Source: Candidatus Binatia bacterium (GTDB lineage Bacteria > Desulfobacterota > Binatia > Bin18). Taken from it: a stretch of DNA of 40,886 bases. Position 1 is the stretch's first letter, and every line of letters begins with the position of its first letter. The notes under the pieces are model-generated. The model had not been told where the DNA came from and did not search any database. It saw only the letters and a list, made by a program, of their open reading frames with translations. Shown here piece after piece: positions 1 to 40,886 of the stretch. The translations under genes and the position numbers were made by a program. The DNA lies in NCBI GenBank assembly GCA_963666315.2, contig CAXXHG010000012.1, positions 1-40,886 on the forward strand, given 5' to 3'.

Positions 1-273
1 GAACAAAACGAACAGGATGAACAGCAGGCAAACGGACAAGAAAAGGAATCAACTGAATCCTCGCAACCAGACCAGTCAGAGCAGTCAGAGCAGTCAGAGC
101 AGTCAGAGCAAGCGGGCCAGACACCTCAAACTCAGCAAGACCAGCAGAACCACATGTCATCAGACGAGGCTCGATCCGTCATCGATACTGCACGGAACGA
201 GGAACTCAGCCCAGAAGAGTTTGCGCAGCAATCCCAACGTGGAACAGTCGCTGAACCGGCGCGAGATTGGTAG
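1..273 (+). CDS. C-terminal part of a BatB/BatC-like protein (Q/E-rich linker, ends in DW); 5'-truncated by the window
   Basis: Frame 1 is open from base 1 (EQNEQDEQQ...EARSVIDTARNEE...EPARDW*, TAG 271-273). The Q/E-rich tail and terminal DW are typical of the gene preceding batD. Not called in the ORF track. Confidence 0.75.
   Translation, partial: EQNEQDEQQANGQEKESTESSQPDQSEQSEQSEQSEQAGQTPQTQQDQQNHMSSDEARSVIDTARNEELSPEEFAQQSQRGTVAEPARDW
73..108 (+). repeat. 9-bp tandem repeat (CAGTCAGAG)x4 encoding (QSE)4
   Basis: Four exact copies read directly, in frame with the 1..273 CDS. Confidence 0.95.
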
Positions 274-282
274 AGGTTGGTA

Positions 283-2172
283 ATGAAAAGGATAGCGTTA
301 GCCATGTGGTGCTTCCTCTTCTTCTTTCGCAGTCTAGGAATACTCTTCCTTCAGCAGGCTGAGGCTGCGGATATCAGTGTGCAGGCAACCGCTCGGCCTC
401 AGTATGCCACGGTCGGCGGGGCACTCATTTTATCAATTGCTATTACAGGAGCACAGAATGCGCCTGCCCCAGCGATTAATGTTGACGGGTTTACTATCAA
501 TTATCTTGGCCCTTCAACCCAGATCACGATTACCAACGGCCAGGTCAACAGGTCTGTTCGGCATCGCTACTCCCTCGTAGCGCTGAAGTCGGGTCAGTTC
601 ACGCTCGGCCCATTTACGGTTGAATATCAAGGGCGGCAATACCACACCGCTCCTCTCAAGGTGACAATTGCAGCAGCCCAGCAGCCATCCCCACCTGTCC
701 AACCGTCCGCTCAAGGCAGAACAAAACCGTCCCAACAAGTTGGAGATAGGGATAAGGCTCTGTATCTGAGCCTCACGGTAGCCCAACACGAGATCTATCT
801 GCATGAACGTATCCCAGTCGATGTGAACCTCTACGTGGGCGCAGCGCGTGTATCAGACGTCCAGTATCCAACATTCCTAAAGGATGGATTTTCCGTCGAG
901 CCCTTTGCAAAGCCAGTCCAAAATCAGCAGACAATCAATGGCAGGACGTTCACCGTCCTACATTTTCAGACAGAGGTCATCCCGCTGCGTACCGGCAGCC
1001 TGGCCCTCGGTCCAGCCACCCTCCAGCTCAATATTCTTACCCGACGTCGGGGCGGCTCACTTTCGAGTGACCCTTTCTTCGATCGTTTTTTCCAAAACGA
1101 CTTCTTCTCTAGCTTTTCTTCCGAACGACGGCGACTCAATCTGCGTTCCGATCCTCTCACCCTCACCGTCCTCCCGCTTCCGGAAGAAGGCAAGCCGGTC
1201 AATTTCTCTGGCGCAGTCGGAACGTTCACACTCGATGTGACGGCTGCACCAACGGAACTCAATGCCGGTGACCCGATTACCATCCACATGCGCATCAGCG
1301 GCGACGGTAATCTCGTTGATGCCGTCCCTCCGACGTTCGTGGATACAACAGGCTTTCGGACCTATGAGCCACTTGCTGGGAAAACGAACGGAGCAACAAA
1401 ATCCTTTGAACAAGTTCTCATCCCCCAGGATATGAGCCTCCAGTCCATTCCGGCGGTTCAGTTTAGTTATTTCGATCCACAGGCGAGGCGCTATCGAACT
1501 GTCGAAAGCCAACCGATTGCCTTAGTCGTGCGCCCAGCGGAAAATACAGCACAGAAAATGGTGGTCACGGGAACCTCTGATGCCTCCACGCCGCAAAACC
1601 AAGAAGGGCGAGCGGAACGGGAAGAGTCGGAAGAGCTGGGTCGGGACATTGTGTATATTAAAGATGATCCCGGTCAGCTCGTTCCTCAAGCCAGGCCATG
1701 GTATGGCAGCGTTGGTTTTCTTCTGTGGCACCCCTTCCCGGTGCTGCTCTTTATCTCGGCATGGTGGTATGACCAGCGGCGGCGGCGGCTGAGTGGTGAT
1801 CTTCGCTATGCGCGCTTTACCGCAGCAGGGAAACAGGCTCGCCAAGGTTTGGCTGACGCCGAGCGCCTCCTGACGCAAGGGGATGAGCAAACCTTCTACA
1901 CGACGATCGTCCAGATGTTACAAGGCTATTTATCTGCCAAGCTAGACCTGCCACTCGGTGGGATAGAGTCAAATACGCTACACAGTCGTGGTGTATCTCA
2001 GACATGTATTCAGCAGATCGAGACAGTCTGGGAGACTTGTGAACACATTCGTTTTGCTCAGGGAGCGCCGGGAGCAGTAGGTAAAAGCAGCCATGAGATC
2101 CTCTCCCTCATCCGCGACATCATTGACCAGCTTGAACGTGATCATCGCCAGTTCCAAACGCTTGCCGCTTAG
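283..2172 (+). CDS. batD: BatD family protein
   Basis: Signal peptide, repeated Ig-like BatD segments, 'FSGAVGTF' motif, C-terminal TM helix, bat operon context. ATG 283 preferred over TTG 277. Confidence 0.85.
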   Translation: MKRIALAMWCFLFFFRSLGILFLQQAEAADISVQATARPQYATVGGALILSIAITGAQNAPAPAINVDGFTINYLGPSTQITITNGQVNRSVRHRYSLVALKSGQFTLGPFTVEYQGRQYHTAPLKVTIAAAQQPSPPVQPSAQGRTKPSQQVGDRDKALYLSLTVAQHEIYLHERIPVDVNLYVGAARVSDVQYPTFLKDGFSVEPFAKPVQNQQTINGRTFTVLHFQTEVIPLRTGSLALGPATLQLNILTRRRGGSLSSDPFFDRFFQNDFFSSFSSERRRLNLRSDPLTLTVLPLPEEGKPVNFSGAVGTFTLDVTAAPTELNAGDPITIHMRISGDGNLVDAVPPTFVDTTGFRTYEPLAGKTNGATKSFEQVLIPQDMSLQSIPAVQFSYFDPQARRYRTVESQPIALVVRPAENTAQKMVVTGTSDASTPQNQEGRAEREESEELGRDIVYIKDDPGQLVPQARPWYGSVGFLLWHPFPVLLFISAWWYDQRRRRLSGDLRYARFTAAGKQARQGLADAERLLTQGDEQTFYTTIVQMLQGYLSAKLDLPLGGIESNTLHSRGVSQTCIQQIETVWETCEHIRFAQGAPGAVGKSSHEILSLIRDIIDQLERDHRQFQTLAA

Positions 2173-2184
2173 CACCCAGGGATC

Positions 2185-2946
2185 ATGAGACCGCTTCTTC
2201 TCGGCTTCATATTTATTTCTTGGGCCGCCGCAATTTCTCTGGCCGCTGATACTCAAACAACGCCCCAGACCGCCTTTTTCCAAGCCAACACGCTCTATAC
2301 CCAAGGTCAGTACGCCGCTGCTGCTGAGGCTTACGAGACAGTCCTTCAGTCCGGCTTCGCGAGCGGTAATGTGTATTTCAATCTTGGCAACGCCTATTTT
2401 AGGGACGGGCAGGCAGGCAAAGCTATTTTGAACTATGAACGGGCGCGACGTTTTCTCCCCAGTGATCCAGACTTAGCGGCGAACTTACAATTCGCACGCT
2501 CACTCACCGGCGCGGAGGGGTGCCAGTTACCACTCTGGCAGCGCTTAGTCTTTCCTCTTGCCCATACCCTGGCAACAGACAGCTTTGTCTGGTTCACGAG
2601 CGTTGCTTATACTTTGCTCTTTGTGATTTTCGCCGTGTACTATCTCTGGCCGCTGCGTCCTCAGTGGCTCTTATATGCAGGCTGGGGATTAGCCGCACTG
2701 CTTTTTGTCATGACGACTTCGCTGATACAGCAAGTCCGAACAGACGATTTACAAAGAAAGGCGGTCGTCCTTGCAAAAGAAGACTCTCCAGTTCGTTTCG
2801 AGCCAGCTGATAATGGTACGGTCCATTTCTCTGTCACACAGGGAACATTAATACAAATTCTCGACATTCGAGAAGACTGGTGGCAGGTGGCCCGCTGTGA
2901 TGGTCGGCGGGGCTGGATAGAGAAAGACGTGCTCGAAGAGCTGTAG
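2185..2946 (+). CDS. batE: BatE-like TPR + TM + SH3b protein
   Basis: TPR 'YFNLGNAYFR...AILNYERA', two TM helices, C-terminal SH3b-like 'WWQV...GRRGWI'; follows batD. Confidence 0.85.
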   Translation: MRPLLLGFIFISWAAAISLAADTQTTPQTAFFQANTLYTQGQYAAAAEAYETVLQSGFASGNVYFNLGNAYFRDGQAGKAILNYERARRFLPSDPDLAANLQFARSLTGAEGCQLPLWQRLVFPLAHTLATDSFVWFTSVAYTLLFVIFAVYYLWPLRPQWLLYAGWGLAALLFVMTTSLIQQVRTDDLQRKAVVLAKEDSPVRFEPADNGTVHFSVTQGTLIQILDIREDWWQVARCDGRRGWIEKDVLEEL

Positions 2947-2995
2947 AAATCCACACGCTAGCCCACGGCGGTGAGCAAGGGCGCTTGGGTGACGT

Positions 2996-3406
2996 CTATA
3001 ATGCGGGCCGAAACTTGACCAAGGTCATTTCGTCACTCACATCCTCAAAAGACGTGACAACCGGCATACCAATGGTCACCTGATCAGGCTGGCAGCCTAC
3101 GAGATTCGTGGTGATATGCGGGCCTTCTTCAAGCTCGACAATGGCAATCACGTAGGGAACGTCGTCAGCAAACGCCGGATGCGTCGGTGCCTGGGCAATA
3201 GTGTAGGAATACAGCGTGCCTTTGCCGGACACAGGAATCCATATGAGGTCAGGTGACAAGCATTCTGAACACGCTTCGCGAGGGTAAAAGATATGCGTCC
3301 CACACGCATTGCAACGTTGGATTTGTAGCTCATGCCGTTTGGCCGCATCCCAAAAGGGCTGGGATACTTCGTTTGGATGGGGCAGTGGTTTTTTATAGTC
3401 ACGCAT
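2996..3406 (-). CDS. DUF35 Zn-ribbon/OB-fold protein (thiolase partner)
   Basis: PFW, CxxC...CxxC, 'PYVIAIVELEEG', 'IGMPV' motifs; directly downstream of a thiolase-like gene. Confidence 0.9.
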   Translation of the reverse strand: MRDYKKPLPHPNEVSQPFWDAAKRHELQIQRCNACGTHIFYPREACSECLSPDLIWIPVSGKGTLYSYTIAQAPTHPAFADDVPYVIAIVELEEGPHITTNLVGCQPDQVTIGMPVVTSFEDVSDEMTLVKFRPAL

Positions 3407-3424
3407 AGTTTTACTCCACGTCCC

Positions 3425-4576
3425 CTAGGCACCCAAGACCAGGCTGCACTGCTCGGCCATGATGCCGCCATTGCCATTCACATAACCGATAGCAGCGTCT
3501 TTGATCTGCCGATCTCCTCCACGGCCCATAAGCTGGCGGGCCGCCTCGATGACATGGCTCATGCCACCCGCCAGACCCGGCTGGCCGAAGGACAGTTGCC
3601 CACCGTGCGTATTGCACGGGAAGTCGCCCGCGTAGGACAGGTCGTGCTCTTCAACAAAGCGACCACCCTCACCCTTTTCACAGAACCCGGCATCTTCCAG
3701 CGTGACGATAACGGTAATAGTGTAACAGTCATAGGGCTGCACAAAGTCCATATCCTGTGGTGTAGTTCCAGACATCTGAAAGGCCGCTTCTGCAGCAGGT
3801 TTGACTAACGACGTTGTTAGGCTGCGCGCGTGGGTAATGCTCGAATGTCCGCCAGCTTCACCAGCACCAAGCAATACAACCGGTTTGTTTGGACTATCTT
3901 TCGCCTGTTCCGTGCTGGTAACAATGAATGCCCCACCGCCTGTACATGGACTGACAATCTCAAGCAGGTGTAAGGGATCGACAATCATGCGAGAATTCAA
4001 TACATCATCGATCTCTATTTCTTTGCTTCCAAACAGTGCGCTTGGATTTTTGCACGCACTCTTACGCTGATCCACCGCAACCTTGGCCATTTGTTCGGCA
4101 GTGGTTCCAAACTCGTGCTTATGGCGTTGGGCGATCAGCGCATAACCAGGATTAGCCGCGATTAATCCATACGGAGCATCGAATTCAGCCTCAATACTTG
4201 GGAACGGTGGCATTTGGCGAGCCCGCGCTCTCCGGTCACCGAGCACACACAGCACCGTATTACACATGCCGGCTTCAATGGCTGCAGCGGCACGCCAGAC
4301 CATACCCGCAGCAGAGGCTCCGCCGAGTTCTACCAGGTCAAAATACTTGGGTTGGATTTGCAGATAGTCGACAACAACCGATGGAAACAGCACGCTATAA
4401 TCACTCAGCGCCCAGCCGGTGAGCAGTCCGTCAATATCGCCCTTTTCCAGACCGGCATCGACAATCGCCTCACGGGCCATATTGGCGATAATACCCAGCG
4501 GTGTCATATCGCCCGCCCCTTTTTGTGGTGCCATTTCGGCAAACCCAGAGATGGCGGCTTTTCCTTTAATGGTCAT
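3425..4576 (-). CDS. SCP-x/nonspecific lipid-transfer type thiolase-fold protein lacking the nucleophilic Cys
   Basis: Thiolase fold with 'ELGGAS' at the Cys position, 'YDCY' and 'NTHGGQLS'; GGAGG SD upstream. Confidence 0.85.
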   Translation of the reverse strand: MTIKGKAAISGFAEMAPQKGAGDMTPLGIIANMAREAIVDAGLEKGDIDGLLTGWALSDYSVLFPSVVVDYLQIQPKYFDLVELGGASAAGMVWRAAAAIEAGMCNTVLCVLGDRRARARQMPPFPSIEAEFDAPYGLIAANPGYALIAQRHKHEFGTTAEQMAKVAVDQRKSACKNPSALFGSKEIEIDDVLNSRMIVDPLHLLEIVSPCTGGGAFIVTSTEQAKDSPNKPVVLLGAGEAGGHSSITHARSLTTSLVKPAAEAAFQMSGTTPQDMDFVQPYDCYTITVIVTLEDAGFCEKGEGGRFVEEHDLSYAGDFPCNTHGGQLSFGQPGLAGGMSHVIEAARQLMGRGGDRQIKDAAIGYVNGNGGIMAEQCSLVLGA

Positions 4577-4772
4577 ACTTCCCCTCCTATGGACGACAAA
4601 CGCCCATTCTTATAGCGCAGTCGACAGATGGGGGAAAGGAAAGGGTAGAATATACGGGGCGCCTTACGCCTGGATTAGGTCCGCCTACTGTTTTGTGTGG
4701 ACCGTCATGAGCCTATCGTATCTGGTATTCTTCAACCTTGAGAATCGTATACTTATGTGCGAGGCTTCAGGA

Positions 4773-4991
4773 GTGACTGGAGCCGAGTTTATTCGCCGGA
4801 TTCGGAGAGCTGCTCGAATGCACAGCGAGGAAGTCCATTTTGAAACGCGGCCAGGAAAAGGGAGTCACAGCCGACTTTATTACGCCGGTCGCTTCACAAC
4901 CGTGAAAGATCGTAAGAAAGAGATTGGACCCGGCTTGCTCCGGAAAATGCTCGCCGACCTTGGTTTAAAAAGAGATGATATTGAGGAGTAA
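4773..4991 (+). CDS. hicA: HicA family mRNA interferase toxin
   Basis: 72 aa basic protein with 'GKGSH' catalytic motif and 'EIGPGLLRKMLADLGL'. GTG 4773 has GAGG 8 nt upstream; ATG 4755 is an alternative start. Confidence 0.85.
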   Translation: MTGAEFIRRIRRAARMHSEEVHFETRPGKGSHSRLYYAGRFTTVKDRKKEIGPGLLRKMLADLGLKRDDIEE

Positions 4992-4997
4992 TGAACG

Positions 4998-5432
4998 ATG
5001 AGTGCCTTCAGTTATCCTGCCAGTGTCAAAATCGACTCAGCCGGATTTTATCTGGTGACCTTTCCCGATGTCCCGGAGGCTGGAACTGATGCAGAAACCC
5101 GGGACGAAGCGTTGGGAGAAGCAGTCGATTCTTTGATCGCGGCGCTGGGCGGATATCTTCACGCGCGCAGGGCAACTCCTCAACCGTCAAAGGCAAAACG
5201 AGGGCAGATGATTATTGCTTTACCGACCCTAGTTTCTGCAAAGCTCGCGCTCTACGCAGCCATGCGTGAGGCTGAGGTGACCAATGTTGAACTGGGTAGG
5301 CGACTCGACATCAGTGAAGGTGCAGTTCGGCGATTACTCGACCTTGACCATCGTTCCCATATCGGACAAGTGGAAGCAGGCCTTCAAGCCCTAGGCCGTC
5401 GCCTTATGGTCGAAGTCCAAGCGGCTGCGTAG
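4998..5432 (+). CDS. hicB: HicB family antitoxin with C-terminal HTH
   Basis: 'YLVTFPDVPEAGT...EA' HicB N-domain plus XRE-like HTH 'NVELGRRLDISEGAVRRLLD'; 6 nt after hicA. Confidence 0.9.
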   Translation: MSAFSYPASVKIDSAGFYLVTFPDVPEAGTDAETRDEALGEAVDSLIAALGGYLHARRATPQPSKAKRGQMIIALPTLVSAKLALYAAMREAEVTNVELGRRLDISEGAVRRLLDLDHRSHIGQVEAGLQALGRRLMVEVQAAA

Positions 5433-5448
5433 CCACAAAGAGGCGTCA

Positions 5449-5746
5449 TTAGTGGTGATACCGAGCTTGCAAGAAATCGAGCCGATCTGCGCTTACCAGA
5501 TAGACGAGGCGATGTTCTTGAGTCAGACGGCGAGACCACGTACCAGAGGCCAGGTATTTGAGAGGTTCTGGCTTTCCGATTCCAGAGAAAGGGTCACGAA
5601 AGATTGCTTCAACAAGGTCGAGGGTTCGTAGGGCGACTCGTCGATCAGTTTCAACCCAATAACGGAGGTCTTCGCGGAACTCAGGGTGGAATACAGCGTA
5701 GACGTTCTCCTTCTCTCGAAGGAGAACGTCTACGCTTTTTTGCCAA
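5449..5746 (-). pseudogene. yoeB: Txe/YoeB family toxin with no in-frame start (frameshifted pseudogene or recoded gene)
   Basis: Manual translation of 5697->5449 gives AVFHPEFREDLRYWVETDRRVALRTLDLVEAIFRDPFSGIGKPEPLKYLASGTWSRRLTQEHRLVYLVSADRLDFLQARYHH*. There is no ATG/GTG/TTG in this frame back to TGA at 5790-5788. The candidate TTG at 5746 is in another frame and stops after 21 codons. Confidence 0.85.
5695..5741. terminator. Perfect 19-bp inverted repeat with 4-nt loop; followed by a T-run on the + strand (intrinsic terminator-like)
   Basis: AGCGTAGACGTTCTCCTTC-tctc-GAAGGAGAACGTCTACGCT (5695-5736), with T6 at 5736-5741. The repeat is certain; terminator function is inferred. Confidence 0.6.
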
Positions 5747-6017
5747 GTCCGACCTCTTCCCGGAATTCGTCTATCCCTTGGGGTCGCTCAGTGCGAGCCC
5801 TCGCCCGGTCCAGCGCCCGGAGTAAGCGCTCAGCATTCTTTGGAGATCGAAGAAGATGGGCCGTCTCAGCGAGACTCGCGAGCTCCTCCGCAGAAATGAG
5901 GGCAACATCTTCGCCCCCCCGCCGACTAATAACGACAACTTCTTGATTCTTCGTGACCTCGTCGCAGAGCCGGGCGAAATTTGCCCGGGCATTTGTGTAT
6001 GTCGTATGGATCGCCAT
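5730..6017 (-). CDS. yefM: Phd/YefM family antitoxin
   Basis: 'TYTNARANFARLCDEV...VVISRRGGEDVALIS...ETAHLLRSPKNAERL'; ATG at 6017 (the ORF track extension to 6137 is not needed). Confidence 0.9.
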   Translation of the reverse strand: MAIHTTYTNARANFARLCDEVTKNQEVVVISRRGGEDVALISAEELASLAETAHLLRSPKNAERLLRALDRARARTERPQGIDEFREEVGLGKKA

Positions 6018-6041
6018 AAGCTGACTCAGCGGATCTTTCCC

Positions 6042-6058
6042 GTACAGGAGTCCTGCAC
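6042..6058. promoter_or_regulatory. Palindromic putative YefM operator
   Basis: GTACAGGA-G-TCCTGCAC (8-bp arms, 1 mismatch) about 25 nt upstream of yefM; resembles the TGTACA-core operators of yefM-yoeB. Confidence 0.5.
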
Positions 6059-6076
6059 ATAACAGATTGCTTCTCA

Positions 6077-6631
6077 TCAAGCTACAAAGAGTCCGATCCT
6101 TACGATACTGGTCAGGGTCTGGAAAAACGTTAGGCATCCAGTGGTGGGCAGTACACAGGCATGTGAACGTCTACCCTTTGTGGTAAAACTCGACGTAAAA
6201 ACGGACAGAGGAACAGGCTGGACGGAATGGGCAACCTCAGGAATAACGATACCGGCATGAGCGGAATCTAAGACAAACGTTTTTCCTAATGGCTGTGCGA
6301 TAGAGTAGCTGAGTCCGCCCTCCAAGACGTGAATCTTGGCCCATACCCCAGCTTTAGTTGAATGGGACAAGGTGAGCGCTGTGGGAACTGAGTCCGCATC
6401 GAACACGGCTGTTTTCTTGTAGGGGATAAGATTCTGGGGCAACTCCAGCTCTTCGCAGCGTACACAGTTGAGCATCACTCCGAGTTTTGATTTTCGGCCT
6501 TCTTCACTCGTCGTCCATGCACGATTTTCAAACGGCGGATTATGCCGCACATGCTGCCCGTGACCACAATCCAGGTCTGCCACACAGCCGTTTTCCGGAT
6601 CAAGGTGGAAAGCCACGATTTGACGCTTCAT
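6077..6631 (-). CDS. DUF3565 + DUF1971 (TehB N-terminal-like cupin) fusion, probably frameshifted near the C-terminus
   Basis: 'LDCGHGQHVRHNPP...LNCVRC' followed by 'YKKTAVF...VP..L...HSTKAGVWAKIHVLEG'. The expected end 'VRFYVEFYHKG*' (stop 6173-6171) lies in a different frame after about 6210. Confidence 0.7.
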   Translation of the reverse strand: MKRQIVAFHLDPENGCVADLDCGHGQHVRHNPPFENRAWTTSEEGRKSKLGVMLNCVRCEELELPQNLIPYKKTAVFDADSVPTALTLSHSTKAGVWAKIHVLEGGLSYSIAQPLGKTFVLDSAHAGIVIPEVAHSVQPVPLSVFTSSFTTKGRRSHACVLPTTGCLTFFQTLTSIVRIGLFVA

Positions 6632-7992
6632 TCGCTCGCCCAGATCTTGCCCGGATTCAAAATACCCTGGGGGTCAAAGAGCTGCTTCACACCCTTCATC
6701 AATTCCAGCGCAGGACCATGTTCTTGTGCGACATATTTCTGGCCGCCCAGGCCGATACCGTGTTCGCCGGAGGCAGTGCCACCTATGGAAAGGACAAAGG
6801 CAACCATCTCATCTTTGGCTTGATTGGCAGTTGCCCAGCGGTGTGTATCAGCAGGGTCTTCGCGCAATAATGCATGCAGAATGCCGAGACCCGCATGTCC
6901 AAAGGTGTGCAGGACAACGCCGTGTCGTTCCGCAATAGCGTAACTTTCCTGGATTACGTCGGGCAGCCGGGAGATGGGGAAGCCCATGTCGGTCCGAATT
7001 GTTTTGGCCTGCGGATTGAGCGCCTGAATCGCACGAGTTGTGAAGTGGCGAATGTCCCAGGGATTGCGTTTATCGGGCAGGACAATCAGCGTTCCTTGGT
7101 GTTCTTCACACAGCGTGTGGGCGGTCTGAAAAACCTCAGCCACAGAACTCTCAGTGCCATGCACCTCAATAAATAGAGACGGGTGCTCCTCTAAACCAAA
7201 GTCCTGAAAACGATTGAGGGCTGCTATGCAGCGCCTATCGAGAAACTCCACGGCGGCAAGATCGACACCATAACGCATCATGGTCACGATAGCCGTGACC
7301 GCAGCCTTTTCGGACGGAAATGTGAATGCGCCTTGTCTACGTCCGTGCGGGAGGCCGACCAGGGATAGAGTGAGTTCGGTCGCGATGGCCAGGGTGCCTT
7401 CGGACCCGACTAGCAGCCCGAGCAGATGATAGCCGGAGGACGTTTTTCGACTGCGCGTGCCAAGCTGGAGGACTTCGCCTGTACCAGTCACGACCGTAGC
7501 GGCTTTGACGTGATCGCGCGTCGCACCGTATTTGACCGAATAAATGCCACTTGCATTATTCGCCACCATACCGCCTATCGTGGCAACGTCGGCACTACCG
7601 CCGGGCGACGGCGGGAAAAACAAGCCGCGAGATTTCAGGTGTTCGTTCAAGTCATTGTACACACTGCCCGGCTGAACGGTGACCTGAAGATCCTCAACAT
7701 GCACGGTCAGGATCCGATCCATCCGAGACAGATCCAGCACGATTCCGCCTCGAACGGGAATAGGATTTCCTTCTAAACTGGATCCCGCCCCACGCGCGGT
7801 AAGCGCGATATTTTTTTCATAGGCGCAGCGAACGACCCGACTGACTTCTGCTGTCGTCAGCGGCCAGACAACAATATCAGGCAAAGAAGGCGGACAGGCT
7901 GATTCATCGTGTGCGGCACGCTCGAGGTCGGCCTGCTGGGTTGATACCCGATCAGGAGAAAGAAGCGCCGTCAGATTATCGGGAAGGGCCAT
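6628..7992 (-). CDS. FAD-linked oxidase, D-lactate dehydrogenase/GlcD family
   Basis: 'RGAGSSLEG', 'ATIGGMVANNASG', 'GSEGTL', 'FGHAG', 'SGEHGIG', 'LNPGK' motifs. Confidence 0.88.
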   Translation of the reverse strand: MALPDNLTALLSPDRVSTQQADLERAAHDESACPPSLPDIVVWPLTTAEVSRVVRCAYEKNIALTARGAGSSLEGNPIPVRGGIVLDLSRMDRILTVHVEDLQVTVQPGSVYNDLNEHLKSRGLFFPPSPGGSADVATIGGMVANNASGIYSVKYGATRDHVKAATVVTGTGEVLQLGTRSRKTSSGYHLLGLLVGSEGTLAIATELTLSLVGLPHGRRQGAFTFPSEKAAVTAIVTMMRYGVDLAAVEFLDRRCIAALNRFQDFGLEEHPSLFIEVHGTESSVAEVFQTAHTLCEEHQGTLIVLPDKRNPWDIRHFTTRAIQALNPQAKTIRTDMGFPISRLPDVIQESYAIAERHGVVLHTFGHAGLGILHALLREDPADTHRWATANQAKDEMVAFVLSIGGTASGEHGIGLGGQKYVAQEHGPALELMKGVKQLFDPQGILNPGKIWASE

Positions 7993-8040
7993 ATCATGCT
8001 CCCTGCCAGTGAAATCCGCCCAATCAGTGCAAGATGAGGG

Positions 8041-9891
8041 CTACCCTCCAGCTACGGAGATCGGTCCGTCCTGCCGACGCTTTGGCCGTAGATTCTGCGC
8101 CAAAATTTTCTTCCGGAGCCGAATCGACAGAGGCGTAACTTCGACCAGTTCACCCTCCGCAATCCATTCCAGAGCGTCTTCTAAGTCCATTTCTTTATAC
8201 GGAACAAGACGAACGGCTTCATCTCGACCAGCCGCTCGGACGTTGGTCAGTTTCTTCTCCCGGCACACATTCACATCCAAATCGTTGCCACCGGAGTTCT
8301 CTCCGACGACCATGCCTTCGTATACGGGCGTTCCAGCCGGAATGAAAAAGACCCCGCGCTCCTGCAAATGAAAGAGCGAGTACGGGGTTGCCGGGCCTTC
8401 ACGGTCGGCCACCAGGGCCCCGTTGATCCGGTTCGGGATTGCGCCTTGCCATGGGGCATAGCCGTTGAATAGCGCATTCATAATCCCCGTGCCACGCGTA
8501 TCAGTCAGAAAGTGCGAGCGAAAACCTATCAGTCCGCGCGAAGGGACGGAAAATTCTAGTCGCGCTCGACCCGACTCCGGCGGGTCCATTTTGGTCATCA
8601 CGCCTCGGCGCCGGGCCAGGAGCTGAGACACAACGCCAACGTAGTCTTCTTGGACATCGACCAGCAGTAGTTCCATCGGCTCCTGCATCTGACCGTCAAT
8701 TTCTTTGGCGATAACGGTAGGCTTGGAAACTTGCAGCTCAATCCCTTCTCGTCGCAGGATCTCAATCAGGATGGCTAATTGCAACTCACCCCGACCCATG
8801 ACCCGAAAGGTATCCGACGAGTCCGTTTCCTCCACACGCAGGCTGACGTTTTTATGCACTTCGGCTAGCAGTCGCTCGCGGATTTTACGCGACGTGACAT
8901 AGCGCCCTTCTCGTCCCGCCCAGGGTGCTGTGTTGACCCCAAAGATCATAGCAATGGTCGGTTCATCAATCGGTATCGTGGGGAGTGGAGTCGGATTTTC
9001 ACGATCCGAGATCGTCTCTCCAATTTGAATCTCTTCAATGCCAGCCACGGCGACAATATCTCCTGCTTGGGCGGCATCGATCTCGTGTCGTTTGAGCCCT
9101 TGCCAGCTGTACAGCTGCACGATTTTGCAGGGTGTTAGTGAGCCGTCGTCGCGGCACAGCGTATAGGATTCCGCAGCCTGGAGTTCGCCCTGGATAATCC
9201 GACCGATGGCGATACGCCCAACGTAGGCGTTGTAGTCAAGATTATTGACGTGGAACTGGACCGGACCATCCATAACGTAGGACGGACCGGGGAGGGCCGA
9301 GAGGATGAGGTCAAAGAGCGGATGCAGGTCCGCAGACTCTTCATCCAGGCTGCGTTTGGCAATGCCCGCACGTGCATTAGTATACACCACGGGAAATTCA
9401 AGCTGCTCGTCTGATGCGTCGAGATCAATAAACAGGTCGTAAATCTCATTCAGGACTTCGCTGATACGGGTGTCCGGTCGGTCGATCTTATTAATACACA
9501 CGATCGGCGGCAGCCCTGCTTCGAGCGCCTTTTTGAGCACGAAGCGCGTTTGCGGCAGCGGGCCTTCTGAGGCATCGACCAACAGCATCACCCCATCGAC
9601 CATGGCCAAGGAGCGTTCGACTTCTCCGCCAAAGTCGGCATGGCCGGGGGTATCCACAAAATTAATCTTCACCCCACCGTACGAGAGCGCAGCGTTCTTG
9701 GCTAAAATCGTGATGCCTCGTTCCCGCTCGAGAGCAAGCGAGTCCATCACGCGATCAACGATCTTTTCGTGTTCTTGAAAAGTCCCGCTTTGTTTGAGAA
9801 GCGCATCAATTAACGTTGTTTTACCGTGATCAACATGCGCAATGATAGCAACGTTTCGAATATCATCACGCCGGGGCGTACCGTTCTGCAA
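8041..9891 (-). CDS. typA: Translational GTPase TypA/BipA
   Basis: '[17 protein letters not shown]', '[14 protein letters not shown]', 'GRGELQL', '[11 protein letters not shown]'; TTG start with purine-rich SD. Confidence 0.97.
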
Positions 9892-9904
9892 AATCTCTTC
9901 CTCC

Positions 9905-10677
9905 CTATACCATGTATTTTACCATACCGTCGTCGACGTCGTAGGCGGATCCGGTGATAAAACTCGCCTGCTCTGAGGCCAGGAACGTCACTAGGCTGGC
10001 GATTCCTTCAGGGCGACCAAAACGACCGAGGGGGATATTGGCCTGGGCAAACTCCTCGATCATGCCGTCTGGGTCTTCCGGATTAATCATCTTTGCCGCG
10101 TTCTCCCACAACGGAGTCCGAACCGGACCAGGGCATACGGCATTAACCAGGACGTTGTCCTTAGCCAATTCATCAGCCAGTGTCTTGGTGAGACTAATCA
10201 CTGCGGCCTTGGTCGCATTATAATCAATCATGCCACCACCGGGCTGCTTGCCAAAGATCGAAGAGATATTGATGATCCGTCCCCAATGCTGCTGCCGCAT
10301 ATGTGGCAGGGCTAACCGCGAGCAGCGCAGCACGCTAAAGAGGTTCACATCAATATTCTCTTGCCACGCCTCATCCGACAGGTCGAGCAACTGGCTCAAA
10401 TGCGTCCTGCCAGCGTTATTCACCAGGATATCGATCCGCCCATAGCGCTCTAGGGTTTGGGCAAAGACTTTTTCGATGTCCGCCAGTTGCGTCATATCGC
10501 CTGCATGGCCAGCAAGTCCGAGCCGAGCGCTTGTACCGCCTAGTCCAACTGTTCCTGGTTGCGGGCACAGATCGCAACCTTTGCTCCTTCTTTGCTGAAA
10601 CTCTCCGCAATTGCTCAGCTAATGCCATAGCTCGCTCCGGTAATAATAGCGACGCGGTCCTGTAGACCAAAATCCAT
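9905..10677 (-). pseudogene. SDR (3-oxoacyl-ACP reductase-like) oxidoreductase pseudogene
   Basis: From ATG 10677 (AGGAGG SD): MDFGLQDRVAIITGASYGIS*AIAE...EQLD*AVQALG. Stops are at 10617-10615 (TGA) and 10542-10540 (TAG), then a frameshift near 10500 leads into the NNAG/YxxxK-containing 9905..10495 ORF. Confidence 0.92.
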
Positions 10678-10765
10678 ACTCCCCTCCTACAAATGAGTCC
10701 GCCTATTTTCCCGGCATTCCGCCTTATGTCAAGAGAGGAACAGCGGAAAAGCGGTTATTTTTATC

Positions 10766-10792
10766 TATAGCCCCCTCTTTCTTTGCCGATTT
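10766..10792 (+). promoter_or_regulatory. Possible sigma28 (FliA)-type promoter
   Basis: TATA-N15-GCCGATTT versus consensus TAAA-N15-GCCGATAA, just upstream of the SprA-related gene. Confidence 0.4.
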
Positions 10793-10802
10793 TTCTCATG
10801 AC

Positions 10803-11741
10803 ATGTCGACCGCAGTGAAGTTTCTCTCTCCTGCTAGCGGGACATCCCGGTACGACGGGTATAGCGCCTCTACTCAGAATAGCCCTATTGGACATGACCA
10901 TACGCACGTTGCTGGCAACTGCCCATTTTGCCGCCAGCAGTCTGAAAACTTTTCCGCTTCAAGGCCGAATTTGCCGGGAACACAAGAAGCTGAGAGCACC
11001 ACTCGCGTCACCCTGGGCCCTGAAGCACGAACACTTGCCGGCCCCCGCTCCCCAACTGCACGAGATCAAACTGCGCAAACTGGAGAAAATGCCTCTCAGG
11101 ACCAGTCTTCTCCTGCTGAGCCTATAGCCGGGGCGATCCCATCGGTACAGCAGCCAGAACAGCACAATGGTCAAAGTGGCCCAGATGGGTTGACGGCAGA
11201 AGAACAACGCCAGGTCGAAGAGCTCAAGCAGCGTGATAGAACAGTGCGGGCTCACGAACAAGCCCTCCTCGCCGCAGCCGGCCAATATGCAAGCGGGGGG
11301 CCCAATTTTTCCTATCAACGCGGGCATGACGGAGCGCAGTATGCCGGTGGCGGAGAGGTTCCGATCGACCTCAGTCCGGTACCGGGCGACCCCCAAGCCA
11401 CAATACAAAAAGCATTGAACATTCAACGGGCTGCACTCGCCCCAGCCGATCCATCCAGTGCGGACCGTCAGATTGCCGCCCGCGCCGCAGCAATGACGGC
11501 ACAAGCTCGCCAAGAACTCTCTCAGCAGGGTCAAGAATCCGACACAGCCAATATTCCTCCTCCCCAGGCTAGGAATGCTGACTTAGCCCAGGTCTCCTCA
11601 ACCGAACCCACTTCAGCCCAACTCGCTGAAAACACCGCCTATTCTCCACGAAAGACGTTTCTTGTCTTGGCTGTCTATACACAGCCGAATGCTCAGTTTC
11701 TACCTTTAGCCCAGCAGCCCTCCCTCAGCATCGTTGCCTAA
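10803..11741 (+). CDS. SprA-related (putative metalloprotease) family protein
   Basis: 'LKQRDRTVRAHEQA', 'GGEVPID', 'TIQKA..IQRAALAPADPSSADRQIAA' core with low-complexity flanks. Start uncertain. Confidence 0.85.
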   Translation: MSTAVKFLSPASGTSRYDGYSASTQNSPIGHDHTHVAGNCPFCRQQSENFSASRPNLPGTQEAESTTRVTLGPEARTLAGPRSPTARDQTAQTGENASQDQSSPAEPIAGAIPSVQQPEQHNGQSGPDGLTAEEQRQVEELKQRDRTVRAHEQALLAAAGQYASGGPNFSYQRGHDGAQYAGGGEVPIDLSPVPGDPQATIQKALNIQRAALAPADPSSADRQIAARAAAMTAQARQELSQQGQESDTANIPPPQARNADLAQVSSTEPTSAQLAENTAYSPRKTFLVLAVYTQPNAQFLPLAQQPSLSIVA

Positions 11742-11781
11742 TCGCTGCTGAGATGCTCAGAGCCCTACGGCCCCACAAGTC

Positions 11782-11797
11782 TGGCAAGCTCTTTGCT
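11782..11797 (+). promoter_or_regulatory. sigma54-type -24/-12 promoter
   Basis: TGGCAAG-CTCT-TTGCT with exact GG-N10-GC spacing, about 50 nt upstream of an AAGGAG SD and ATG 11847. Confidence 0.6.
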
Positions 11798-11846
11798 CTA
11801 TCTCTTGGCTGGCAAGAAGTTTTGTTCAGGAAAAGGAGCTGGGTTT

Positions 11847-12245
11847 ATGCAACAGCAGAAAGCGACAACGGCCCGCAGGACGAATCCGAAAGTCGCCGCC
11901 AAGGGAGAGCGTTTCCCAAAAAAGACACCGCCACGTGTCATGCGGCCGCGAAAGATCAAAACCTCAAATGGCCCAACCTTTATCCCCTGTGCACTGATGG
12001 GGCCAGACGGACAGGAACGTCCAGGCTAGGAACTCTGGGTTCGCGAGGTAATGTTTGGGAGAGCAGACTCAAAAGAGAGCCTCACCGCATACTACACACA
12101 CTTGCAAGAGCCGATGCCGAGTGGCCATTGGCGCAACCGCCCCATGCATCGCCCACAACGTAACGCAGTTGCACGTCAAGCGCAGAAAGAGCACGATGAG
12201 TACGAAGTCGTGGAGGAGCAGGAAAGTGCTCTGGCCGAGGTGTGA
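11847..12245 (+). pseudogene. Hypothetical 132-codon gene interrupted by one in-frame TAG
   Basis: Strong SD and ATG 11847. The frame continues through TAG 12027-12029 (...GQERPG*ELWVREVMFGRADS...) to TGA 12245; the two track ORFs 11793..12029 and 12051..12245 share this frame. Confidence 0.55.
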
Positions 12246-12262
12246 GAGCAAGTCGTGTCTTC

Positions 12263-13015
12263 ATGCTGAAAGCAGTCTTTTTTGACTTTGACGGAACACT
12301 GGCCGACGATGGAGCAACGATTGATCAAGCCCTTGACCGTGCCAGTGCGGTTGTCTGTGCGCGCTGGCCCGGGATCAACGCGAGTGCGCTTGCATCGACC
12401 TACCGCAAGATCTCTGATCGGGCATGGAGCGATTGTGATCGCTCCTTACGCCCCCTCGCCTCACCTGAGGCCATGCTGACGGCACTCTGGAAACACACGC
12501 TGGAGCATTTTGGTTACCACGACACGGCAGTAGAACATGCAGCTGCCAACACCTACTGGCAGCTGCGTTTACAAAACTGCACGCCATATACTGACGTTCT
12601 GCCGCTCCTGGCTGAATTAGGACAGTCCTTTCATCTCAGCCTGCTCACGAACGGTGCGCCTAGCATGCAACGAGCAAAAGTCCAGGCCGCAGGTATCGAC
12701 TCATTTTTTCAACACATTTTTGTGGGTGGTGAGTTCGCTCAGGGTAAGCCCGCGGCCCTGATTTTTACGGCCGCACTCCAGGCGGCCGTCTGTCGCCCGG
12801 AAGAGGCAGTCCACATCGGAGATTCCCTCTGGCACGATGTTGCAGGTGCCCAAAAAAGTGGAATCCATACCGTATGGCTCAACCGTAAGGACCACCCCAG
12901 ACAAGAGCAGGTACAAGATCGTGCCCAAGACGTCTCAGACAGTTCTCCACAGCCAGACTTTGAAATTGTGAGTTTGACAGATCTGCCTGCGTGTCTGGAC
13001 CATCTCCAGCGCTGA
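12263..13015 (+). CDS. HAD family hydrolase
   Basis: 'FFDFDGTL', 'LLTNG', 'GKP', 'HIGDSLWHDVAGA' motifs. Confidence 0.92.
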   Translation: MLKAVFFDFDGTLADDGATIDQALDRASAVVCARWPGINASALASTYRKISDRAWSDCDRSLRPLASPEAMLTALWKHTLEHFGYHDTAVEHAAANTYWQLRLQNCTPYTDVLPLLAELGQSFHLSLLTNGAPSMQRAKVQAAGIDSFFQHIFVGGEFAQGKPAALIFTAALQAAVCRPEEAVHIGDSLWHDVAGAQKSGIHTVWLNRKDHPRQEQVQDRAQDVSDSSPQPDFEIVSLTDLPACLDHLQR

Positions 13016-13116
13016 GTGCTTGCGCCAGTGACGGACTCTCCCAGATTTTTCTCCTTGCCCTTGTCTGAATGTCACCGCACTGATAGCTGATGCGGAGCTA
13101 CTCAGAAGGAAAAGGC

Positions 13117-13695
13117 ATGGAAGAAAAATCCTCTACGATCCTGCTATTCAATTACTACCGCGACGCGGAACTGCGGAGTGCAGACTTGACCCTGCGCCTG
13201 ATCAATAAGGCGGAAAACCTGAACATTCAGGAAAAATTGGCACGCCATTTGGCCGATGCGACCAATCATGCCTGGCTCTGGACCGAGCGTATTGGTGCGC
13301 TGGGAGGCCAACCGACCCGTATAAACACAGGATATCATCGCCAACTGCGGCGTAAAGTCGGTCTCCCCGCAAATCTCTTAGAGCTATTGGCACTCATGTG
13401 TGTAGTCGAAGAGCGGGCCCGCAAGCGCTACGAAGAGCATGCCGCTCGGTCGGATGTAGCGCCAGAAACACTCGAGATTCTGAACGAGATGCGAGCGGAC
13501 GAGGAAGCCCATCTGGCCTGGATTACCGAAAAGCTCACAGAGCTGGGAGCGAAAGAGGGCCAGGAAAAAGTGACGGCTGAGCTGCAGCGCTATCGAGTGA
13601 TAGAAGCGACTGTTTTTGCTGACACGCAACACGAGGAACAGCCGACCCTAGCAGAGGTTGCGCAAGATAAGGCGCAGAAGACGCAGCAGGTTTGA
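13117..13695 (+). CDS. Ferritin-like four-helix bundle protein
   Basis: Helical protein with 'RDAE', 'HLADATNHAWLW', 'VEERA' and 'DEEAH' ligand pattern. Confidence 0.75.
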   Translation: MEEKSSTILLFNYYRDAELRSADLTLRLINKAENLNIQEKLARHLADATNHAWLWTERIGALGGQPTRINTGYHRQLRRKVGLPANLLELLALMCVVEERARKRYEEHAARSDVAPETLEILNEMRADEEAHLAWITEKLTELGAKEGQEKVTAELQRYRVIEATVFADTQHEEQPTLAEVAQDKAQKTQQV

Positions 13696-13705
13696 CGCTA
13701 ACTTC

Positions 13706-15298
13706 TTAGATCTTCTTTTTTTGCTTGGCAACGTAGTCTACCAGCAAATATTCCCCAAGATTATCCGGGCGGGTGTAAAAGGCACGGCCACGATTCAGCT
13801 TGGTCATTTTGTCCACAAATGACCGCAGACTGGGACTATCGTCCAACATAAAGGTGTTGATAATCACCCCGCGCTTGGTCACTTTTTCGACTTCTCGTAG
13901 CGTTTCCTGCGCAGCCCGCATACTGATTCCACCAAAAGAGAGCGGCCACTCACAGTAGAGCCGTCCGTGCGAAAAATATGCGGTCGGCTGCCCGTCGGTA
14001 ACAACGATAAGCTGTTGGTTATTGCTGGGATGGCGATGCAGAAGTTCCCCGGCCAGGCGGAGGCCGTCCTGCAGATTGGTGAACGGATCACCCATATTCC
14101 AACTCGCCTCAGGCAAGTCTTTGATCTTGAGTTCCACTGCACGCGTGTAAAAGCCCACAATGGTGAAATAGTCGCGTGGATAGCGCGTCCGAATTAAGCT
14201 CTCAAGCGCCAGCGCGACTTTCTTTGCCGCGGCGAATCGTCCCTCCCAGCTCATTGACCAACTCATATCTAACAAGAGCACGGTAGACGTTGTCGTTGCG
14301 TGGTCCGTATCAAATATCGTAAAGTCGTCCGGCTGTATTGACAGCGGTACCCCAGAGCCACGCAGCACGGACTTCTTCAGCGTCCCGACCAGATCAAGAT
14401 GCATCGGATCGCCATATTGATAGGGTCGCGTTTCGTCGATTTTAATCTCGGCAACACCCCGGTGGTCTGCGGCATGCGATCCCGTCCGGTCACGGAGGAG
14501 GTTCGTATAAATATCCTGCAATGCAAGCTGGCCAATACGACGTATACCCTTGGGCGACAACTGCACGCGCCCTTCTCTCGGGACGAGAAATCCGGCTTCT
14601 TCCAAGAGGGACTGCATCTGTTGGAGATTCTGAAAATCCTGATTTGCAGCCTGCCCCATCAGCTCTTGGAGCTGGTTGGGGTCTATCTTATCCGGGTGCC
14701 CAGACAGGAGGTTTTGCTCCATCTCTTGGAGTTGCTGCATCTCCTTCATCAGTTCCAGGGCCTCCTGATAACTCAGCGAACGCGGGCCGTTAAAAAGATC
14801 GTCGAAGCGGCGCTGAAAGTCCCCAAGCGACTGGATGTTGTCAAACTCCTGCATCAGCTCATCAAAGGCGGCCTGGGCTGCCTTGTCTTCGAAGGAGTAG
14901 GTCGACAACTTCTCCATTTTATCGCTCAGACGCTGAGGCAACTGCTGGAGAAAGCGCTCCTTTTCTTCGAGTTCGGGCCGCTGCGGGCGCTGCTGCGCAA
15001 GTGTGCCTTGCTCTTGATTGAGAATGGCCTCAAGACGCTCCTGCATCTCGTCCAGCGAGGAGCGCATATTGGCCTCACGATAGCGCTTGCGCATCTCTTC
15101 GCGCAGGTCTCGGACGAGGTCGTCGAGGCCCTTGAGTTTGTTGTCTTCATCCTCCAAGCCCTGCCGCATGAGCTGCTCGAGGGCCTGCTGCATATCATCG
15201 GTCGATGAGAGGTATTTGGCCAGTTCTGCGAAAATACGGTCGGCAGACAGTCGGACGCGCTGGCTGCCATCCCATTCGGTATAACGAATTGTGACCAT
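13706..15298 (-). CDS. vWA domain protein (partner of ChlI/MoxR-like ATPase)
   Basis: N-terminal 'RYTEWDGSQ', coiled region, MIDAS 'DMSWS', 'TNLQDGL', 'VTDGQPT'. Confidence 0.88.
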   Translation of the reverse strand: MVTIRYTEWDGSQRVRLSADRIFAELAKYLSSTDDMQQALEQLMRQGLEDEDNKLKGLDDLVRDLREEMRKRYREANMRSSLDEMQERLEAILNQEQGTLAQQRPQRPELEEKERFLQQLPQRLSDKMEKLSTYSFEDKAAQAAFDELMQEFDNIQSLGDFQRRFDDLFNGPRSLSYQEALELMKEMQQLQEMEQNLLSGHPDKIDPNQLQELMGQAANQDFQNLQQMQSLLEEAGFLVPREGRVQLSPKGIRRIGQLALQDIYTNLLRDRTGSHAADHRGVAEIKIDETRPYQYGDPMHLDLVGTLKKSVLRGSGVPLSIQPDDFTIFDTDHATTTSTVLLLDMSWSMSWEGRFAAAKKVALALESLIRTRYPRDYFTIVGFYTRAVELKIKDLPEASWNMGDPFTNLQDGLRLAGELLHRHPSNNQQLIVVTDGQPTAYFSHGRLYCEWPLSFGGISMRAAQETLREVEKVTKRGVIINTFMLDDSPSLRSFVDKMTKLNRGRAFYTRPDNLGEYLLVDYVAKQKKKI

Positions 15299-15316
15299 CT
15301 GGATCAAAGAGAGCGG

Positions 15317-16744
15317 CTAGGCGCGGTAGGTTTGCCGTCCGCCCGTACTCTCTTTGTTCAGCTTTTTATGTAGGTGGAGTCCCTCGAGAATAAATTCAGT
15401 TGCCGAGGAGAGGGAACTGGGGTGTTCGTCAACACCTAACGTCGTCAGGCTATCCCGCAGCCCTTCAATATTCTGCACGCCCTCAAGATACTCCTGCGCC
15501 GGCATCATATCAGACACCTCGACCCCACCACCATTCGAGAAATACTCGATGACGGGCTGTAAATTTTCTACCTTCAAATATTTGTCAAAAACCTTTTGGA
15601 CGGCGCGGTTCACCAAGCGCTCAATGAGGTCCTCATCCTTCTGCTCTTCGCCCATATATTCCAACTCGATTTTCCCCGCCGTTGAGGGATACAGGGCGTG
15701 CAGGTCACTAATGCGCGGGATCACCTGCTGCTCGCCGAGCCGGATGGCGCGCTTCTCCGCATTGCTCGTCACACTCTCAAAATTATTAATAGTCATCCGT
15801 ACGCTCACGCCGGATGCCTGGTTAATTTCACTCGAGTTACGGGCTTCCATGGTCAGCTGCGCACAGATTTCCTTTATAAACTGTGGCATGTGGAATATGA
15901 GGCCATCATGAGAAAACTGCGCGGCCTCTTGCTCCATAATCGAGATCTCCTCCTCAATAGAGCGTGGATAGTGGGTGCGAATCTGGACGTCGAAGCGATC
16001 CTTGAGCGGGGTAATAATACGCCCGCGACTGGTATAATCCTCGGGATTTGCGCTGGCGACAATGATCACATCAAGTGGCAGACGGACTTTAAAGCCTTTG
16101 ACCTGGAAATCTTTTTCTTCCATGAGGTTGAAGAGCCCAACTTGCACCTTCTCGGTCAAATCAGGCAATTCATTGACGGCAAAGATGCCCCGATTCGTAC
16201 GGGGGATTAGGCCATAGTGTATGGTCTCCTCATCCGCCAGATATCGTCCTTCGGCTACCTTGATCGGGTCAACCTCGCCAATGAGGTCCGCAATCGAGAC
16301 ATCCGGGGTCGCCAATTTCTCCCCGTAGCGTTCATCGCGTGAGAGCCAGTGGATTTCCAACGCATCACCGCGTTCTTGGGCCAATCGGCGGGCCTGGGGA
16401 GAAATGGGAGCCAGCGGGTTCTCTGGAATCTCAGCGTCCCGGATCGTTGGTATATAGTCATCTAACAATACCGTCAAGCCACGAATAATACGCGATTTGG
16501 CCTGGCCGCGCTCACCAAGAAAGACAATATGGTGCCCGGCCAGAACGGCGTTTTCTATCTCTGGAATAACGGTATCGTCGAAGCCGATAATGCCGGGTAA
16601 GAGCCGCTCCCCAGAAGAGAACATGCGTACCAAATTTGCCCGCATTTCTTCACGGATCGGAAGGACCTGGTAGTTCGTTTTCTTCAGGTCTCCAACAATC
16701 TGCACTTCATGGCGGAGGGTCTCAGTGGGAATCGTGTGTTGCAC
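15317..16744 (-). CDS. Mg-chelatase/ChlI-like AAA+ ATPase
   Basis: Walker A-like 'GERGQAKS', 'NELPDL', 'ASANPEDYTSRGRIITPLKDRF'; adjacent vWA gene. Confidence 0.88.
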   Translation of the reverse strand: MQHTIPTETLRHEVQIVGDLKKTNYQVLPIREEMRANLVRMFSSGERLLPGIIGFDDTVIPEIENAVLAGHHIVFLGERGQAKSRIIRGLTVLLDDYIPTIRDAEIPENPLAPISPQARRLAQERGDALEIHWLSRDERYGEKLATPDVSIADLIGEVDPIKVAEGRYLADEETIHYGLIPRTNRGIFAVNELPDLTEKVQVGLFNLMEEKDFQVKGFKVRLPLDVIIVASANPEDYTSRGRIITPLKDRFDVQIRTHYPRSIEEEISIMEQEAAQFSHDGLIFHMPQFIKEICAQLTMEARNSSEINQASGVSVRMTINNFESVTSNAEKRAIRLGEQQVIPRISDLHALYPSTAGKIELEYMGEEQKDEDLIERLVNRAVQKVFDKYLKVENLQPVIEYFSNGGGVEVSDMMPAQEYLEGVQNIEGLRDSLTTLGVDEHPSSLSSATEFILEGLHLHKKLNKESTGGRQTYRA

Positions 16745-17127
16745 GGTATCGCCTGCCTTTATTCAAAATCTTCCACTAACGGACCAGAGAGCCCGGCATC
16801 AATATGTCTCTGACGAGACACGCTGCCACTCCGCACCGCTGATGGTCGTGTCGATGCGCCCGTTCACCATAGGATTAGCCGATACACACCGCCACAGGGA
16901 AGGGTGCTACCGTGGGAAGGGCCGTATTCAAACGGAGGGGAATATTCCACGAGGACTGAGCGAATCTACCGCATCTGCTCAGTGTTTGTTTCGCATAGGG
17001 TGGAGTACGCGTCGTCTTCAGACAAGAAGTGAGGCAACTTCGCGTTGTCTCCCGAATCCGATGCGTACGCTCCCCCGGGGCACACAATTCTCCTTTTTCG
17101 TAGCCCTGCTTAACCGCCACACGCGCC

Positions 17128-17490
17128 TCAATTTAACTCGCCAGATCCTCCCGAGCTATCTCTTCCCGAACCAGCCTCTTGCACAATCTGCAGTTCGGCT
17201 GCTCCAGTGGATTGACCATCGACACGCAAGCGTAGCTCTTTCCCCACTTTGAAAAGAGGAACCTTTTTCGCTGCAACCGCAACAACTTCTCCCGTACGTG
17301 GGTTTCGCCCTTCACGCGCAGGACGGTGTTTCACGATAAAGCTGCCAAAGCCGCGGATCTCAATCCGTTCGGATTTGGCCAACGCCTCAGTCAGGCTGTC
17401 AAAGACGGCATTCACCATGACCTCAGCATCCCGCCGCGAAAAACGCGGGTAGTGTTGGGCCACCTCCCCAATCAAATCTCTCTTTGTCAC
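17128..17490 (-). CDS. ihfB: Integration host factor beta subunit
   Basis: 'MTKRDLI', 'RIEIRGFGSF', 'GRNPRTGE', 'FKVGKELR'; follows rpsA. Confidence 0.92.
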   Translation of the reverse strand: MTKRDLIGEVAQHYPRFSRRDAEVMVNAVFDSLTEALAKSERIEIRGFGSFIVKHRPAREGRNPRTGEVVAVAAKKVPLFKVGKELRLRVDGQSTGAAELQIVQEAGSGRDSSGGSGELN

Positions 17491-17523
17491 GCTTCCATCC
17501 TCCCCCTCAGGATAAGGCTTCGC

Positions 17524-19371
17524 TTATGATTTTTGTTGATCACCCTCTCCTTCGTCGCGATCAAGACGCAGCTCGTCGCCCAGAATGTCTTCAAAGGAGA
17601 AACGGGAATTATCCCGCTCACGCTGCAGGTAAGCCTCCATATCCGCCCGTTCCTCATTCCGTCGTAAGGCCTTTACACTCAGACCCATTTTGTGTTCGCG
17701 GGGGTCGATATGTATCACTTCCGCCTCGACCTCAGTGCCGACTTCGAAAAGGGCTGAGGGTTTTTCTACCCGCTCAGTCGAAAGCTGAGAGATATGCACC
17801 AGTCCCTCAATCCCTTCTGCAAGCTCTACAAAGACACCGAAGTCGGTCACACTGGTCACCTTGCCTCGGACCCGGCTGCCAACGGGATGTTCCTGTTGGA
17901 GCGTGACCCACGGATCTCTACTCGCCTGTTTGATCCCGAGCGAGATGCGCTCGTTGTCGATATCAATGCCGAGGACCACCGCCGCAACCTCATCACCCTT
18001 CTTGAACAGTTCTGAGGGGTGCTTAATCTTCTTGGTCCAGTGCAAATCAGAGATGTGGGCGAGGCCATCTATCCCTTCCTCGACCTCAATAAAAACTCCG
18101 AAATCGGTAATGCTGTTCACCTTGCCCTGAATGCGACTGCCAACCGGATGTGTGGCCCGCACGGTCTCCCATGGATTCGCTGTAACTTGTTTGAGGCCCA
18201 GGGAAATCCGTCGGTTGGCCGGATCAAGATCGAGGATGACAACTTCAATCTCATCCTCGACGGACAGCATTTTCGAGGGATGCGAAATCCGCTTGGTCCA
18301 CGACATCTCCGACACATGTAACAGCCCCTCGGCGCCCTGTTCCAGCTCGACGAAGGCACCGTAATCGGCGAGGCTCACAACTTTGCCGGTCACTCGGCTG
18401 CCGGGCAGATAGCGTTCCGGGACAGAACTCCACGGATCGGGCATGAGCTGTTTTAATCCAAGCGAAACACGTTCCCGTTCTGCATCGAACTTCAGGACAA
18501 CGACCTTGATCGTTTCCCCTGCCTCGATCATCTCGGATGGATGGCCGATCCGCCCCCACGACATATCAGTAATGTGCAAGAGGCCGTCTATTCCTCCCAG
18601 ATCAACAAAGGCTCCATAATGGGTAATATTTTTTACTGTCCCTTCGAGGATCACCCCCGCGTCCAAGACTTTCAGGGTTTCGTCGCGCAATGCAGTCCGT
18701 TCTTGCTCTAAAACTGCGCGGCGCGACACCACAACATTCGAACGTGCGCGGTTGAACTTCAGAACCGCGAATTTCCCGGTTTGCCCCAGAAATCGGTCAA
18801 GATCCCGAACCGGACGAATGTCGACATGGGAGCCCGGCAAGAACGCCGACACACCAATATCAACCCGGAGTCCGCCCTTTACTTTCCCGACAATTGAGCC
18901 TGTAACAGGAGTTTGATTGTTGAATGCATCTTCAATATCCCGCCACACACGAAATTGTTCGGCTTTTGCTCGCGATAAAACGACACCCTCACCCTCTTCG
19001 TCGGAGTCGGCCGAGTCAAAATAGACCTCAATGTCGTCCCCTTCGTTGACCAGCAACTGTCCGTCACGCTGGCGAAATTCCGCGAGAGGGATATGCCCTT
19101 CGGATTTATATCCAATATCGATCGTGACAAATTCAGAGCCGATGCTCACCACACGCCCGCGGACGACCCCACCGGGCTGAACTGAACGCATACTCTCTTC
19201 AAACATCTGGCCGAAGTCTTCTCCGACTGGACTACTCGTCTGAGTTTCAGCTGTAGGCTGGCTCTCGCCTGAAGACTGCATTTCGCTGTCAGTGCTACCG
19301 GGCTGAACTTGCTCCTCCGAGCTGACCTCGCTGTCGGCTGGTGTTGTTACTTCCGCTTTGTTTTGTTCCAT
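17524..19371 (-). CDS. rpsA: 30S ribosomal protein S1
   Basis: Six S1 repeats ('YGAFVDLGGIDGLLHITDMSW' etc.); cmk-rpsA-ihfB synteny. Confidence 0.98.
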   Translation of the reverse strand: MEQNKAEVTTPADSEVSSEEQVQPGSTDSEMQSSGESQPTAETQTSSPVGEDFGQMFEESMRSVQPGGVVRGRVVSIGSEFVTIDIGYKSEGHIPLAEFRQRDGQLLVNEGDDIEVYFDSADSDEEGEGVVLSRAKAEQFRVWRDIEDAFNNQTPVTGSIVGKVKGGLRVDIGVSAFLPGSHVDIRPVRDLDRFLGQTGKFAVLKFNRARSNVVVSRRAVLEQERTALRDETLKVLDAGVILEGTVKNITHYGAFVDLGGIDGLLHITDMSWGRIGHPSEMIEAGETIKVVVLKFDAERERVSLGLKQLMPDPWSSVPERYLPGSRVTGKVVSLADYGAFVELEQGAEGLLHVSEMSWTKRISHPSKMLSVEDEIEVVILDLDPANRRISLGLKQVTANPWETVRATHPVGSRIQGKVNSITDFGVFIEVEEGIDGLAHISDLHWTKKIKHPSELFKKGDEVAAVVLGIDIDNERISLGIKQASRDPWVTLQQEHPVGSRVRGKVTSVTDFGVFVELAEGIEGLVHISQLSTERVEKPSALFEVGTEVEAEVIHIDPREHKMGLSVKALRRNEERADMEAYLQRERDNSRFSFEDILGDELRLDRDEGEGDQQKS

Positions 19372-19443
19372 GTTGTGGTTTACCCCCTACGAAGCTGGCT
19401 TATCCTGCCTTTCCATACTCTCCTCTCCATCAGGTTGCAAGAG

Positions 19444-20169
19444 CTACAGACCGGGCTTTTCCTTTTCACCTTCAATACTTGCAATACTCGCAATACTCGC
19501 ATGGGCATTTACTAATTCGGCCATCCTGTCAACTACCTCAGGCAGCGTCAATGTCGTCGTATCGATGCGGACAGCATCGTCAGCCGCTCGCAGTGGAGCG
19601 TGGGCGCGTTCAGTATCACGTTGATCACGTTCTGCCATCTCTTGTATCGTCGCTGCAAGAGAAACATTGGATTCTCCCTGCCGCTGCAGCTCTGCATACC
19701 TGCGCCGTCCACGCTCTTCGGGTGTAGCCTCCAGGTATATTTTTATGTCTGCATCAGGAAAGACGACCGTGCCAATATCTCGGCCCTCCAGCACGGCTTC
19801 GCCCATCTCCCCCAGCCGGCGTTGGAGGCCGAGCAGCGCCTGACGAACACGTGGCTGGGCCGACACTTTAGACGCCATTTGACTCATGTCCGGGCGGCGA
19901 ATAGCCGTCGTAATATCACGCGCACCGGCAAATAACCGCATGCTGTGTGATTCAGATACAAAACGAAGATCCAGCGTGTCACACAGTGAGGCAAGGCGCT
20001 CGCCATCATCCGGGTCCAGCCCTTGTTCACCAGCAAACAGGCCCACGGCACGATACAACGCACCGGTATCAATATAGCGATAGCCCAAGCGGTCGGCCAA
20101 GAGATGGCTCACCGTGCTTTTGCCTGCTCCAGCTGGACCGTCTATGGCGATAATGAAGCCCTTTTTCAT
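19444..20169 (-). CDS. cmk: Cytidylate kinase
   Basis: 'IAIDGPAGAGKST', 'DTGALYR', 'EGRDIGTVVFPDA'. Confidence 0.97.
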   Translation of the reverse strand: MKKGFIIAIDGPAGAGKSTVSHLLADRLGYRYIDTGALYRAVGLFAGEQGLDPDDGERLASLCDTLDLRFVSESHSMRLFAGARDITTAIRRPDMSQMASKVSAQPRVRQALLGLQRRLGEMGEAVLEGRDIGTVVFPDADIKIYLEATPEERGRRRYAELQRQGESNVSLAATIQEMAERDQRDTERAHAPLRAADDAVRIDTTTLTLPEVVDRMAELVNAHASIASIASIEGEKEKPGL

Positions 20170-21482
20170 AACTTTCCCAGATTCACACCTGTGAGATCCT
20201 GAACCATGTGGTAAAAGCCAGGAAAAGAAATATCAACGCACTCCGGCTCTTGGATGACAACGCCCTCACCTGAGACAAGCCCAGCAACAGTAAGAGCCAT
20301 AGCTATGCGGTGATCTCCGTGGCTTTGCACCGTTCCCCCGCGGACACGCCCTTTTCCTTGAATCACCAGCCCGTCCGGCAGTTCTTCAACCTCAACACCG
20401 AGGGCCTCAAGCGCCGTTGCCAAAACGTGCAGCCGATCACTTTCCTTGACTCGTAGCTCTTGGGCACCACGAATGGCTGAGGTCCCTTGGGCAAAAGCCA
20501 TAGCAATGGCGATGATCGGGAATTCATCAATGGCTCGGACAACGAGCGTAGCGTCAATCTCCGCCCCGTGGAGAGCGCTGGTACGAATCACAAGGTCACC
20601 AACGGGCTCACCACACACGTCTCGCTCGTTGTGGCTCTCAATCCAACCGCCCATAGCCCGAAAGATTTCCAATGCTCCTGTCCGCGTGGGATTCAGCCCA
20701 ACATCGCGGACGCAGAGCTCAGAGTTTGGGAGAAGCAGCGCAGCGCCCACAAAAAACGCGGCGGAAGAGAAATCGCCCGGCACGCGAACGTCCTGGGCGT
20801 GCAGAGGCGTCCCGCCTTCGACGGACACCGTCCGATCTTGCACTTGAAGCCGTCCGCCAAACGCAGGCAAGAGTCGCTCAGTATGGTCACGAGAACGTTC
20901 GGGCTCGATGACCGTTGTCTTCCCCTCGGCTCGCAAGCCAGCCAAAAGAATAGCCGATTTCACTTGCGCGCTTGCAACCGGACTCTGATACGAGATGGCC
21001 TTCAGTGTCCCCCCCTGCCCAGTGATACGCAGCGGTGCGCAGTGCTCTTCCCCTTCGCTCTCAATCGAGGCTCCCATGAGCCGCAATGGATCAGTCACCC
21101 GCCGCATTGGCCGCCGACGGAGCGATGCATCCCCGTCCAGGCGAGATGTAAAAGGACAGCCGGCTAATATCCCGGAGAGGAGACGCATGGTGGTTCCGGA
21201 ATTGCCGCAGTAGATAGCCTGGGTGGGGGCCTGTAATCCCTCCCAACAGCGGCCGTTCACCACAACCGTCGTGTCCTGGCGGACAATATTGACCCCCAAG
21301 GACTGAAACGCTTTGATGGTACTCAGATTATCCTGACCAAGTGAACAGTTTTGGATACAGCTTTCTCCCTCAGCCAGTGCGGCAAACATGACGGCGCGGT
21401 GACTGATCGATTTATCGCCGGGCATGCGGATCTCACTCCGTACGCCATACTGGGCGGGTGGAATTGTGACGGCCGCGCTCAT
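20166..21482 (-). CDS. aroA: EPSP synthase (class II)
   Basis: 'PGDKSISHR', 'CGNSGTTMR', 'SAQVKS', 'RDHTE', 'RVKESDR', 'DHRIAM'. Confidence 0.97.
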   Translation of the reverse strand: MSAAVTIPPAQYGVRSEIRMPGDKSISHRAVMFAALAEGESCIQNCSLGQDNLSTIKAFQSLGVNIVRQDTTVVVNGRCWEGLQAPTQAIYCGNSGTTMRLLSGILAGCPFTSRLDGDASLRRRPMRRVTDPLRLMGASIESEGEEHCAPLRITGQGGTLKAISYQSPVASAQVKSAILLAGLRAEGKTTVIEPERSRDHTERLLPAFGGRLQVQDRTVSVEGGTPLHAQDVRVPGDFSSAAFFVGAALLLPNSELCVRDVGLNPTRTGALEIFRAMGGWIESHNERDVCGEPVGDLVIRTSALHGAEIDATLVVRAIDEFPIIAIAMAFAQGTSAIRGAQELRVKESDRLHVLATALEALGVEVEELPDGLVIQGKGRVRGGTVQSHGDHRIAMALTVAGLVSGEGVVIQEPECVDISFPGFYHMVQDLTGVNLGKL

Positions 21483-22384
21483 TTCCCCTCTCGCAAGCGG
21501 GTCAGCCGTTGACGTTCTTGGCGTGCCCGCTCAATGTCAGCGAACAGCGTGGCACCATCCCCCGCAGCCAGCGCAGCCTTCATTCGGGCTAAAGCAGTCT
21601 CAAAACTCGTCATAGCAACCAACAACGCCTCCCGGTTTGCCAGGCAAATATCACGCCACATTTCGATCGGACTTGCGGCCACACGGGTGAGATCGGCAAA
21701 AGCGCTTCCCGCATACGCCAAGGGATCAACCTTTTCTGCAGATTGCGGGGATTGCCGAGATTGAGAAGATTGGAGGAGTCCATTCATGACACTAAAGGCG
21801 ATCAGATGCGGAAGATGGCTGACCTGGGCTAACACCCGGTCGTGGACCTGGGCGTCCATCTCTTCCACCCGCATGCCGACGCCTTCCCATAGAGCCCGTA
21901 CCCGAGCAAGCGCAGTGCGGTCCGTCTTGTCAGTCGGGGTCAAGACACACACGCTGCCGTCAAAGAGGGTCTCAAAAGCAGCTGCTGCCCCGGCGTTCTC
22001 GGTTCCGGCAATAGGATGTGCTGCAACACACGGCAGAGACGGGGGTAAGAGGGCCTCCAGAGTTTCTAAAATCGGTGCTTTGACACTCCCGGCGTCCGTG
22101 ACAATACAGCCCGACGGCAAATGGGGTAAAAATTGTTGCAGCACCGACCCGGTCGCCTCAACCGGGACCGCGAGAAGGATCAAATCCGTCCCTCGGGCTG
22201 CCTCAGCTGGATCAAAGGTATACGTATCGATGCTGCCGCGTTCGAGGGCGATCTTGAGATTAGCCTCAGTGCGACCAAAACCAACGACCCGCTCAACGAG
22301 TCCGCGCGCTTTGGCCGCAAGTCCCAGCGAGCCACCAATCAGGCCAACGCCCACAATGAGAAGACGCTTAAATAAGAATCCCAT
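21479..22384 (-). CDS. tyrA: Prephenate/arogenate dehydrogenase
   Basis: 'GVGLIGGS', 'DAGSVK', 'HPIAGTE', 'HD...SHLPH'. Start at ATG 22384; the longer track ORF overlaps hisC. Confidence 0.93.
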   Translation of the reverse strand: MGFLFKRLLIVGVGLIGGSLGLAAKARGLVERVVGFGRTEANLKIALERGSIDTYTFDPAEAARGTDLILLAVPVEATGSVLQQFLPHLPSGCIVTDAGSVKAPILETLEALLPPSLPCVAAHPIAGTENAGAAAAFETLFDGSVCVLTPTDKTDRTALARVRALWEGVGMRVEEMDAQVHDRVLAQVSHLPHLIAFSVMNGLLQSSQSRQSPQSAEKVDPLAYAGSAFADLTRVAASPIEMWRDICLANREALLVAMTSFETALARMKAALAAGDGATLFADIERARQERQRLTRLREGK

Positions 22385-22419
22385 AGCTGTATCGTATAGA
22401 GACAACGCGTACGTCGCGC

Positions 22420-23505
22420 CTACTGCTGGAGCTTCTCCATAGCGGTGATAAAGTGCTCGTTTTCCTGAGGCAGGCCGACACTGACGCGGGCATAACCCGG
22501 ATAGCCGTAGCCTTCCATAGGTCGAATGATAATGCCCTGAGGTAAGAGCTGCTGCGAGACGCCGACGCCCACTTTGACGAGCAGAAAATTGCCCCAACTC
22601 GGCGCATACTCCAGGCCGAGACGATCAAGCTCGCGGCGCAGATAGGCCAGCCCGTGCCGATTATTCTCCTGGGTGCGCCGCATATGATCGGTATCATCAA
22701 GCGCGGCCAGTGCCCCGACTTGGGCCAAGGCATTCACATTAAACGGCTGGCGAATACGATTGAGCGCGTCTATCACTTCTGGTGAGGAAATCCCATAGCC
22801 GACGCGGACCCCGGCCAGGCCGCAGATCTTTGAAAAGGTCCGCAACGTAATCAGCAACCGTTCCGCAGAATGATAGTCGAGCGAATTCGGATAGTCTGAA
22901 TCCGCAACAAACTCAAAATAGGCTTCATCCACCACAATCACGACATCGTGCGGAACTTTTTCAAGAAAGGCCTCCCAGTCCGCTCGGGTATAGATCGTCC
23001 CGGTTGGATTATTCGGGTTATCAAGAAAAACTATCCGCGTATCGGACGTCATCGCATCTGCCATGGCATCGAGATCAAAGGCAAAGCCTTTGTGAGGAAC
23101 AGTAATAGTGTGCCCACCTGCCGCATGCACGCACAAGTGGTAAATGGCAAACGCGTGCTCTGCCGCAACTATGGATTCGCCTACACGCAGGAAAGTCCGC
23201 ACAATCATCTCAATCAACTCGTTCGAGCCATTGCCTATGATAATCTGCGCACGGTCCAAACCGAACTTCTCGGCCAGCCGCTGCTTGAGATAGAACGCAT
23301 CCCCATCCGGATAGAGATTGAGCTGCGGCAGTGCTGCAGTAATAGCCTCGACCGCTTTGGGTGATGGCCCAAGTGGATTCTCGTTTGAGGCAATCTTGAC
23401 CGAGTTGCGAATCCCGTATTCCCGCTCAACCTCCTCAATGGGTTTCCCAGGCTGATACGGCGTAAGACTCAAGACCCAATCGGGCACGTATTTTCGAATA
23501 TCCAT
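22420..23505 (-). CDS. hisC: Histidinol-phosphate aminotransferase
   Basis: 'YQPGKP', 'ASNENPLG', 'GNGSNE', 'NPNNPTG', 'DEAY', 'RTFSK'. Confidence 0.95.
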   Translation of the reverse strand: MDIRKYVPDWVLSLTPYQPGKPIEEVEREYGIRNSVKIASNENPLGPSPKAVEAITAALPQLNLYPDGDAFYLKQRLAEKFGLDRAQIIIGNGSNELIEMIVRTFLRVGESIVAAEHAFAIYHLCVHAAGGHTITVPHKGFAFDLDAMADAMTSDTRIVFLDNPNNPTGTIYTRADWEAFLEKVPHDVVIVVDEAYFEFVADSDYPNSLDYHSAERLLITLRTFSKICGLAGVRVGYGISSPEVIDALNRIRQPFNVNALAQVGALAALDDTDHMRRTQENNRHGLAYLRRELDRLGLEYAPSWGNFLLVKVGVGVSQQLLPQGIIIRPMEGYGYPGYARVSVGLPQENEHFITAMEKLQQ

Positions 23506-23529
23506 ACTATGTCAGCGTTTTTAACCATG

Positions 23530-24663
23530 TCAGCGTTTTTGCGAAGCAGGCACGAAGGAGGCATACGAGCCCAGCACCTTGACAGATACACACCGCAGTT
23601 TGATCTCGCGCAGTGCGTCTGCAATAGCGGTCTCGCTCGCGTGGCCCTCAATATCGATAAAAAAGACATATTCCCAAGGCCTCCCCTTGAGCGGCCGTGA
23701 CTCAATCCGCAACAGATTAATACTGTGATCGGCAAACGGTTTGAGTACCTGATACAGCACCCCGGCTTCGTCACGGACGGAGAGCACAAGAGAGGTCTTA
23801 TCGTCCCCCGTCGGCTCGCCCCGCTGTGGGCTGCGGCTGAGGATGGCGAAGCGGGTATAGTTTGCGGCCTGATCTTGAATATCCGCATCTAACACATTGA
23901 GCCGATAGCGCTCTGCAGCCAATCGGCCGGCAATCGCTGCAGCATGCGTATCGCTCCGGACCAACTCGGCGGCGCGTGAGTTACTCGACGCTGCTTCTGT
24001 CGGAACGCCAGGTAAATGTGTTGCCAGCCAGTCCTGACACTGGGCTAACGCCTGCGGGTGCGCCAGTACGCGTCCAATGCGCTCACGCTTTTTTGCTCGG
24101 CTCAGCAAACAGTGACGAATCTCCAGCGACCGCTCCGCAATAATATGCAGATTGGATTCGATAAAGAGATCCAGCGTGATTGCGACTGAGCCTTGACCGG
24201 AGTTTTCGACCGGGACTACGCCGTATGCGACCTGGCCACTTTCGACTGCAGCAAAAATATGAGGAATAGTCGCCACAGGCACAAATTCGATTTTGGACCC
24301 AAACTGCTCGCAGGCCGCCATATGCGCATAGCTCGCCTCTGGCCCAAGGTAGGCGACACGCAACGATTGTTCGAGGGCACGCGAAGCCGAGATAATCTCC
24401 CGATACACGGCTTGGACGGATTCATCCGACAGCGGACCCGTGTTAAGCTCGGCCAAGCGTGCGAAAATGGCCCGTTCCCGACTCGGTACATACGCGGCGC
24501 GTTGCTTCTTGCCTTTCTGATTTCCGATCTGCTGGGCGAGACGCGCGCGGCGGTTCAGGAAGATCAAGACTTGCGCATCGATACGGTCAATTTTGTCTCT
24601 GAGCGTATCCAATGCAGGGGAGGGACGTTTTGGCGCCACACGGCGTTTCTTACTATGATTCAC
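23530..24663 (-). CDS. pheA: Chorismate mutase/prephenate dehydratase (P-protein)
   Basis: AroQ 'LRDKIDRID', 'VPVENS', 'HPQALAQC', 'NYTRF', ACT domain 'IESRP'. Confidence 0.96.
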   Translation of the reverse strand: MNHSKKRRVAPKRPSPALDTLRDKIDRIDAQVLIFLNRRARLAQQIGNQKGKKQRAAYVPSRERAIFARLAELNTGPLSDESVQAVYREIISASRALEQSLRVAYLGPEASYAHMAACEQFGSKIEFVPVATIPHIFAAVESGQVAYGVVPVENSGQGSVAITLDLFIESNLHIIAERSLEIRHCLLSRAKKRERIGRVLAHPQALAQCQDWLATHLPGVPTEAASSNSRAAELVRSDTHAAAIAGRLAAERYRLNVLDADIQDQAANYTRFAILSRSPQRGEPTGDDKTSLVLSVRDEAGVLYQVLKPFADHSINLLRIESRPLKGRPWEYVFFIDIEGHASETAIADALREIKLRCVSVKVLGSYASFVPASQKR

Positions 24664-24708
24664 CCAGCCAGTCTACGCCGAGGCTGGTCTGGCCAAGGCC
24701 AGTCTGTA

Positions 24709-25740
24709 TTAGCCGGCTGCATTGACGCTCCTAGCTCCATCGACACTCCTGACTTCGTTGTTATACTCTTCCCCACTTTCGACAATGCCCACTTCTCCCA
24801 TCCGACGGAACTTGGCGTAGCGCTGCGCCATCAGCTCTTCAACCGACAATCTGCTCACCGTCTGGAGCTGCTGCGCAATTGCTGTCCCGACGGCGGCAAT
24901 GGCTGCTTGGGCATACCTATGCGCTCCGCCGCGCGGCTCCGCAACTATCTCATCAATCACGCCCAAAGGCAGCAGGTTGGGTGCAGTCACCTTGAGCGCT
25001 TCGGCTGCCCAGGCCGAGCGTTCTGGCGTACGTTCTCCGTACAGAATGGCCGCGCAGCCCTCCGGAGTGATGACCGAATAACACGCATTCTCTTGCATCA
25101 ACACACGATCCCCTACTCCCAACGCGAGGGCGCCACCACTGCCGCCTTCTCCAATGACGGTGACAATAATTGGGGTTCGGAGGCCGGCCATCTCCTGGAT
25201 GTTCTTGGCAATGGCTTCCGCCTGGCCGCGCTCCTCAGCCTCCACTCCGGGATAGGCCCCTTGCGTATCAATAAAGGTGAGGACAGGACGCTGAAAGCGT
25301 TCGGCTAAATGGAGAAGACGCAGCGCCTTACGATACCCCTCAGGGAGAGGCATGCCAAAATTTCGGTGGACTTTCTCTGCAACGGTTTTTCCGCGCTGAT
25401 GGCCGACCACCACAACCGGGGTCCCTCGAAAACGAGCCAGACCGCCCACGATAGCCGGGTCATCGGCAAACACGCGGTCACCGTGCAACTCAACGAACTC
25501 TGAGCACAAGGCCTCAATATAGTCGAGCGTATACGGCCGGTCGGTATGTCGCGCGAGCTGCACCCGTTGCCATGCCGAAAGCGAGCCAAACAGTTTGGAC
25601 TCATGTTGGCGGAGCTGTTCCTCCAGCCCGGCCAGCTCCGCCTGCTGCTCTGCCGACCGGGTTTCCACCTGGATGAGTTTGTTAACCTGTTTGTCCAGCT
25701 CTTCTAATGGTTTCTCAAAATCGAGATATGTTGTCTGCAC
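24709..25740 (-). CDS. accA: Acetyl-CoA carboxylase carboxyltransferase alpha
   Basis: 'YLDFEKP', 'ELHGDR', 'PEGYRKA', 'GEGGSGGALA'. Confidence 0.97.
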   Translation of the reverse strand: MQTTYLDFEKPLEELDKQVNKLIQVETRSAEQQAELAGLEEQLRQHESKLFGSLSAWQRVQLARHTDRPYTLDYIEALCSEFVELHGDRVFADDPAIVGGLARFRGTPVVVVGHQRGKTVAEKVHRNFGMPLPEGYRKALRLLHLAERFQRPVLTFIDTQGAYPGVEAEERGQAEAIAKNIQEMAGLRTPIIVTVIGEGGSGGALALGVGDRVLMQENACYSVITPEGCAAILYGERTPERSAWAAEALKVTAPNLLPLGVIDEIVAEPRGGAHRYAQAAIAAVGTAIAQQLQTVSRLSVEELMAQRYAKFRRMGEVGIVESGEEYNNEVRSVDGARSVNAAG

Positions 25741-25844
25741 AGCTAACCCTTAACCAAAGCGTACAATGTACTGCGTACATATGGATTTTGAATTCCCAAC
25801 CCCTTTTTCCATTTTACTCAGTGCGTTTTCCGTTCGTTATCGTT

Positions 25845-26771
25845 TCATAAAAAAACTCCAAAAAATTCTTTGACCGCTGTATCGATCTCCCGGACTTGGC
25901 CGGGTGAGAACCACCGCACCCCAAGTTCTGTGCGAAACCAGGTCAACTGCCGCTTTGCGAGTCGGCGGGTCTCTTTGGCCATCTGGGCGACTGCCTCGTC
26001 GAGCGTATAGTGTCCGTTGAGCATTTGTCCGACCTGCGCATAGCCAATTGTGTGCAACACGGAAAGATCTACATCATACCCCATATCCCAGACCCGGCGC
26101 ACCTCGTCAACGAGACCGGCGCGGATCATGGCGTGACAGCGCTGTTCAATCCGTTGGGCTAACGTCTCCCGCTCCAGCGCTAAAGCAAGTATCAGCGTGG
26201 AAAACGGGCGCTCCTGAAAGCCATGCTCCCGTTGCCAGACGCTGATAGGCTTGCCACTCAGCAGCCACACCTCCAAAGCGCGAATCAACCGTAGCGTGTC
26301 ATTCGGATGTAAACGCTGCGCCGCGTCAGGATCAACCTTCTGGAGCCATGCATGCAGGAATCCCCGCCCGTGCTCTTTCTCCTGTGTCTCAAGACGCCTG
26401 CGCAGCCTTGGATCTGCCCGCGGTCCAGAAAACAACCCCCGTGTCAGAGTACGGATGTATAAACCCGTTCCCCCGACCACGAATACGCGTTTGCCGCGTT
26501 GGATAATGTCATGAACGGCCTCATGCGCCAGGGTCCGATAACGGGCAGTATCAAACTGCACGTCGGGGTTGACGACATCGATGATATGATGGGGAACCTG
26601 TGCTTGTTCGTGAGCAGTAGGTTTGGCCGTTCCAATATCCAAGTAACGGTATACTTGGCGCGAGTCAGCGCTCACAATCTCGGCGTTGTAACGTGTCGCC
26701 AACTCGAGCGCGAGTGCGGTTTTTCCTGTAGCGGTTGGTCCGGTGATAACAATGAGCTGCGGCTTGCCCAT
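25845..26771 (-). CDS. miaA: tRNA dimethylallyltransferase
   Basis: 'GPTATGKT', 'DSRQVY', 'GTAKP', 'GGTGLY', 'AKRQLTWF'. Confidence 0.97.
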   Translation of the reverse strand: MGKPQLIVITGPTATGKTALALELATRYNAEIVSADSRQVYRYLDIGTAKPTAHEQAQVPHHIIDVVNPDVQFDTARYRTLAHEAVHDIIQRGKRVFVVGGTGLYIRTLTRGLFSGPRADPRLRRRLETQEKEHGRGFLHAWLQKVDPDAAQRLHPNDTLRLIRALEVWLLSGKPISVWQREHGFQERPFSTLILALALERETLAQRIEQRCHAMIRAGLVDEVRRVWDMGYDVDLSVLHTIGYAQVGQMLNGHYTLDEAVAQMAKETRRLAKRQLTWFRTELGVRWFSPGQVREIDTAVKEFFGVFL

Positions 26772-26873
26772 ACACTGAGGCTAACGTATGAGACTCACAG
26801 GGAAAAGTACAGGTACGCAGGCTGGACAGGGCCATGTCAATCAATATGGCATTTTCATCTGTTTTTTATATGA

Positions 26874-27533
26874 CTACGCTTCCAAACCGAGGGCAGCCAG
26901 TACACCAAGAGCGTGCAGTGCCCGATAGGTGTGGGTGGCAGTTGGTTCGGAGGCAAACAGCTTCAGATCTTCAACGGAATCAATGTCAAACGCGATACGG
27001 GGCGCTTCGATCATGCGACAGGCCAGACCATCTTTCTGGGCACAGACTTTGTGGGCCTCGAGGCTTGGGCCACCGAAGCAGGTTGGCATGACCAGGGGCG
27101 GGACGCGCAGGAGTGCGTTCGTCCCTTCCCCCTCCTTACACGTCACAAGAAGGACTTGCGGTTCGTCTGTTGTCTCGCAGAACAGTAAGTCGATATCCTC
27201 AGAGGTCACAAGCGGGAGGTCGGATAAAAGGACGAGCAGTGCCGTGGCTCCCTGTTGCAGACAAAATTCGGTGCCCATGGCTACAGCATCGTTCAAGCCA
27301 CGCGGATGTCCTTCATCAATCGCCTCCGCGCCCAAACCCTGGGCGATTTCGAGCAGGCTCGGATCTGAGGTTACTACCCCAAAACGATCAACACTGGCCG
27401 CGCGACGCAGATTGGTCAGCACGTCACGCAGCATGGCCTGGGAGAGGCCGTGGCGTTGTGTGTCCGATAGCAGCGCACACAAACGGCTCTTTCCGTGAGC
27501 CAGGGCTTTTATAGGGACAAGGACAAAATTCAC
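26874..27533 (-). CDS. cofC: CofC/FbiD guanylyltransferase (coenzyme F420 biosynthesis)
   Basis: 'LVPIKAL..GKSRL', 'AMLRDVL', 'GLNDA', 'SDLP', 'GTNAL', 'FGGPSLEAH', 'FDIDSVEDL'. GTG 27533 has AGGA upstream; the upstream part of the track ORF is antisense shadow. Confidence 0.9.
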   Translation of the reverse strand: MNFVLVPIKALAHGKSRLCALLSDTQRHGLSQAMLRDVLTNLRRAASVDRFGVVTSDPSLLEIAQGLGAEAIDEGHPRGLNDAVAMGTEFCLQQGATALLVLLSDLPLVTSEDIDLLFCETTDEPQVLLVTCKEGEGTNALLRVPPLVMPTCFGGPSLEAHKVCAQKDGLACRMIEAPRIAFDIDSVEDLKLFASEPTATHTYRALHALGVLAALGLEA

Positions 27534-27569
27534 GGTGGTTATCCTATCGCCATCCTGAAGAAATTCTTC

Positions 27570-27599
27570 TTGCGGAACAAGAGGGAATGGGGTTATAGT
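27570..27599 (+). promoter_or_regulatory. Putative sigma70 promoter of the thiolase-rsmD-coaD unit
   Basis: TTGCGG-N18-TATAGT in the divergent cofC/thiolase intergenic region. Confidence 0.45.
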
Positions 27600-27674
27600 C
27601 GGGAGTCTATCAAACACACCTTCACACCTTGCAAACACATCCTGCAAACACACCCTAAAAAAGGGAGGAGCCAC

Positions 27675-28886
27675 ATGAGAGAAGTTGCCATTGTCGCTGC
27701 GGGCATGACCCGCTTTGCGAAACACCTGGATAAAGGCATGAAAGAGCTGTCTCGCGAGGCGATTGAGGCGGCCCTCGAATCCGCCGGAGTTGAGGCAAGC
27801 CAGCTTGAAGCCGTCGCCGTCGGGAACGCCATGGCAGGGCTGATTACCGGCCAGGAATGCATTCGTGGTCAAGTCGTCCTGCGTGAAATGGGCATTGGCG
27901 GCATTCCGGTGATTAACACCGAGAACGCCTGCGCCAGTGCGGCCACCGCATTTCATCTGGCCTGGTTGTATATTGCTTCGGGTATGTACGACGTCGTGCT
28001 TGCTCTGGGTATGGAGAAGCTCTACCACGAGGACAAAAAAAAATCTTTCGCCGCACTCGGCAGTGCGATCGATGTCGAACTGATGCAGCAAACGCTCACC
28101 GATATGAAACAGACTACACAGGACAAAGGCCAAGGTGCGGGTAAATCGCGCAGCATGTTCATGGATTTCTACGCTGAATTCGCGCGCAGTCATATGCGCA
28201 AATACGGCACGACCAAAGAACACTATGCGGGGGTCGCGGCCAAAAATCATACTAATGGTAGCTTGAATCCGCACGCACAGTTTCAGACTCCACGCAGCGT
28301 AGAAGACATCCTGGCATCGCCCATGATCGCCGATCCGCTGACGCGGATGATGTGCTCGCCGATTGGCGATGGCGCGGCAGCCGTGGTGCTGACCAGCGCG
28401 GACAAGGCCAAAGAGTTCACCACCAAACCGGTGTATGTGAAAGCTTCAGTCCTGGGCTCCGGCCAGGACCGTCAACCCGGTGATCCTGGCGTTACCGAGC
28501 GTATAGCTAAGAAAGCCTACGAAGTCGCGGGTATTGGTCCGGAAGATCTCGACGTAGCCGAGGTGCATGACGCCTCAGCACCGGCGGAGCTCATCATTTA
28601 TGAAGAACTGGGTTTATGCCAACAGGGCGAAGGCGGCCGCTTGATTGACGAAGGGTTTACCGCCTTGGGCGGCAAGACGCCGGTAAACCCGAGCGGTGGC
28701 CTGCTGGCCAAGGGTCATCCGGTTGGTGCCACGGGCACAGCCCAAATTGCCGAGATCTTTTGGCAACTGCGCGGCGAAGCCGGCAAACGCCAGGTTGAAG
28801 GCGCCAAGGTCGGCATGACCGAGAACGGTGGTGGCATGGTCCGCGGCGAAGCCGCAGCCCTGGCCGTTCATATTTTTAGCGTCTAG
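27675..28886 (+). CDS. SCP2-type thiolase (catalytic Cys retained)
   Basis: 'ENACAS', 'EVHDAS', 'GHPVGATG'; GGAGGAG SD before ATG 27675. Confidence 0.92.
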   Translation: MREVAIVAAGMTRFAKHLDKGMKELSREAIEAALESAGVEASQLEAVAVGNAMAGLITGQECIRGQVVLREMGIGGIPVINTENACASAATAFHLAWLYIASGMYDVVLALGMEKLYHEDKKKSFAALGSAIDVELMQQTLTDMKQTTQDKGQGAGKSRSMFMDFYAEFARSHMRKYGTTKEHYAGVAAKNHTNGSLNPHAQFQTPRSVEDILASPMIADPLTRMMCSPIGDGAAAVVLTSADKAKEFTTKPVYVKASVLGSGQDRQPGDPGVTERIAKKAYEVAGIGPEDLDVAEVHDASAPAELIIYEELGLCQQGEGGRLIDEGFTALGGKTPVNPSGGLLAKGHPVGATGTAQIAEIFWQLRGEAGKRQVEGAKVGMTENGGGMVRGEAAALAVHIFSV

Positions 28887-29453
28887 ATGCGTGTCATCTC
28901 TGGCTCGGTGGGTGGGCTGTCGCTCACTGTTCCAAAAAAGGTCCGGCCCACCACCGACCGAGTCAGAGAGTCTGTATTCAACATCCTTACCAGTCGCTTT
29001 TCCCTCACCGATATCGACGTCCTGGATCTCTTCGCCGGCACAGGTGCGCTGGGCATAGAAGCCCTGAGTCGGGGTGCTCGCTCTGCCGTGTTTGTTGAAA
29101 CCAGTCCGGACGCGCAAAAAATTATTCGGACCAATCTGAAGACCACCAAGCTCCTCCATCGGGGTCGGATTCTGAGTGCGTATGCGCTCAAAGGGATCGG
29201 GATCTTAGAAGACCAAGGTCTCCGGTTTGATGGTGTTTTTCTTGATCCTCCGTATGAAGAAGGCTGGGTCGATAAAACACTGCGGCGTTTAGCCCGCAGT
29301 TCGATTTTACGAGCAAGAGCCTGGGTCGTGGTGGAGCACGCCCGGCAGGAAGCCGGAGCCGAGTCCTACGCCCCGTTGGTATTGACGGACAGCCGCCGTT
29401 ACGGCACAACCGGGGTGTCTTTTTACCAACACGAGGGCGAGGAAGCTGAGTGA
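28887..29453 (+). CDS. rsmD: 16S rRNA m2G966 methyltransferase
   Basis: 'MRVISG', 'RPTTDRVRESVF', 'LDLFAGTGALG.EALSRGA', 'LDPPY'. Confidence 0.95.
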   Translation: MRVISGSVGGLSLTVPKKVRPTTDRVRESVFNILTSRFSLTDIDVLDLFAGTGALGIEALSRGARSAVFVETSPDAQKIIRTNLKTTKLLHRGRILSAYALKGIGILEDQGLRFDGVFLDPPYEEGWVDKTLRRLARSSILRARAWVVVEHARQEAGAESYAPLVLTDSRRYGTTGVSFYQHEGEEAE

Positions 29454-29947
29454 AACGTCGCGCTATTTATCCTGGATCTTTTGACCCGCCAACGTACGGG
29501 CATGTCGATATCATTCGTCGGAGCCTTCAGCTCACTGACGAAGTGATCGTTGCTGTTGTGTATAACCCGCAGAAAGACAACTGCCTCTTTACGCCACAGG
29601 AACGCCTCAACATGTTCCGTGAGGAACTTCAGGCTGAGGGCGACCGCGTCGTGTATGATAGTTTTCATGGACTACTCGTTAACTATGTTGAGAAGATGCA
29701 GGCAAACATTATTATCCGTGGTTTGCGCGCCGCTTCAGACTTCGAGTACGAATTTCAGATGGCTCTCATGAATCGTCATATGAAGCCGAATATTGATACG
29801 ATTTTTCTGACGACTGGAGCGGCCCATTTTTATACTGCTGCTCGCTTAGTCAAGGAAATTGCCAGTCTGGGCGGTTCTGTGACAGGCTTAGTCCCACCAC
29901 ACGTCGAAAAACGACTCCGAGAGAAGTTCGCGAATACATCAGATTAA
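29450..29947 (+). CDS. coaD: Phosphopantetheine adenylyltransferase
   Basis: 'YPGSFDPPTYGH', 'RGLRAASDFEYE'; rsmD-coaD synteny. Confidence 0.97.
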   Translation: MKRRAIYPGSFDPPTYGHVDIIRRSLQLTDEVIVAVVYNPQKDNCLFTPQERLNMFREELQAEGDRVVYDSFHGLLVNYVEKMQANIIIRGLRAASDFEYEFQMALMNRHMKPNIDTIFLTTGAAHFYTAARLVKEIASLGGSVTGLVPPHVEKRLREKFANTSD

Positions 29948-30033
29948 CAGCCAGCGTCCGTCCGCTCGCTGGGAATGGACGCCGAGACATCCCATTCGGC
30001 CACCTTTCGAGCGAAGAGGCCTTGAGGCATAGT

Positions 30034-31233
30034 ATGCGTCTTGCAAAACGTTTAGAACTTGTCAAACCGTCGCCAACACTCATGGTTACGGTCAAGGTTG
30101 CCGCCCTACGTCGCGAAGGGATCACCGTCATCGACTTTGGGGCAGGCGAGCCAGATTTCGATACCCCAGATCATATTAAGGACGCGGCGATCACCGCCAT
30201 CAAACAGGGCAAGACAAAGTATACCCCTGTCGGCGGGACAGCCGAGGTCAAGGAAGCCGTCATCGCGAAACTCCAGCGGGAGAACGATCTCAGCTATACA
30301 CTCCCAGAAGTCACCACCGGCTGTGGAGGCAAGCATATTCTTTTCAACGCCTTTCATGCCCTTGTTGGTCCGGGTGATGAAGTCCTCATTCCCGCTCCTT
30401 ACTGGGTCAGCTATTCCGACATCGTGATCTTGGCTGGTGCGACGCCAAAACTGCTTCACACCACGGAGGAGACAGGTTTCAAGATTACGGCAACCCAACT
30501 GCAAGAGGCGATTGGCCCGCAAAGTAAGGTCCTGCTACTCAATAGTCCCTCCAACCCGACAGGTGCGGCGTACACCGAAGACGAGCTGAAACAGATCGCT
30601 GAGGTCATTGAGCACAGCACCCTTTTTACTATCTCTGACGATGTGTACGAGAAATTTTTGTACGATGCACCACGCTGCGCCCACCTGCTGTCACTCAAGC
30701 CCAATCTGCGTGACCGCCTGCTCGTCGCTAATTCGGTATCAAAAACCTATGCCATGACCGGCTGGCGCTTGGGTTATGCAGCGGGTCCGCAAGAAGTCAT
30801 TAAGGCCATGGAAACGATCCAGAGTCAGAGCACGTCAAATCCAAACTCCGTGGCTCAGTCAGCTGCGATTGAAGCGCTTACCGGCACGCAAGAGCCGGTA
30901 GGGATCATGGCAAAGGAGTTTGCTAAACGGCGCAATTACGTTGTTGACCGGTTGCGCGCCATACCCGGTATTTCGTGCACCCTGCCGGAAGGCGCATTCT
31001 ATGTTTTTCCACGCGTCTCTGGTTGTTTTGGCCCAAAGTGGCAGGACAAGACGATTGCTTCGGCCATGGATTTCTCTCTGTATCTATTGGAAGAAGCCAA
31101 GGTCGCCCTGGTCGCTGGTGAGGGTTTCGGCTCGGCTGAGCATGTGCGGATTTCCTATGCCACGTCTATGGAAAACCTCGAAAAGGGTCTCGCTCAGATA
31201 GAGGCCGCATTACAGCGCCTCAGCGGATCATAA
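30034..31233 (+). CDS. PLP-dependent aspartate aminotransferase-like (class I)
   Basis: 'GEPDFDTP', 'APYWVSY', 'NSPSNPTG', 'SKTYAMTGWRLG', 'GAFY'. Confidence 0.93.
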   Translation: MRLAKRLELVKPSPTLMVTVKVAALRREGITVIDFGAGEPDFDTPDHIKDAAITAIKQGKTKYTPVGGTAEVKEAVIAKLQRENDLSYTLPEVTTGCGGKHILFNAFHALVGPGDEVLIPAPYWVSYSDIVILAGATPKLLHTTEETGFKITATQLQEAIGPQSKVLLLNSPSNPTGAAYTEDELKQIAEVIEHSTLFTISDDVYEKFLYDAPRCAHLLSLKPNLRDRLLVANSVSKTYAMTGWRLGYAAGPQEVIKAMETIQSQSTSNPNSVAQSAAIEALTGTQEPVGIMAKEFAKRRNYVVDRLRAIPGISCTLPEGAFYVFPRVSGCFGPKWQDKTIASAMDFSLYLLEEAKVALVAGEGFGSAEHVRISYATSMENLEKGLAQIEAALQRLSGS

Positions 31234-31302
31234 GAACGTCCGCCTCGCCGCAAACACAGGTAGAGGCAATGCATGAATTGCCTGGGCGAGGTATCCTCGC
31301 CC

Positions 31303-31752
31303 CTACCGATCATACCCCGGTCTTTGCCCTGTCCGTCTATATACAAAATAATCGCGCAAGATCTGTTCATGATCAAACGCCAATACAGACGGTAAGCTAC
31401 TCTCTTCGAAGACGCGCGCTTCTGCCGCATCATCCGCTCCGCGTGGCGTTCCGTTTGCCTGAGCGATAAACACCGTTGTGAGGGTATGCTGACGTGGGTC
31501 CCGTTGCGGGTTGGAATAGACGTGGAACTGTTCAATAAGCTGCACCTTGAGTGACGTTTCTTCTGCTGCTTCCCGTACCGCCGCCTGTTCAGCCGACTCT
31601 CCATAGTCAATAAATCCCCCCGGCAGGGCCCAGCCCAGTGGTGGATTTTTGCGGCGAATCAAGACAATTCCGGCACCCTCAGCCGTTTCCAATTCCCATT
31701 CCAATTTGATGATAATGTCTACCGTCGGTATTGGATTGCGATACGTCGGCAT
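31303..31752 (-). CDS. Nudix hydrolase
   Basis: Nudix box '[22 protein letters not shown]', 'RDPR', 'LAFDH'; ATG 31752. Confidence 0.92.
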
Positions 31753-31829
31753 GAAAAGGTAAACTAGCACGCGCTCTTGATCCCCGTAAAGGATTGAGTC
31801 CTGCACTGACAAAACGATATCGTAGACGT

Positions 31830-32819
31830 ATGCAACCGCATTCTCTCAAGCCGCTAGGCATAGGCCTGATCGGAGCAGGCAAACATGGTCTTCGTTACGT
31901 CGAGCATATGGCGGAAGATATTCCGCAGGCTGAGCTTGTTGCCGTGTGCCGCAGGAATCGGTCAGCAGGTGAACAACTTGCCGCGAGGTATGGTTGCCAC
32001 TATCACGCAACATATGATCAGCTCATTGCAGATCAAAACATCGACGCGATTGCGATCGTTGTCCCACCCGCTTTGCACGGATCTATTGTGGCAGCAGCCT
32101 GCCGTGCGGGTAAACATATCCTGATTGAAAAACCGCTTGCAGTGAGTGTCGCCGAGGCACAGCAGATCAGCGCAATTATTGATGCCAGCCCCATTCGCTG
32201 CATGGTTGCCCAGACGTTACGCTTTAATAGTGTGGTACAAACGCTTAAGCAACATCTGTCTGCCATCGCACCCCTGCACTCTCTTCACCTCAGCCAGCAC
32301 TTTGAGCCTTCATCGCTCGCCTGGATCGACCGGAAAGCCGAAAGTGGCGGTGGGATTATTCTCCATACGGGCGTACATAGTTTCGACTTGTTGTATTTCT
32401 TGAGCGGTCAAGCAACTACCCAGGTCTGGTGTCAGACAAAAACAATTTTCACCCGCGAAACCGAAGACAACTTTCAAATGTATGGACGCACTACTGACCC
32501 ACTGCTGACGGTCCAGGTCTCAGGCTCGCGCTCAACCCAGAGTCGAAGCGGTCTGATTGAAATCACAGGTGAAAACGGTCAGCTCGTTGGCGATCATGCA
32601 CATAATTTTGTCGACCTGGTGAGAGGACGCGAGCGTATCCCCGTGTCCGTTCCGCCGCCTGTGCCAACCGTAAAAGAAGCCGTACAAGCTTTTGTCGATG
32701 CTCTCCAAAACAACACACCGTTTCCCGTTACCGTTGAAGACGGCCTGCGCGCGGTGGCGATTGCTGAGGCGTGTTATCGATCTGCGGAAACAGGTCAGAT
32801 AGCAAACGTCATACAGTAA
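31830..32819 (+). CDS. Gfo/Idh/MocA family oxidoreductase
   Basis: 'GLIGAG', '[11 protein letters not shown]', '[12 protein letters not shown]'. Confidence 0.92.
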
Positions 32820-33202
32820 GAACAGGACGAAAAGGTTCCGCAGCCAGTCGGATCATTTTTTACGCTGCCGAAGGCGGTGGCCCCGAACATCGGGAAAGTA
32901 TAACCATTCCCCTTGAGAGCGTATTTTCTTGCTTGACCCTAGCTGCTGGAGAACATTGGTAGCTTCATCAAAAATTGTTCCTGGAGGACGGACACCAATC
33001 TTCACTCGTTTTCTTTTGCCGGAATTCATGCCGTATACCAATATCAGAAAAAGAGACGATTTAAGAGTCTGGATTAGATTTCCCAAAGGGTACAATTAAT
33101 CGCGTTCCTGCTCATGGCACGGAACCCTTGACAAAACCGACCCCGCCCGATTAGTCAGTGAAAAGCTTTGTCCACAGCGGAGTTTTTCTAAAGCGAGGGG
33201 AT

Positions 33203-34000
33203 ATGCCAACCAAGTACATCGATGTTGAAGGCTATGCTGTGAATTATTTTCACACTGGCCGAACGACTTTGCCACTTGTGGTTCCGGATGTGAGCCAGGG
33301 CAAGCTCTTCTTATATGTCCACGGCGCGGGCAGTAACGGCCATTTTGCTCACAAAATGGTCGATATTCTGTCGGCTCAGCACAGCCCTATGTCGTTCGAC
33401 TTTCCGGGCCATGGCCGTTCAAGTGGCACGGAAAGCCTCAAAAGCGTGACCGCGTACAGCGATTTCACCTATGCAGTCTGGAAGGCCCTCGGGGTGCGAC
33501 CCGTGGTGATTATCGGCCACTCCATGGGCGGGGCGATTGCTATCGACCTGGCGCTACGTCATGCCGACATGCTCGAAGGGCTTGTGTTGACTTCCACTGC
33601 GGCGAAGTTCGATATTTCCCACGATCTTATTAAAACCTGGGAATCCGTCATGAAAGGTCGCCAAGGCCAGCCGTTTACCAAGGTCTCATGTTCACCCAAA
33701 ACGCCGCAGGAGATTATCCAAGAAGGCTGGCTGGAGCAGATTAAAACAGACCCGCGTGTACGTTGCTTTGATTTGATAGCGTGTCAGCAAGTTGATCTGA
33801 CAGCGCAACTCGGCGAGATCAAAGTTCCGACTCTTGTTCTGGCTGGAGAAGACGACGCAACCACGCCTGTGGCTCAAGCCGAAGAGTTACGGGAGAATAT
33901 CCCAGGAGCGCAACTGGCCGTAATTCCAGAAGCCGGGCACTGGTTGCCGATTGAAAAACCTCAAGAAGCCTGCAACGCAATTGACGCGTTCTTCAACTAA
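33203..34000 (+). CDS. Alpha/beta fold hydrolase
   Basis: 'HGAG', 'DFPGHG', nucleophile 'GHSMGG', 'GEDD', 'AGHW'. Confidence 0.93.
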   Translation: MPTKYIDVEGYAVNYFHTGRTTLPLVVPDVSQGKLFLYVHGAGSNGHFAHKMVDILSAQHSPMSFDFPGHGRSSGTESLKSVTAYSDFTYAVWKALGVRPVVIIGHSMGGAIAIDLALRHADMLEGLVLTSTAAKFDISHDLIKTWESVMKGRQGQPFTKVSCSPKTPQEIIQEGWLEQIKTDPRVRCFDLIACQQVDLTAQLGEIKVPTLVLAGEDDATTPVAQAEELRENIPGAQLAVIPEAGHWLPIEKPQEACNAIDAFFN

Positions 34001-34010
34001 GAGGGATCTC

Positions 34011-35159
34011 ATGAGTATGAGTCGAAAAGCTGCTCTTGCCGGTGTCTACGAACATCCGTTGCGCTGGGCGCCGCATAAAACTCAATACCAAATCATGGCC
34101 GAGAGTGCGCGCGGTGCGCTAGAGGATGCCGGGCTCAACATTAAAGATGTGAACGGCCTCTGTACCTCAGGCGTTGGCGGCATGGGCATTATTGCTCTGG
34201 CTGAACATCTGAATTTGAATCCGGACTTCCTCGATTCCAACTCGATCGGCGGTTCGTCGTTTGTCTCGCATACTGCGCATGCCGCAGCGGCCATTGCGGC
34301 CGGCTACTGCGATGTGGCGCTTATCTTATACGGCAGTAAATGGTCCTCGGATCGTTTTGCTATTGGCACGGGCGGCGGCGGCAGCGGTGATCCGCCGGAG
34401 CAGTTTGAAGGCTGTTACGGCCCGACTACCGTTGGCGACTATGCGCTGACGGCCCAGCGTCATATGCACGAGTTCGGCACAACGAGTGAGCAACTGGCCG
34501 AGATTGCGGTCACAACCCGCAAGCATGCCTCTCTCAATCCCAACGCCAAATTTCGTGATCTGATTACGGTTGACGACGTGCTGGCCTCACGCGAGGTATC
34601 TTCCCCGCTTCATCTTCTAGACTGCTGCATGATCTCAGATGGCGGTGGCGCTTTGGTTGTCACCTCGGCTGAACGGGCGCGCGATCTCAAGAAGAAGCCG
34701 GTCTATATCATGAGTGCGGCAGAAGCGTGTTCTCACACGAGTGCGGGTATGCGTGACCTTACTGACGCGGCTGCCAAACAGTCCGGTCCCAAGGCTATGG
34801 AGCGGGCTGGGGTGAGTCATGCAGACTTTGACATGGCTATGATCTATGACTCGTTCACCATTACTGTGTGTGTGACTTTGGAAAGTCTTGGTTTTTGTGA
34901 AAAAGGTGAAGGCGGCTCGTTTGTTCAAAACGGGCGCATCGGCCTTGGTGGTGAGCTGCCGATTAATACCGACGGGGGCGGCCTGTCGTCCAACCACCCC
35001 GGCATGCGTGGGATTTTCCTGGTGATTGAGGCCGTCAAGCAGCTCCGGGGTGAATGTGGGGAGCGTCAGGTCAAAGACTGCCAACTTGCCTTGTGTCATG
35101 GCACAGGGGGGACCCTTGGACTCAGACACAGCGGGGCCTCACTGGTCTTGGGCATGTAG
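34011..35159 (+). CDS. Thiolase-fold (SCP-x/Ltp2-like) protein lacking the nucleophilic Cys
   Basis: 'SIGGSS' at the Cys position, 'IYDSF', 'NTDGGGLSSNHPG'. Confidence 0.88.
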   Translation: MSMSRKAALAGVYEHPLRWAPHKTQYQIMAESARGALEDAGLNIKDVNGLCTSGVGGMGIIALAEHLNLNPDFLDSNSIGGSSFVSHTAHAAAAIAAGYCDVALILYGSKWSSDRFAIGTGGGGSGDPPEQFEGCYGPTTVGDYALTAQRHMHEFGTTSEQLAEIAVTTRKHASLNPNAKFRDLITVDDVLASREVSSPLHLLDCCMISDGGGALVVTSAERARDLKKKPVYIMSAAEACSHTSAGMRDLTDAAAKQSGPKAMERAGVSHADFDMAMIYDSFTITVCVTLESLGFCEKGEGGSFVQNGRIGLGGELPINTDGGGLSSNHPGMRGIFLVIEAVKQLRGECGERQVKDCQLALCHGTGGTLGLRHSGASLVLGM

Positions 35160-35194
35160 GCGGCCGGCAGACACAATACGTTGAGGACTATGTT

Positions 35195-35617
35195 ATGGCT
35201 GATGAAAAGAAGAAATCAAAACGTCCTGTGCCGCGTATGGACGAGGAGTCCAAGCCGTTTTGGGAAGCGTGTGCGCGACACGAACTCTACGTCCAAAAGT
35301 GTCGTACTTGTAATACAGTCTTTTATTATCCACGTGCGTTTTGTCCCGAGGATTTATCAAAAGACTTTGACTGGCTAAAATGTAGCGGCAAGGGCATGGT
35401 CTATACCTTCACAATCACTCGGCAGAATCAGAGTTCCGGGTTTCGCAATAAAGTGCCCTATGTCATGGCCTATGTGGAGTTGGAAGAAGGCGTGCGGATG
35501 TTGACCAATATCGTGGACTGTGATCCCGAGACGGTCACGATCGGTATGCCGGTTGAAGTCACGTTTGACGATATGGCCCCAGAGATCTCGGTTCCGCTGT
35601 TCAAACCTGCCGCATAA
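35195..35617 (+). CDS. DUF35 Zn-ribbon/OB-fold protein
   Basis: 'PFWE', 'CRTC...CPED', 'PYVMAYVELEEG', 'IGMPV'; ATG 35195 after GAGGA. Confidence 0.9.
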   Translation: MADEKKKSKRPVPRMDEESKPFWEACARHELYVQKCRTCNTVFYYPRAFCPEDLSKDFDWLKCSGKGMVYTFTITRQNQSSGFRNKVPYVMAYVELEEGVRMLTNIVDCDPETVTIGMPVEVTFDDMAPEISVPLFKPAA

Positions 35618-35760
35618 GTCTGCGTAAGTCTGAGGGAAGGACACGGAGGTCCCTCCTGGCTTTCCATTGCCACAACCGTTCGCCTCTGGCACTATAAGTC
35701 CCTATTTCTCAACTAGAAAACTAAAAGCTGAGCCGACCGGCAGGCTATTTAGGATACCCG

Positions 35761-36429
35761 ATGGCACGAATGATTGACCTCCACTTGCATTCCGAACTCT
35801 CAGACGACAGCCGTGCGCCAGTCGAGGCATATCTCAAGTGGCTGGCACGGAAACGGGATGAGCGACCGCTCGACGGCATCGTCCTGACTGAACACCGGCA
35901 ATTTGACTCGCACAATGACTACCGCGCACTCGAAGACAAATACGGCATGCTTATTCTCAAAGCCTCTGAAGTCGAAACCGAGTATGGCCACGTACTCGTA
36001 TACGGCGTGAACGACGATATGCTCAAACGCTTCGATTTCTCTAACGTGCGTCTCCGGGCTCAAGAACTGATTGATGAGGTGGCAGCCATGGGCGGTGTTG
36101 CTATGCCGTGTCATCCCGGTCGACCGACTATCGGACTGATCGAGCATTATGAGAACAGACCGCCGCTGGAAGGGGTAGTTGGGGTTGAGGCCCTTAACGG
36201 TGGTAGTAAAAAGGGCGAAAATGAGCGCGTTGCTGAGCTGATCGACTCGTATGGCTATCATGCCTTTGGTGGCAGCGACGCGCATCTGGTGAGTTTCGTT
36301 GGTATTTGTGCGACAGAATTTGAGAAAGATATTACCAATACAGAAGAGCTGGTTGATGCCCTTAGAACGGGGGACTATCACCCCGTCGATTTCCGTGTTC
36401 GGCGGACTCCCGTACAAAACAGCGCCTAG
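35761..36429 (+). CDS. PHP domain metal-dependent phosphoesterase
   Basis: 'DLHLHS', 'LTEH', 'GH', 'CHP', 'GGSDAH' metal-ligand motifs. Confidence 0.9.
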   Translation: MARMIDLHLHSELSDDSRAPVEAYLKWLARKRDERPLDGIVLTEHRQFDSHNDYRALEDKYGMLILKASEVETEYGHVLVYGVNDDMLKRFDFSNVRLRAQELIDEVAAMGGVAMPCHPGRPTIGLIEHYENRPPLEGVVGVEALNGGSKKGENERVAELIDSYGYHAFGGSDAHLVSFVGICATEFEKDITNTEELVDALRTGDYHPVDFRVRRTPVQNSA

Positions 36430-36440
36430 AGGATGACACC

Positions 36441-36884
36441 ATGGCCCCTGATTTTGATCGGTCCATTTTAGGACAAATCTTTGACGAAACTGACTTTCCG
36501 CCTATTACTAAGAACGACATCCTTAAATTTGCCGAGGCGCTGGGTGAAACCAATCCGCTCTATACGGACGTGGAAGCCGCAGCTCAAGGGCCATACGGCG
36601 GGCTCATTGCGCCGCCGACCTTTGTGACCCGCTTACGCCCCCAAAAGATGACGCCCGAACATATGCCGCGCTTTGGCAAGATGGGCTTCGACGGCGGGCG
36701 TGATCTCGAAAACTTTATTCCGGTTCGGCCTGGTGATGTACTGAAAATGGTCAGTACCATTCACGATATTTATGAGAAGACCGGACGCAGCGGCTCCATG
36801 TACTTTATAGTGCTGCGCAATGAGATTACGAACCAAAACGGTGAGAAAGTCGCGGTTATTGACCATAGGATTGTGCAGCGATGA
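36441..36884 (+). CDS. MaoC-like (hotdog) dehydratase, N-terminal type subunit
   Basis: 'FAEALGETNPLY.D', 'APPTF', 'PVRPGD', 'KTGRSG.MYF'. Confidence 0.88.
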   Translation: MAPDFDRSILGQIFDETDFPPITKNDILKFAEALGETNPLYTDVEAAAQGPYGGLIAPPTFVTRLRPQKMTPEHMPRFGKMGFDGGRDLENFIPVRPGDVLKMVSTIHDIYEKTGRSGSMYFIVLRNEITNQNGEKVAVIDHRIVQR

Positions 36885-37303
36885 GGACGATCTATTTTGA
36901 AGACGTAGAAGAAGGCGACGAGCTGCCACCCATCGATATGTTGCTCACTAAGGACTTTGTGCGCCGTTATGCCAGAACGGCAGGAATGGATTTCCCACGC
37001 TTTACCGATGATGAAGGCGCTCGCAAAGAGGGCCTACCCGGCATGATCGCGCCTGGAGTGTTAAGTATGGGGCTGCTGGCCCGGTTGATTAGCGAGTGGA
37101 ACCCGGCGGCACAAATCACCCGGATCGGGACGACATTTCGCAGCCCGGTCCTGCCTGATTGCAATATCCATCTGCTGGGCTTCGTTACCCAAAAGGATGA
37201 CGAGCAGCATACCGCTGAGTGTGATATTTGGATGGAAAATGATGATGGAGAACGATGGGTCATTGGAACGGCAGCCGTTGCGCTGCCGACAAAGGCAGCA
37301 TAG
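36881..37303 (+). CDS. MaoC family (hotdog) dehydratase subunit
   Basis: 'YFEDVEEGDELP', 'GLPGMIAPG', 'FRSPV'; ATGA overlap with the preceding hotdog gene. Confidence 0.85.
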   Translation: MRTIYFEDVEEGDELPPIDMLLTKDFVRRYARTAGMDFPRFTDDEGARKEGLPGMIAPGVLSMGLLARLISEWNPAAQITRIGTTFRSPVLPDCNIHLLGFVTQKDDEQHTAECDIWMENDDGERWVIGTAAVALPTKAA

Positions 37304-37316
37304 GGATTGTGGTGCA

Positions 37317-38105
37317 ATGCAAAAAAGACGAACTCTTTCTATACGTTTTATAGTCCTCTGTCTGGCCGCAGGCCTTGGGTTCAGCCTGCTCTCTGTCCGA
37401 CCTATTCTCGCTCAAAATGGCAGGATTGATGCGGGGCTTAATGGCGGCCTGGACGATCCCTTTGATACGCTCGACGCCTCCACTCCCGTATACGAACCGT
37501 CTGTTCTCGAGCCCTTCAATGAGAAAATGTTTTCGTTCAACATCTGGATGGACGAACATATTCTGCGACCGGCTGCCCGCGTCTATATTAAGGCCGTTCC
37601 GGAGAAAGGACGTCTTGGGGTCCAGCAATTTTTTAACAATATTGGTGTCGTCCCGCGTTTTGTGAATAGCCTTTTTCAGCTCAAACTCGGTGGCGCGGCG
37701 CGTGAGGCAGGCCGCTTTGTAATTAATACCACAATTGGTGGGCTGGGCTTCTTTGATATAGCAAAGGACAAATTCGGCCTGGAGAAGAGCGATGAAGATT
37801 TCGGCCAGACGCTCGGAAAATACGGCGTTGGACCTGGTCCCTACCTGGTCTTGCCGTTCGTCGGTCCTTCAACTGTACGGGATGTGATCGGCAGAGTGGC
37901 AGACGGGGCCATGGATCCTAGACCGCATTTTCTATCAACAACCGACGTTGTTGCCATAGATGTCGGAACAACAGTTGCCGACGCCGTCAATGAACGCTCA
38001 TTGGATCTTGAGCTGTTCGAGAGTGTGAACCGTTTTACGCTGGACTTGTATAGCGCGGTGCAAGACTTCTATTTGCAGGGTCGGGAGAAGCAAGTCGCAG
38101 AATAA
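37317..38105 (+). CDS. mlaA: MlaA/VacJ family protein
   Basis: 'EPFN..MF.FN', 'RFVINTTIGGLGFFD', 'EDFGQTLG.YGVGPGPYLVLPFVGPSTVRD'. Confidence 0.92.
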   Translation: MQKRRTLSIRFIVLCLAAGLGFSLLSVRPILAQNGRIDAGLNGGLDDPFDTLDASTPVYEPSVLEPFNEKMFSFNIWMDEHILRPAARVYIKAVPEKGRLGVQQFFNNIGVVPRFVNSLFQLKLGGAAREAGRFVINTTIGGLGFFDIAKDKFGLEKSDEDFGQTLGKYGVGPGPYLVLPFVGPSTVRDVIGRVADGAMDPRPHFLSTTDVVAIDVGTTVADAVNERSLDLELFESVNRFTLDLYSAVQDFYLQGREKQVAE

Positions 38106-38133
38106 CATCAATAACATCAATAACATCAATAAT
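38101..38133 (+). repeat. 9-bp tandem repeat (AATAACATC)x3 plus partial copy, overlapping the mlaA stop
   Basis: Read directly: aataacatc aataacatc aataacatc aataat. Confidence 0.9.
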
Positions 38134-38291
38134 ATCCTGCCGTCCCTGCCTAAGCGAGTGGTCGTTATGCGGCCGAGCGTCGAAACCTTCCTGCTTGTTC
38201 TTTGTTTGTGTCTTGAGAACAGGCCCTGACCACCTGCTTGCCTTTGGACGAGGCCGGAAATACAAGAAGACATACTGCGTTGAGGAGGCTC

Positions 38292-38876
38292 ATGCTGGGA
38301 AAAATTATTCTCTTGATTGCGCTGATTCTTGCCCCTCAACTGGGGTGGGCGGATTCTCCAGCGGACGTCACTAAGCATCTGATTTCTACGATGCAAGCGT
38401 GCGGACAGGAATTGGGGTCTCCCTCTGCGCCACCGGAGTGTACAAGCGAAGAAATAGAGAAACATCTGGCCATTGCCCAGCTCGCCCGCTGGCTGATGGG
38501 TCCGCACTGGGACACAATCGGCACGGAAAAACAAACGGACTTCAGCGGGCTCTTGTCGGGCTTGTTGAGAGAGCTGGCCTATCCGCGCGCCTCGGAATTC
38601 CTTGCCGAGACCCAGTTTGAATACGGTGACACATTGCTCAAAGGAAATGAGGCTTTAGTCGAAGTTTCGGTGGTGAATCCGGATGAAGGTCGGGTCGATA
38701 TTGGTTTTCGGCTGAACCAGTCCGGTAGCGTTTGGAAGATTTGGGATGTCCGGCTCGATGGGGTGAGCATGGCTGGCAATCTCCGCAAACAAGTCCAAAA
38801 AATCATGGTGAAGCAGTCCTACGAAGAGCTGGTGAAGCGTATGCGGAAGAAAATTACTTCTGCTAAAACCGGATAA
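38292..38876 (+). CDS. MlaC/Ttg2D (HpnM-like) periplasmic lipid-binding protein
   Basis: Signal peptide, 'LARWLMG.HW', 'WKIWDV..DGVSM...LR.Q'; GAGGAGG SD; follows mlaA. Confidence 0.82.
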   Translation: MLGKIILLIALILAPQLGWADSPADVTKHLISTMQACGQELGSPSAPPECTSEEIEKHLAIAQLARWLMGPHWDTIGTEKQTDFSGLLSGLLRELAYPRASEFLAETQFEYGDTLLKGNEALVEVSVVNPDEGRVDIGFRLNQSGSVWKIWDVRLDGVSMAGNLRKQVQKIMVKQSYEELVKRMRKKITSAKTG

Positions 38877-38946
38877 GTCTAGGTTTGGATAAGTCCGAAC
38901 CTGGCCCTGCTTGATACGCTGCGCATATTCCGTGCACCCCCTGCGC

Positions 38947-38975
38947 TTGAGCAAAAACTATCGCTACGATAGACT
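38947..38975 (+). promoter_or_regulatory. Putative sigma70 promoter upstream of the MMPL gene
   Basis: TTGAGC-N17-TAGACT. Confidence 0.45.
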
Positions 38976-39190
38976 GCCTGGCTCGGAAAGTCAGATAGGA
39001 AAGGACGGCTGGAAGCATACGTTTCCCCCGTGTGTTTATGGGGCGTGGCTCCTACCTTTAACGTGGCGGGCGGGCTCATCGCGGTAAACAGTAGGCGGTC
39101 AAGGCGAAGATCCTCCATCTCTCTCTGCCCCCTTTGCCGTATCCTCCCGACCTTATACCCTCCTCATTACTTTTATCGGAGACAAAGAAC

Positions 39191-40886
39191 GTGCTAGATT
39201 CTCCCTCCTTCTTTAGACAGCGGCTTGTTGCATTAGAAAAACGCGGGTTGCGAGCTGCGGCTCGGGGCGTTGTCTCCTATGCCAAGACTATTCTCAGTAT
39301 ATGCCTACTCATTTCTGTTGCGGCTTCGTTTTATACTGTTCAGCACCTTGAACTGGTGACAGGTCGGAATGATCTGATTTCGACCGACAAGCGCTATCTC
39401 CAGCTCGATGAGGAGTATTCTGAAGAATTCGTCGGCGTTGACCAAGTCGTTGTCGTCGTCGAACCCCAAGATATTGCGCAAGGCAAAGCCTTTATCACAC
39501 GTCTGGGTGAACGACTTGCTCAGGACCGCGAGCACATTTCAGAAATTTTTTATCGGGTTGATATATCCTCATTAGAAGGTAAAAAATTACTGTATTTGTC
39601 CGCTGCCGATCTGCACGATTTACAGCGAAATCTTGAAGACTCCCAAGAGATCATCCATGACCTGCTTGCCAATCCCGGTTTGAATACACTGATCGAAACA
39701 ATCAATACCCAGGTCAGTAGCGCCGTTGTCTCGCATTTGGTCGAGGACCTTCTCGGTCTCGGGACTGAGACCGAATCAGAAGAAGGGTCTGGAGAATTCT
39801 CTGCCTCGCAGCTGTCATTCCTCAAGGCTTTGTTACAAGAGATTGCACGAGCCTTAAAAGGGGGCGAGTATCGCTACCGCTCCCCATGGGCGGAGTTTTT
39901 CGGCGGCACGGGAGAGCTTGATGACGACGGATTTCTCATTTCTGAGAACCGCAAATTCATGTTTTTTATGGTCGAGGCCAAAGAGGACGAAGCTGCGGGT
40001 TTCAACGATCTCCAAGACTCAATGGCGGCTATCCGCCAGGCGATTACCGATACCAAGGCGGAATTCCCCTGCGTGGCTGCCGGAGTGACCGGAACTAAAG
40101 CGTTGGGGAATGACGAAATGCTCAGCGCCCAAAACGATACTGCTGTTGCGACCGTGGTGTCGCTAGCCGGTATTGCCCTCCTATACATTCTCTTTTTTCG
40201 GCGGGTTCGGCATCCGCTGTTTATTATCTCCGCCCTCATGATCGGACTGAGCTGGACCATGGGGTTTGTGGCTCTCTCTGTCGGCCACCTCACCATTATC
40301 ACGGTCTTTGTCGCGCCTATGTTACTCGGCTTGGCAGACGATTTTGGCGTCCACTTTATAACCCGCTACGAGGAAGAGCGCCGCAAGGGGGAGGACCGCG
40401 CGCAGGCTATTGCCATCGTTTTTGAGCAGACTGTGCCGAGTATTATCGCGGGGGCATTGACTACAGCGTTGGCCTTTTTTGCGATTGTGCTGGCTGACTT
40501 TCGGGGGATCCAGGAGCTGGGCGTGATCTCTGGCGCCGGCATTCTGCTGTGTCTGCTTGCCGTACTGACCTTTCTCCCGGCATTAATCATCAGCGTGGAC
40601 TCATTTTGGCCTTGGTCCGTCTCATCTGGACAGCAAACAAGCTCAACAAGCGCCTTTTTCAAACTGGGAAAGATGGTCGAACAGACACGCGGCATACTCT
40701 TCGTCGTGGTTGGGCTTGCGACGCTTGCGGGATTGTTTGCCCTGCCTCTGGTCTCCTTTGACTACAACTTATTGAACCTCCAAGCCCACGGGACGGAGTC
40801 TGTTGAGTGGGAAAAGCGGATTATTGAAAACTCCGAGCGCTCATCATGGAACGCTTTGGCTACGGCTTCGACGCCGCAAGCCGCTC
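39191..40886 (+). CDS. MMPL/RND family lipid transporter (HpnN-like), 3'-truncated by the window
   Basis: Manual translation of the start and TM region: GTG 39191, TM1, 'TGRNDLI', 'LLYLS', 'GVTGTKAL..DE', 'LLGLADDFGVHFITRYEEE', 'GALTTALAF...DFRGIQELG'. Absent from the ORF track, consistent with the frame running off the window end. Confidence 0.88.
   Translation, partial: MLDSPSFFRQRLVALEKRGLRAAARGVVSYAKTILSICLLISVAASFYTVQHLELVTGRNDLISTDKRYLQLDEEYSEEFVGVDQVVVVVEPQDIAQGKAFITRLGERLAQDREHISEIFYRVDISSLEGKKLLYLSAADLHDLQRNLEDSQEIIHDLLANPGLNTLIETINTQVSSAVVSHLVEDLLGLGTETESEEGSGEFSASQLSFLKALLQEIARALKGGEYRYRSPWAEFFGGTGELDDDGFLISENRKFMFFMVEAKEDEAAGFNDLQDSMAAIRQAITDTKAEFPCVAAGVTGTKALGNDEMLSAQNDTAVATVVSLAGIALLYILFFRRVRHPLFIISALMIGLSWTMGFVALSVGHLTIITVFVAPMLLGLADDFGVHFITRYEEERRKGEDRAQAIAIVFEQTVPSIIAGALTTALAFFAIVLADFRGIQELGVISGAGILLCLLAVLTFLPALIISVDSFWPWSVSSGQQTSSTSAFFKLGKMVEQTRGILFVVVGLATLAGLFALPLVSFDYNLLNLQAHGTESVEWEKRIIENSERSSWNALATASTPQAA

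Follow-up and report, generated by a model that had tools for sequence, protein, structure and literature searches.

The yefM-yoeB locus analysed here raises the question of whether a toxin gene that retains a well-preserved body but has no start codon is still expressed through some unusual route or is a gene in the course of decay. The locus occupies positions 6017-5449 on the minus strand of a 40,886-nucleotide stretch of a Candidatus Binatia bacterium genome (the whole stretch is hereinafter called the window), with the antitoxin gene yefM followed by the yoeB body. An earlier note on this DNA had proposed a programmed -1 frameshift, in which ribosomes slip on a run of six adenines at the end of yefM, are stalled by a 19-bp stem and produce a YefM-YoeB fusion of about 190 amino acids at a set ratio. 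As the simpler alternative, it had mentioned an event that perfected a palindrome and knocked the toxin initiated at the TTG at 5746 out of frame. This simpler alternative is the one favoured here: the locus very probably is a chromosomal yefM-yoeB module in decay, in which the toxin was recently disarmed by a one-base shift within a new palindrome and the antitoxin was kept. Programmed frameshifting appears unlikely.

The antitoxin and the start-less toxin body

The antitoxin gene (ATG at 6017, TAG at 5732-5730; 5730..6017, minus strand) is intact and encodes a protein of 95 amino acids that matches the PF02604 profile with 63.2 bits (E 1.9e-17; cut-off 29.8). With a profile score above the cut-off, an uninterrupted reading frame and a toxin body directly downstream, it belongs to the Phd/YefM family. 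The protein keeps 35 of the 37 positions that are conserved in at least 85% of 165 relatives, the departures being at F14 and F85.

The yoeB body (5449..5694, minus strand; codons 5694-5452, stop 5451-5449) consists of 81 codons and a stop, with no internal stop codons; it amounts to 81 amino acids counted from a Val, or 82 with the preceding Ala, and contains the GKPEPLK, WSRR and ARYH motifs. The match to PF06769 (E 3.2e-32, 110.8 bits, or 109.8 bits when the genome was searched, with the cut-off at 27) covers profile positions 1-79 of 80, and the protein aligns end to end with the solved YoeB and RelK chains (E 1e-22 and 1e-21, respectively). The locus thus has the same two Pfam families and the same antitoxin-first order as E. 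coli YefM-YoeB, Axe-Txe and RelJ-RelK/Rv3358 of M. tuberculosis. Compared with the E. coli pair, the toxin has no start, lies in the -1 instead of the +1 frame and carries His in place of Tyr84, and a 19-bp palindrome is present at the junction of the two genes. The toxin frame, which is -1 (+2) relative to yefM, is open across the junction and back to a TGA at 5790-5788 (the upstream stop is at 96 nt), and it contains no ATG, GTG or TTG over this entire distance. The earlier note had described the body as intact and start-less and its frame as -1 and open across the junction; the profile search and the translation of the frames bear out both descriptions.

The body follows the family norm with one exception. 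Of the 36 core positions that are conserved in at least 90% of 150 complete relatives, the window toxin keeps 35, the sole departure being the last residue, which is Tyr in about 99% of these relatives and His in none of them. In the window, this residue is His (CAC, 5452..5454, minus strand). In an alignment with a PDB chain (2a6q_E), it falls on Tyr84 of E. coli YoeB, and Glu43, Arg62 and His80 of the window toxin align with Glu46, Arg65 and His83. The catalytic set Glu46/Arg65/His83/Tyr84 is therefore incomplete, with Glu, Arg and His kept and Tyr84 replaced with His. According to the available part of a study of E. coli YoeB, Tyr84 orients the mRNA and stabilizes the transition state, and the Y84A substitution abolished the activity whereas Y84F compromised it (PMC3814384). 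Besides the loss of its start, the toxin thus appears to have been hit in a second way, by the change of a predicted catalytic Tyr to His. The Tyr84 substitutions reported in that part of the study are those to Ala and Phe, not to His (PMC3814384).

Toxin starts in related loci and authenticity of the junction

Related loci were collected from 61 genomes of the group, including that of the window itself (11 with a match), from a collection of genome contigs (the best 80 of 511 matches) and from a metagenome collection searched with YefM (80 of 85 matches, with the best amino acid identity among the matches listed at 77%). [quoted passage not shown] Loci L012 and L013, with a partial antitoxin match only, and L014 and L015, duplicates of the loci of G024 (a congener) and G009, were left out.

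In 132 of the 158 relatives, the toxin core is in the +1 frame relative to the antitoxin stop, which is the norm in this family. Another 21 have the core in the +2 frame, each with its own in-frame ATG or GTG, and five have it in frame 0, with the antitoxin stop located between the genes in all five. An in-frame toxin start is absent in the window and present in 155 relatives, the other three having no toxin start at all. Upstream of the antitoxin stop, such a start is found in 125 relatives; it is typically a TTG in a conserved GGnCTTGnn, sometimes an ATG, and in several relatives this TTG is the sole possible toxin start. The CTTGGC is identical in 8 of the 8 aligned loci. As this pattern of start codons shows, the toxin of the clade normally begins inside the last codons of the antitoxin gene and carries a short, Lys/Arg-rich N-terminal extension. 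A GTG located ahead of FHPEF was also considered as the family start and rejected because this codon is GTA, GTT, GTC, ATA, ATC or others in many relatives. The usual start in this large YoeB clade is thus a TTG concealed in the end of the antitoxin gene, which can be missed by gene callers and readers alike, so that intact genes seem start-less.

The window retains the TTG that is the ancestral toxin start (5744..5746, minus strand); it is part of the CTTGGC in the final yefM codons, and the toxin body lies in another frame. The frame that opens from this TTG, a leftover of 21 codons (5681..5746, minus strand), ends with TGA at 5683-5681; codons 1-15 correspond colinearly to the N-terminal extension found on the toxins of the relatives. 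Counted from the TTG to GAACGT, the window and G034, G028 and G036, the three nearest full-length relatives (72-69% identity), all measure 45 nt; given this equal spacing, the junction is colinear with those of the relatives, and no insertion is involved. The segment that follows, between GAACGT and TTYCAY, is ten bases long in the window (5692..5701, minus strand) versus nine in these three relatives, and this one extra base closes the TTG frame after 21 codons. Taking out one base between the TTG and the core brings back the normal frame of the family. The ten-base segment extends into the palindrome, namely into its outer right arm, and this arm exactly complements the GCG-TAG at the end of yefM.

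The A6 run (5736..5741, minus strand), the proposed slippery site, encodes Lys-Lys of YefM within the junction GGC AAA AAA GCG TAG. A run of six or more adenines is found at the same junction in 17 of 155 relatives, every one of which has a normal in-frame start, and G034 has the same GGCAAAAAAG as the window, yet an in-frame TTG and no stem. Judging from these comparisons, the run is ancestral, a side effect of the overlap between two Lys-rich reading frames, and it counts against recoding.

The frame offset and the palindrome could, in principle, be an artefact of assembly or sequencing, in which case the true gene would be a normal TTG-initiated yoeB. In favour of this, the genome consists of 47 draft contigs, errors are common in palindromes and homopolymers, and the copy in G009 is off by one G in a homopolymer within yefM. 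However, the junction of G009 is identical to that of the window, and it is likewise identical in contigs from three DNA runs, X2, X5 and X9, that come from different studies. The X5 (5641-6200) and X9 (5526-5981) contigs span the junction with no changed, inserted or deleted letter; the X2 contig covers the whole stretch and is unchanged at the junction, and X2 may be the source sample. Moreover, 17 studies, all labelled as marine, contribute 20 run rows in which the stretch is present. An artefact is therefore hardly credible, and the assembly error that the earlier note had asked to exclude can be set aside; no in-frame variant is present in the contigs, which drop rare variants, so that a minority in-frame allele could escape.

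The homopolymer in question is a G7 run in codons 33-35 of yefM (5914..5920, minus strand), where G009 has G8. If the additional G is not a homopolymer error, it would shift the reading frame and break the antitoxin of G009. There is no indel in this run in the X2, X5 and X9 contigs, and those of X5 and X9 also cover it unchanged.

The palindrome over the yefM stop codon

The stop codon of yefM is covered by a perfect palindrome (5695..5736) with 19-bp arms (5695-5713 and 5718-5736) and a 4-nt loop (5714-5717). Positions 5736-5718 pair with 5713-5695 through 19 Watson-Crick pairs, with no G-U pairs, so the stem is about equally stable on both strands; the final A of the A6 run is its first base, and its loop on the minus-strand RNA (5717-5714) is GAGA, a GNRA sequence. 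These are the A6 run and the GAGA-capped stem burying the yefM stop that the earlier note had pointed out, and all were found in place. The palindrome is predicted to fold with -36.5 kcal/mol as minus-strand RNA (z about -9.8) and with -35.1 kcal/mol as plus-strand RNA (z about -9.6), and none of 200 shuffled sequences folds as well on either strand.

The same junction in 155 relatives contains perfect stems of at most 3-7 bp, against 19 bp in the window. Per base, a folding energy of -0.525 was obtained for the window, as against a mean of -0.265 (sd 0.09) for the relatives; one relative equals the value of the window, via an imperfect structure. Thus, three features of the window are those of the other loci of the clade, namely the GGnCTTGnn in the end portion of yefM, the overlap rich in Lys and the colinear 45-nt segment after the TTG; it differs from them in the extra base and the long stem, with the toxins of the relatives being read from TTG or ATG. 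The palindrome was also considered as a repeated or mobile element; this possibility was rejected because it is single in the genome and the segment is equal in length to that of the relatives. A search of the window's own genome for other copies finds the locus and its own inverted match only.

The history of the locus that best accounts for these observations would start from a yoeB translated in the +1 frame from the TTG inside the last codons of yefM. In the lineage of the window, the 42 bases of the junction would have turned in situ into a perfect 19-bp palindrome, most likely through one or a few template switches during replication, with one arm copied from the other, and the outer right arm would have gained one base as the palindrome formed. 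Because of the gained base, the TTG frame would end after 21 codons and the YoeB body would be left without any start; separately, the C-terminal catalytic Tyr would have changed to His. On the sense RNA, the hairpin would bury the end of yefM, and the toxin presumably would no longer be expressed.

Template switching is the most likely cause of the palindrome, considering that all 19 pairs are Watson-Crick and that the length is kept except for one base at the end of an arm. The available parts of two studies describe, respectively, template switching that can make perfect stems in a single event (PMC8794818) and the mechanism of quasi-palindrome template-switch mutation at hotspots in E. coli (PMC7202029). 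As in such mutations, the arms in the window are perfect reverse complements, the changes are clustered and a one-base change is found at the end of an arm; unlike them, no ancestral imperfect repeat is evident in the relatives of the window. The repeat of the window is perfect and derived, its changes are clustered and its length differs by +1, the comparison being with junction-bearing relatives of which the nearest are only 69-72% identical; no evident quasi-palindrome is found in these nearest relatives. Among the 61 genomes, the best 80 of 511 genome-contig matches and 80 of 85 metagenome matches, there is no closer relative with an intact junction above 72% nucleotide identity. If this history is correct, the locus is a clean natural case of a long perfect palindrome that arose in place within overlapping genes.

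On the plus strand, the same hairpin has the appearance of an intrinsic terminator. The A6 run is read there as a T6 tail, and the resulting terminator-like site (5695..5742, plus strand) includes 19 pairs, 10 of them G-C, a loop of 4 and a T-rich tail; this is the G+C-containing stem-loop followed by a U run that defines intrinsic terminators in sequence terms. The site is the largest of its kind in 4300-6700 and the first one downstream of a convergent hicB-like antitoxin gene (4998..5432, plus strand), which faces yoeB. The product of the hicB-like gene matches HicB_lk_antitox (E 9e-05) and HicB-like_2 (E 2.2e-04), both under the Pfam cut-off, and a hicA-like domain is located just upstream (within 4419-4991, plus strand; HicA_toxin, 28.1 bits against a cut-off of 27). 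In the region 4300-6700, the consensus terminator scan gave four sites, compared with 2.3 +/- 1.4 in shuffled sequences. On the minus strand, the tail after the stem is UGUAUUCC, which is U-poor, and the scan made no call. The hairpin probably serves as a terminator of transcription and an insulator, and plausibly would stop hicAB read-through from running antisense into yefM. If so, one change both silenced the toxin and built a terminator-like hairpin. No plus-strand promoter for an antisense RNA was found in 4300-6700, and the comparison with known RNA families gave no match above the threshold, the only one listed being the SR6 antitoxin (E 0.84, 20.6 bits against a gathering score of 55).

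The locus is also represented in RNA libraries, with six rows containing 21-30% of the sampled words, and a single contig from an RNA library extends across yefM and yoeB, so that what is left of the toxin gene may still have a transcript. In one RNA library, X15, a contig (373 nt, depth about 5) covers 5498-5706 and 5750-5913 and skips the 43 bases in between (5707..5749), so that the A6 run, the TTG and the greater part of the stem are missing from it. In the simplest reading, this skip is a jump of the reverse transcriptase over a very stable hairpin; it could also be a real deletion allele. As read from the coordinates, the joined form would leave yefM out of frame with the toxin.

Recoding, other routes to the toxin and probable decay of the module

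The programmed frameshift is suggested by the -1 frame, in which no stop intervenes between the A6 run and the undamaged YoeB body, and by the order of an A-run and a very stable GNRA-capped hairpin. Known -1 sites consist of an X_XXY_YYZ heptamer with a structure a few bases downstream, and those of dnaX and the IS3 family use A_AAA_AAG. The junction resembles the dnaX and IS3 sites in combining an A-rich Lys run, a stable stem-loop behind it and an open -1 frame, but C_AAA_AAA (zero frame GG C_AAA_AAA GCG) is not canonical. As read from the sequence, the second Lys tRNA would re-pair fully on AAA after the shift; the first one, however, would have to re-pair on CAA. Furthermore, the stem begins 0-1 nt past the slip site, with no spacer of several bases, and the 14 open codons from the A6 run to the core have, by estimate, about a one-in-two chance of occurring. 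The caveats of the earlier note on the weak shift site and the close stem are thus well founded. Even so, the ribosome could meet resistance from a long stem when it is part of the way through it.

The combination of the frame offset, the stem and the missing start occurs in none of the 158 relatives, and the only other locus that has it, that of G009, is 99.7% identical to the window; the conservation of offset and hairpin that the earlier note suggested looking for in orthologs is not there. The relatives instead carry an in-frame TTG homologous to that at 5746 and no perfect palindrome, an arrangement that the note itself had regarded as speaking against a fusion made by frameshifting, and this claim is not upheld. 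In addition, the toxin that would be produced is altered at a catalytic residue, and the orthologs and paralogs described below are decaying. The domain order of the proposed product is that of natural YefM-YoeB gene fusions, of which five prokaryotic and two eukaryotic ones are given in the available part of a published account (PMC11980606). A fused protein is therefore conceivable. Such fusions are single open reading frames, whereas yefM and yoeB of the window do not share a frame, and not one relative among the 158 joins the pair in one open frame. A literature search, judged by titles and the beginnings of abstracts, gave no case of frameshifting in toxin-antitoxin systems. Taken together, these observations leave little room for a fusion made by programmed slippage at a set ratio. 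There is also only a slim chance that the start-less body is still expressed through a rare -1 slip, yielding a self-neutralized YefM-YoeB(Tyr84His) fusion; if this were the case, a two-gene addiction module would have become a recoded single-chain regulator, and the hairpin skip in X15 would reflect the strength of the RNA fold. In general, an A-run, a hairpin and an open -1 frame do not suffice to call recoding without conservation.

Low-level synthesis of the toxin by another route, namely the loss of an A from the A6 run in transcription, a +1 shift or non-canonical reinitiation after the yefM stop, is similarly doubtful and can be given very little weight. One base fewer between the TTG and the core does give the normal frame of the family, and AAGGAG, a strong ribosome-binding motif, is present in the right arm, about 13 nt ahead of the toxin core. 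However, a run of six adenines is short for appreciable transcriptional slippage, AAGGAG is locked within the 19-bp stem, and no conservation stands behind such a route. As for reinitiation, the toxin frame contains no ATG, GTG or TTG in 5787-5695, nor, with the codons read from the translation, any CTG, ATT, ATC, ATA or ACG from the yefM stop to the core.

Decay of the module, the reading preferred here, is also apparent in the closest loci. The congener G024 has a syntenic locus, with flanks of 80-88% identity, in which yefM is interrupted by two in-frame stops, and yoeB lacks 198 nt in one place and 4 nt in another. The G024 yoeB still ends in a Tyr codon, which indicates that the change of Tyr to His in the window is younger than the split between the two. 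The window toxin body is otherwise undamaged and its -1 frame is open, a state that fits a very recent pseudogene and a gene under selection alike. The window genome (G000) and G009 diverge in a mosaic manner: the number of differences is 0 in 3943-4960 but 54 in 6574-7530. They share a recently diverged segment and therefore count as one evolutionary observation. The zero differences in yoeB between these genomes were considered as a sign of selection, and this was rejected because the local expectation is only about 2.

In the decay of toxin-antitoxin modules, loss of the toxin first, with the antitoxin kept, is the expected order. The locus would then be a degenerate member of a well-known family that undergoes ordinary toxin-antitoxin decay. 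The window's own genome contains four PF06769 matches, none of them an intact toxin gene that could be started. The second match, on another contig, has an ATGA overlap and an intact yefM, with the toxin interrupted by a TAG at the Glu of GKPEPLK; the third is a 53-aa truncation and the fourth a 27-aa fragment.

Toxin starts in the YoeB clade

In the window's YoeB clade, the toxin usually starts from a TTG located within the last codons of the antitoxin gene (125 of the 158 relatives, among the matches listed; junctions of loci L016-L175), with the two genes overlapping in the +1 frame. This start adds a Lys/Arg-rich extension of 5-23 amino acids to the toxins of the clade, and YoeB genes with a TTG inside the antitoxin gene are easily mistaken for start-less ones or annotated too short. 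An in-frame start is absent in three other relatives as well (L061, L091 and L125, among the matches listed). Two of these three contain a stop codon within the N-terminal extension, and the toxin of L091 is additionally truncated. The three cases are probably independent toxin losses.

Variation at the main locus

In one contig of the RNA library X15, position 5706 is joined to 5750, passing over 43 bases (5707-5749) that take in most of the hairpin (5695-5736); this skip may be a reverse-transcription jump or else a real deletion allele. The second assembly, G009, carries a near-identical copy of the locus (L004), in which the G run of yefM (5914-5920 of the window) is G8, as opposed to G7 in the window and in contigs of three runs. 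The additional G would be an antitoxin frameshift in G009 or else a homopolymer error. Across 3943-7530, the divergence between the window and L004 is a mosaic: the two are identical over 3943-4960, differ at 14 places over 4961-6573 and at 54 over 6574-7530, which suggests recombination near 6570.

Genes flanking the main locus

On the plus strand, a 190-aa ORF (4419-4991) contains a HicA domain confined to residues 141-183 and shares bases with a thiolase-like gene on the opposite strand (3425-4576); the true hicA is therefore probably much shorter than this ORF. The hicB-like product in the window scores below the Pfam cut-offs. On the upstream side, yefM is adjoined by a single ORF on the same, minus strand (6077-6631) that combines DUF3565 and DUF1971. 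Given the 60 nt between its stop and the yefM start, the two may be co-transcribed.

Other YoeB-family copies in the same genome

Another contig encodes a second yefM-yoeB pair, whose genes overlap at an ATGA (L176:1500-2027, minus strand). Its yefM is intact (92 aa, 1749-2027); in its yoeB, which retains the C-terminal end RYHY, the Glu of GKPEPLK is replaced by TAG (1617-1615), at the position of the catalytic Glu46. Two further loci contain remnants of the YoeB family. The remnant at L178 (1513-1674) is truncated to 53 aa, with the last residues GKPEPLNHN, and is adjoined by an ORF (1714-2142) that, by its look, we take to be the C-terminal portion of a tyrosine recombinase. At L179 (near 1500-1580), the remnant is a C-terminal fragment of 27 aa.
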